Positions 1-40,596 of a stretch of 40,596 nucleotides of DNA are shown here, piece by piece. A program made the translations under genes and the position numbers. The notes beneath the pieces are model-generated. The model worked only from the letters and a program-made list of their open reading frames with translations, searched no databases and was not told where the DNA came from. This stretch comes from a virus. Taxonomy: Duplodnaviria; Caudoviricetes. Within the stretch, counting starts at the first letter, position 1, and every line of letters starts with the position of its first letter. Where the stretch lies: positions 1 through 40,596 of IMG/VR virus record IMGVR_UViG_3300032216_001207; one strand, written 5' to 3'.

Positions 1-1
1 A

Positions 2-1399
2 GCGCGACTTGGCCACCCGAATCAAAGTGCGGTCCGGGTAGCGGTGAACCACCACGCCTAGGTCGGCCTTGTTGTACCAATGCGCGGAGTCCGAAATATC
101 GTAGAGCGTCGGGATGCGGTAAGAGCCATTCTCGTCCTTCTGTTGCTTCGAAGGGTGAGCCACGACGATCAAGTGAACCATCATCTTTTTGGCAAACCGC
201 TTGAGTGCCTTAATGGCACGGCCCGTATATTCGGTCAGGCTTTCGTTCCCCCGGCGGCAGTGGTCCATTTCGTTCCAAGGATCGAGAACCACAATCCGGC
301 AATTGTGCTGAATGACGGCAGCCTCCAGCTTATCGAGCACCCATTCAAGGTCCACGTCTTCATCCTCACCCGGCACGAGGAAGACAAAATTATCGTCAAT
401 CCACTTGTCGGCCTTGGCCAATTCGCTTGGAAAAGATTCATGCACCGGCTTTGCGTTAAACCACGTCCGAAGGTTTCGGCGGTGGTCGCGCTGCGGCAGT
501 TGCTCGAACGAGGCAAAGGCCACCTTCAGCCCATGTGCGCTGACGAGTCGGCAGCACATATCGTTGACCAGCGAGGATTTGCCGTGTGACGGAATCCCCG
601 TCCAGACCGAGAAGTCACCTAGCCGGGCCTTGTAGTTGTTCGATAGGTACGGCATTCCGATATCGTAGATCGGGGCGTCCGGCACCGGCGGAAGCTCGGA
701 CATTTTGAAAACGCCCTCGACCTTCATCCATTGGGCGCGCTCAAGCGTTGCCTGCACGCCTTTAGGCCCATAGGCCACCAATACCTCGTTTAAGTCCTTA
801 AGCCTGCCAGAGCCGCCCACAGGGCCGTTGTCGGCCCCCGCCGGTGACTTGGGATAGATCACGAATTTGCAGCGGAACTTTCCCAGCCGCAAAGCGAGGT
901 CGTGCATGAGCATCGACCCGGGCCCGTCACCGTCAACCGCAATAATGATTTGCGGGACGCGGTCCAGCGTTAGCAGCTTGGCCACGTCGTCAAGGAACCG
1001 ATATTTGGTCGTGTCCTCCGGCAATTGCCGATCTGGCGCACCGCCGGGGACCGATACCGTTCGCAGGAACCCGCATTGCAGCGCGGCCAGCGCGTCCATT
1101 TCACCCTCTGTGATGACCAAAGGCTCACCGATCAGGCTATCATCCCGGAGGCAGTCCAGATTCCAAAAGCACTGTTCGCCGCCCGAGGTCTGCCAGAACT
1201 TTTTATCCGGCCCAAGGGTGCGGAACTTCTGATTAACGATTGTCCCGTCTTTAAAAAAATTGATGGTGAGGGCTTCACCACCACCTTTTCCTTTTAGGCT
1301 CTGCAGCCCGTATCGAACCGCTGTTTCCACGTCCAGATGGCGTGCCTCTAGCTGCGCCATAAGCCCCGCCGTTAGCGGTGCCCCCTCTTGAATTTCCAT
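2..1399 (-). CDS. Twinkle/T7 gp4-like Toprim primase + SF4 helicase (3' end runs off window)
   Basis: Not in the ORF track because it has no stop in the window. Manual translation from ATG 1399: MEIQEGAPLTAG...LVITEGEMDALAA (Toprim)...IIAVDGDGPG...KDLNEVL...VWTGIPSHGKSS (Walker A)...VVLDPWNEM (Walker B)...VVAHPSK...LYDISDSAHWYNKADLG...IRVAKSR. Confidence 0.93.
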   Translation of the reverse strand, partial: MEIQEGAPLTAGLMAQLEARHLDVETAVRYGLQSLKGKGGGEALTINFFKDGTIVNQKFRTLGPDKKFWQTSGGEQCFWNLDCLRDDSLIGEPLVITEGEMDALAALQCGFLRTVSVPGGAPDRQLPEDTTKYRFLDDVAKLLTLDRVPQIIIAVDGDGPGSMLMHDLALRLGKFRCKFVIYPKSPAGADNGPVGGSGRLKDLNEVLVAYGPKGVQATLERAQWMKVEGVFKMSELPPVPDAPIYDIGMPYLSNNYKARLGDFSVWTGIPSHGKSSLVNDMCCRLVSAHGLKVAFASFEQLPQRDHRRNLRTWFNAKPVHESFPSELAKADKWIDDNFVFLVPGEDEDVDLEWVLDKLEAAVIQHNCRIVVLDPWNEMDHCRRGNESLTEYTGRAIKALKRFAKKMMVHLIVVAHPSKQQKDENGSYRIPTLYDISDSAHWYNKADLGVVVHRYPDRTLIRVAKSR

Positions 1400-1631
1400 C
1401 GCCAATTCCCCCGCTCCAACCGCAGTGCAGGCAATGCCAGACCGCGCGTCCTTCCTCTAAATTTCCGCCCACAAGGGCCATTGGTCCTACCGCAACAGAC
1501 AAGCATGGTTTGCGCTTGTTGTGCCCCTTTCGGGTGTCGCTGCACTCCGGGCAGACCGTGTAACGGTTCCCCGGATCGTAGGTCTTCAAGCTGATACCAT
1601 GAGCCAACAATCGTTCGGCTATGTGTCCCAT
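1275..1631 (-). CDS. Primase Zn-binding domain encoded as a separate or frameshifted ORF
   Basis: CPEC...CLSV...WHCLHCGWSG matches the gp4/Twinkle-type Zn ribbon; the low-complexity tail overlaps the primase ORF by 125 nt. Confidence 0.85.
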   Translation of the reverse strand: MGHIAERLLAHGISLKTYDPGNRYTVCPECSDTRKGHNKRKPCLSVAVGPMALVGGNLEEGRAVWHCLHCGWSGGIGDGNSRGGTANGGAYGAARGTPSGRGNSGSIRAAEPKRKRWW

Positions 1632-1632
1632 A

Positions 1633-2538
<906 letters not shown>

Positions 2539-2541
2539 AGC

Positions 2542-2559
2542 GTGTTATAGACGTGATAC
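2542..2559. promoter_or_regulatory. 18-bp palindromic operator copy
   Basis: GTGTTAT-AGAC-GTGATAC, 3 nt upstream of the initiator ATG. Confidence 0.7.
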
Positions 2560-2618
2560 TTAGAGTCGAATTTCGACCCTTGCTGCATTTCTACGGCAAA
2601 CGCAAGCCGGATTTGATT

Positions 2619-2969
2619 TTAGTCAATCTCGACAACCTCTAAGTTGTGTAGAGCCTTGAGGAGTTTTTTCTTGAGGCGATAGATCGGGGTCTTTGTTGGA
2701 AGGCTTTTTACGTCTTCAATGACCACCGCGCCGGTTGCTATGACCCGGTAACGAAAGTCGGCGACATAGGTGCAAACCTTCTGGCCGTTAATGACCATAT
2801 CAAACCGAGGCTGTGTTTCGAGGTCGGCTATCTCGCCAATCCGCTGCAGAATTCGAAGCGTGGTCCAGCGCTTGGCCTCCGCCTTTGAGTCGAACTTTTC
2901 TCCGTTTATTTCGGTTTTGACCGCTTTGAACTTGCTTTTGGCCGCGCCGCCCGTGTTGAACCGAAGCAT
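2619..2969 (-). CDS. DUF1064 PD-(D/E)XK nuclease (putative resolvase)
   Basis: SKFKAVKTEINGEKFDSKAEA...YVADFRY...VIEDVKS...YRLKKKL signature. Confidence 0.88.
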   Translation of the reverse strand: MLRFNTGGAAKSKFKAVKTEINGEKFDSKAEAKRWTTLRILQRIGEIADLETQPRFDMVINGQKVCTYVADFRYRVIATGAVVIEDVKSLPTKTPIYRLKKKLLKALHNLEVVEID

Positions 2970-3045
2970 GGAATCCCCCGCCTTGTGATCTGGAAACGGT
3001 AAGGATGCACCAAAGGCCCAACAAATATCAATCCATCGCGTTTGG

Positions 3046-3098
3046 GTGTCACCAGCGCAACATTTGAGTTGCGGTTAATGTCATGGCAGTGATACAAG
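3046..3098. promoter_or_regulatory. Divergent control region with two operator copies and a putative rightward sigma70-like promoter
   Basis: GTGTCAC-CAGC-GCAACAT (3046-3063) and ATGTCAT-GGCA-GTGATAC (3078-3095); TTGCGG-N18-TACAAG overlaps the second copy. Confidence 0.6.
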
Positions 3099-3135
3099 GT
3101 TTTAGTCGCATCGGCGGCCAGAGGAAGGACAAAAC

Positions 3136-4143
3136 ATGGCTTCAGTACCCGTACCAGACGAGGCGACTTGGTTCGCCTTGCGGGAGGCGCACGTTGGCGG
3201 CTCCGACATTTCCAGCCTTTTTTACAGCTACCTATTGGAAGATGGCACCGAAGCCGTCTTGCATATGTATGAGATGCCGCCAAAAGGCGCGCAGTGCTTG
3301 GGATGCCTTAGCCCACACACAACGGGTTACCGGCTCTGGCAAGAAAAGATGGGTCGGCTTATGCCCGACGATCTTGGCAACGTCGAGCGTGTGCAGGCGG
3401 GCGTTCACTTAGAACCGGCTTTGGCCACATGGGCAGCCAAGCGTTGGGATTGGAAGTTGCGCAAGGTTCGGCGCTATTGCAAACACGACTTGATTTATGG
3501 TTGGGGCGCAAGTCTCGATTATGAAGAGGCCAGCGGCGATATGGCACCTGTGGAATTTAAGAACGTAGACGGCCTAATGTTCAAGAACGGGTGGGTCACG
3601 GAAGACAATGAAATTATCATGCCGCCCTTGAATTATGTTTTGCAGTTGCAGCATCAGATTGGGGCGGTCAATGCGTCTTATGGTTGGATTGTGGCTTGCA
3701 TCGGCGGCAATCAGTTGATGAGAGGCCGCATAGCCCGCCACGAGCCGACACAGGCCCGTATCGCGGCGGCAGTCAATTCTTTCTGGATTGGCGTCGATTG
3801 CCAGATAGAGCCAACGTGGGTGGCTGACTATGACACGGTGGCTGACGCCTATCGGTACGGCAACGCAGGGGTCATTACTGACCTGACGGCAGATGAAACG
3901 GTGCCCGTCTTGTGCGAGCAGTATTTGGCAGCCAAAGAAGCGCTGAAGGAGATTGAGCAACAAGTCGATCTTCTTAAGGGCCAGATTGCGGCCAAAGTCG
4001 GAGAGGGTAACAAGGCCACGGCCAACGGTTACCGCCTGTCATGGCCAATTATTGAGCGCGCGGAAAAGATGATTCCAGAGCGCATCCAAAAGAGCCTGAC
4101 CTATCGGGGCGGCTTGACAATCACTCCATTGAAAGAGGTCTGA
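3136..4143 (+). CDS. YqaJ/lambda-Exo-type recombination exonuclease
   Basis: WFALREAHVGGSD...ASLDY...VEFKN...YVLQLQHQ; directly upstream of Bet; RBS GGAAGGA. Confidence 0.9.
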   Translation: MASVPVPDEATWFALREAHVGGSDISSLFYSYLLEDGTEAVLHMYEMPPKGAQCLGCLSPHTTGYRLWQEKMGRLMPDDLGNVERVQAGVHLEPALATWAAKRWDWKLRKVRRYCKHDLIYGWGASLDYEEASGDMAPVEFKNVDGLMFKNGWVTEDNEIIMPPLNYVLQLQHQIGAVNASYGWIVACIGGNQLMRGRIARHEPTQARIAAAVNSFWIGVDCQIEPTWVADYDTVADAYRYGNAGVITDLTADETVPVLCEQYLAAKEALKEIEQQVDLLKGQIAAKVGEGNKATANGYRLSWPIIERAEKMIPERIQKSLTYRGGLTITPLKEV

Positions 4144-4144
4144 A

Positions 4145-4918
4145 ATGACGCTCCCAACCACCACCGCCAAGGCCAGCCTTCTCCAAACCATTGCCGCTAA
4201 ATATGGCGTCGATCCTGAAAAGATGCTGACCACTCTTAAGGCAACCGCTTTTAAGTCCGACAAAGAGCCGGTGACCAACGAACAGATGATGGCCTTGTTG
4301 GTAGTTGCCAACCAATACGACCTAAACCCTTGGACCAAGGAAATTTACGCTTTTCCAGACAAGAAAAACGGGATCATCCCGGTGGTCGGGATTGACGGTT
4401 GGTCGCGGATTATCAACAGCAATCCGCTGTTTGATGGGATGGATTTCATAGACGCGCACGAAATGATTGAAAGCGCGTCTGGCGAACACAAGCCATGCCC
4501 GGCTTGGATTGAGTGCCGCATTTATCGCAAAGACCGATCACGCTTTATTGCGGTGCGCGAACGCTTTGCCGAATGCTACCGCGCGCCATTTAAGGGCCAA
4601 TATGGCGCGGTTAATGGGCCATGGCAGTCGCACACCAGCCGGTTTTTGCGCCACAAAGCCATGATTCAGGCCGCGCGCATTGCCTTTGGTTTTGCCGGGA
4701 TTTTTGATCCTGACGAGGCGGAGCGAATCAGGGAAGCGACCAACATTACTTCTGTTGTGACGGTGACCGACGCCAACTCTCGCAAGAGGACGGCCATGGC
4801 AGCCTTGGAGCAGTTTTCCGGCGGCGGGACTCAAACCGACCCCGCCGAACTTACAGCCGAAGGCGTCACGCCAGACGGCGAACTTATCGAGGAGCTAAAT
4901 GGTAACCCCGACGTCTAA
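4145..4918 (+). CDS. bet: Phage single-strand annealing recombinase (lambda Bet/RecT family)
   Basis: QMMALLVVANQYDLNPWTKEIYAFPDK..GIIPVVGIDGWSRIIN...PWQSH..RFLRHKAMIQAARIAFGFAGIFD.DEAERI, near-verbatim lambda Bet motifs. Confidence 0.95.
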   Translation: MTLPTTTAKASLLQTIAAKYGVDPEKMLTTLKATAFKSDKEPVTNEQMMALLVVANQYDLNPWTKEIYAFPDKKNGIIPVVGIDGWSRIINSNPLFDGMDFIDAHEMIESASGEHKPCPAWIECRIYRKDRSRFIAVRERFAECYRAPFKGQYGAVNGPWQSHTSRFLRHKAMIQAARIAFGFAGIFDPDEAERIREATNITSVVTVTDANSRKRTAMAALEQFSGGGTQTDPAELTAEGVTPDGELIEELNGNPDV

Positions 4919-5213
4919 AGGTGAACTGGAGCTTCAGATTGGCACTGCCTTTTCTGAAGTCCGACGAAGGCACAATTTCTGGCTCCGCAATCTTGCTGCC
5001 GAGTTAGGAGTTTGTGTCAATACGATCCGGTGGCACGAAAGCGGCGCGCGCATGATGCGGGCCGATATTGTGGTTAAAGCGGCCCAAATCATGGGCGTAA
5101 AGGTCGGCACATTGCTTGGCCAAGACAAGGAAGTGAACGCAGATGGCAGCATCGTTGAACAGGGTTTGCCTAATGGGAAACGTAGGACGCGACCCAGAGA
5201 TAAAGTCGTTTAA
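4899..5213 (+). CDS. XRE-family helix-turn-helix regulator
   Basis: IGTAFSEVRRRH..LRNLAAELGVCVNTIRWHESGAR...AAQIMGVKVGTLLG; overlaps bet and ssb. Confidence 0.8.
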   Translation: MVTPTSKGELELQIGTAFSEVRRRHNFWLRNLAAELGVCVNTIRWHESGARMMRADIVVKAAQIMGVKVGTLLGQDKEVNADGSIVEQGLPNGKRRTRPRDKVV

Positions 5214-5610
5214 CAACGGGGGCCGAATTGCAAACCTGACCTTGGCCACAAGCGAAAGCTGGAAGGACAAGGCCACCGGCGAGCGCAAAGAGCGGACAGA
5301 ATGGCACACCATTTCCATTCAAAACGATGGCCTTGTGAGCATTGTGGAGCGGTACGTCAAGAAAGGCTCAAGGCTCTATCTTGAGGGCGAATTGCGCACC
5401 CGCAAATGGGCCGACAAAGACGGCAACGACCGCTATTCGACCGAGGTCGTTCTTGTTGGGATGCAGTCGACCTTAAAATTGTTGGGCGATGCCAACAAGG
5501 ACGGGGCGCAGCGCGGCAGCCAAGAGGGCCAACAGGCAAACGGTGCAGCGACTGAACCTAGCAATGTCACGCATCAATCCGCTGACCTTGACGACGAAAT
5601 TCCGTTCTAG
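5143..5610 (+). CDS. ssb: Single-stranded DNA-binding protein
   Basis: SLNRVCLMGNVGRDPE...ATSESWKDKATGERKERTEWH...LEGELRTRKW...DLDDEIPF. Confidence 0.97.
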   Translation: MAASLNRVCLMGNVGRDPEIKSFNNGGRIANLTLATSESWKDKATGERKERTEWHTISIQNDGLVSIVERYVKKGSRLYLEGELRTRKWADKDGNDRYSTEVVLVGMQSTLKLLGDANKDGAQRGSQEGQQANGAATEPSNVTHQSADLDDEIPF

Positions 5611-5621
5611 GGATTAAAATT

Positions 5622-5942
5622 ATGAGCCACCAACCTGACCAAATTGATGAGGACGGCCCGCCTAAACTCACAGTGAAGCAGCGTTGGTGGCTGTTTCACA
5701 AAGCCAATCCACACGTCTATAAGCTATTCGAGCGGTTTACTTTTGAGGCAATAGACCGGGGCCACAAGCGATTAAGCGCATGGCTGTTGGTCAACCGAAT
5801 TCGATGGGAGACGTCAATTATAACCACCGGCGGGGATTTCAAGGTCTCAAACGACTATATCGCCTATTACGCCCGCCTGTTTATGGCGCGGCACCCAAAC
5901 CATGACGGATTCTTCAAAATCAAAGCACTTCGCAGAACCTAA
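5622..5942 (+). CDS. Conserved phage hypothetical protein (possibly nucleic-acid binding)
   Basis: FHKANPHVYKLFERFT...NRIRWET...FKVSNDYIAYYARLF pattern; in operon order. Confidence 0.7.
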   Translation: MSHQPDQIDEDGPPKLTVKQRWWLFHKANPHVYKLFERFTFEAIDRGHKRLSAWLLVNRIRWETSIITTGGDFKVSNDYIAYYARLFMARHPNHDGFFKIKALRRT

Positions 5943-5952
5943 AGGACCAACC

Positions 5953-6441
5953 ATGAGCAACCTAATTTTTCAAGACCAGCGTTCCTTCATGCGCTATTTT
6001 AACCAAGAGCCCGGGTCGGCCACGGCCAAGCTCTACAAATCGCTGTGCGACGAGGAATATGGCGAACTGCAGGCCGCTTGGCAGGCCCTACAGGATCGCC
6101 CTTGCGTCGAGCACGTCACCGAAGTCGCTGACGCCTGCTTAGACTTAATTTATGTTGCTATCGGCCTCATGCACGGCCTAGGGCTCGAACCGGCCCAAGC
6201 CCTTTGGGATGAAGTCCACCGGTCCAACATCGACAAGCTGAAGCACCCCTGCCTCGTTTGCGAGCAATATGGCGTCGAGGAAACTGACGGCAGCGGCGAC
6301 CCCGCGCAATGCCCGGCCTGCAAGGGTCAGGGCCACGTCTATGAGGTTCGCCTACGCAAGGATGGCAAAGTCATAAAGCCCGCCGGGTGGCGCGCGCCAG
6401 AGCTTCAGGCCATCATTGAGCAGATGACCGGCAAAACCTGA
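5953..6441 (+). CDS. MazG-like/PRA-PH all-alpha NTP pyrophosphohydrolase with Zn-ribbon insertion
   Basis: RBS AAAGGA then ATG 5953; EEYGEL...EVADACLDLIYV...WDEVHRSNIDK...RKDGKVIKP; inserted CLVC...CPAC. Confidence 0.85.
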   Translation: MSNLIFQDQRSFMRYFNQEPGSATAKLYKSLCDEEYGELQAAWQALQDRPCVEHVTEVADACLDLIYVAIGLMHGLGLEPAQALWDEVHRSNIDKLKHPCLVCEQYGVEETDGSGDPAQCPACKGQGHVYEVRLRKDGKVIKPAGWRAPELQAIIEQMTGKT

Positions 6442-6442
6442 A

Positions 6443-6718
6443 TTACTTTTTGGTTTGGTTAGTCAGGGCCGTCCATGCCGCTACGGTTTGGCGGTGGCGA
6501 GCCCGGCAGTCCTCATAGCGAATTACAGCGTCAGCCTCCCAAGCCAGCCTACCCGGGTCAATTAGCGGGTCAGGCGGGATTGGGAGGTTTTCGCATTCAG
6601 CCGCGAGGTTTGCCGGAATCAGCGGGAACGGAGACGGGGCCCTTTGCCCCCAAGTCAATGAGCAGCCACCGAGCAGCATCAGGAGCGGCGCAAACAGGAG
6701 GGGGCGCAGGCACGTCAT
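6443..6718 (-). CDS. o-spanin (Rz1-like lipoprotein)
   Basis: MTCLRPLLFAPLLMLLGGC lipobox, Pro-rich region, C-terminal C..RH; overlaps the 3' end of the Rz-like gene in another frame. Confidence 0.8.
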   Translation of the reverse strand: MTCLRPLLFAPLLMLLGGCSLTWGQRAPSPFPLIPANLAAECENLPIPPDPLIDPGRLAWEADAVIRYEDCRARHRQTVAAWTALTNQTKK

Positions 6719-6965
6719 GAAATATTTCCTTGATCTTGGTGTTAGTGACTTGGCGCGTTTCGTCGAGGGCTTTGCGCGCGGCCTCATACTTCCCGGACAT
6801 AGTCGCAAGCTGCACGTCAGCCGCCGCCTTAGCGTGACTGGCAGCCTGTAGAGCCTTTGTGGCCTCTGCAGCCGCTTGAAGGTCTCGAAGCCGCCAGCCG
6901 CCGCCGAACGCAGTTAAAACGATGCTTAAGGCCAAAACCGCATAGGCCATGGTTCGATTTATCAT
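6597..6965 (-). CDS. i-spanin (Rz-like)
   Basis: N-terminal TM ending GGGW, then coiled coil and a single C-terminal Cys; overlapping lipoprotein gene. Confidence 0.78.
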   Translation of the reverse strand: MINRTMAYAVLALSIVLTAFGGGWRLRDLQAAAEATKALQAASHAKAAADVQLATMSGKYEAARKALDETRQVTNTKIKEIFHDVPAPPPVCAAPDAARWLLIDLGAKGPVSVPADSGKPRG

Positions 6966-7270
6966 GACGCGCCATCCTCGCTCATTTCAATATCGGCACC
7001 GGTCTTGCTAATTCCTGCTTTCAGCCGACCAACCGGTCCACCTAAGAGCAGGCCCAAGATGACGGCAATCATCCCGGAGGCAAGGCCAACGATTGATCCC
7101 CCTAAGACGGTGATCCGCTGCGCTTGCGTGTCAACCGACCAACCGCCAAGCCAAACAATCAGAACCACGCCAATAAGCGATAGGCCGCAGAACACCCCGG
7201 CCATGCTCGCAAGCACTAAGGCAAGGGCGCGTTGACCTTCTGGAAACGAAAGGGGCGGCGGAAACTTCAT
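6962..7270 (-). CDS. Two-TM membrane protein, putative holin
   Basis: Two long hydrophobic segments and a charged C-tail; directly upstream of the spanins. Confidence 0.55.
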   Translation of the reverse strand: MKFPPPLSFPEGQRALALVLASMAGVFCGLSLIGVVLIVWLGGWSVDTQAQRITVLGGSIVGLASGMIAVILGLLLGGPVGRLKAGISKTGADIEMSEDGAS

Positions 7271-7788
7271 GCAAGGTTCTTTATCAGATGATCAGTTGAA
7301 TTCAAAAGCGCGGTTATGGACGTCGCGTTGTTAATTAGATGGTCCTCTGTGATGTTTTGCTGCATCCGCTCTGAGGCGTGAGAATCCATGGTTAGCCCGG
7401 GTCGGTAGACGCGCCACAAAACCCCGCCCATAGCGCGAATTGCGGCAGCCTCATTTGGAAAGCGCACGTCATCCACCACCACATTGCCGGTCTGCAGGGC
7501 CACGTCTCGCCGCCACACGTTGACCCAAATGTCAGTATGAATGTTTCGACGGCCCCACTCTGTGCCAAGGGTTTGCAAGAGGTGGCGCGGCGTGACGCCG
7601 CCAAAGACTGAGTTTGGCGTCATTTTGGCTTCGCCGTCTATTTCCTCGTCAGTTAAGCCAAGGCCAAGGCGCAACATCCGCTTGATAGGATCGGCAAAGC
7701 GCATTCGCTCAAATTCATATTCTTCGACAAGGTGTTTGGCGACGAGGGTTTTGCCGCTTCCGGCCAGCCCAAGAATTCCGATAATCAT
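7267..7788 (-). CDS. Deoxynucleoside monophosphate kinase (T4 gp1-like)
   Basis: IIGILGLAGSGKT P-loop; RFADPIK; TPRHLLQTLGTEWGR; DDVRFPNEA; HASE. Confidence 0.92.
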   Translation of the reverse strand: MIIGILGLAGSGKTLVAKHLVEEYEFERMRFADPIKRMLRLGLGLTDEEIDGEAKMTPNSVFGGVTPRHLLQTLGTEWGRRNIHTDIWVNVWRRDVALQTGNVVVDDVRFPNEAAAIRAMGGVLWRVYRPGLTMDSHASERMQQNITEDHLINNATSITALLNSTDHLIKNLA

Positions 7789-7790
7789 AG

Positions 7791-8099
7791 CTAGCTTTCC
7801 TGTTTTGGGTATTTGGCCTTAACCGCATCGCACGCAGCGACATAGGCGTCCCATGGCCCAGTGACGCCTTTTTCTTTCCAATAGAGCGCGTCGGCAAAGT
7901 CAGTTACCGAAGGATATTCAGCAGCCCGTTGCTCTGCATATATAACGAGGTCTTTATATCCACTTTCGGTCCACTGACGGTGACTTGCATTAGGGTCGGC
8001 CTCGTTTTCGGACAAGACCTCCCATTCGTCAAAGTTATAGCCTTCCAGCGATTCAACCACGGCCACGTTGCCGGAAAGGGTGTGCTTGATTAGGTTCAT
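7791..8099 (-). CDS. Tail-fibre-associated/assembly protein
   Basis: C-terminal YAEQRAAEYPSV.D..DALYW...CDAVKAKYPK motif of the kind seen after phage fibre genes; follows the central fibre. Confidence 0.65.
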   Translation of the reverse strand: MNLIKHTLSGNVAVVESLEGYNFDEWEVLSENEADPNASHRQWTESGYKDLVIYAEQRAAEYPSVTDFADALYWKEKGVTGPWDAYVAACDAVKAKYPKQES

Positions 8100-11000
8100 G
8101 CTTGATCCGCCTGTAGGATTCCGCTGAGATAATTCATGGAAGACGTGCCACCTGATTTTCGAGTTAGAAGTTGAAATTCATAAGTCACGTTGCCGGTTAA
8201 ACCGGTTAAGGTAAACGGACCAATGTTCAAATCTCCCATATCCTGAAGAGCATCGACGCTATTGTAAGATGATGGATTGCCGGTAGTGAGCGATCCGCTA
8301 ACGTCCGCCCATGTTCCGCCAGCGACTCGATATTGAAGTTTTCCCTGCAAGGTAAAACTGCCGCCAGCAGCATAATATCCCGCAAAAACATTTAAAATGG
8401 CCTGACCTGAAGCCAAAACTGATAAACTTAGCGTTGGACCGTAAGACTGAAACGATGCTGAACTGTTTGTATTTGCTTCCGTAAGGGTTACGGTTGAAGT
8501 CGTTTTAGGTGGTGAATCATAAGTTTTTGATAGCGTTGCTTTTTGGAACACAGTTTGTCCGGCATAGGTTGCTTGAACCGTAATGGTCGCTGTGTCACCG
8601 CTCATAGCGCTTATCGTAACCACACCACCTGAATAGGTGGCTGTGCATCCAGCCAAAGTTAGGCTCACCGAAGTTGGTGTTACCGCTCCTCCGCCTTGAG
8701 CCACTGTGACCGCAAGGTAAGCTGGAAGCTGACCAGATTTAGGGTCACCTAGGTAGTTGCAAAGCACGGTTCGAGCAGATGGCGAGAGAGAAATTGTAAC
8801 AGGGCTCACCCCGTCGTTTCCGGTGACACCTTGCTTGGCAACCGAAACCGAAAAGATTTTGGTTACAATTTCCGACTGTGCGGTAGCGCCGACCAAAATG
8901 GCATAGCCACCAGCAGCCCCGACCGCCGTCACAGAGTAGTTGCCTGCCGTAGCCCCCGGGCCCGCAACCATTGTGCTTGTGACGTTGGAATCGCCCCCGC
9001 GCGCAAAGGTGCAGATCGACGTAATATCGGTGGTGCCCCTAAACATTTTTAGGGTGCCGGTTGCCGGAGAATAGTCAGAAACGACGCCAGAAGAATTGCC
9101 GCTTAGGGTCACGGCCTCGTTGGTCAGATAGCCGGTGACGGTCGAAGAGCCATCAACAAGACGGACCACAGTCACGGTGTCGCTTAGGCTTCCGTTGGTA
9201 GCTGTGATCACGGCATAGGACGCCGTGCTAAATTGCGCCACAGTCAAGGTGCGCGTGTTGCCCGATCCGCCCAAGGTCACAGCCCCGAGAGAACTACCCG
9301 CAGAATTGTAGAGCGTGCAGGCAAAAGTTGCCGTGCCCGAAATGTTCTGTTGGTTAGCCGTTAGCGTAATCGTTTGCGAAGTTGGCTTGGCGGCGTTGGT
9401 GCCATCGAACGTGAAGGACTGGCCAGTGCAAGACAGGAACAGAAGCTGCGCAGCCGCGCCATCGGTTCCGTCTTGCGCCAAAACCGAAGCTGCAGCCCAT
9501 TCACCAGCCGCAATGGTGTCGGTCGTGCCCGAGGACAAGGCCGTTGCTGTTGTCACCCACCGGTAAGAGCCACCCGTGGCCGGTAGGCTTTGGGCCCAAC
9601 CGTTTGTAATTCCAGACGCAGATGCTGTTGCAAAAGTATAAGTGATTGTGGCGCTTGGCAGGGTCGGCGCGGCGTTGGTCGTGGTTCGTTGGAACAGATA
9701 AACCGTCGCTGTGTTGACGCCGTTTGTGCCCGGGCTTCCATCTGTTCCATTTTGAACAAATATAACAGGAGTCGCCCACTCGGCAGCCGCAATGGTGTCG
9801 GTTGCGCCAGAGGAACTGGCGCTTGCGGCAATCACATAAAGCGGCAGCGTTCCAGACGGAATAGTGGCAGACCAACCATTGTTAAAGCCGGTGGCCACGC
9901 TTGTTGCAAAGGTAAAGGTCACCGTTGTCGATGGAGCAGACGGAGCGCTTGCGGAGCGTTGGTAGAGGTAAACCACCGCATTGTTTAAACCGGCAGAGCC
10001 GGGCGCTCCATCGGTGCCGTCTTGAGCAAGAAGCGCGGCAGCCGCCCATTCCCCCGCAGCTATCGTGTCTGTTGTCCCGGTTGACAGAGCGGTGGCAGTG
10101 GTTACCCACCGATAGGCCCCACCCGTGGTCGGCAAGGTTTGCGTCCAACCATTGTTGACGCCTGTAGCCGCGCCAGTTGCAAAGGTATAGGTCGCAGTGG
10201 CGCTTGGAAGCGTTGGGGCGACGTTGGTCGTGGTCCTTTGAAACAGGTAAACGGTGGCCGTATTGGTTCCGTTTGTGCCCGAGCTTCCATCGGCTCCATT
10301 TTGAACAAAGATAACCGGAGAGGCCCATTCAGCGGGTGCAATTGTATCGGTTGCGCCGGTAGAACTAGCGCTTGCTGCAGTGACGTACAGCGGCGATGTT
10401 CCGCCGGGTATGGTTGTTGACCAGCCGTTGTTATAGCCCGTCAGCGTGCTTGTGGCAAAAGTGTAGGTAGAAGTTGTCGAGGGATTGGCGGGCGCAGAAG
10501 CAGCGCGCTGATACAGATAGACCACCGCGTTGTTTAAGCCCGCAGAACCCGCCGCACCATCCGCTCCGTCTTGCGCCAACAAGGCAGATGTTGCCCATTC
10601 GCCGGTAGCAATGCTGTCTGTAGCCGACGTGGACAAGGCGGTTGCCGTGGTGACCCAGCGATAAGCCCCGCCGGTCGTGGGTAGGCTTTGGGCCCAGCCG
10701 TTGGTTAGCCCAGTCGCCGCACCAGTGGCGAACGTGTAAGTGACCGTGGCACTTGGCACAGACGGAGGCGTTGCGGTTGTGGTGCGCTGGAAGAGGTAAA
10801 CCGTAGCGGTGTTAAATCCATTGGTCCCGTTGCTCCCATTGGTCCCGTTTTGGACAAAGACCACTGGCGTTGCCCATTCGCCCGCGCCAATGGTGTCAGT
10901 CGTGCCGCCGGATTGCGCCGTGGCAGCCGAAACGTAAAGCGGATCGGTGCCGCCCGGAATGGCTGTTGTCCAACCATTGTTGAGGCCGGTCAGGGTGGAG

Positions 11001-14000
11001 GTTGAAAAGGTGTAGGTTGTTGTTACTGACGGCAGCGTGGGCATACTTGCCGCGCGCTGATAGATATAGACCACAGCGTTACCGTTCGATCCGTTGGCCC
11101 CGGTCAATGACTTTGCCAGCGTAAAGACCTTGGTTACGGTCATGCTGTTGTAAGTCGCTGTAATCGTCAGGGAGGCTTGATTAGCCGTCATGGCCGTTAC
11201 GGCATAGTAACCTTTGGGTTGGCCGCTAGTAGGGCTCCCAGTGGCCGTGTTGACGCTTCCTGTGCAGTTTGAAGCAGAGGAGGACAGCGTCAGGGCGGCG
11301 TTGGCCGTAACATCGACCTCACCGTCAAAAACGGTGACTTGACCAACCGCCGTCGAGAAGGACGCCACGCTTCCGTCAAAGGCAGCGGCCAGAGAGGTTG
11401 AGTCGTTCGATAGGGAAACCACTAAAGCCTTGTTCGCGGCGGTCTTGGAGACGCCAGCGGAAAAGGCACTTTTGTTCCCGCTCGTATCGACGGCTTTAAG
11501 CCAATAATAGCGCAAGCCATCGCTCGAAGAGATTCCCACCCGGTTATAGAAAGACGCCGAAACGGTGTCGATCAGCGTTGCGGTCGCGCTGTTGTTGGTG
11601 GTGTTTTCGTAGACTTCCGTCTGCCAAAGGTCATCGTCAAGCGGGTTGGTCCAAGTCAAGCGCACGCCGCCGGAGAAGGCAGCGGCAGCCACGGCAGTTG
11701 GCACGCCGGGGGGGGCGTTCTTGCCAAGCACGGTGTGCAGGATGCTCGTTGACCAATCGGTCGTTGAGCCTTGGTCGCTCATGCCGCGCGAGCGCATCCG
11801 GTAGCTTTTGCCGACCACGACCGGGGTCAGATAGGCAAATGGCTGGCCGCGTTCGATCCGCACGGTTTCCCAACCAGTGCTGTTGGACTCCTGCCATTGG
11901 ACCTCAAAATAATCGACGCGCTCGGTACTGCCTTGCGGCTGTTGAAGCTGCACAAAGATTCGATAGGTCAGCGAGCCGTCAGGGTTGACGATCAGAGCCG
12001 AGTCGTCAGACCTCACAGTGCTGATATAGACGGGAGGCAGTGAGCCGCCGGTCGGCATATTGGGCAACGTCAGATAGGAGCTGAACGTGGGGATAGTGCC
12101 CGTGTCAGCCGTGTAAACGCCGTCCTGTGCATCTACCAAAGAGACCGTGACCGAAAAGTCTTCAGCAGGCTCAATTTTCTTGATGATCATGGGCGCGCTT
12201 TCCAGCGACGACTCCCCATAAAGCACAAGATCGCCCACGTCAGGGCACGCAGTTGGCAGGGGCGGCGTAGCCGGATAAACCGTGGTCGCGTAGCCCGTGC
12301 CCGGGTTGGTCAGGCTAACGAGGACAGAGGCCCCGGTGATTTGACGGCCCCGCAAGACATAGGTTTTGCCGGTCTCGAAATAGACGTCATCGTCAAGGGT
12401 AATGGCCGAAACGCGACCGGCCACGTTAGTCGTGATAGCAGCCACCCGGGTCGAGTTGATGCCAATGGCGACCGCGTCATGCTGGAATCGCACAAGGTCG
12501 CCCACGGTGCAGCGCAGGGCCTCAATATCCATAGTGACGGAATGCTCTTCCGGTCGAAGCCGCGCCACCGCCATATGGTAGCGGGCCTCTCGATAGGCTT
12601 GGGTTGGAGACGTGCAGCCGACCAATTCGAGAGTGTCAAAAATGGTGGCGTTTGAAGCGCTGTAGCCGTCGTAATAGACCAGCCGCTCGTCCTGTTGGTA
12701 GCCATTGTTCTTGTTGAAAAACAGCACCCGCAAACAATGGGGATACTCCACAAAAACTTTGGTTCCAGAATAGCTATTGCTGTTTCGCGGGGTGATGTGC
12801 TGAACCGGCACCGTTTGCTGAATATCGCGAACGACAGAGTGTTTGCCGTCTTTCATGGTGTAGGTGCCGCGCCCGTTGGAGGCGATGGTCTTTAGGTTTT
12901 CGTAGATCGACCCGCCCTCAAGGACCGCGTTGAAGGTCCAGCGCGGCTCGGAAGCATTGGGCGCAGTGGCGTCGCAGGCGTCGGCCCACGCCTTGATGGT
13001 CGTCAGGTCAATGCGGTCGTCAGCAATATAGGTTTCACCGCCACGGCGGCGCAGGAGGTCAACATAGGCCCACGCCGGATTAGAGGTTTGGGTTTGCGTC
13101 CACGTCGAACCATTCCAAACAGGAAGATAGCTTTGTGCTTCACAGTTAATGGTCTGCGGAACACCGTTTAGCTGGCCGGACGCCTTGATGCGCAGGGCAA
13201 GCAAGGCAACATTTTTTTGCAGGACCGGATAGTCGGCCTTGATCGTTCGAAGGGCCGTCCACCACGTCAGGTCCACAGCCTTGCCGCCGGTGTTGGTGTT
13301 TGTGCGGCGCATCCGCACTTCATATTGACCAGCCGCAGGAAGGATGACACGGCCACTGCGCCGAACCGCAGAGGTCTCCGCACCAGTAACATTGATGTGG
13401 CCGGTCGAGTTAAAGCCGGTATCAGCGCTGTTGGCCCAAACCGCGTCAATCCATGTGGTGGCCCCAACGGCCCGATATTGAACGTCAAGATTGACGGTAG
13501 TGTTATCTTTGCCGCCTTTAGAGTTAAAAGTGAAAAGCCCTTGCGGAAAGGTGACGTCTACCGAGAATTCAACGGCATTGGCAGCAGTTGTTCGCTGCGC
13601 CCACCCGGTGGTATTAGAAGTCACCGTTGCACCATAGGTGTCACCAATCGGATCAAAACTGTAATGATCGCCTAAGAATCCATAATCAGTTGGATAATAG
13701 CCACCGGCAGAGCCATAAGGCTCAAGCGCAATCGACAGGTTGTCCTCTGTCACGGTCCGTGTGAAAAGCGTTAAGGCGGCGTCTGTAGACCAACCTTCGC
13801 GAATCTCATATTCAACGCCTTCAAAGGCGGAAATTGGCGTCTCACCTATCTTGATATTGGAAATGGCAAGAGGGCCCCAACCAATAACAAGCGCGATTCG
13901 GATATACTCGTCGTCGCCTTGGATTTCAGAATAGGGGCGAGCCGCCATTAGCGGAAACAGGCGTCGCTTGCCAAAGATGCGCGGCACGTTGGCGTAAGGC

Positions 14001-14545
14001 GAGAATTGATTGCTTGCGCCTGTGAGGTGATACCGCTCGTCTTGTTGCGTGTTTTTGAGGCCGGGAGGCGGAATAAGGGCGTTTAGGGCAAGATAGCCAA
14101 TAGAGGTAAGAGCCGCAGCGACTAGCGCAGAGCCAATCTTGACGGCCATAGTGCCACCAAGCGAGCCCGGGGTGAGCGCTCCAAAAATCTCAGGCGCAAC
14201 CGCCAAGGCGACAACGGCAATGACAATCATGGCCACGGCGCGGAAGACGTCCTTGCCGGACTTCTGCGGCACCACCCGCACATAGAGGGTTTGGCCCGTT
14301 TTGGGGACAACGGTTGCCCATACCGCCGCCGGAATTTCAACGTCGTCAATCCAGACGCGGAGGTAGTTTCGATATTCAACCGGCAATGACGCGCGCGCCA
14401 CCACCTGTTCAATGGTCATGCCTTCGACGCTTGAAAGGAACCGCGCCGAACTGGAAAACGGGTTTTCTTGGAACACCGCCGGAAGGGTTGGCCCGTCCAT
14501 CTCGACGGGGACAACAAGTGGCTGGAATCCGTTGGCGTCAGTCAT
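8096..14545 (-). CDS. Central tail fibre / tip attachment protein J (gpI-like N-terminus, FN3, repeat and Ig-like domains)
   Basis: Likely start ATG 14545 (TGAcaATG after NlpC); VPRIFGKRRLFP, SNPAWAYVDLLR, FN3 PPGVPT..VRLTWTNP..YYWLKAVDTSGNKSAFS; position after the tail-tip genes. Confidence 0.92.
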   Translation of the reverse strand: MTDANGFQPLVVPVEMDGPTLPAVFQENPFSSSARFLSSVEGMTIEQVVARASLPVEYRNYLRVWIDDVEIPAAVWATVVPKTGQTLYVRVVPQKSGKDVFRAVAMIVIAVVALAVAPEIFGALTPGSLGGTMAVKIGSALVAAALTSIGYLALNALIPPPGLKNTQQDERYHLTGASNQFSPYANVPRIFGKRRLFPLMAARPYSEIQGDDEYIRIALVIGWGPLAISNIKIGETPISAFEGVEYEIREGWSTDAALTLFTRTVTEDNLSIALEPYGSAGGYYPTDYGFLGDHYSFDPIGDTYGATVTSNTTGWAQRTTAANAVEFSVDVTFPQGLFTFNSKGGKDNTTVNLDVQYRAVGATTWIDAVWANSADTGFNSTGHINVTGAETSAVRRSGRVILPAAGQYEVRMRRTNTNTGGKAVDLTWWTALRTIKADYPVLQKNVALLALRIKASGQLNGVPQTINCEAQSYLPVWNGSTWTQTQTSNPAWAYVDLLRRRGGETYIADDRIDLTTIKAWADACDATAPNASEPRWTFNAVLEGGSIYENLKTIASNGRGTYTMKDGKHSVVRDIQQTVPVQHITPRNSNSYSGTKVFVEYPHCLRVLFFNKNNGYQQDERLVYYDGYSASNATIFDTLELVGCTSPTQAYREARYHMAVARLRPEEHSVTMDIEALRCTVGDLVRFQHDAVAIGINSTRVAAITTNVAGRVSAITLDDDVYFETGKTYVLRGRQITGASVLVSLTNPGTGYATTVYPATPPLPTACPDVGDLVLYGESSLESAPMIIKKIEPAEDFSVTVSLVDAQDGVYTADTGTIPTFSSYLTLPNMPTGGSLPPVYISTVRSDDSALIVNPDGSLTYRIFVQLQQPQGSTERVDYFEVQWQESNSTGWETVRIERGQPFAYLTPVVVGKSYRMRSRGMSDQGSTTDWSTSILHTVLGKNAPPGVPTAVAAAAFSGGVRLTWTNPLDDDLWQTEVYENTTNNSATATLIDTVSASFYNRVGISSSDGLRYYWLKAVDTSGNKSAFSAGVSKTAANKALVVSLSNDSTSLAAAFDGSVASFSTAVGQVTVFDGEVDVTANAALTLSSSASNCTGSVNTATGSPTSGQPKGYYAVTAMTANQASLTITATYNSMTVTKVFTLAKSLTGANGSNGNAVVYIYQRAASMPTLPSVTTTYTFSTSTLTGLNNGWTTAIPGGTDPLYVSAATAQSGGTTDTIGAGEWATPVVFVQNGTNGSNGTNGFNTATVYLFQRTTTATPPSVPSATVTYTFATGAATGLTNGWAQSLPTTGGAYRWVTTATALSTSATDSIATGEWATSALLAQDGADGAAGSAGLNNAVVYLYQRAASAPANPSTTSTYTFATSTLTGYNNGWSTTIPGGTSPLYVTAASASSTGATDTIAPAEWASPVIFVQNGADGSSGTNGTNTATVYLFQRTTTNVAPTLPSATATYTFATGAATGVNNGWTQTLPTTGGAYRWVTTATALSTGTTDTIAAGEWAAAALLAQDGTDGAPGSAGLNNAVVYLYQRSASAPSAPSTTVTFTFATSVATGFNNGWSATIPSGTLPLYVIAASASSSGATDTIAAAEWATPVIFVQNGTDGSPGTNGVNTATVYLFQRTTTNAAPTLPSATITYTFATASASGITNGWAQSLPATGGSYRWVTTATALSSGTTDTIAAGEWAAASVLAQDGTDGAAAQLLFLSCTGQSFTFDGTNAAKPTSQTITLTANQQNISGTATFACTLYNSAGSSLGAVTLGGSGNTRTLTVAQFSTASYAVITATNGSLSDTVTVVRLVDGSSTVTGYLTNEAVTLSGNSSGVVSDYSPATGTLKMFRGTTDITSICTFARGGDSNVTSTMVAGPGATAGNYSVTAVGAAGGYAILVGATAQSEIVTKIFSVSVAKQGVTGNDGVSPVTISLSPSARTVLCNYLGDPKSGQLPAYLAVTVAQGGGAVTPTSVSLTLAGCTATYSGGVVTISAMSGDTATITVQATYAGQTVFQKATLSKTYDSPPKTTSTVTLTEANTNSSASFQSYGPTLSLSVLASGQAILNVFAGYYAAGGSFTLQGKLQYRVAGGTWADVSGSLTTGNPSSYNSVDALQDMGDLNIGPFTLTGLTGNVTYEFQLLTRKSGGTSSMNYLSGILQADQA
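9467..11080 (-). repeat. Three tandem 540-nt (180-aa) A+B domain pairs within the tail fibre
   Basis: A: NAVVY(I/L)YQR...EWA(T/S)PV.FVQNG; B: NTATVYLFQRTTT...EWA...LAQDG; separated by short GxD/GxN collagen-like linkers; B copies at ~10810, 10270 and 9730. Confidence 0.92.
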
Positions 14546-14547
14546 TG

Positions 14548-14961
14548 TCAATCTGGCCTGTAAATTGCGCTGATTCGCTTTTCCCAAGTCATGGTCCGGT
14601 AGGGCTCTATGACGGAGTCGGCTTCCTCATGCGTGTGAATCATCCATCCCGGCGTTAGAACCAAGCCCACATGGAACGGGTGACCCCTCATGCGCATGAG
14701 GATTCCGTCGCCTAGGCGTGCTTCTTCAATCGGAACTTGGCGGAACTTCGAAGCATATTCAATTGCGTCTGAACCAATAACAGAAGGTTTCTGGCCGCGA
14801 TACCAGTCCACGCCTTCATACTCGGGAAGATTGCCGCCAAGCTGTTCGCGCCAGATCATGCACAACAAGCCCCAGCAATCGCACCCAAGGCGGTCGCGGC
14901 CATGGGGCTTGTAGGGTATGCCCACATACTCTGCCGCCCATGAGGGAAGCTGACGCTCCAT
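14548..14961 (-). CDS. NlpC/P60 tail-tip assembly protein (gpK-like)
   Basis: YVGIPY..GRD..GCDCWGL...HVGL...IH catalytic C/H/H. Confidence 0.92.
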   Translation of the reverse strand: MERQLPSWAAEYVGIPYKPHGRDRLGCDCWGLLCMIWREQLGGNLPEYEGVDWYRGQKPSVIGSDAIEYASKFRQVPIEEARLGDGILMRMRGHPFHVGLVLTPGWMIHTHEEADSVIEPYRTMTWEKRISAIYRPD

Positions 14962-15431
14962 TAGAACAGGCCCGGGAAGCGCGAGGGGGTCATGGAAAGG
15001 GTAATGGGCTCGTTGAAAAGCGGCTCAAAAAATAGCTCCCCTTCAATAGTGGACGCATCATAATTGACCGCCCGCAGGGCCAGAGAGCCAAAGCTAATTT
15101 CGACCGTGTCCGGTTGGCTAGCCAAGATGACCTCCATCAGAACGGTTGGCGCTGACGAAATGTTCCGAATTAAAGAGACCACCGTGCGGTCAACATTGTC
15201 CATTCGAAGCATGGCTTTTGGCGCACTATCGGGGTCTTGGCCGGGAAGGACAATCTCAAAAGGGAAGCCTTGAAAGACGTTGCCCCGGCTTGTGATATTC
15301 TCGTTGTTGTTAACCACTCGAATTGGCGTTGAAAGGTCGGCGTGAGTGATCGTCAACAGGATCAGCCAAACCTCATCGGTTTGCTGTGAGTTGATCGACC
15401 GAATGGCGTTAGCGGATAGCGTCCTCATCAA
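14961..15431 (-). CDS. Minor tail protein (DUF1833/gpL-like)
   Basis: LILLTITH..L..PIRVVNN...FPFEIVLP...LRMDNVDR...TPSRFPGLF. Confidence 0.88.
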   Translation of the reverse strand: MMRTLSANAIRSINSQQTDEVWLILLTITHADLSTPIRVVNNNENITSRGNVFQGFPFEIVLPGQDPDSAPKAMLRMDNVDRTVVSLIRNISSAPTVLMEVILASQPDTVEISFGSLALRAVNYDASTIEGELFFEPLFNEPITLSMTPSRFPGLF

Positions 15432-15784
15432 ATCATTTCCAAGTTGAAGCTGACAATGGCATTAACCCCGCCGACCGACGTGATTTGTGGCGCAGGGTTT
15501 CGAAAGCGGAAGGTCGCCGCCGCCCGGGTTCGGGGGTGGACCCAATCAAACGGCAAAGACCCGCCGTTGACCGTGCTTTGCCAGAACGATTCAAAGGTCA
15601 CGGCCTGCGCGGCGGTCATGTAGAGGGACACCTGATATTTCCGCAGGGACTTTGTGAACCGGCGGCGAATTTTGGCCGGTCCGGTGTCCATTTGGCTTTC
15701 TATAGTTTGGTCCTGAATCTGTTCGCTGTAACCGCTTTCAAGCACATATTGCGGCAGCGTGGTCGGCCATGTTGGGTTTGCCAT
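15428..15784 (-). CDS. Distal tail protein (gpM-like)
   Basis: WPTTLP...MDTGPAKIRRRFT...GSLPFDW.HP; follows the tape measure. Confidence 0.85.
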   Translation of the reverse strand: MANPTWPTTLPQYVLESGYSEQIQDQTIESQMDTGPAKIRRRFTKSLRKYQVSLYMTAAQAVTFESFWQSTVNGGSLPFDWVHPRTRAAATFRFRNPAPQITSVGGVNAIVSFNLEMI

Positions 15785-18700
15785 TATTTCCTCGCCAAAG
15801 TGCGGGTGGCCCCATAAGAGCCGCCCATTTCACGGTCTAGGTCACCGGACCGGATATGTTTTTTCATCTCATCACGCACCAAAATCGAAATGATTCGCTT
15901 GCCATTCGGACCGCGCGATTCTTTTGTTTCGACGCGCTCCGCATTAGGGCCCGACCTCATATCGTTGATGACGACTTGAACGTCACCACCACCGCCGCGC
16001 GACGCAACGCCTAAGCGGCCATCGGCCCCGCGCTGCAGCGGCATGATAGCTTCTGCCCCGGCTTCACCCATGACGCCAAGCGCGGCCCCACCGGCAAAAG
16101 CGAACGGGGTCGTTTGGTCGTAAACCTTGTTGGTAAAGGCACCACCAGCGGCGAACGGAACAATGTTTGAAGTGTTCCCGTCAAAAACGCCACCTTTTGC
16201 CACTGTCCTTGGATCGCCACCACCAAACTTTCCCCCAGAGGAAGGGCTAACAGCCGCAGTGCCCATGCCGGGAAAAATGGAAGACAGCAGATATTGACCA
16301 AACTTAGACGCCATCTGCGCGGCCATTTCCTCAAATGGCTTAATGGCGATTAGGTAGATCATATCGGCGCTGATCTTTTTGATAATGTCGCCCATGCCCT
16401 TGCCAAAGACGTTTGCGCCCTTGGACAAGCCATCGGTAAACACGGTCTGGAAGGCGTCCTTGAACGGCCCTTCGATACTGTGCGCTCCCTGCTCAAGGGT
16501 CGTGATCACTGCGCGCACCCGGGCCTTTTGTTTATCCAGCGCCAAAGACGCGCGCTCGATTTCCTCGGTGATGCGAAGTTGGGTGTCGTAATATGCCTCG
16601 CCCGCCTTATAGCCCTCGGCCTCCAGTTTCGACCGCGTCTGAAGCAGCGTCGTTTGGATGGCATATTCATCTGACGAAAGGCCAATCAGCTTTTGACTTT
16701 CCTTCAACAGGCCAAGTTGGCGAGTCAGTTGCTCGGTCGCCATCCGTTGCGTGTTGGCTTCCTTGTTTTCAAAGTCCTTGGTTTGCGCCGCTGAATAGTC
16801 CTCAAAATTCTTGTCCGCGACAAATGACTTCCTCTCCTGCGCCAGACGCGCAGCAAGCCCGGCCCGGCCTTGAGCGCGCGCGTTAGGATCAGCAGCAAGG
16901 GCAGCCGTTGACATAGCCAAGGTGTCCTGCGCGCCAATCACTCGGTTTGTTTCGCCAAGGTTTTGTTGCGCTGCAGCACGCCGAATTTCTGCGGCTCGGA
17001 AGTCAGCTTCAAACCTATTTAGCGCCGGGTCCGAAATGGTGCCAGCCAAGCTAAACCGTTTTGACGAGACGGCCTGATCGACCTCTAGGGCCATCTGTGC
17101 CGCGCGGCCTTGTCCCGCACTGTTAGCTTGTTTGATGGCGTAGGCGGCGTCTCGGTTGGCCTGCCCAATAGATTCGTCACCGGCCAGCTTTGTTGCAACA
17201 AGTGTTGATACGTTAGCGCCGACCGAACCACCCGCGCCACGCTCCTGAGAGGCCCGTGCAGCGGCGATGGCCTGCATGTAGATGGAAGTGCCACCACCGC
17301 CACCGCCGCCCGCCACGGCGCGCTGTGTGTCGTTTAGGGCCACACCTAGTGTGTTGACGCTTTGTTCAAGTTTCTGAAGAGCCATTCCGGCAGCAGCGGC
17401 GGCGCGCTCAAGAGTTATTATGCCTGATTTCTCTTCCGGAGTTGCAGCACCAGACGCGATTCGCGCACGGGTAGATGAAACAGCACCGGTTAATTGATCA
17501 TAATTTAGCTGTGCTTTAAGTCGGTCGCCGTAATATCCGTCCATCTGACCGGCGGTTGTCATGGCGGTGTTAAAGCCAGCCATGGCTTTTGCCTCGTCGC
17601 CTTTTTTCTTTTCATCAGCCTCTTGCGCTAGTCGTTTAGCCGTAACCTCTCGAAGGTTTTTCATAACTTCGGCGGAAGTGTTCCCGCCGAAAAGTTGCCA
17701 ATTGACTTCAGTTTCACGGTTGCCGCTGACAGTGCTGGCAATTCCGCCGAGCATGTTTCCGGTGATGTTTGAAATTGTTTGCGCAAATTTGGATGCGTCT
17801 AGTTTTTCGCCAAGCTCCTTGAGCAACATGGACCAATTGTCAGACACCCGAGCGTTTGCCTGCGCTAGCGTTTCGGGAATCTTTGCATATTCCTGATTTG
17901 CAACCTCTGAAGCGCGGAGGGCAGCTTCCGCTACTTTCGATCCCGTCAACAGGCCCTCGGAACCCATCTGGCGCAGTTGCCCAACGGTGACACCAATCGT
18001 GCCATCAGCTTTTTCAAAATTGTCGGCCACAGCCTTTGCCAAGGCCGGAAAATTTTCCATGATTGAGCGAAGCTCGTCACCCTGTAGTCGGCCAGATGAC
18101 AGGGCTTGGCCAAATTGAATCATGCCGCCGTTAATTTCAGCCGTGCTTGCTCCAGAGACGCGACCCAATTTCTGAACCGTGTCTGTCAGCTTGAGCATTT
18201 CCGCTTGGGTTAGGCCAATAGCCGAATTGTTGCGCGCCAGTCGGCTAAACGAGTCGGCGGCGCTATCAAAGCCAAGGCCGGTCTTTTGCGTCTGTTCATA
18301 AAGAGCGGAAAGCGCAGATTTAGCTGAAGCCGTAGAACCAAGAGAATTGGTCAAACGACCTTCTAGCGAACGATATTTGTCTTCCGCTTCCGCAAGAGGA
18401 ACGATTAAACCTTTGTAGGCCGCAGCCAGAAGGCCCACACCCGTCGCGCCAGCAGCCAGTGCAACGCCAGTGGGGCCCAAGGTAGCAATCATGCCGCCAA
18501 AGGCACCAGAGGCTCCAGAAACGGCCCCCACAAGCCCTCCAGCGCCACCACCACCACCACCCATTACGCCTGCCATGGCTTGAAGGGTTCCGTGGCTTGC
18601 TGAAACGCTTTGGGTTAGCGCATTAAATTGACGGCCAAGGGCCCCAACCTCATCAACGCCATATTTGCCCTTTAGCGCGTTCAAAAGGTTAGCGTGCTCT

Positions 18701-18981
18701 TTTTGACTAACGATGCCAGCGTGGAGCGCCTTGTCGAGCTTCTCTTGCGCAGCGGTAAACTCGTTGGTCGCGCGAAGCGCCGGGTCGAGGGCCTCCTTGG
18801 TCTTCTTGATCGAGTCGGCGAGGGCTTGCTGTTCTTTGGCCGTCAGCTTGGTTTTTTGTTCGAGCTTCTCTTCCGCGTCTCCCAAATGGGTCAGCGTTTT
18901 GGCGGCGTCGGCGGCGGCGGTGTTAAGGGACTTCAGACCGGAAAGGTCGATGCTAAAACCAAGAGGAGCTATTTCGGTCAT
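15784..18981 (-). CDS. Tail tape measure protein
   Basis: 1065 aa, Ala-rich helical; QFGQALSSGRLQGDELRSIMEN tape-measure domain; C-terminal GVMGEAGAEAIMPL.RG.DGRLGV. Confidence 0.96.
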   Translation of the reverse strand: MTEIAPLGFSIDLSGLKSLNTAAADAAKTLTHLGDAEEKLEQKTKLTAKEQQALADSIKKTKEALDPALRATNEFTAAQEKLDKALHAGIVSQKEHANLLNALKGKYGVDEVGALGRQFNALTQSVSASHGTLQAMAGVMGGGGGGAGGLVGAVSGASGAFGGMIATLGPTGVALAAGATGVGLLAAAYKGLIVPLAEAEDKYRSLEGRLTNSLGSTASAKSALSALYEQTQKTGLGFDSAADSFSRLARNNSAIGLTQAEMLKLTDTVQKLGRVSGASTAEINGGMIQFGQALSSGRLQGDELRSIMENFPALAKAVADNFEKADGTIGVTVGQLRQMGSEGLLTGSKVAEAALRASEVANQEYAKIPETLAQANARVSDNWSMLLKELGEKLDASKFAQTISNITGNMLGGIASTVSGNRETEVNWQLFGGNTSAEVMKNLREVTAKRLAQEADEKKKGDEAKAMAGFNTAMTTAGQMDGYYGDRLKAQLNYDQLTGAVSSTRARIASGAATPEEKSGIITLERAAAAAGMALQKLEQSVNTLGVALNDTQRAVAGGGGGGGTSIYMQAIAAARASQERGAGGSVGANVSTLVATKLAGDESIGQANRDAAYAIKQANSAGQGRAAQMALEVDQAVSSKRFSLAGTISDPALNRFEADFRAAEIRRAAAQQNLGETNRVIGAQDTLAMSTAALAADPNARAQGRAGLAARLAQERKSFVADKNFEDYSAAQTKDFENKEANTQRMATEQLTRQLGLLKESQKLIGLSSDEYAIQTTLLQTRSKLEAEGYKAGEAYYDTQLRITEEIERASLALDKQKARVRAVITTLEQGAHSIEGPFKDAFQTVFTDGLSKGANVFGKGMGDIIKKISADMIYLIAIKPFEEMAAQMASKFGQYLLSSIFPGMGTAAVSPSSGGKFGGGDPRTVAKGGVFDGNTSNIVPFAAGGAFTNKVYDQTTPFAFAGGAALGVMGEAGAEAIMPLQRGADGRLGVASRGGGGDVQVVINDMRSGPNAERVETKESRGPNGKRIISILVRDEMKKHIRSGDLDREMGGSYGATRTLARK

Positions 18982-18989
18982 ATCAATCC

Positions 18990-19349
18990 CTACTGTGCAT
19001 CGCCGCCGCTCGATTGAGCGGCCAGATAAGCCTCGTCCAACGCCTTTATGGCCTCAACCTCCCAAGGCTCTAGCTGCGTCCGAGTCAATCGACAATAAGC
19101 CCAAATTTCCATCCATGAAATGCAATTCGGCCCAAACCCATTGCCAGTGCGTGACCGGTGCAGGGCGGTAAACGTATTCCACAGATAGATCAGGCCCGGT
19201 GGACAAGGTGGCGTCGCCAAGGTTCGGCCAGTTTGCTTGGCCACAGAGGCGTAGTGATCAGATAACGCCGCGTTGCCCACCTGTGCGCCAAGCGCGAACC
19301 TGTGCTTCCCAAAGGCGATTAGCTCTTTGACGACGCCTTCAAAAAATTT
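18990..19349 (-). CDS. Tail assembly chaperone GT, C-terminal (-1 frame) part
   Basis: Open -1 frame from the slippery site: FEGVVKELIAFGKHRFALGAQVGNAALSDHY...YLWNTF..LHRSR..GFGPN.ISW.EI.AY...EVEAIKALD. Confidence 0.85.
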   Translation of the reverse strand, partial: KFFEGVVKELIAFGKHRFALGAQVGNAALSDHYASVAKQTGRTLATPPCPPGLIYLWNTFTALHRSRTGNGFGPNCISWMEIWAYCRLTRTQLEPWEVEAIKALDEAYLAAQSSGGDAQ

Positions 19350-19753
19350 GCTCGTTCATTTACGAACCGGTCGAGTTGTTCGCGAAGGACAGGGAAGTCA
19401 GCAAACAGCTTTAGGGCCGTTTCATGATCGTAGGGGACCGGCTTGCCATCTGGCGAGTTGATGCCTTCCCAAGCCACGGTCAGCTTGGCAAAAAGGATGT
19501 TGGTTTCGCGGTCAATATCGTCAAAGTCAGGCACAGCCTGTGTGGTGCCAGCCGCGTCGGAGGCAAGGCGCTTGCGAATCTGTGCGCGCGCGAAGTCGCG
19601 GTAGACGTCAGAGTCGGGGCCTAACAGCTTGAGCCGAACAGGCTTTCCCTTTTTGTCGAGCAAGGGCTCGTCAGAATTGAACTGCTTAACGGTCATCCAA
19701 ACGCCAGTATCGGCCAGCGTCTTAACGTCAATTCCGGGAAGATCGAATTCCAT
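19319..19753 (-). CDS. Tail assembly chaperone G
   Basis: Between tail tube and tape measure; LLGPDSDVYR...TVAWEGI...LREQLDRFVNERANFL. Confidence 0.88.
   Translation of the reverse strand: MEFDLPGIDVKTLADTGVWMTVKQFNSDEPLLDKKGKPVRLKLLGPDSDVYRDFARAQIRKRLASDAAGTTQAVPDFDDIDRETNILFAKLTVAWEGINSPDGKPVPYDHETALKLFADFPVLREQLDRFVNERANFLKASSKS
19343..19349 (-). other. Programmed -1 ribosomal frameshift heptamer A AAT TTT
   Basis: X XXY YYZ heptamer in the correct phase near the end of chaperone G; the -1 frame is open into the 18990 ORF. Confidence 0.88.
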
Positions 19754-19769
19754 GATGTGCTTTCCTTGA

Positions 19770-19809
19770 AATGTGAAATGGGAAGGGCCCGAGTTTCCCC
19801 GGGCCCCCG
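19770..19809 (-). terminator. Hairpin/intrinsic terminator after the tail tube gene
   Basis: GGGCCCG-GGGAAACT-CGGGCCC followed by a pyrimidine-rich tract on the - strand. Confidence 0.6.
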
Positions 19810-19813
19810 TCTA

Positions 19814-20989
19814 TTATACGTTGCTGCGCTGAATAACCAGCGAGCCGTCGTCGTAACCAGCGGCCCCGGAGGACAGAAGGCTTTGGAAGGGCGATTGCAA
19901 GATCACGCCGCCGTCCGGACCAATAGTCTTGTTGGCACCCATGAGCTTAACGCGGTTCATGCGGAATGCCATAAAGTCCGTTCCGTTGGCGTCGTCAAGT
20001 TGCGCGGCTAGCGCAATTTCGGTTTCGTTTAGGAAGTAATCCAGCATGACTTGGTCGGCAAAATAAGCCGACAAGGTGCCGGTTACTAACATGCGGCCAT
20101 AAAAGATTTCAGGCACAAGCGTTGACCCAACGACTGGCGTGCCCGAGAGGGCATTTGACAGGCTAATGTCAAGCTGAGTGACAATGGCGGAAGGCGCACC
20201 GGCCACCGACAAAGAGCCGCCCACACCAGCCAAGATACCCGTTGCAGCGGCAGCGGTTGGCGTAGCGAAGACCGGCGCAGATGCGGCGGTGGTGTCGAGC
20301 ATGTTCAAGCCCATGACGCCAAAGCTAGCACTGGCCATACCGGTTGGCGGAAGCGAAATTGCCATATCGCCAATTCGGCAGCCCAAAAACATCTCGGAGA
20401 CGTCGATTTCGGGATAGTACTGTTCAATGGAGAACGACCGTTGAGTCGTGCCGCAGAGCAGCTTCTTGCCCGTGACCGCAATGGTAAAAGTAGACTGCGA
20501 AGTCATAGCCACCGGGGTTGGATAGACCGTCAATTGCGTGCTAGTCATGCCAAGGATGCGGAACTTGACGCCGACGTTTGCGTGAACAAAACCGGCAATC
20601 TTGAACACGTCGCCAACCTTAAAGCCCTTGGTCAGGAACGAACCACCACCAGCAACAAACTTGCCAGACGTAACCGTCAGGCTTGTGAAGTCAGCCTGTG
20701 AGCCGCTGATACCGGCAGCCCATGTTCCGCGCAGGGCGGCTTCAAGGAAGTCGTCATAGGATTGAGTGCTCAATTCGCCTTGGATGTTACCTGTAACGCG
20801 ACGTGAGCCGTGGCGAGCATCATAGACCTGTTGATCAGGGCGCACTTCATTTGAGGTGAAGGCGTCCTTGGTCAGGGCAAGGGTCGAGGAAATGCGGCGC
20901 AGAGATTGGCCCGTCGCCACGGATGCAACGCCCAAAGTGCTTTCAACACCGTAGCGAAGCTGAACATTAACATTTGACTGCAGGGTCAT
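19814..20989 (-). CDS. Major tail tube protein
   Basis: LRYGVESTLG...SNEVRPDQQV...GNIQGELS...SFSIEQYY...VTGTLSAYF; position in the tail module. Confidence 0.9.
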   Translation of the reverse strand: MTLQSNVNVQLRYGVESTLGVASVATGQSLRRISSTLALTKDAFTSNEVRPDQQVYDARHGSRRVTGNIQGELSTQSYDDFLEAALRGTWAAGISGSQADFTSLTVTSGKFVAGGGSFLTKGFKVGDVFKIAGFVHANVGVKFRILGMTSTQLTVYPTPVAMTSQSTFTIAVTGKKLLCGTTQRSFSIEQYYPEIDVSEMFLGCRIGDMAISLPPTGMASASFGVMGLNMLDTTAASAPVFATPTAAAATGILAGVGGSLSVAGAPSAIVTQLDISLSNALSGTPVVGSTLVPEIFYGRMLVTGTLSAYFADQVMLDYFLNETEIALAAQLDDANGTDFMAFRMNRVKLMGANKTIGPDGGVILQSPFQSLLSSGAAGYDDGSLVIQRSNV

Positions 20990-21000
20990 TGCAGAAGCTC

Positions 21001-21420
21001 CTAGTTAGGGGTGTGGCCAATCATCGTGATTACGACCGCACAATTGATCCAATCGGGCTCCTGTGTTGAACCCATACGTTCCGTCTGCTGTATCACGGCA
21101 TTTGAAGTGGCATAAGCGATAGAATTACCGGGTCGAAATTCATCCATGAGCAAACCGGCAAAGGCGTCAAGAGTTGCCGTCCCGACGTTGGCTGGATAGT
21201 GAAGCGTGAACGTGGCAAGCACGGTGTGCGCAATTAGCCCACCGATACCCGGAGAGACCACCACAGAAGAGACGGGGCGAATCCCTTCAGTTACCCAAGG
21301 CACGCCTTTGGTTGGGTCAAACTTGACGCCCTCCCACGCAAAGGCAGGCTTTACCGGCATGTTGACAATTCGTTGACGAACGCCAGCGCGAATGTCCGAA
21401 TGAAAGGTCGCAGCGCTCAC
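21001..21420 (-). CDS. Tail terminator / tail completion protein
   Basis: AWEGVKFDP..PWV motif; position before the tail tube. Confidence 0.75.
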   Translation of the reverse strand: MSAATFHSDIRAGVRQRIVNMPVKPAFAWEGVKFDPTKGVPWVTEGIRPVSSVVVSPGIGGLIAHTVLATFTLHYPANVGTATLDAFAGLLMDEFRPGNSIAYATSNAVIQQTERMGSTQEPDWINCAVVITMIGHTPN

Positions 21421-21818
21421 AGCTTCAATTCCTTAACGGTCTTGTCCACGACCTGTTTCCACTGTTTAACAGTGGCGGTCACAAAGAACCGGCCAGCCAT
21501 AACCGATGTTCCATATTCTACAAATGGCCCGTAGGCGGCATTGTTGGTCATGAAAAATTGGTCACCGGCCTGAATGCCTGAAATGATAAGTCCGACTTTA
21601 CCGGCAGCCATCGCGCCAGTTGGGTCAAGCTCACCCTTTACAGACGCAGGCTCACCAATAGAAGGTTGCCAAGAGCCGCGCAGAAAGCCTGTGTCAACCG
21701 GGGTGGCTTCAACGACCTTGAGCGCCATTTCTTGGCAGACCTGACGCGACAGCGCGTCAACGTGCTCGGGGAACTGTTTAGCCCATTTTTTTATGGATGC
21801 CTTGAACTGAAGGGACAC
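21417..21818 (-). CDS. HK97 gp10-like neck/tail-completion protein
   Basis: TPVDTGFLRGSW...NNAAYGPFVEYGTS; likely GTG start at 21818. Confidence 0.88.
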   Translation of the reverse strand: MSLQFKASIKKWAKQFPEHVDALSRQVCQEMALKVVEATPVDTGFLRGSWQPSIGEPASVKGELDPTGAMAAGKVGLIISGIQAGDQFFMTNNAAYGPFVEYGTSVMAGRFFVTATVKQWKQVVDKTVKELKL

Positions 21819-21819
21819 G

Positions 21820-22188
21820 TCACCGCTCCGCGTAAGCAAGGCAGTAGGGCGCGCCATCACCGGCAGGGTCCAAGGGATTCGCCCAAATCACCGTCCAGTC
21901 AGCATTACGCCAGCGCACCTTGTCGCCCGGAACTGGCGTCTCACCAAGGTTTGGAGCCAAATGCAATTCTATCAAGTTGCGAGAGGCCAGCGAGCCGACC
22001 CGAAACTCTGCGCCTTTGCCCGGAGCAAGGCCCACACCCTTCATGGTAAAGGTTGTGGTAGAGCCGCCCACGGTCGCTTGAGTGACCGGGTTATAGGTTC
22101 CGCCAGCGACGCGCGTGAACAGCACAGACGCGCCTTTAGAGGCCAGCAGGGAGTTTGCGAGAGTCGCAGCAGCTTGATACTTGGCCAT
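21820..22188 (-). CDS. Head closure / head-tail joining protein
   Basis: G.YNPVT...P.PGDKV...W.VI...L.PAG pattern; synteny. Confidence 0.75.
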   Translation of the reverse strand: MAKYQAAATLANSLLASKGASVLFTRVAGGTYNPVTQATVGGSTTTFTMKGVGLAPGKGAEFRVGSLASRNLIELHLAPNLGETPVPGDKVRWRNADWTVIWANPLDPAGDGAPYCLAYAER

Positions 22189-22190
22189 GG

Positions 22191-22748
22191 TTATTCCATC
22201 GACAGGTTACCGGGCGAGTCATGCATCCCAAGGCTAAAGGATGGCGCAAGCAACGGATCGACTGAGAGCGGGCCGAGGATTTGATCAGGGTCGCGGATGT
22301 AGGGCTTCAAAAGGTTTAAGGCAAATTGCCAGACCTTGCCGGTCGGCGCATCTGCGGCATAGGTTACACTCAGCGGCCCCACGCTTTCGCTGACGGTCTT
22401 TCCGCCCCGGTCTTGATCTTGGTATAGGGAATCGGAAAGACCCTTGTAGGCAAGCTCTGAGCAGGCGTGCTTGACCCTTGGGGGAACACCCACAACAGCA
22501 AAGGAGGACCAGTCAACCAAACCAGAGCGCGGAAACTCTAGCCCCTGCGCATATGTTAGGCGTCCGCCCTTGTAACGGTTGTAAGTGTCAATCCAGCCGG
22601 TGGCCAAGCGGATAGAGGCTTCAATGTCGAAGTCCTCGTAATCTTCCCAGCGGTAGCCACGCTTTGAGCAAAATTCCTTAAATTCGGTCAGGCTAACATA
22701 GGCGTCGGCGGCCTCTAGGCCATTCCCATTTTCAACCGTCAGCGCCAT
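22191..22748 (-). CDS. Head-tail adaptor (family often annotated DnaT-like)
   Basis: MALTVENG.G...ADAYVSL...QGLEFPR...VKHACSELA...ESVGPLSVTY. Confidence 0.85.
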   Translation of the reverse strand: MALTVENGNGLEAADAYVSLTEFKEFCSKRGYRWEDYEDFDIEASIRLATGWIDTYNRYKGGRLTYAQGLEFPRSGLVDWSSFAVVGVPPRVKHACSELAYKGLSDSLYQDQDRGGKTVSESVGPLSVTYAADAPTGKVWQFALNLLKPYIRDPDQILGPLSVDPLLAPSFSLGMHDSPGNLSME

Positions 22749-22759
22749 TTGTCACCTCA

Positions 22760-23119
22760 CTAAATTGCGGCTAGTGCCGCCTGTGCGTCTTCCTTGCTTA
22801 ACCCAGCGGCCAGCACCTCACCAGAGGCAGAGACCACGTCATATTTCGTGAAGCCTTTATATTTCAGCTTGGCCTTTGGGCCGTCGCTGGACGGGGCGGC
22901 GATTGGCTTCTTGACCCGTGCTGTTGGTTGGGGAATGGAGTCCGGCTCGCGGTCATCCACCTCAATCATGCGGTGGTCATACATTTGACGGAGGCGGCGG
23001 TCGTCAATTCCTCGAACGTCAATAGCGTCCTCGTAATTGTAATCGACGGCATTCATTGTGAAGGGGCGATTGGCCTTGAACCGCGCATTGGGTTCATACG
23101 GTTTGCGCAAGTGCTGCAT
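22760..23119 (-). CDS. Hypothetical virion-associated protein
   Basis: ATG 23119 after the capsid hairpin; located between capsid and adaptor. Confidence 0.65.
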   Translation of the reverse strand: MQHLRKPYEPNARFKANRPFTMNAVDYNYEDAIDVRGIDDRRLRQMYDHRMIEVDDREPDSIPQPTARVKKPIAAPSSDGPKAKLKYKGFTKYDVVSASGEVLAAGLSKEDAQAALAAI

Positions 23120-23139
23120 GATGCGTCTCGGAATGAAGT

Positions 23140-23177
23140 GAAGGGGAAGAGGGGCGAAGCCGCAGCCTCGCCCCCCC
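23140..23177 (-). terminator. Hairpin/terminator after the major capsid gene
   Basis: GGGGCGA...TCGCCCC stem followed by a pyrimidine tract on the - strand. Confidence 0.6.
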
Positions 23178-23195
23178 AAGCCTAGGTTGTCGCTA

Positions 23196-24182
23196 TTAAG
23201 CGACGATAGAACCCCAGAAGGAACCCAGATCGGCGGACACGAGCTTCATGTCAAAGCACATATCAATTTCGATCCGGTCCGAACCAAGCTCTTCCATGCG
23301 GAAGGACTTAATGCGGTTGCCATCAGAGCCAGAACCCAGCAGGCCCGTCCAAGAGAACGTATAGCCAGCGGTTGGGGTCATAAGGCCCGGAGCAGGGGTC
23401 GAGAAGGTCAGCAGAGCCTGCTTACCGCCAATGAAGGAGTGAGAGTTGGTCTGACCTTCAACGCCAGTGTTTTCCACCGCGTTCATGACCAAAACCTCGT
23501 CCACGCCCAACAGGCGAGCGAGCGTGTCGGTGTTGGCTTGCGCAGGAGCCCCGGAGGTCTGGCCGTACTTGATACGGTCAATAATCTCGGGGTGGTCTAG
23601 CAAGGCGTCAAACACTGCGCGGCCAAGGACGAGCTTGTTGGGCTCGTAACCCGTGGACTCCGCAATCTGACGCTTGGACAGACGCACGTTCTCGATTGGG
23701 GTCGAGGTGGCGTCGTTCCACTGTTTCACCTGATTGGTGCTCGGAGTGCCGGAAACGCCGGTGTTCTCGAAGGTCCACACGCCGGTCTTGAAGAACGAGG
23801 CAACAAACGACTTCTCGCGACGGATCAGCGCCTTGTGCGTGACAAAGGCGGTGGCTTCACGATCAGGGTTCAGGACCGCGTCGGCGTTGGCGCGCAATTC
23901 GTCAGGGATATCCTTGTGGAAGGAGAACCGGTTGGCGAAATAGGTCGGGGTGTTATCCAAGCGATAACCACCGCCAGCCGAAGGCGTGCCGGGCGCGCGA
24001 ATTACCATTTCATCGCGGTTGAAGTCGCCGCGATCATAGACGTAGTAGCGGTCGCTCTGCTTCATGACGGGGATGTTTGGGAACACCTTGGTTGCCACGA
24101 AGTTGTTGGCGTTCTGCAAAAACGCAATCGAAATATTCGAAAGCGGGGTATTTACATGAACGTCGCCGGGGGTCGGGTTCAT
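23196..24182 (-). CDS. Major capsid protein (HK97 fold, lambda gpE-like)
   Basis: 328 aa; DVHVNTPLSNISIAF...VFPNIPV.KQSDRY...PNKLVLG..VFDALLDHP; follows decoration and scaffold genes. Confidence 0.92.
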   Translation of the reverse strand: MNPTPGDVHVNTPLSNISIAFLQNANNFVATKVFPNIPVMKQSDRYYVYDRGDFNRDEMVIRAPGTPSAGGGYRLDNTPTYFANRFSFHKDIPDELRANADAVLNPDREATAFVTHKALIRREKSFVASFFKTGVWTFENTGVSGTPSTNQVKQWNDATSTPIENVRLSKRQIAESTGYEPNKLVLGRAVFDALLDHPEIIDRIKYGQTSGAPAQANTDTLARLLGVDEVLVMNAVENTGVEGQTNSHSFIGGKQALLTFSTPAPGLMTPTAGYTFSWTGLLGSGSDGNRIKSFRMEELGSDRIEIDMCFDMKLVSADLGSFWGSIVA

Positions 24183-24211
24183 ATCAGAAACCTTTCAATT
24201 AGCCGAGCCGA

Positions 24212-24640
24212 TTAGGCGGCGGTGGTTGGGGTTGCGCCAGCCGCGAGGACCAGCACGGGAACGATATCGCCAGCAACACCGCCGACGAGGGCGACGCCAA
24301 TGACGTTCGAAGCGATCAGAGGGTCAGCCGCCGCGCCCGCATCGGACGTGTTGGTCTTGGCCTCTGTAGCATCGACAGTTTTGCCGTTTGCATCACAGGC
24401 AACAGTTGCGCCCGCAGCAACGGTGCCGCCAAGAAGTGCCTTGGAGACGCCGCTGTAAACGATGGTTGCGGCTTGGCCAGCGGTTGGCTTGTTGACCAGA
24501 TAGCCAATGACAAAATCACCAGCAGCGCCGAGGGCGGCTTTGCCAGTCGAATCGACCTTAACTGCGTAATACTGCTTACCCGAAAGGTCAGCAGCAGCGG
24601 CCAGCGTAATCGAGTCTTCCGTGCCGTAAGTGTAAGACAT
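24212..24640 (-). CDS. Capsid decoration/cement protein (DUF2190-like)
   Basis: AAADLSGKQYYAVKVD...GGTVAAGA.V..DANGK...GVAL...AGDIVPVL. Confidence 0.85.
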   Translation of the reverse strand: MSYTYGTEDSITLAAAADLSGKQYYAVKVDSTGKAALGAAGDFVIGYLVNKPTAGQAATIVYSGVSKALLGGTVAAGATVACDANGKTVDATEAKTNTSDAGAAADPLIASNVIGVALVGGVAGDIVPVLVLAAGATPTTAA

Positions 24641-24673
24641 AGGGGAACCTCAAATTTGGGGGTTAAGGGATGC

Positions 24674-25573
24674 TTACGCGGCCCGACGCTTGGTGATGTA
24701 AGCGTTGTAGAGCTTTGGATTTTCATCCACTGCCTTCGCATACGCCATTTGATACGTCATGCCGCTGTTGGCCTTTTGAATTTCTTCGGCCTTGGCTTTC
24801 AGGACTTCTTCGGGGTCACCTTCGGAAGCACTATCGCTACCGACCGACTTAAAGAGTGCAGCCGTGGCCGAGACTTCGCCCGCCGACTTCAACATGGTTT
24901 CCAGCTCAACCGCGTCGGCTGGAGTGGTCGCACCCTTACGGACGCGCATAAGGAGCGGGCCGACCACTTCAGGATCACCGACCTTGAGGTCGCGAGCCTT
25001 GGCAATGGCTTCCTTGGTTTCGGCCTCGTCGCGCATCTTGGCGATTTCAGCCATGGCCGACTTGGCCACTGCGTCGGATTCCTCAAGGCGCTTGCGCACT
25101 GACTCGGGAAGCGACTTCATAATCTCGTCTTCGGCGACAGGAGCGTCACCCTTTAGAGCGGCAATTTCGGCGTCTTTGGCCTTAATCACTTCTTGAGCTT
25201 CGGTCAGGGCGGTTTCAGCCGTTCCGACTTGGGCCTCAAGGGCATTCAATTTGGTTTCGGCGTCCTCAAGGGACTTCGAGATTGATTCCATATCCATTTC
25301 AAACTCCTGCATTGCAGCCGAAGCGGCGTCGTCTGCTTCCGAGTCCACCGAGTGCCCCCCGGTGAGGGTCTGCGCCAAGCGTGGCGCGATTTGAGCGAGG
25401 GCTTTCTTGACACGGTGGCTTACTGAATCCACCTCGCCCGGTTCGACTTGATCATCGGGCGATGAAGTAACCCCGGCCTTCGCTTTCACGATCTGGACGC
25501 GGGATTGTTCGTTTGCGGGATCGTCAACCAGACTGATCTCGTCTATTTCCATATCCGACAGAGCTTGTGCCAT
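24674..25573 (-). CDS. Capsid scaffolding protein with an N-terminal protease-type EISLVD.PAN segment
   Basis: RBS GGAGG then ATG 25573; acidic coiled coil; C-terminal AYAKAVDENPKLYNAY. Confidence 0.8.
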   Translation of the reverse strand: MAQALSDMEIDEISLVDDPANEQSRVQIVKAKAGVTSSPDDQVEPGEVDSVSHRVKKALAQIAPRLAQTLTGGHSVDSEADDAASAAMQEFEMDMESISKSLEDAETKLNALEAQVGTAETALTEAQEVIKAKDAEIAALKGDAPVAEDEIMKSLPESVRKRLEESDAVAKSAMAEIAKMRDEAETKEAIAKARDLKVGDPEVVGPLLMRVRKGATTPADAVELETMLKSAGEVSATAALFKSVGSDSASEGDPEEVLKAKAEEIQKANSGMTYQMAYAKAVDENPKLYNAYITKRRAA

Positions 25574-25574
25574 T

Positions 25575-25970
25575 TCAAGCCTCCATTTTCGTTCGACGGC
25601 CACGGCCACCAATAGAAAAGGCGCGCAACGTGCCCTTTCGAACCTTCTTTTGGATTTCAGGGTCGCTGATTTCCATGCCGATCCACCAGCCACGCTTTGA
25701 ATCGGTTAGGCCAAGGGCCTTGGCAAAGGCGTCGTCAATGATGACTGATTCGACCACTTCCCCGACCTTTGAGCCGGAGTGCATGGCTTTGGCCACGCGG
25801 GCGTCGCAGATGAAGCGGTGAGCGGCCTTTCGAATTTCGTCAATGCTGATTACGTCGCCTTGATGGTCCTCGACCACTTGGCCAGCATCGCTGACCACAG
25901 ACGCCCACCCGCGCACGAACCGACCGGTCGTGTCAGCTTTTTCGAACTCAAAGGAGATTCCGAACTGCAT
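25575..25970 (-). CDS. XkdF-type prohead serine protease
   Basis: VRGWASV...DHQGDVI...KAAHRF...MH...GEVVES...GWWIG...VRKGTLRAFSIGG. Confidence 0.88.
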   Translation of the reverse strand: MQFGISFEFEKADTTGRFVRGWASVVSDAGQVVEDHQGDVISIDEIRKAAHRFICDARVAKAMHSGSKVGEVVESVIIDDAFAKALGLTDSKRGWWIGMEISDPEIQKKVRKGTLRAFSIGGRGRRTKMEA

Positions 25971-25973
25971 TTG

Positions 25974-26106
25974 GTGTTACGCGCGTGATCATACGACGGT
26001 TGATCACCGTCTGATGATAAATCGGTAACACGCCTTCGGACGCAGAGAAAGCACTAGAATTAGGGGAATTTCACCATTTGGGCGCAGGGTGTCATGGGCG
26101 TGACAC
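25974..26106. promoter_or_regulatory. Head-operon control region with three operator copies
   Basis: GTGTTAC-GCGC-GTGATCA (25974-25991), ATGATAA-ATCG-GTAACAC (26014-26031, weak), GTGTCAT-GGGC-GTGACAC (26089-26106); hairpin GACGGT-TGATC-ACCGTC (~25996-26011). Confidence 0.65.
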
Positions 26107-26107
26107 G

Positions 26108-26653
26108 CTAGTCGTCGGCAGATGCCGCGATAAGCTCTAGGTCGCTGCATGGCAGGCCAAGGAGGGTAGACGCCACGCCCTCAATTAAGGCGTCGAGCTT
26201 CCATCCCCAATCCTCAATGGGGTCGCTGTGATGCTGTTCAAACGTCGTAATCACGTCAGCGGCCAAGGAAATAAACATATCGCCAACGGCGCTTCTCCAA
26301 TCGCCGTCCATAGCCTCCGCGACCCGAACAAATTTTCCTAGCTCACCGGGCGTGTTCCAAATTCCGCGCGTGAAATTGATATCCGGCCCCTCGCCAAAAC
26401 CAAGGAACAGGAAGTTTAAACGTCCAGATTCGGATATAATCAACGACTTGAACTCTTCAACGGTCATTGAATCGCCAGTCATTGCAAACTTGCGCAGGGT
26501 CTCTGACACGAACGCTTGAACAATTCCATTCACAGAATCCACGCTGTTAAGCCATGGCTTGTCATTTGGCACGTTTAGCCCTTGCACGCCGGTCGTGTCG
26601 GTGTGTAGGAACTCTATCGCTTTGGCTTCGCGTTGCTCTTGAATGTCACTCAT
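26108..26653 (-). CDS. Acidic hypothetical protein downstream of the effector (candidate immunity/chaperone)
   Basis: RBS AGGAG; starts 12 nt after the effector stop; D/E-rich; no recognisable family. Confidence 0.75.
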   Translation of the reverse strand: MSDIQEQREAKAIEFLHTDTTGVQGLNVPNDKPWLNSVDSVNGIVQAFVSETLRKFAMTGDSMTVEEFKSLIISESGRLNFLFLGFGEGPDINFTRGIWNTPGELGKFVRVAEAMDGDWRSAVGDMFISLAADVITTFEQHHSDPIEDWGWKLDALIEGVASTLLGLPCSDLELIAASADD

Positions 26654-26660
26654 ATGATAC
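26643..26660. promoter_or_regulatory. 18-bp palindromic operator copy over the start codon of the 181-aa gene
   Basis: ATGTCAC-TCAT-ATGATAC. Confidence 0.6.
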
Positions 26661-26665
26661 TCCTA

Positions 26666-29600
26666 TCATGGCTTGTGCGGCAAAGCCAGAACCTCGACGA
26701 TGGTTTTGTTGAACCATTTCGAGCCATCTGTTGCGACGTACTGTTTATGGTGCGTTACCTTCAAGACAGCATATCGAACGCCATTTTGAATGATAATTTC
26801 CCGTTCATGTGAACCATGTTCAGAAAAAGTGGTTGCCTCCACGCCTCTGACGCCCTCTTCGGCAACATGAATTTTTAGCCATGTTCCATGACTAGCAAAA
26901 GCGGGAGTAGCCCCAAAGCTAGCGGAATTGAATGAACCGTCTTGAATGACGCCGCCAGTGACGGATTCGTAGGTCGATTGACCAACACCGATTCCACGCC
27001 ACAAAATGCTTCCCGCTGGAACATCCAAGGAAGCCTTTTTAAATGCCGCGACCATGGGCTTCGATGCTTCAAAATATGGACTATCTACATCGCCCTTTCG
27101 AAGGGCCGTGTTCCAATCATCGTAAAAACTGCCGGTGTATTGCTTGGCTTTTGTTTGTTCCTTTTCCGACATTGCCGCAAAGGCAGCTTTGCTTTTGGCG
27201 CTGTAATCCTGCAGCACCTTGTCTGCCATGGTGATTTCCTTAAAATCACCCTTTTTGGGAATTGGAATCGACGAGGCCGCGTCTTTGCTCAAAACGACAT
27301 AATCGGCAGCCCTTTGAGCATTTTTGAAAGCCTCGTATGGAATTGCAGGGTGACTTTTGGAAAGTGACGCAGATAGCTTTCCATAGGCACCCGTGAACGT
27401 CCCACTTTGAACGGTTTTGTAGCCGGTCTCTGTTTGCGCTTGAAGCTCGGCTAAAACTTGGCCGTGATATTCCTTAACCGCTGAAGCCGGGTGGTCAGCG
27501 ATGCCAATGGTCTTGGTGCCATATGTCCCGGTGGCCTTATCAAAAACCGGAAACTGAATGTTTTTGATGGCGTCAACATGCGATTGTCCATCCAGCAAAT
27601 TATGGCTTGTCGCTATTGCATGGATAAGGTTGACCGCATCATTGTTGGCTTTGTTGATGGCCTCTGATGATGATTTCCATTTGTTCGTTGGTCCTTGATT
27701 TCCGTTTTTGAAAAAGTCTGGCTGTAACGGAATATCCTCGGGCTTAAAGCCTTTGGCGGGCGTCTGAATGTGCGCATATTTGACGCCAAACTCCTCGCCC
27801 TGTTCGAGAATTTTTTCACCGGGCTGTAGTTGGAGCCAGTCTTTTTTCTTACTGGCTTTGACGGACTCTTTGACGGCCTTTGCAGCTTTGTCCGGCGCTG
27901 TTGAAGCGACAGGCAATGGGGTCTTGACCAGAGCAGCCGCAGCAGTTGCGGTCTGTAGCGTAGCGCCGCCGTACAACGCCGGATGATTGTTTTCTAGTTG
28001 CCCCTTGACCACAACGTGCGGCGACCCCAGCGCGGCCAAGGCAGCATTAGCGAGTTTGACCTGTTGCTTGCCGTAAGTGTTGGTGCCGTAAGGCAAAGCC
28101 AAAAGACCTTTCACGTCTCCAGCCATAGCAAGATTGGAAAGCAGATCGACCTTTGGATTGTGAGACTTGGCGTTTTGATTCGTTGCCGCGAGCTTTGTGG
28201 CCTCAAAGTTAGGCATAGCTCCACCCGCCGGGGGTGTCATCGTGTTTGGCGCAGGGACAGGAGCCGGTTTTGACACCACTGCGTCTGCGACCTTGGCCGT
28301 AGCAACGGTTGTTGCGGCAGCCTTCATATTGAGGTCGGCTACAAGCGCGTTGTAATAGTTGGCAATCTTGATTCCGTTTGTTGTCCCGGGTTTCCATGGC
28401 AAACCGTTGACATATTTTCCACCGGTCGCGCCCTCTTTAAGCGCGGCCATATCGCCTTTCGCGTGGGCAGCTTCAAACTTCTTGACCATGGCGTCATAGA
28501 ATTTGTCTGAAGACAAGCCCGTGTTGAACACAGGCTTGTTCGGTATATCGACCTTTGGCGCGGCAGCCGAAATGGCCTTGGCTTCAACCTCGACGGCCTT
28601 TTGGTCAACCGTGCTTTTGATCCTTTCAGGCTTTAACCCAAGTGCTGCGGACGCAGGAATGCCACCTTCTTTTTCAGGATTCAAATATGCGTTTGCCTTG
28701 GCAACAATCGCTTGCTTTCGTTCAATCAGGTTTTCGGCCAGCTTGGTTTTAAAAGCTGCGTCCCCCGGACCATAGGTGTTTACTAGCTTACGAATCGTGT
28801 CGTCGCTGATGTTCTCCAGCCTTTGGGCCGAAGTCCTTAATTGGTAATTAGTCATAGAACCAAAGACGGAAACTTGTTCGGAAGTGTTTTTCCGCATGGT
28901 TTCAAATTCGGGGGCCTTTGGGTCTAGGACTCCACCGTGTGCAGCAAGGTCTTTGGGCAGCCCCTGCGCGCGGAACAATAGCGCACCACCGGGGTCGATG
29001 TTGATTGCCTTGCCGTCTTTTATGACTGTGTTGTCGTAACCCATCCCCAAGACGTCATAGTTTGCAAGCCAAGCATGAACGGCAAAGTCCTTCTTAATGA
29101 TGGCTTTTTCAATATCGTTTGGCCCGCCAAGCAACGAGGTGGCACCCTCGACCATTTTGGACGCAACACCAAGGCCACCGCCAAATTTGCCTTCAAGCTC
29201 GACAAGCTTCATATCTGGCGCGCCGACCCCAGCGGCCAGCATTAGGTGAGACGCGAGAACCTCATTCTTGGCCCGGTCGTCGTTCTGTTGCGGGGTAACC
29301 ACACCGGCTTTGGCGTTACCCTTGACCAACCACTTATCGCCGTTCTCTTGATACATTGCGCCCGGGTTCGACCCGCCGGGTTTTGCACCCACGGCAAGGC
29401 CAAAGCTGGACAAGGTTTTTGGGCCTGCAATGGCGTCAACAGACGCGGTTGCCTTAATCTTAGCCTCATGGTCGGCTACGGCCTGTGTTGCCCATTGGTG
29501 AACTTGTGCGCCCCACTTGATATGGGATGAGCCCTTAATACCAGCGGTGAACTGCGCGGCCTTGTCGGCAAATTTGGCAATGGCAGCCTTTACCGGCCCA

Positions 29601-30733
29601 ACATCTCCCGTGCTGGACAGAGCGGACGCGGCAGCGTTCATGGTTTTTTGATAGATGGGATTGGAGCCCGTCAAGCCACCGGCCACGGTCGGAGCAAGAG
29701 TTATCCCGTCAGCGCCCGTAGCCTTCCACTGACCACCAAGAGCCGATCCACCGGGCCATCGCGCCTGATGCGCCCAGCTTCCGCCACTGCCGCCCTTGGA
29801 GCCGCCGCCGCCGCCCTTGGCCTTGCCAAAGCTCATGAGGTGTTCAAGCTCATCTAGCATGGCCCGGTCGTGCGTGCGGTTTAACAGCTTGCGCGCATCC
29901 TTGAGAGTTGCGAGCGTCATGGCCTGCGACTCCCAGCCCATATCTTTTGGCGTCCCGCCGACGCGGCGCGCGATATAGAACCGAGCCTTGGAGGTATCGC
30001 GCTCAAAATCACCCAAAATGCCGGTGATCTGGACCTTGAGGCCCGTTTCCTCGTGGGCCTCCTTGATAGCGTTCTGTTGCAACGTAAGGCCCGACTCTGC
30101 GGTGCCTTTTGGATATGTGTTCTGATAGCCGCCAAAGGCGTTAGTGGGCCGCGTGAGCCACAAGCGGCCATCCGGCTCGACGATTATGACGCCAGCGCCG
30201 GTGTTTTTGGTCGGGTGCGGCACAAACGGGGTGTCTAGGTCGAGCGATGGCTTGGTTCCCTTCACTGCAGACCAGCCTTCGGCAGGCGGATTCCACGCCT
30301 TCATTGCCACGCCGTTTAAGGTCGCGGGCGCGTCGCCCCCGGGCGTGAAGACTGCGGACTTGGTGCGGTCGGTCCATGTGCTCGGGTGGCTGGCCTTGGA
30401 CGGGTAATCAATCGAGACCGGCTTGCCTTGGTCGTTGGTCTGCGGGTGCGGCTTGGCCCCTGCAGGCGGAGCAGATGGCTTGGCCCACATGCCACTGCCC
30501 TTCCACCCTGATTCATAAAAAGTGTTTTCACCCGGTAGCGTCTTCGGTTGAAAGCCGCCGCCGCCGCCACCCGCACCTGTGCCTTTGGGCGCAAACTGGC
30601 CACCCTTGGTGTTGCCTGCAGGGTAGCGGGTGTAATTGCCCGCACCGCTTTTGCCTGCGCCGGACTTCTGCAGCGCGAGCTTGAGGCGGATCAGGGCGAA
30701 TTGGGCCTTGATGGCCTCAAGGCTACTTGCCAT
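26666..30733 (-). CDS. Polyvalent protein: Nudix hydrolase + PI3/4K/HipA-like kinase + R-S-E ADP-ribosyltransferase
   Basis: Nudix box PKGTAESGLTLQQNAIKEAHEETGL; kinase GSNPG..Y...WLVK...NEVLASHL...HAWLANYDVLG..DN...IDPGGALLFRAQG; ART YTGSFYDDWNTALRKG...LWRG...FNSAS...HEREIII. Confidence 0.88.
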   Translation of the reverse strand: MASSLEAIKAQFALIRLKLALQKSGAGKSGAGNYTRYPAGNTKGGQFAPKGTGAGGGGGGFQPKTLPGENTFYESGWKGSGMWAKPSAPPAGAKPHPQTNDQGKPVSIDYPSKASHPSTWTDRTKSAVFTPGGDAPATLNGVAMKAWNPPAEGWSAVKGTKPSLDLDTPFVPHPTKNTGAGVIIVEPDGRLWLTRPTNAFGGYQNTYPKGTAESGLTLQQNAIKEAHEETGLKVQITGILGDFERDTSKARFYIARRVGGTPKDMGWESQAMTLATLKDARKLLNRTHDRAMLDELEHLMSFGKAKGGGGGSKGGSGGSWAHQARWPGGSALGGQWKATGADGITLAPTVAGGLTGSNPIYQKTMNAAASALSSTGDVGPVKAAIAKFADKAAQFTAGIKGSSHIKWGAQVHQWATQAVADHEAKIKATASVDAIAGPKTLSSFGLAVGAKPGGSNPGAMYQENGDKWLVKGNAKAGVVTPQQNDDRAKNEVLASHLMLAAGVGAPDMKLVELEGKFGGGLGVASKMVEGATSLLGGPNDIEKAIIKKDFAVHAWLANYDVLGMGYDNTVIKDGKAINIDPGGALLFRAQGLPKDLAAHGGVLDPKAPEFETMRKNTSEQVSVFGSMTNYQLRTSAQRLENISDDTIRKLVNTYGPGDAAFKTKLAENLIERKQAIVAKANAYLNPEKEGGIPASAALGLKPERIKSTVDQKAVEVEAKAISAAAPKVDIPNKPVFNTGLSSDKFYDAMVKKFEAAHAKGDMAALKEGATGGKYVNGLPWKPGTTNGIKIANYYNALVADLNMKAAATTVATAKVADAVVSKPAPVPAPNTMTPPAGGAMPNFEATKLAATNQNAKSHNPKVDLLSNLAMAGDVKGLLALPYGTNTYGKQQVKLANAALAALGSPHVVVKGQLENNHPALYGGATLQTATAAAALVKTPLPVASTAPDKAAKAVKESVKASKKKDWLQLQPGEKILEQGEEFGVKYAHIQTPAKGFKPEDIPLQPDFFKNGNQGPTNKWKSSSEAINKANNDAVNLIHAIATSHNLLDGQSHVDAIKNIQFPVFDKATGTYGTKTIGIADHPASAVKEYHGQVLAELQAQTETGYKTVQSGTFTGAYGKLSASLSKSHPAIPYEAFKNAQRAADYVVLSKDAASSIPIPKKGDFKEITMADKVLQDYSAKSKAAFAAMSEKEQTKAKQYTGSFYDDWNTALRKGDVDSPYFEASKPMVAAFKKASLDVPAGSILWRGIGVGQSTYESVTGGVIQDGSFNSASFGATPAFASHGTWLKIHVAEEGVRGVEATTFSEHGSHEREIIIQNGVRYAVLKVTHHKQYVATDGSKWFNKTIVEVLALPHKP

Positions 30734-30947
30734 CGGTGGCGACCTTCTTCTTTGGCTTCTTTGCGGGAACGGTGCCCAAAGGAACGGGGACGTGAACGTC
30801 GCTCACGTCAGGACCGGCAGCCTCGCCACCATCCTTTAAAATCATGGCGTGCTTGGCCACAATTCCGCAGCGGTTCATAAACATTTCGGCGCGGTCCTTG
30901 ATGGACTCAAGGCGGGCGGCGGCGTTGGCGTACTGATCAGGCAACAT
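30723..30947 (-). CDS. Small hypothetical head-associated protein
   Basis: RBS GAAGGA then ATG 30947; basic C-tail; stop overlaps the effector start. Confidence 0.65.
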   Translation of the reverse strand: MLPDQYANAAARLESIKDRAEMFMNRCGIVAKHAMILKDGGEAAGPDVSDVHVPVPLGTVPAKKPKKKVATDGK

Positions 30948-31010
30948 CTTGGGTTCCTTCGGACGTCCGAACTGCCAAATGGTTTACTAGATGTTCGCCT
31001 TAGCCGACAA

Positions 31011-32093
31011 TCAATTTTCGCCCTTCAATTGCGATGGCTCATAGAGGCGATAAAAGACCGTGCAGCGGCAATTGGGGTGCATCGGTGGCAGATTTTGCGG
31101 GCCCTTCGGTGTTTGGAACGCCTGCCCATGCTTGACGCCCGTCTTGGGGTTCATGCTCGGGATAGGACCACAGGTTTCGCAGAGCCGCTCGTCAGACGCG
31201 ACAATCCACCGCTTGCGGGTCAGGTTCTCGTTGATGGTGCCCTTTTCGATAGCCTGTTGCCAGCCATCTTGGACGCCAATGTTAGTCGTGCGGATGGCTT
31301 CGGTTCGGGCAATGGTGCGCGCGCGATAGGCGCGATATTTCCGCTCATAGGCCGCAACCATCTTGTCGATCTGTTCCGGCGTGAGCGGCTTGGTGTTGGT
31401 CATGGCCCGGTTTAGCTGGCCGTCAAACCGGTAGTCGCGGAGTCGGCGCTCATTGATGCCGTCGAGCGGCTGGCCATCGGGGCCCGTGCGCAAGACCTGA
31501 GTGCCGTTTACCCGGTCCACCTTGTTGCCAAGGCCATAACCAGCAGCGCTGCGGCGGAGGTGAAAGGTTTCAAGCTCTTTGCGATAGTTTTTGACGGCCT
31601 GCGCCTGCCGCTCGGTCAGGCCAACGATTCCCTTGATTTCCTTGGCGACGGCTTTTGGGTTCTTGCCATCCTCCATGCCGGTCAAGAGGTACTGGCGAAT
31701 CCCGTCCTTGGTGCCTTGATTGATCTGGCGAATGAGCCCGAGGTTATAGGTCTGCAGCCAAGTCAGGAGGCGGGGGTTTAGCTGATTAAACACGAACTGT
31801 GCGCCCGTCACGCGCGCGTTGATGGCCGTGGCCGCTGCGACCCCGCCTGCATATACCGCCGACTGTAGAACCGGCGTAGCGCCCTCCAGCGCAGTCACAG
31901 AGCCTGACAAATCCAGCATGGCTAGAACGCGGCCTATGTCACCGGCTTGGAGCGCCTCTGCAATGGCGTCGAGGTCAAGCGATTCCGCCTGCGCCGTCAA
32001 CGCGGCAAAGATGGCCTTGGCCAGACGCGGCTCTAAACCGGCAGCGATAAATTCAATGTCGCTCCTAGTGAATCGTTCGGCCTTGAACACCAT
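31011..32093 (-). CDS. MuF / SPP1 gp7-like minor head protein
   Basis: RARTIARTE...KRWIVASDERLCETC...PPMHPNCRC; likely start ATG 32093 (MVFKAERF). Confidence 0.92.
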   Translation of the reverse strand: MVFKAERFTRSDIEFIAAGLEPRLAKAIFAALTAQAESLDLDAIAEALQAGDIGRVLAMLDLSGSVTALEGATPVLQSAVYAGGVAAATAINARVTGAQFVFNQLNPRLLTWLQTYNLGLIRQINQGTKDGIRQYLLTGMEDGKNPKAVAKEIKGIVGLTERQAQAVKNYRKELETFHLRRSAAGYGLGNKVDRVNGTQVLRTGPDGQPLDGINERRLRDYRFDGQLNRAMTNTKPLTPEQIDKMVAAYERKYRAYRARTIARTEAIRTTNIGVQDGWQQAIEKGTINENLTRKRWIVASDERLCETCGPIPSMNPKTGVKHGQAFQTPKGPQNLPPMHPNCRCTVFYRLYEPSQLKGEN

Positions 32094-32195
32094 GGCGCGC
32101 GGGTCGAGCAGTGTTGCCTTCCGCTTGCGTGGTTGACCGGCCCCAACGCCACCGATTGATTTTCCAGCCAATCTAATTCTCCGAAAAATAACTGT

Positions 32196-32240
32196 TGCAA
32201 CGATCAAAACAGACGTCTATCAGTATCACAACGGTGACAC
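32196..32240 (+). promoter_or_regulatory. Putative early promoter with overlapping operator
   Basis: TTGCAA-N17-TATCAG; operator GTATCAC-AACG-GTGACAC at 32223-32240. Confidence 0.65.
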
Positions 32241-32315
32241 CGACGGGCGCTTCTGAAGCGGTTCGGCGGCACCGGAAACAGAATTAACATAGCAGCAAGG
32301 TAAGGACACCTAGCA

Positions 32316-32591
32316 ATGAACATCATCGAACGCATCGAAGCCCGCGTTGCCGAAAACAAGGCCAGCGTGAAGACCTACAAGACCTATGACCGCGCCGACG
32401 CCACGGCAGCCAAGCTCGCCAAGGAATTTGAGGAAGGTCACGACAGCGAAATCTCGATCCGCTATTCCGTGGTTAGGCTCCCCAACGCTGACCGCTGGAC
32501 GGTGATTTTTAAACTGACCGAGTGGATCAACCGGGCCAATCAAGGCACCTATCTTGGCTACTTTTCCCAGCAGGGTTTCTTCACAATTTAA
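32316..32591 (+). CDS. Hypothetical early protein
   Basis: RBS TAAGGA; 91 aa; followed by a hairpin. Confidence 0.8.
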   Translation: MNIIERIEARVAENKASVKTYKTYDRADATAAKLAKEFEEGHDSEISIRYSVVRLPNADRWTVIFKLTEWINRANQGTYLGYFSQQGFFTI

Positions 32592-32599
32592 TCTCAAGC

Positions 32600-32625
32600 G
32601 GGGGCTTCGGCCTCCACCCCATTTC
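32600..32625 (+). terminator. Hairpin/terminator
   Basis: GGGGGC-TTCG-GCCTCC with UUCG loop; weak U-tract. Confidence 0.55.
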
Positions 32626-32640
32626 ATGCAAGGACGCGCC

Positions 32641-32760
32641 ATGACCTACACCCCACGCCCCCCACGGTTTCCCATCATCCCGGCCTTGGCCTTCTTTGCG
32701 GTCGCAGGGCTTGCCGGATATTTCGTGCTGACCTTCATTAGGTTTGCGTTTTCCATCTGA
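32641..32760 (+). CDS. 39-aa single-TM peptide
   Basis: RBS AAGGA then ATG 32641; IIPALAFFAVAGLAGYFVLTFI. Confidence 0.6.
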   Translation: MTYTPRPPRFPIIPALAFFAVAGLAGYFVLTFIRFAFSI

Positions 32761-32767
32761 CCCCCAC

Positions 32768-32795
32768 TTGACGGTTGTCATAGCCGTGATACTGA
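32768..32795 (+). promoter_or_regulatory. Putative early promoter with operator in the spacer
   Basis: TTGACG-N16-TACTGA; operator TTGTCAT-AGCC-GTGATAC at 32775-32792. Confidence 0.65.
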
Positions 32796-32833
32796 ACAGG
32801 AGCGGGCGCAGGGCCCGCGAGAAAGGACACCCC

Positions 32834-33103
32834 ATGAACGTCGAACGTCGTAAACAATTGAATCTCGCCATTGGCCTCCTTGAGCAAATGGAGGCGCTGC
32901 GCGATGTGGCACTGGAGATTATTTCCACCGCAAGGGATGAAGAGCAGGAAGCCTTCGACAACATGCCCGAGGGCCTGCAGGGCGCAGAGCGCGGCCAGAA
33001 CATGGAGACGGCCATCTCTGAAATGGAAACCGCTATCTCCGCACTGGAGGAAATCTATTTTGACGACCTCAAGGCCAACGTCGAAGAGGCAAAGGGGGAA
33101 TAG
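32834..33103 (+). CDS. Conserved acidic helical phage protein
   Basis: RBS AAAGGA; MN..RRK...DEEQEAFDNMPEGLQ..ERG..ME.AI pattern. Confidence 0.82.
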   Translation: MNVERRKQLNLAIGLLEQMEALRDVALEIISTARDEEQEAFDNMPEGLQGAERGQNMETAISEMETAISALEEIYFDDLKANVEEAKGE

Positions 33104-33292
33104 ATGCTCTACCTATCTATAAGGCAACGCTTACCGCTCGGGGCCGTTTTCCTGACCGACAATGCGGCCTACGAGACCCCTGAAGCGGCCCGTGCGGCCA
33201 GTCCTTACAAGCCGATAGGTGTGGAGCCCACACAGCCTCCCGCCTTTGTTGGCGAAGCCGCGAAGCATTGTTACAAGGTGGTGAAGCTATGA
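33104..33292 (+). CDS. Hypothetical protein
   Basis: Abuts the upstream stop; ATGA overlap with the next gene. Confidence 0.6.
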   Translation: MLYLSIRQRLPLGAVFLTDNAAYETPEAARAASPYKPIGVEPTQPPAFVGEAAKHCYKVVKL

Positions 33293-33705
33293 TCGACGAC
33301 CAGATGATATGGCGAATTGCCCAAGCCCCATTTGATGACAAAACGGGCCTTTATACGCTTCGGCTAGAGGGTCACCCATGCAACGGTTACACCTCGCCCG
33401 ATATGATCTATTGGACGGCACCCGACCTCGACACGACTTGGGACAACGTGGTTCAGTTGGAGTTTCCGCGTAAGGCGGTCGGCCAAGGCTTTGAGCAAGA
33501 CCTTTTAACCGGCGAAATAAAGCCAGTCTCCCAATCAGAGGGACAAGCGGAGGAAGCACCACCCATGACCTTTAAAGACCGCTTTCAGGAGGCCGCAGCG
33601 CTTCTGATAACTATAGCTTTTGGCACAGCAGCCGCCCTTGGCTTGATTGCCATAGCCGTCATCTCACTCGACAGCATTGTCCGGCATGTGGTGGCGTGGA
33701 TATGA
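33289..33705 (+). CDS. Hypothetical protein with C-terminal TM
   Basis: ATGA-coupled start; hydrophobic ALLITIAFGTAAALGLIAIAVI. Confidence 0.65.
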   Translation: MIDDQMIWRIAQAPFDDKTGLYTLRLEGHPCNGYTSPDMIYWTAPDLDTTWDNVVQLEFPRKAVGQGFEQDLLTGEIKPVSQSEGQAEEAPPMTFKDRFQEAAALLITIAFGTAAALGLIAIAVISLDSIVRHVVAWI

Positions 33706-34178
33706 CCGCAATTACGACGGAATATCAGTTTTATATGATCACATATGAGGAAAGTCGGAATCAGTGGGTTTGCCATGAGTTGGGCTTTCATCACTTCCGT
33801 CTCTCGTCGGTCAAGCAAATGATCGACCAGCACAAACAGCAACAGTTGCACACCCCTTTAAAGGTTCGCTATCTTAGCGATGTGATAAAGGATGCTGACG
33901 GCATGTTTGCCTTTGTCACTGCCATAACTCCTGATGCGCCATCAAAACACAGGGTGTTGGCCTTTATAGACTCGATTGCCGGTCAAAGGATGCACGCCTT
34001 TGATGACTTCGCGTTCGACACGCCTGAGAACAGCGCCCTCATTGACGAGTGGCTGTTTCTGCGCGCGCAGGCCGACGAGGCCATCTTTCGGACAAGAAAG
34101 GCCAAGCAAGCAATTCCACGCTGCACGTCAATGGAGCTTCTTGGCTTAGGCGTGCCTGTTGTGAAGTTGGTGGAATGA
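33702..34178 (+). CDS. Hypothetical protein
   Basis: ATGA-coupled at both ends. Confidence 0.65.
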   Translation: MTAITTEYQFYMITYEESRNQWVCHELGFHHFRLSSVKQMIDQHKQQQLHTPLKVRYLSDVIKDADGMFAFVTAITPDAPSKHRVLAFIDSIAGQRMHAFDDFAFDTPENSALIDEWLFLRAQADEAIFRTRKAKQAIPRCTSMELLGLGVPVVKLVE

Positions 34179-34360
34179 GCCAATACCGCTGCGACCTATT
34201 CGACCTTGAAGCCAAGGTCGTCCGCGAAACCCCTACGGCTTACAAGCTGGCGTATGGTGGTCCCGAGGACATTTGGCTTTCCAAGGCATGGGTCGAAAAC
34301 AATCACGATGGAACATTCACTATGCCACGATGGCTTGCCGTGGAGAGGGGGTTATTATGA
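34175..34360 (+). CDS. Small conserved phage protein
   Basis: RETP.AY.L......IWLSK........TFTMPRWLA.ERGL pattern; ATGA-coupled. Confidence 0.75.
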   Translation: MSQYRCDLFDLEAKVVRETPTAYKLAYGGPEDIWLSKAWVENNHDGTFTMPRWLAVERGLL

Positions 34361-34518
34361 TCGAATTTCAAACGGTCGAGCAGATGCAGGCGCGCATAGC
34401 AGACCTTGAGGCCATCATTGTCGAGCGCGGCGATATCATCGCGGCACAGGCGGCGCAAATTGAAACGCTTAGATCGGGGATAACCACAGATTATTATTAC
34501 GATGAGGAACTAAAATGA
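34357..34518 (+). CDS. Small coiled-coil hypothetical protein
   Basis: RBS GAGGGG; ATGA-coupled. Confidence 0.6.
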   Translation: MIEFQTVEQMQARIADLEAIIVERGDIIAAQAAQIETLRSGITTDYYYDEELK

Positions 34519-34730
34519 CCGAGACAGAATTGCACGCCCTCCAACAGGAGGTCATGGACGCCCACGCTTGGATTACAATCCTGTTACGGGAACACTTTTT
34601 AGCTCAATGCGAACTGGACCGGGCCGACGAGCGCCTAACCGTTGCTCGCATGAGATTTAGTGACCTTCGCTTGCGCTATGTTTCGGCCAAGCTGCGTTTT
34701 GATACCAAGAAAGACGAAGAAGATGACTGA
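34515..34730 (+). CDS. Small coiled-coil hypothetical protein
   Basis: RBS GAGGA; heptad pattern. Confidence 0.6.
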   Translation: MTETELHALQQEVMDAHAWITILLREHFLAQCELDRADERLTVARMRFSDLRLRYVSAKLRFDTKKDEEDD

Positions 34731-35295
34731 TTGGAATTTCGAGGGCATGAAGCCCAACCACTACGGGGCCCTGATTACCGATCCGCCTTGGCGCTTTGCC
34801 CACCGGTCGGCCAAAGGTGAACTGAAGAACGCCGTCCAGCACTACGATTGCATGAGCCTTCAAGCTCTGCGCACGCTACCGGTCGCTGATCTTGCGGCCA
34901 AGGACTGCGCGTTGATTATGTGGGCCACTGCGCCCTTATTGCCCGAGGCGGTCGAATTGATGCGGTCTTGGGGGTTTGATTACAAGTCGGCGGGAACGTG
35001 GGCAAAGCAATCCAGCACCGGGAACAAGTGGGCCTTTGGGACCGGATATTGCTTCCGGTCGGCCAGTGAGTTTTTCCTGCTAGGCACTCGGGGAAAGCCC
35101 AAGGTGCGCTCGCGGTCCATTCGCAACCTGATTGTTGCGCCTGTCCGCGAGCACTCCAGAAAGCCTGACGCTATGCACAATAACGTCGAGGCCCTCTACG
35201 AGGGGCCCTATGGCGAACTGTTCGCGCGCGAGGGCCGACCCGGTTGGGATACTTGGGGAAACGAGACCGAAAAGTTTACCGCTTTGCGCGCTTAA
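34723..35295 (+). CDS. MT-A70-family N6-adenine methyltransferase
   Basis: TDPPW catalytic motif; HYDCMS; LIMWAT; WGF.YK; GTGY.FR..SE..LLGTRG; REHSRKPD; ELFAR..RPGWD.WGNE. Confidence 0.93.
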   Translation: MTDWNFEGMKPNHYGALITDPPWRFAHRSAKGELKNAVQHYDCMSLQALRTLPVADLAAKDCALIMWATAPLLPEAVELMRSWGFDYKSAGTWAKQSSTGNKWAFGTGYCFRSASEFFLLGTRGKPKVRSRSIRNLIVAPVREHSRKPDAMHNNVEALYEGPYGELFAREGRPGWDTWGNETEKFTALRA

Positions 35296-36382
35296 ATTTC
35301 AGATACTCGACCCCCTCTATCGGGTCAGCAAAACACGAGACGTGCCCCGGTGTGCCTTCCATGCCGGGGTCCACGACCACCAAGATCGAATTGCCGTGGC
35401 CTTGTGAGCCAAAGCCTAGCCGCTCCGCATAGGAGTCGATGGTCTTGTAGCCCTTGGCGCGGGCCAACCAGAACAAATCTCCCTTGTGCTCATGCTCGCC
35501 GCCAAACAGCGCCCAATTGTGCTTGTGCCCGGCGACGTAGACGTGAGCTTGGTCGCCCCACTTGGCCTCCTTCATGGGTCCGTGAAGCGGATTCCATTGT
35601 GAGTGACCAGAAAAGTCGTGCGCGGCATGAAGACGGAACTCCGCGCCGTTAGGGGAGACAAGGGTAACCTTTGCGCCCCAATCCTCCATGACAACATGGT
35701 GAGGCTTGAATCGCTCCATGGTTTCAGAGCCGACCGGGCCGGGCCAAGAGTCATGGTTGCCCAAAAGCCATAGCCACCAAGGGACGCCAGCCTCATTCAA
35801 CAGCCATTTGACCAGCTTTCGGGCCGTGCTCTTCCCGGTGTCCTGTTCTGACCAGAGGCGAGCGAGGCGACCGGACCAGTTGTTGGTCGTATCACCAATG
35901 TTGACGGCAAAGAGCCCCTCTGTTTCAGCGGCCAATTGGCAGTGCGCGCGCAAAAGCGGCCAATCGCAGCCGTCGTCGTCAATGTGGGGGTCGCCAAAGA
36001 TCATGAGGGCGTAGGGTCCGGCCACCGGCACGTCAAAGCGACGCCACTTCTTAGCGTCATGGTGCGCGCGGCGCTTGGTAAACCGGCGGCACATTTGTTC
36101 AATCAGGGAGTTGGTGTCGATATCATCATCTGGAAGGTCAGGGGCCGTAGGAACGCGCTGGAGGCCCGACAACGGTGGTGAGCCATACCAAGTCGTCCCA
36201 TCGCCCGAACGGCCCCACAGGCCCATTTCTCGGGCCTTCTTGGCGCGGCCCTCAAAGGTCACAGGGTGAGTGCCGATTTGCTCTTGGGCCTCTAGGCCAG
36301 CTTTTGACACATTCCCGCCGTTCGCTTTAACGCGGGCGACGACGTCTTCATAGATTTTGTTGGAAAGGGGAGGTGTGGGCAT
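35276..36382 (-). CDS. Calcineurin-like metallophosphoesterase with N-terminal HTH-like region
   Basis: GDPHID, GDTTNNW, GNHD, H, AGHKH motifs. Confidence 0.88.
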   Translation of the reverse strand: MPTPPLSNKIYEDVVARVKANGGNVSKAGLEAQEQIGTHPVTFEGRAKKAREMGLWGRSGDGTTWYGSPPLSGLQRVPTAPDLPDDDIDTNSLIEQMCRRFTKRRAHHDAKKWRRFDVPVAGPYALMIFGDPHIDDDGCDWPLLRAHCQLAAETEGLFAVNIGDTTNNWSGRLARLWSEQDTGKSTARKLVKWLLNEAGVPWWLWLLGNHDSWPGPVGSETMERFKPHHVVMEDWGAKVTLVSPNGAEFRLHAAHDFSGHSQWNPLHGPMKEAKWGDQAHVYVAGHKHNWALFGGEHEHKGDLFWLARAKGYKTIDSYAERLGFGSQGHGNSILVVVDPGMEGTPGHVSCFADPIEGVEYLKFKRAKR

Positions 36383-36520
36383 GTGAGCCGAGTCCTGTTT
36401 TGATTGCTTTTGGGACGGCTATCAATGCGGGAAACGGCCAAGGTCGCTTGGCGTCTGAACCCACTGCGGCTCGACAATGGGCCAGACCGCGCGCGGATCG
36501 GCACGGTAATGATTTGATGG

Positions 36521-36715
36521 TCAGTTGTGTGGACGGTCTTGTTTGCCGTCGAGCTTTGCCTCAATGCGAGCTAGCTGCAAAGCGATTTGGTCGTATTGCT
36601 TTTCAACGTGGTCAGCCTTGGTTTCCAAGCGCACTACGCGCTCGTTTAACTGAACCCATACGGCAACAATGCTACCAAGCAAACCGATTCCGGCAATAAC
36701 AGTAGACGATTCCAT
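36521..36715 (-). CDS. Small TM + coiled-coil protein (XhlA/holin-like)
   Basis: N-terminal TM, then RVVRLETK...LARIEAKLD; RBS AGAGG. Confidence 0.65.
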   Translation of the reverse strand: MESSTVIAGIGLLGSIVAVWVQLNERVVRLETKADHVEKQYDQIALQLARIEAKLDGKQDRPHN

Positions 36716-36800
36716 ACTGACCAAACCTCTACACGCCAGAACACTATAAATCCTCTATCTGCCAGCCGGACGCTGCACAAGTTGAAACCGCCAGACTGAT

Positions 36801-36835
36801 GAAAAATTCACACAATCCGGCGGCATTGTGATGAA
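36801..36835 (-). terminator. Intrinsic terminator after the oxygenase operon
   Basis: On the - strand TTCAT-CACAAT...ATTGTG-TGAA followed by TTTTT. Confidence 0.55.
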
Positions 36836-36845
36836 CAAGCCGCAA

Positions 36846-37436
36846 TCAGCGGAGGCGAGGACCAGAAAGCCAAACGACCAGAGACCGGCGGATTCCAGAA
36901 GTTACCGGCGTTACCCGGTGCAGCGTGTAGGACGGGAAAGCAGCCACAAAGCCCTTTTGCTTGGCAACAGTTTCTGGCGTGCTATCGGCAAATATCTGGA
37001 GGTCGCCCCCCTCATATTCATCCGGGTCGCTCAATTGAACCACCAAGGACAGCTTGCGCGGCGCTAGGGTGTTTGCGCCTTTGTCGATATGCCAATCATA
37101 GTGCGCGCCTTCGCCCCGGTAGACCGTGTATTGGAGGTCTTCCACAAACCCGAACAGGTCGAGGTCATAGAACTGGCCATTGATTTGCCGCGCGCACCAC
37201 GCGAGGGAATCGTAGATTGGCTGTGTTTCATCGTTAAGCGAAAGCCACGCGGTCTCAGAGACGCGAACGTCAGGGTTTATGGTATCGTTGCCAACAGTAG
37301 CGGCAGCCAAAGCCTGCGCGTCTCCATAAGCGCAAAGCCGGTCGATTTGCTCATTTGTAAACAGCCCTGACCATGTTGCAAACGCAGGCTCTTGAACCGC
37401 AATGCTTGGTGATGGTGCCAAAAGGTAGACGGACAT
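36846..37436 (-). CDS. 2OG-Fe(II) oxygenase (prolyl-hydroxylase/PKHD-like)
   Basis: YDWHID (HxD), RKLSLVVQLS, YEGGDL, FPSYTLHRVTPVTSGIRRSLVVW (H...R). Confidence 0.93.
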   Translation of the reverse strand: MSVYLLAPSPSIAVQEPAFATWSGLFTNEQIDRLCAYGDAQALAAATVGNDTINPDVRVSETAWLSLNDETQPIYDSLAWCARQINGQFYDLDLFGFVEDLQYTVYRGEGAHYDWHIDKGANTLAPRKLSLVVQLSDPDEYEGGDLQIFADSTPETVAKQKGFVAAFPSYTLHRVTPVTSGIRRSLVVWLSGPRLR

Positions 37437-38140
37437 TATTTGCGCTCCCAGACTTCGTCGCGATAATAACTAATTCGGCTGCGGCGTTTGGTGCGCACAG
37501 ATTCCATGAGCTTGAGGTCTTTGGCCGAAAAGGCGCGAACCTCATGGTCCCTAAACAGCGTTGACCGCTTGACGGGGATAACTTGGACAAGCGGCGTTCC
37601 TGCAGGGATGATGCCGTGAAAGTTTGGCTCATTCCACACAAAGGGAAAATTGATAAAGTCGAAATAGCCGTCAGCATCAACCAGCCCCGAAAAGACGGTA
37701 AAGCGAGGATCGGGGCGGTTAAGGGGCGGCATGAACAGCAGCGAGTAACCCGCAGGGCACTTGATGGCCCAATGGTTCATCCACTTCATCGGTGGTTGGT
37801 CTTTGTGCGGCGCAGGAGATTTGCTGTTGCTGACCTGATCAGCGCTATGGTTTTCAATCATAGGCCGGTCAAATTGCCAGCTATAGGACACGCCTGACGC
37901 ATCCTCATTCGCCTTTAGCTCGACGTCTGCGGCAAGGGGGATAATCCATCCTGTGACCATAGCATCCAAGAACGGAGGGCAGCGTTTCAGCGTCCCGCTA
38001 TCTAGGCCCGGGTGCATCCGCTTTTCTAGAGCCTTGTACCAATCAGGAATCAGCTTTCGGGCGGGGTAAGGTGCAGGGATGTTGCCGAGATATTGGTCAA
38101 ATGTGAGAAATTCTAGCTTTGGTTTAGGCTTCCAAAACAT
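37436..38140 (-). CDS. DUF6065-like protein (tentative; dUTPase-like beta fold)
   Basis: KRCPPFLDAM..GWIIPL...W.IK.P.GYSLLF.PP.N...GLVD.D...INFPF...AGTPLVQVIP.KR. Confidence 0.7.
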   Translation of the reverse strand: MFWKPKPKLEFLTFDQYLGNIPAPYPARKLIPDWYKALEKRMHPGLDSGTLKRCPPFLDAMVTGWIIPLAADVELKANEDASGVSYSWQFDRPMIENHSADQVSNSKSPAPHKDQPPMKWMNHWAIKCPAGYSLLFMPPLNRPDPRFTVFSGLVDADGYFDFINFPFVWNEPNFHGIIPAGTPLVQVIPVKRSTLFRDHEVRAFSAKDLKLMESVRTKRRSRISYYRDEVWERK

Positions 38141-38142
38141 GC

Positions 38143-38340
38143 TTAATTTTGTCCATTTCCGAGGCGGTAGTCGGGTTGACCTCCGCTTTCCAGAAATGCT
38201 TTACACCGTTCAACCTCAATTGCACCACGCAAAATGTGATCGTCATGGAGGCTAAACGATAGGTCGGCCACCCAATCGCGAAGGTGAACCGGTAATTTAT
38301 CGTAGCACGCCATAACAATCTTGAGTCGCGCGGTATCCAC
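38143..38340 (-). CDS. Small hypothetical protein (YDKLP..LRDW; DUF6525-like, tentative)
   Basis: GTG start overlaps the TAG of the Gly-rich gene (TAGTG). Confidence 0.6.
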   Translation of the reverse strand: MDTARLKIVMACYDKLPVHLRDWVADLSFSLHDDHILRGAIEVERCKAFLESGGQPDYRLGNGQN

Positions 38341-40595
38341 TACCAAGAGACGGTGACTTGGCCTGCGGCACTACCGCTTCCGACCGTCACCGTAATCTGT
38401 TGGAACGGCCACACCTTGGCGGCGTTGGCGCTTGTGGTTGATGCGGTCGAGCCCGCGCCACCACCCGTGCCAGCATTTGACGTGCCGGGGTTGCCAGCCG
38501 TTGCGCCCGTTCCTGCCGTGCCGGTGGTTCCCGCATTGCCAGCAGCCCCGGCATTCCCGGGCGACCCTGCGCCACCGGACGTCGCACCGGTTCCTGAGTT
38601 GCCAGTTGTGCCCGCGTTGCCAGCCGCACCCGCGCCCCCGGGAGAGCCTGCGCCGCCGCCTGTAGCGCCGGTCCCGGCGGTTCCAGTGTTCCCAGCCGTT
38701 CCATTTGCACCAGCCCCGCCCGGCGAGCCTGCGCCGCCCCCTGTAGCACCCGTGCCAGCGGCTCCAGTGTTTCCGGCCACGCCATTTGCACCAGCCCCGC
38801 CCGGCGAGCCACCACCACCAGCGGTCGCGCCAGAGCCTGCGTTTCCGGTTGCCCCGGAACTTCCTGCGGCTCCTGCATTACCCGGCGAGCCGCCACCACC
38901 AGCACCAGCACCGGTGCCAGACGCGCCAGTGTTGCCAGCGGTTCCTACAGCACCAGCATTTCCCGGAGAACCGGCCCCACCAGCGGTCGCGCCAGTGCCA
39001 GCACTTCCGGTTGCGCCTGCGGTTCCTGCAGCGCCAGCATTTCCGGGAGAGCCAGCCCCACCGCTTGTCGCACCAGTGCCAGCGCTTCCAGACGCGCCGG
39101 TGCCGCCAGAATTACCACTACCGCCGGGACTTCCAATTCCAACTGAAGACCCACCACTGCCGCCATTACCAGCAGCACCAGAAGACGCAGTGCCGGAACT
39201 CCCGGGCGAACCGGAAGTCCTTCCCAATCCGCCACCGGCACCACCGCCACCACCACCGCCGCCGCCACCACCACCACCGGCATTTCCCGCGTTTCCACTA
39301 GCGCCAGCACTACCGCCCGCACCGCCGGAACCGTTATTGCCAGAGTTTCCCGTGGCACCGATTCCACCTGAATTCCCAGCCGCGCCCGGGTTGCCACCAG
39401 CCCCGCCGGGGCCATTTGTGCCCGGGTTTCCCGAGTTTCCAATAGCGCCGCCGTTTCCTGCCGTGCCAGCAGCGCCGCCCGCGCCACCAGCACCATTGTT
39501 TCCGGGGTTTCCAGTCCCGCCAACGCCACCAGACGTCCCAGCACTACCCGCACTGCCCCCAGCGCCACCGGCCCCATTGCTTCCCGGGTTACCTGAGTTA
39601 CCAATTGCACCCGGGTTCCCTGCGGCTCCAGCATTACCACCAGCCCCACCGGCACCATTATTGCCAGCATTGCCCGGGTTACCGATTCCGCCTGCGTTTC
39701 CTGCGGTTCCCGCGCTACCTCCAGCGCCGCCTGCGCCGTTGGTTCCTGCGTTACCCGGGTTACCAATTCCACCTGAGTTTCCTGCCGTTCCGGCACTGCC
39801 ACCGGTACCACCCGTCCCATTGTTGCCGGGATTTCCAGAATTACCGATGCCGCCGGGGTTTCCAGCAGAGCCACCAGAGCCATTGGTTCCATTGCCAGCA
39901 GCCCCGGCATTACCACCCGCGCCGCCGGGCATGGCAAGATAAGAGCCAAAGTTAGACGAGTTTCCAGTATTGCCTACGGACCCCGGGTTGCCGTTTGCCG
40001 CACCCGTCCCGCCATTCCCCGCAGCACCCGCACCGCCCGGAGAGCCTGCGCTTCCAGTGGTTGCACCAGTGCCAGCAGCACCCGTGTTTCCTGCAATTCC
40101 CGCTGCGCCAGCGCTTCCGGGGTTTCCGGCCCCTCCAGCAGTAGCGCCCGTCCCTGCGGACCCAGTATTACCAGCCGTGCCGTTTGCGCCTGAACTACCC
40201 GGCGAGCCTGCACCGCCTCCCGTCGCGCCAGTACCAGCCGCGCCTGTGTTTCCTGCTGTGCCAGATGCGCCAGCGCTTCCGGGAGAACCGACGCTTCCGC
40301 CTGTAGCACCAGTGCCCGCAGCGCCAGTGTTGCCAGCCGTGCCAGATGCGCCAGCGTTGCCGGGAGAGCCGCCGCTACCGGCAGTCGCTCCCGATCCTGC
40401 AGCGCCGGTGTTCCCTGCCGTTCCTGCCGCACCAGCGCCACCCGGAGAACCAGCACTTCCCGCAGTTGCGCCCGTGCCTGCAGCGCCTGTGTTTCCTGCG
40501 GTGCCTGCAGCGCCCGCGCTACCCGGAGAGCCCGCGTTACCACCGGTCGCACCAGACCCAGACGCGCCAGTATTACCGGCTGTGCCTGCCGCACC
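38340..40595 (-). CDS. Very long glycine-rich (polyglycine II-type) fibre-like protein, 5' end outside window
   Basis: The frame of the 530-aa ORF stays open upstream of ATG 39932 (…GNTGNSSNFGSYLA-MPGG…) and appears open to the window end, giving >=751 aa; Gly-rich-domain motifs SSNFG and VWPFQQITVTVG...GQVTVSW. Confidence 0.85.
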   Translation of the reverse strand, partial: GAAGTAGNTGASGSGATGGNAGSPGSAGAAGTAGNTGAAGTGATAGSAGSPGGAGAAGTAGNTGAAGSGATAGSGGSPGNAGASGTAGNTGAAGTGATGGSVGSPGSAGASGTAGNTGAAGTGATGGGAGSPGSSGANGTAGNTGSAGTGATAGGAGNPGSAGAAGIAGNTGAAGTGATTGSAGSPGGAGAAGNGGTGAANGNPGSVGNTGNSSNFGSYLAMPGGAGGNAGAAGNGTNGSGGSAGNPGGIGNSGNPGNNGTGGTGGSAGTAGNSGGIGNPGNAGTNGAGGAGGSAGTAGNAGGIGNPGNAGNNGAGGAGGNAGAAGNPGAIGNSGNPGSNGAGGAGGSAGSAGTSGGVGGTGNPGNNGAGGAGGAAGTAGNGGAIGNSGNPGTNGPGGAGGNPGAAGNSGGIGATGNSGNNGSGGAGGSAGASGNAGNAGGGGGGGGGGGGGAGGGLGRTSGSPGSSGTASSGAAGNGGSGGSSVGIGSPGGSGNSGGTGASGSAGTGATSGGAGSPGNAGAAGTAGATGSAGTGATAGGAGSPGNAGAVGTAGNTGASGTGAGAGGGGSPGNAGAAGSSGATGNAGSGATAGGGGSPGGAGANGVAGNTGAAGTGATGGGAGSPGGAGANGTAGNTGTAGTGATGGGAGSPGGAGAAGNAGTTGNSGTGATSGGAGSPGNAGAAGNAGTTGTAGTGATAGNPGTSNAGTGGGAGSTASTTSANAAKVWPFQQITVTVGSGSAAGQVTVSW
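38440..40595 (-). repeat. 81-nt (27-aa) degenerate tandem repeats of two types
   Basis: Type A GAGGAGGSAGTAGNAGGIGNPGNAGNN (~39300-39900); type B GTGATAGGAGSPGNAGAAGTAGNTGAA (~38500-39080 and ~40000-40595). Confidence 0.9.
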
Positions 40596-40596
40596 A

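Follow-up and report, generated by a model that had tools for sequence, protein, structure and literature searches.

The T4 proteins Alt and IP carry a capsid-targeting propeptide that, in the account of PMC7411985, is taken off by the head protease. The MuF polymorphic toxins (Jamet 2017, PMC5576092), encoded in the head module, have a variable C-terminal ADP-ribosyltransferase (ART) and a small downstream gene; for the MuF-ART Bxa, an immunity protein that binds and blocks it is reported in PMC11699363. In polyvalent proteins, as described in Iyer 2017 (PMC5512222) and Iyer 2022 (PMC9503650), unrelated enzyme domains are joined in one chain encoded beside head genes.

The window analyzed (the whole stretch of 40,596 nucleotides, IMG/VR virus record IMGVR_UViG_3300032216_001207, Caudoviricetes) contains a long ORF flanked by genes for a MuF protein (PF04233, E = 9.5e-11) and an XkdF-type prohead protease (PF14550, E = 5.7e-16). 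Two small genes sit between, one on the MuF side and one, called here the partner, on the protease side (Table 1). An earlier note on this DNA had placed the gene between MuF and protease, as the two matches confirm, and its domain coordinates are correct to within a few codons; its term "MuF-linked" holds for adjacency and not for fusion, MuF being a separate gene here, and the two small genes go unmentioned in it. No integrase was found among the window ORFs scanned (the record is ~70% complete). In a homologue set of 114 proteins (query counted), the Nudix, kinase, and ART domains are all real and their catalytic residues are kept. We propose that the chain is loaded into the prohead, where the adjacent head protease would cut after Lys23 and Lys304 into a tagged Nudix piece and a tagged kinase–ART piece. 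The pieces would enter the host with the DNA and modify host proteins, and the acidic downstream protein would bind and silence the ART in the producing cell. Packaging, cleavage, injection, and immunity through binding are likely, and the kinase is predicted to phosphorylate proteins; the proposal as a whole we hold to be slightly on the probable side. It is built on the three domains with their catalytic residues, on the tags and the Lys motifs next to them, the fissions and fusions at tag junctions, the swapping of the ART, and its co-exchange with the partner.

Table 1. Features of the locus (window coordinates; aa numbering of the 1355-aa protein unless stated)
Feature	Position	Strand	Remarks
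Predicted cargo polyprotein, 1355 aa	26666..30733	-	From the N-terminus: leader ending in Lys, tag 1, Nudix, second Lys, tag 2, helical domain, kinase, linker domains 1–3, ART
N-terminal leader, aa 1–23	30665..30733	-	End L-Q-K23/S, candidate prohead-protease site
Tag 1, aa 36–47, RxPxGxxxGGQF	30593..30628	-	Candidate capsid-targeting peptide
Trp/Pro-rich conserved extension, aa 96–172	30218..30448	-	Marker of this Nudix subfamily
Nudix hydrolase, aa 177–298	29840..30205	-	Box 30038–30106, E225/E228/E229
Internal F-G-K304/A site ahead of Gly linker	29819..29830	-	Candidate cut between Nudix and kinase–ART
Tag 2, aa 325–336, RWPxGxxxGGQW	29726..29761	-	Sequence motif
Helical domain preceding kinase, aa 358–436	29426..29662	-	
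CtkA/PI4K/HipA-fold atypical kinase, aa 440–682	28688..29416	-	K471, E491, D560, N568, D580
Three folded linker domains, aa 735–821, 843–936, 970–1160	27254..28531	-	
R-S-E (E-x-E) ART, VIP2/Alt/C3 fold	26675..27250	-	One of six exchangeable clades
Acidic 181-aa partner gene	26108..26653	-	Candidate immunity protein
XkdF-type prohead protease	25575..25970	-	Own F-E-K11/A leader; H64 and S119 each 20/20
Scaffold-like protein	24674..25573	-	Conserved I-V-K/A site; so named because its gene lies between those for protease and capsid
Small 74-aa gene	30723..30947	-	Leader end I-L-K
MuF minor head protein	31011..32207	-	V-F-K/A leader site; no toxin extension; separate 398-aa ORF
Major capsid protein (context)	23196..24182	-	

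The Nudix domain matches PF00293 at aa 177–286 (E = 8.4e-10; 39 bits vs. a cut-off of 21) and occurs in 96 of the 114 proteins, with E225, E228, and E229 invariant (each 96/96), which bears out the Nudix call. The box is a variant: the canonical one has E and R at the positions held here by L216 (89/96) and K224 (95/96). The Trp/Pro-rich extension is found in 94/114 proteins. Among solved structures, an Ap4A hydrolase scores best (E = 1.9e-5), and no cut-off was reached in an NCBIfam search of this domain; hydrolysis of ADP-ribose or NAD, as put forward in the earlier note, is thus unsupported. Some homologues are labeled YjhB ADP-ribose pyrophosphatase in the JGI annotation. The target would most likely be an exposed nucleotide diphosphate (a dinucleoside polyphosphate, capped RNA, or protein-bound ADP-ribose) rather than the substrate of a classical ADP-ribose pyrophosphatase. 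Protein-bound ADP-ribose is trimmed by single-domain Nudix enzymes, with RppH as an example in PMC4680915.

For the kinase, there is no Pfam or PHROG match. The AlphaFold model of aa 315–700 (pLDDT 94.4), with a complete, helical C-lobe, is closest to CtkA (Foldseek E = 4.5e-6; Z 15.7, rmsd 3.4, 208 aligned), followed by PI4KII-alpha, MavQ, and CotH (Z ~13) and HipA (Z 11.2). With these proteins the fold (Z 11–16) and the catalytic Lys, Glu, Asp, Asn, and Asp are common, whereas identity is only 11%–15% and no family HMM matches this kinase. Residue K471 occurs in 113/114 proteins, and E491, D560, N568, and D580 in all 114. On this model and these residues, the domain is a CtkA/HipA/PI4K-like kinase, as had been called.

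The ART is matched by PF03496 at aa 1185–1334 (E = 4.5e-6, above cut-off) and by the Alt-like PHROG 802 (E = 1e-4). Its model superposes on C3stau2 (Z 15.6, rmsd 2.9, 175 aligned), VIP2 (Z 15.1), and CDTa (also ~15). An ART is present in 109 of the 114 proteins; all of these have E1312 and 108 have E1310, position 1246 holds R (101 proteins) or K (8), and position 1270 holds S (66), C (34), or P (9). The R-S-E assignment thus stands, and motifs and modeled fold place the domain among the Alt/VIP2 ARTs. As a rule, an E-x-E motif marks arginine-directed ARTs, and arginine-directed mono-ADP-ribosylation is predicted from it here.

The ART is polymorphic, with six clades exchanged on a conserved Nudix–kinase backbone. 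In 20 loci, ART identity is uncorrelated with that of kinase, protease, or capsid (rho 0.02–0.06), whereas identities among Nudix, kinase, protease, and capsid are correlated (rho 0.66–0.89); in this and in the partner similarity tests below, the pairs are phylogenetically non-independent. On a Nudix + kinase tree of 82 proteins, the ART clades require 36 changes (minimum 5, shuffled mean 43). In one pair (P0058/P0062), Nudix and kinase are 99% identical and the ARTs 22%. In another (L004/L009), both flanks are 97% identical and the sequences diverge from the end of the kinase to the stop codon of the partner. Exchange repeated in this way suggests an ongoing arms race about the host target of the ART.

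A GGAG ribosome-binding site lies at the stop codon of the ART, and the partner starts 12 nt past that codon. The partner family (1,105 clusters) has no match in Pfam, PHROG, NCBIfam, PADLOC, or PDB. Its length, 156–188 aa, exceeds that of the under-150-aa ORFs of Jamet 2017. Among 65 complete kinase ORFs, 41 carry an ART and 24 have none detected; the partner is present in 31 of the former and in none of the latter (counts not dereplicated), and in 28/28 XkdF-head loci. It was undetected in ten ART-bearing loci and likewise in four bacterial kinase–ART loci. Partner similarity is more strongly related to that of the ART (partial r 0.37, Mantel p 0.0005) than to that of kinase (0.16) or Nudix (0.09). 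Linkage alone lets neighboring genes co-transfer, a caveat to co-exchange of ART and partner. From these sequence relations, the partner is likely an immunity protein for the ART.

On the other hand, the partner could be a chaperone for packaging or folding, or could be injected together with the linker domains or the Nudix as their companion, rather than inhibit the ART; we consider this unlikely. Its similarity follows linker domain 2 as closely as the ART (partial r 0.36), so that it may bind there; one recognizable family goes with all ART clades; 3 of the 150 family members listed are fused to a Nudix (one of this subfamily); and a homologue in phage fHe-Yen8-01 is annotated as particle-associated, which is not predicted for an excluded immunity protein. 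However, it was never seen with a kinase ORF devoid of ART (0/24), the exchanged segment with the ART extends to the stop codon of the partner, and a Lys leader is found in only 13/141 family members. In addition, the family has a strongly acidic character (median net charge −15 for the members listed), the ART domains being neutral to basic.

A refinement compatible with the preferred proposal, and in our judgment rather improbable, would have the enzymes write and lock a mark: The ART would add ADP-ribose to host proteins, and the kinase would phosphorylate the adduct and/or the Nudix trim it to phosphoribose, making the mark irreversible by host ADP-ribosylglycohydrolases. A constant kinase and Nudix under a swapped ART fit enzymes acting on a shared product. 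The top kinase fold matches include protein and lipid kinases alike, and the lipid kinases PI4KII-alpha and MavQ would suit such a role; however, the first match, CtkA, is a protein kinase, and we know of no ADP-ribose kinase of this fold. Fusions of kinase and ART recur across head types that are unrelated, and also in bacterial proteins encoded next to genes for type III secretion (L087–L090), yet there are the 24 kinase ORFs without detected ART. An R-P phosphatase is paired with the kinase in 13/13 bacterial loci of the genome scan (L095–L107) and with 4/4 new close kinase matches in two samples of ~400 genomes; annotations of ADP-ribosylglycohydrolase-family genes overlap four of the best six plasmid matches to it. 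Pairing with a phosphatase akin to glycohydrolase-fused ones is a faint hint that the kinase modifies ADP-ribose, but an ordinary protein kinase would be just as likely to come with a phosphatase. The draT–draG genes adjoin the kinase in seven Rhodobacter/Fuscovulum loci, but this link is limited to related genomes, with none within 1.5 kb of the four new matches. Trimming by RppH-like enzymes would agree with the Nudix step. According to section 3.8 of PMC9503650, a phosphatase is present in >55% of predicted host anti-ART glycohydrolase systems; phosphorylated ADP-ribose marks would explain why. If true, action of the kinase on ADP-ribose would be a new protein modification, and a virion-delivered device of this type (swappable arginine ART, new PI4K/CtkA-fold kinase class, Nudix, immunity family, and portable tags) has, we think, a small chance of being correct.

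The proposed cleavage is suggested by two RxPxGxxxGGQ[F/W] tags, each preceded by a hydrophobic-x-Lys-Ala/Ser motif common to the protease, scaffold, and MuF leaders; as in T4-type internal proteins, the leader thus bears a motif shared by head proteins of the same phage. The strict form, [FILVM]-x-K-[A/S], precedes the first tag by no more than 25 aa in 52/80 proteins and the second in 52/79, against 8% in random windows and 14% and 7% in shuffles of the same windows; it is absent ahead of about one-third of the tags, and a looser form is unspecific (20/21 capsid N-termini). N-terminal segments contain the strict motif in XkdF (21/23), MuF (18/25), and scaffold (17/22), and rarely elsewhere: capsid 3/21, 142-aa head protein 1/21, head–tail adaptor 0/21, 139-aa gene 3/16, and partner 0/17. 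In the 74-aa gene, a D-V-H-V-P motif follows the leader, like the N-terminus of the major capsid protein. The HK97 protease belongs to a family related to the XkdF type, and from it we infer Lys specificity for the latter. The HK97 site is given as K103/S104 in PMC10275583.

The same junctions are used by natural fissions and fusions. In one locus (L019), the reading frame ends and restarts exactly at tag 2, with a ribosome-binding site for the new start, the Nudix being a separate gene; in another protein (P0124), the upstream small protein is fused via the same Lys joint. In all five isolated phages examined (fHe-Yen8-01 gp129–131, Dolphis gp117–119, ECML-606-1 genes 47–45, ST4 gp109–107, and Mecenats66 ORF50–52), kinase–ART, partner, and Nudix are three genes, against two here, of the same families and with a different tag. 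The kinase–ART leader ends in K/A or K/S in 5/5, the Nudix leader in K/A in four and K/G in one, and the middle linker domain (aa 843–936) recurs at the N-terminus of these homologues. In the isolate records, at most the ART or the Nudix is named, kinase and partner being unannotated. From the motifs and these gene layouts, cleavage of the chain between Nudix and kinase–ART is probable.

The earlier note had pictured a self-contained trio in a single injected chain, for host takeover or for countering NAD-based defenses. Taken as one uncut chain, with the Nudix as an ADP-ribose/NAD hydrolase against these defenses and the ART and kinase taking over the host, this now appears quite unlikely. 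Most of the 96 proteins with a Nudix do have all three domains in one ORF, a counter to ADP-ribose signals is proposed in PMC9503650 for head-associated phage Nudix enzymes, and section 8 of PMC5512222 describes some polyvalent proteins as delivered without processing. However, the internal Lys motif, the separate tag of the Nudix, the split at tag 2, and the three-gene layout favor separate units, and a fourth component, the partner, accompanies the ART. No defense-related link was found for this Nudix, with its Ap4A hydrolase likeness, nor anything for the protein as to NAD-based defenses, despite an Acb1 (anti-CBASS) domain that Pfam lists in 4/114 proteins, inserted between Nudix and tag 2.

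Encapsidation, also advanced in the earlier note, is likely, given kinase fusions to MuF (L047, L055, and P0104, with ART) and to portal (L094), and the GenBank notes in which the depositors label gp129, gp130, and gp131 of Yersinia phage fHe-Yen8-01 as particle-associated. We found no paper behind these labels; in that record the large terminase is labeled particle-associated too. A late toxin–antidote module that acts inside the cell (e.g., to time lysis or exclude competing phages), and that belongs to the late operon by position only, would agree with the three isolate genes lying outside the core head operon, but is very improbable in view of the leaders common to protease, scaffold, and MuF, the MuF and portal fusions, and the particle-associated annotations.

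What is annotated as a "Nudix domain protein" thus becomes a defined system of four components, with the Nudix, the kinase, the swappable ART, and the partner, common to uncultured siphovirus-like phages and isolates on E. coli, Pseudomonas, Aeromonas, Morganella, and Yersinia. It adds an unannotated phage kinase family and a large candidate ART-immunity family, and the 12-residue tag with its Lys site is suggested as a portable capsid-loading signal.

The predicted cargo protein would count among the MuF/polyvalent virion effectors. With the MuF toxins it shares the head-module site, an exchangeable C-terminal toxin, and a linked small downstream ORF, as Bxa has with the immunity proteins Bsi and BAH (in the account of PMC11699363). 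In contrast, there is no N-terminal MuF: The relatives with MuF–kinase–ART fusions have one, and here the peptide tag seems to stand in for it; further, only ART clades vary, accompanied by a conserved kinase and Nudix. Like the polyvalent proteins of PMC5512222 (section 6), it joins disparate enzymes in a virion-gene context, and relatives add ART-PolyVal (P0047), zeta toxin, WGR, Acb1, or ChaB. The polyvalent proteins described there, however, have an H-Y-D ART-PolyVal and a kinase without C-terminal subdomain, and their processing is ascribed mainly to built-in metallopeptidases; here the ART is R-S-E, the kinase has a full helical C-lobe, and processing is ascribed to the head protease. 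With T4 Alt and the internal proteins, cut by gp21 (as described in PMC7411985), an R-S-E ART and an N-terminal leader are in common, as would be leader removal by the prohead protease and injection. The locus differs from that description in its predicted Lys-directed site, the internal second candidate site, the conserved tag after the predicted cut, the partner gene linked to the ART, and the added kinase and Nudix.

The polyprotein has three enzymatic domains, as the earlier note had proposed: Nudix and ART are identified by Pfam, kinase and ART by AlphaFold fold matches, and the catalytic residues are kept across the homologues. These form a set of 114 proteins including the query (from one protein search, 7,995 scored), with the kinase in 114/114, the Nudix in 96/114, and the ART in 109/114. 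The kinase region is without any family match. The AlphaFold model of residues 315–700 (59 sequences, pLDDT 94.4) matches CtkA best (Z 15.7, rmsd 3.4, 208 aligned), followed by PI4KII-alpha, MavQ, and CotH (Z ~13) and HipA (Z 11.2). The model of residues 725–1355 (pLDDT 91.5, pTM 0.51) matches the ARTs C3, VIP2, and CDTa; the linker domains, barely covered in the fold search with this 631-aa model, give only generic helical bundles (Z 5–7). A search for shorter relatives of the kinase returned 12 proteins, many from short contigs. In a Paraburkholderia protein (P0045, 1,905 aa), the kinase is followed by five copies of the polyprotein-type Nudix subfamily.

The window record (40.6 kb) is ~70% complete, with tape measure, tail tube, and head genes; neither portal nor terminase was found among the window ORFs scanned. 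MuF is followed in order by genes for a 74-aa protein, the polyprotein, the 181-aa partner, an XkdF-type protease, the scaffold, a head protein of 142 aa, and the major capsid protein, an arrangement repeated in closer viral loci. Directly upstream of MuF, the position of the portal in many phages, opposite-strand genes include an MT-A70 methyltransferase. The small gene upstream of the polyprotein contains a D-V-H-V-P motif that copies the N terminus of the major capsid protein and in most cases closely follows a Lys site; it may be a second capsid-binding tag. Relatives of this gene (183–234 aa) contain a PHROG 2859 domain that is lost from the window copy.

Coordinates of the features discussed (window positions unless a locus is named)
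Feature	Location	Strand	Remark
Polyprotein	26666-30733	-	1355 aa
Nudix	polyprotein aa 177-286		Pfam
ADPrib_exo_Tox (ART)	polyprotein aa 1185-1334		Pfam
Small gene with D-V-H-V-P motif	30723-30947; L002:2293-2997; L004:8514-9077; L019:8771-9943; P0124
Opposite-strand genes with MT-A70	32316-35295	+
Bacterial kinase-ART	L087:7668-9464
Kinase converging on draT-draG (Rhodobacter, Fuscovulum)	L096, L097, L098, L100, L101, L105, L106: ~7300-10400
Region compared between two viral loci	L004 6296-17982 vs. L009 1545-13362

The tag comprises 12 residues, RxPxGxxxGGQ[F/W], with copies at aa 36 and aa 325 of the window polyprotein and 159 strict matches spread over 91 of the 114 homologues. In the window, tag 1 is preceded by L-Q-K23|S and tag 2 by F-G-K304|A. 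In the homologue set, the motif [FILVM]-x-K-[A/S] occurs within 25 residues upstream of 52/80 first tags and 52/79 second tags, against 8% of random windows and 14% and 7% in shuffles of the same windows. The same motif is present at the N termini of the protease (21/23 distinct segments, with K11 in 23/24), MuF (18/25), and the scaffold (17/22, with the Lys column in 23/23). Few or no sequences carry it for the capsid protein (3/21), the 142-aa protein (1/21), the adaptor (0/21), a 139-aa protein (3/16), and the partner (0/17). Dropping A/S gives a looser motif, [FILVM]-x-K, which lacks specificity and was given no weight. K679, where the kinase ends, is a possible third site (K in 74/114, R in 18/114); it was not adopted because a helix is predicted there and no tag follows.

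The HK97 head protease is described as cleaving at K103/S104 (PMC10275583), and by analogy the XkdF enzyme may have the same preference. For T4, a capsid-targeting propeptide on Alt and the IP proteins, removed by gp21, is described (PMC7411985). From these sequence patterns, we infer that the leader Lys is a candidate cut site and the tag a retained candidate signal for loading or ejection. Natural variants keep to the module joints: in L019, the reading frame ends and, after a ribosome-binding site, starts anew just upstream of tag 2; Acb1 domains are inserted between Nudix and tag 2 in P0053, P0056, P0069, and P0070; and in P0124 the upstream small protein is fused via a Lys joint. In L014, a separate 538-aa gene bears the same tag. 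A tag-profile search of longer proteins (105 matches among 7,996 scored) recovered mostly the polyprotein family and samples part of the range of the tag. Tag variants with a repeated W/F-D-E-x-K-H-P-R are found after other motifs (e.g., A-A-G) in unrelated head proteins (P0145, P0150, P0155, P0156, L051), which suggests a single tag family that serves different proteases.

Links to the virion are also found in other loci. In L047, L055, and P0104, one protein joins MuF to both kinase and ART; in L094, the kinase is joined to a portal. By tblastn with the kinase, 20 of 50,697 phage records are positive, eight of them proteobacterial phages that all also have the polyprotein-type Nudix subfamily. 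The five isolates examined (fHe-Yen8-01, Dolphis, ECML-606-1, ST4, and Mecenats66) share a three-gene layout of kinase-ART, partner homologue, and Nudix, with Lys leaders on kinase-ART and on Nudix and a tag that differs from that of the window. After the Lys leader, their Nudix genes (L082–L083, L122–L124) show the pattern H/Q-V/I-x-G-Y-x-R-x-D-G-x-x-V; tags thus look exchangeable between head types. In the fHe-Yen8-01 record, all three products are labeled particle-associated, which gives moderate support since the terminase is labeled likewise and no proteomics publication for this phage was found among the literature matches listed. The paper on Mecenats66 has no passage on the three genes for the terms searched. 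In the Gordonia phage Mareelih (L109, gp76–79), the portal is followed by gp77 with the kinase, the small gp78, and gp79 with the ART, so that kinase and ART are separate neighbors. Giant proteins of 1,000–5,800 aa with the same kinase occur in L059–L081; most have no Pfam match, and neither ART nor partner was detected there.

The partner follows the ART. It is present in 31/41 ART-bearing and 0/24 ART-less kinase loci, and in 28/28 loci with the XkdF head. These counts cover the 65 of 81 kinase ORFs whose 3′ end is complete, without dereplication and with one frameshifted locus entered twice. With capsid and protease controlled, and with pairs that are not independent, the similarity of partners goes with that of the ART (r 0.37, p 0.0005) and of linker domain 2 (r 0.36, p 0.0025), and not with that of the kinase (r 0.16) or the Nudix (r 0.09). 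The family comprises 1,105 clusters at 50% identity and is acidic (median net charge −15). It is unmatched in Pfam, PHROGs, NCBIfam, PADLOC, and PDB sequences (best E 0.54), and the ESM Atlas gave no usable match. The window partner finds nothing by tblastn in the 50,697 phage records, whereas the family profile does recover the isolate homologues. By analogy, ART and partner fit the pattern of a toxin–immunity cassette, which is described for MuF toxins in general (PMC5576092) and reported as demonstrated for the MuF-ART Bxa, whose inhibitor Bsi acts by binding (PMC11699363). A simple immunity role is weakened by the particle-associated label of the fHe-Yen8-01 homologue and by three partner–Nudix fusions in the family.

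The ART is polymorphic. Dereplication by kinase left 20 loci for comparison. Across these, Nudix, kinase, protease, and capsid intercorrelate in pairwise identity at 0.66–0.89; ART identity correlates with them at −0.03 to 0.06. The 82 proteins with all three domains contain six ART clades, which need 36 changes on the Nudix + kinase tree (minimum 5; shuffled mean 43, shuffled lowest 36). Between L004 and L009, where MuF is identical (380/380), a 97% alignment runs through the kinase end and resumes 5 nt past the partner stop; between these flanks a single stretch of 620 nt is alignable (81%), and the partners share 40/158 residues. The right breakpoint of the ART cassette in this pair is at the partner stop codon, possibly a fixed recombination point. 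In run X4, a related contig likewise departs at window position 26108. Related-phage contigs from two further runs leave the partner gene uncovered and reach the ART region to a small extent or not at all, which does not count as a finding, and among RNA data no holder was listed.

From its E-x-E, the ART would by default be expected to mono-ADP-ribosylate arginines of host proteins, as T4 Alt does. The Nudix had been read as an ADP-ribose/NAD hydrolase; this may hold but is unsupported, because its nearest solved relative is an Ap4A hydrolase. Against the ESM Atlas, it falls in generic Nudix clusters only. Single-domain Nudix enzymes, RppH among them, are described as able to trim protein-bound ADP-ribose (PMC4680915).

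The kinase is predicted to be a HipA/CtkA-like protein kinase. A genome scan gave 25 loci with it. Four (L087–L090; Collimonas, Massilia, and a Burkholderiaceae genome) encode kinase-ART proteins of 598–639 aa from the same families; L087 and L088 have type III secretion genes as neighbors (matches to the XopP family and to HrpD5), and none of the four has a detected partner gene. At 13 others (L095–L107), an intact kinase is paired with an R-P phosphatase, and 7/13 adjoin draT-draG, with the kinase fused or adjacent to the phosphatase (Rhodobacter, Fuscovulum); kinase and phosphatase are there possibly an extra layer of nitrogenase ADP-ribosylation control. Further samples of 401 and 400 genomes contained 4 and 8 kinase-positive genomes. 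Their four new close kinase matches again have the phosphatase, but draG was not seen within 1.5 kb. Since draT-draG is linked to the kinase in seven related genomes only, the link was dropped as a general one. Among the best six plasmid matches to the phosphatase, 4/6 overlap ADP-ribosylglycohydrolase-family genes, and phosphatases are reported in >55% of predicted anti-ART glycohydrolase systems (Iyer 2022, PMC9503650). If the kinase acted on the ADP-ribose adduct, these links would be explained, as would its indifference to ART swapping, but 24/65 kinase ORFs have no detected ART and we consider this reading improbable; a protein kinase remains the default.

The polyprotein is real and conserved, and probably a virion-packaged phage effector, within a general theme already known. 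With moderate confidence, we propose that it is a tagged cargo which the head protease would split into two pieces and whose exchangeable ART would be kept in check by a new partner family. A conserved four-part system, a putative ART arms race, and cultured carriers on E. coli and Pseudomonas make this directly testable.

No description of the triad, the partner, or the tag was found among the literature matches listed, and the supplementary architecture lists of Iyer 2017/2022 may include these proteins. Phage polyvalent proteins, broadly defined, include the polyprotein (PMC5512222). The polyvalent ARTs described are of the H-Y-D type, unlike its Alt/VIP2-type ART (Alt/VIP2 ARTs are said to be absent from genuine polyvalent proteins; PMC5512222), and polyvalent-protein kinases lack the C-lobe, from which its kinase differs. 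The label "MuF-linked" of the earlier note holds for gene neighborhood, with the 74-aa gene between, but MuF is not fused to the polyprotein, which is therefore not a MuF toxin proper. We propose that it resembles T4 Alt in delivery and the MuF polymorphic toxins in variation and immunity.
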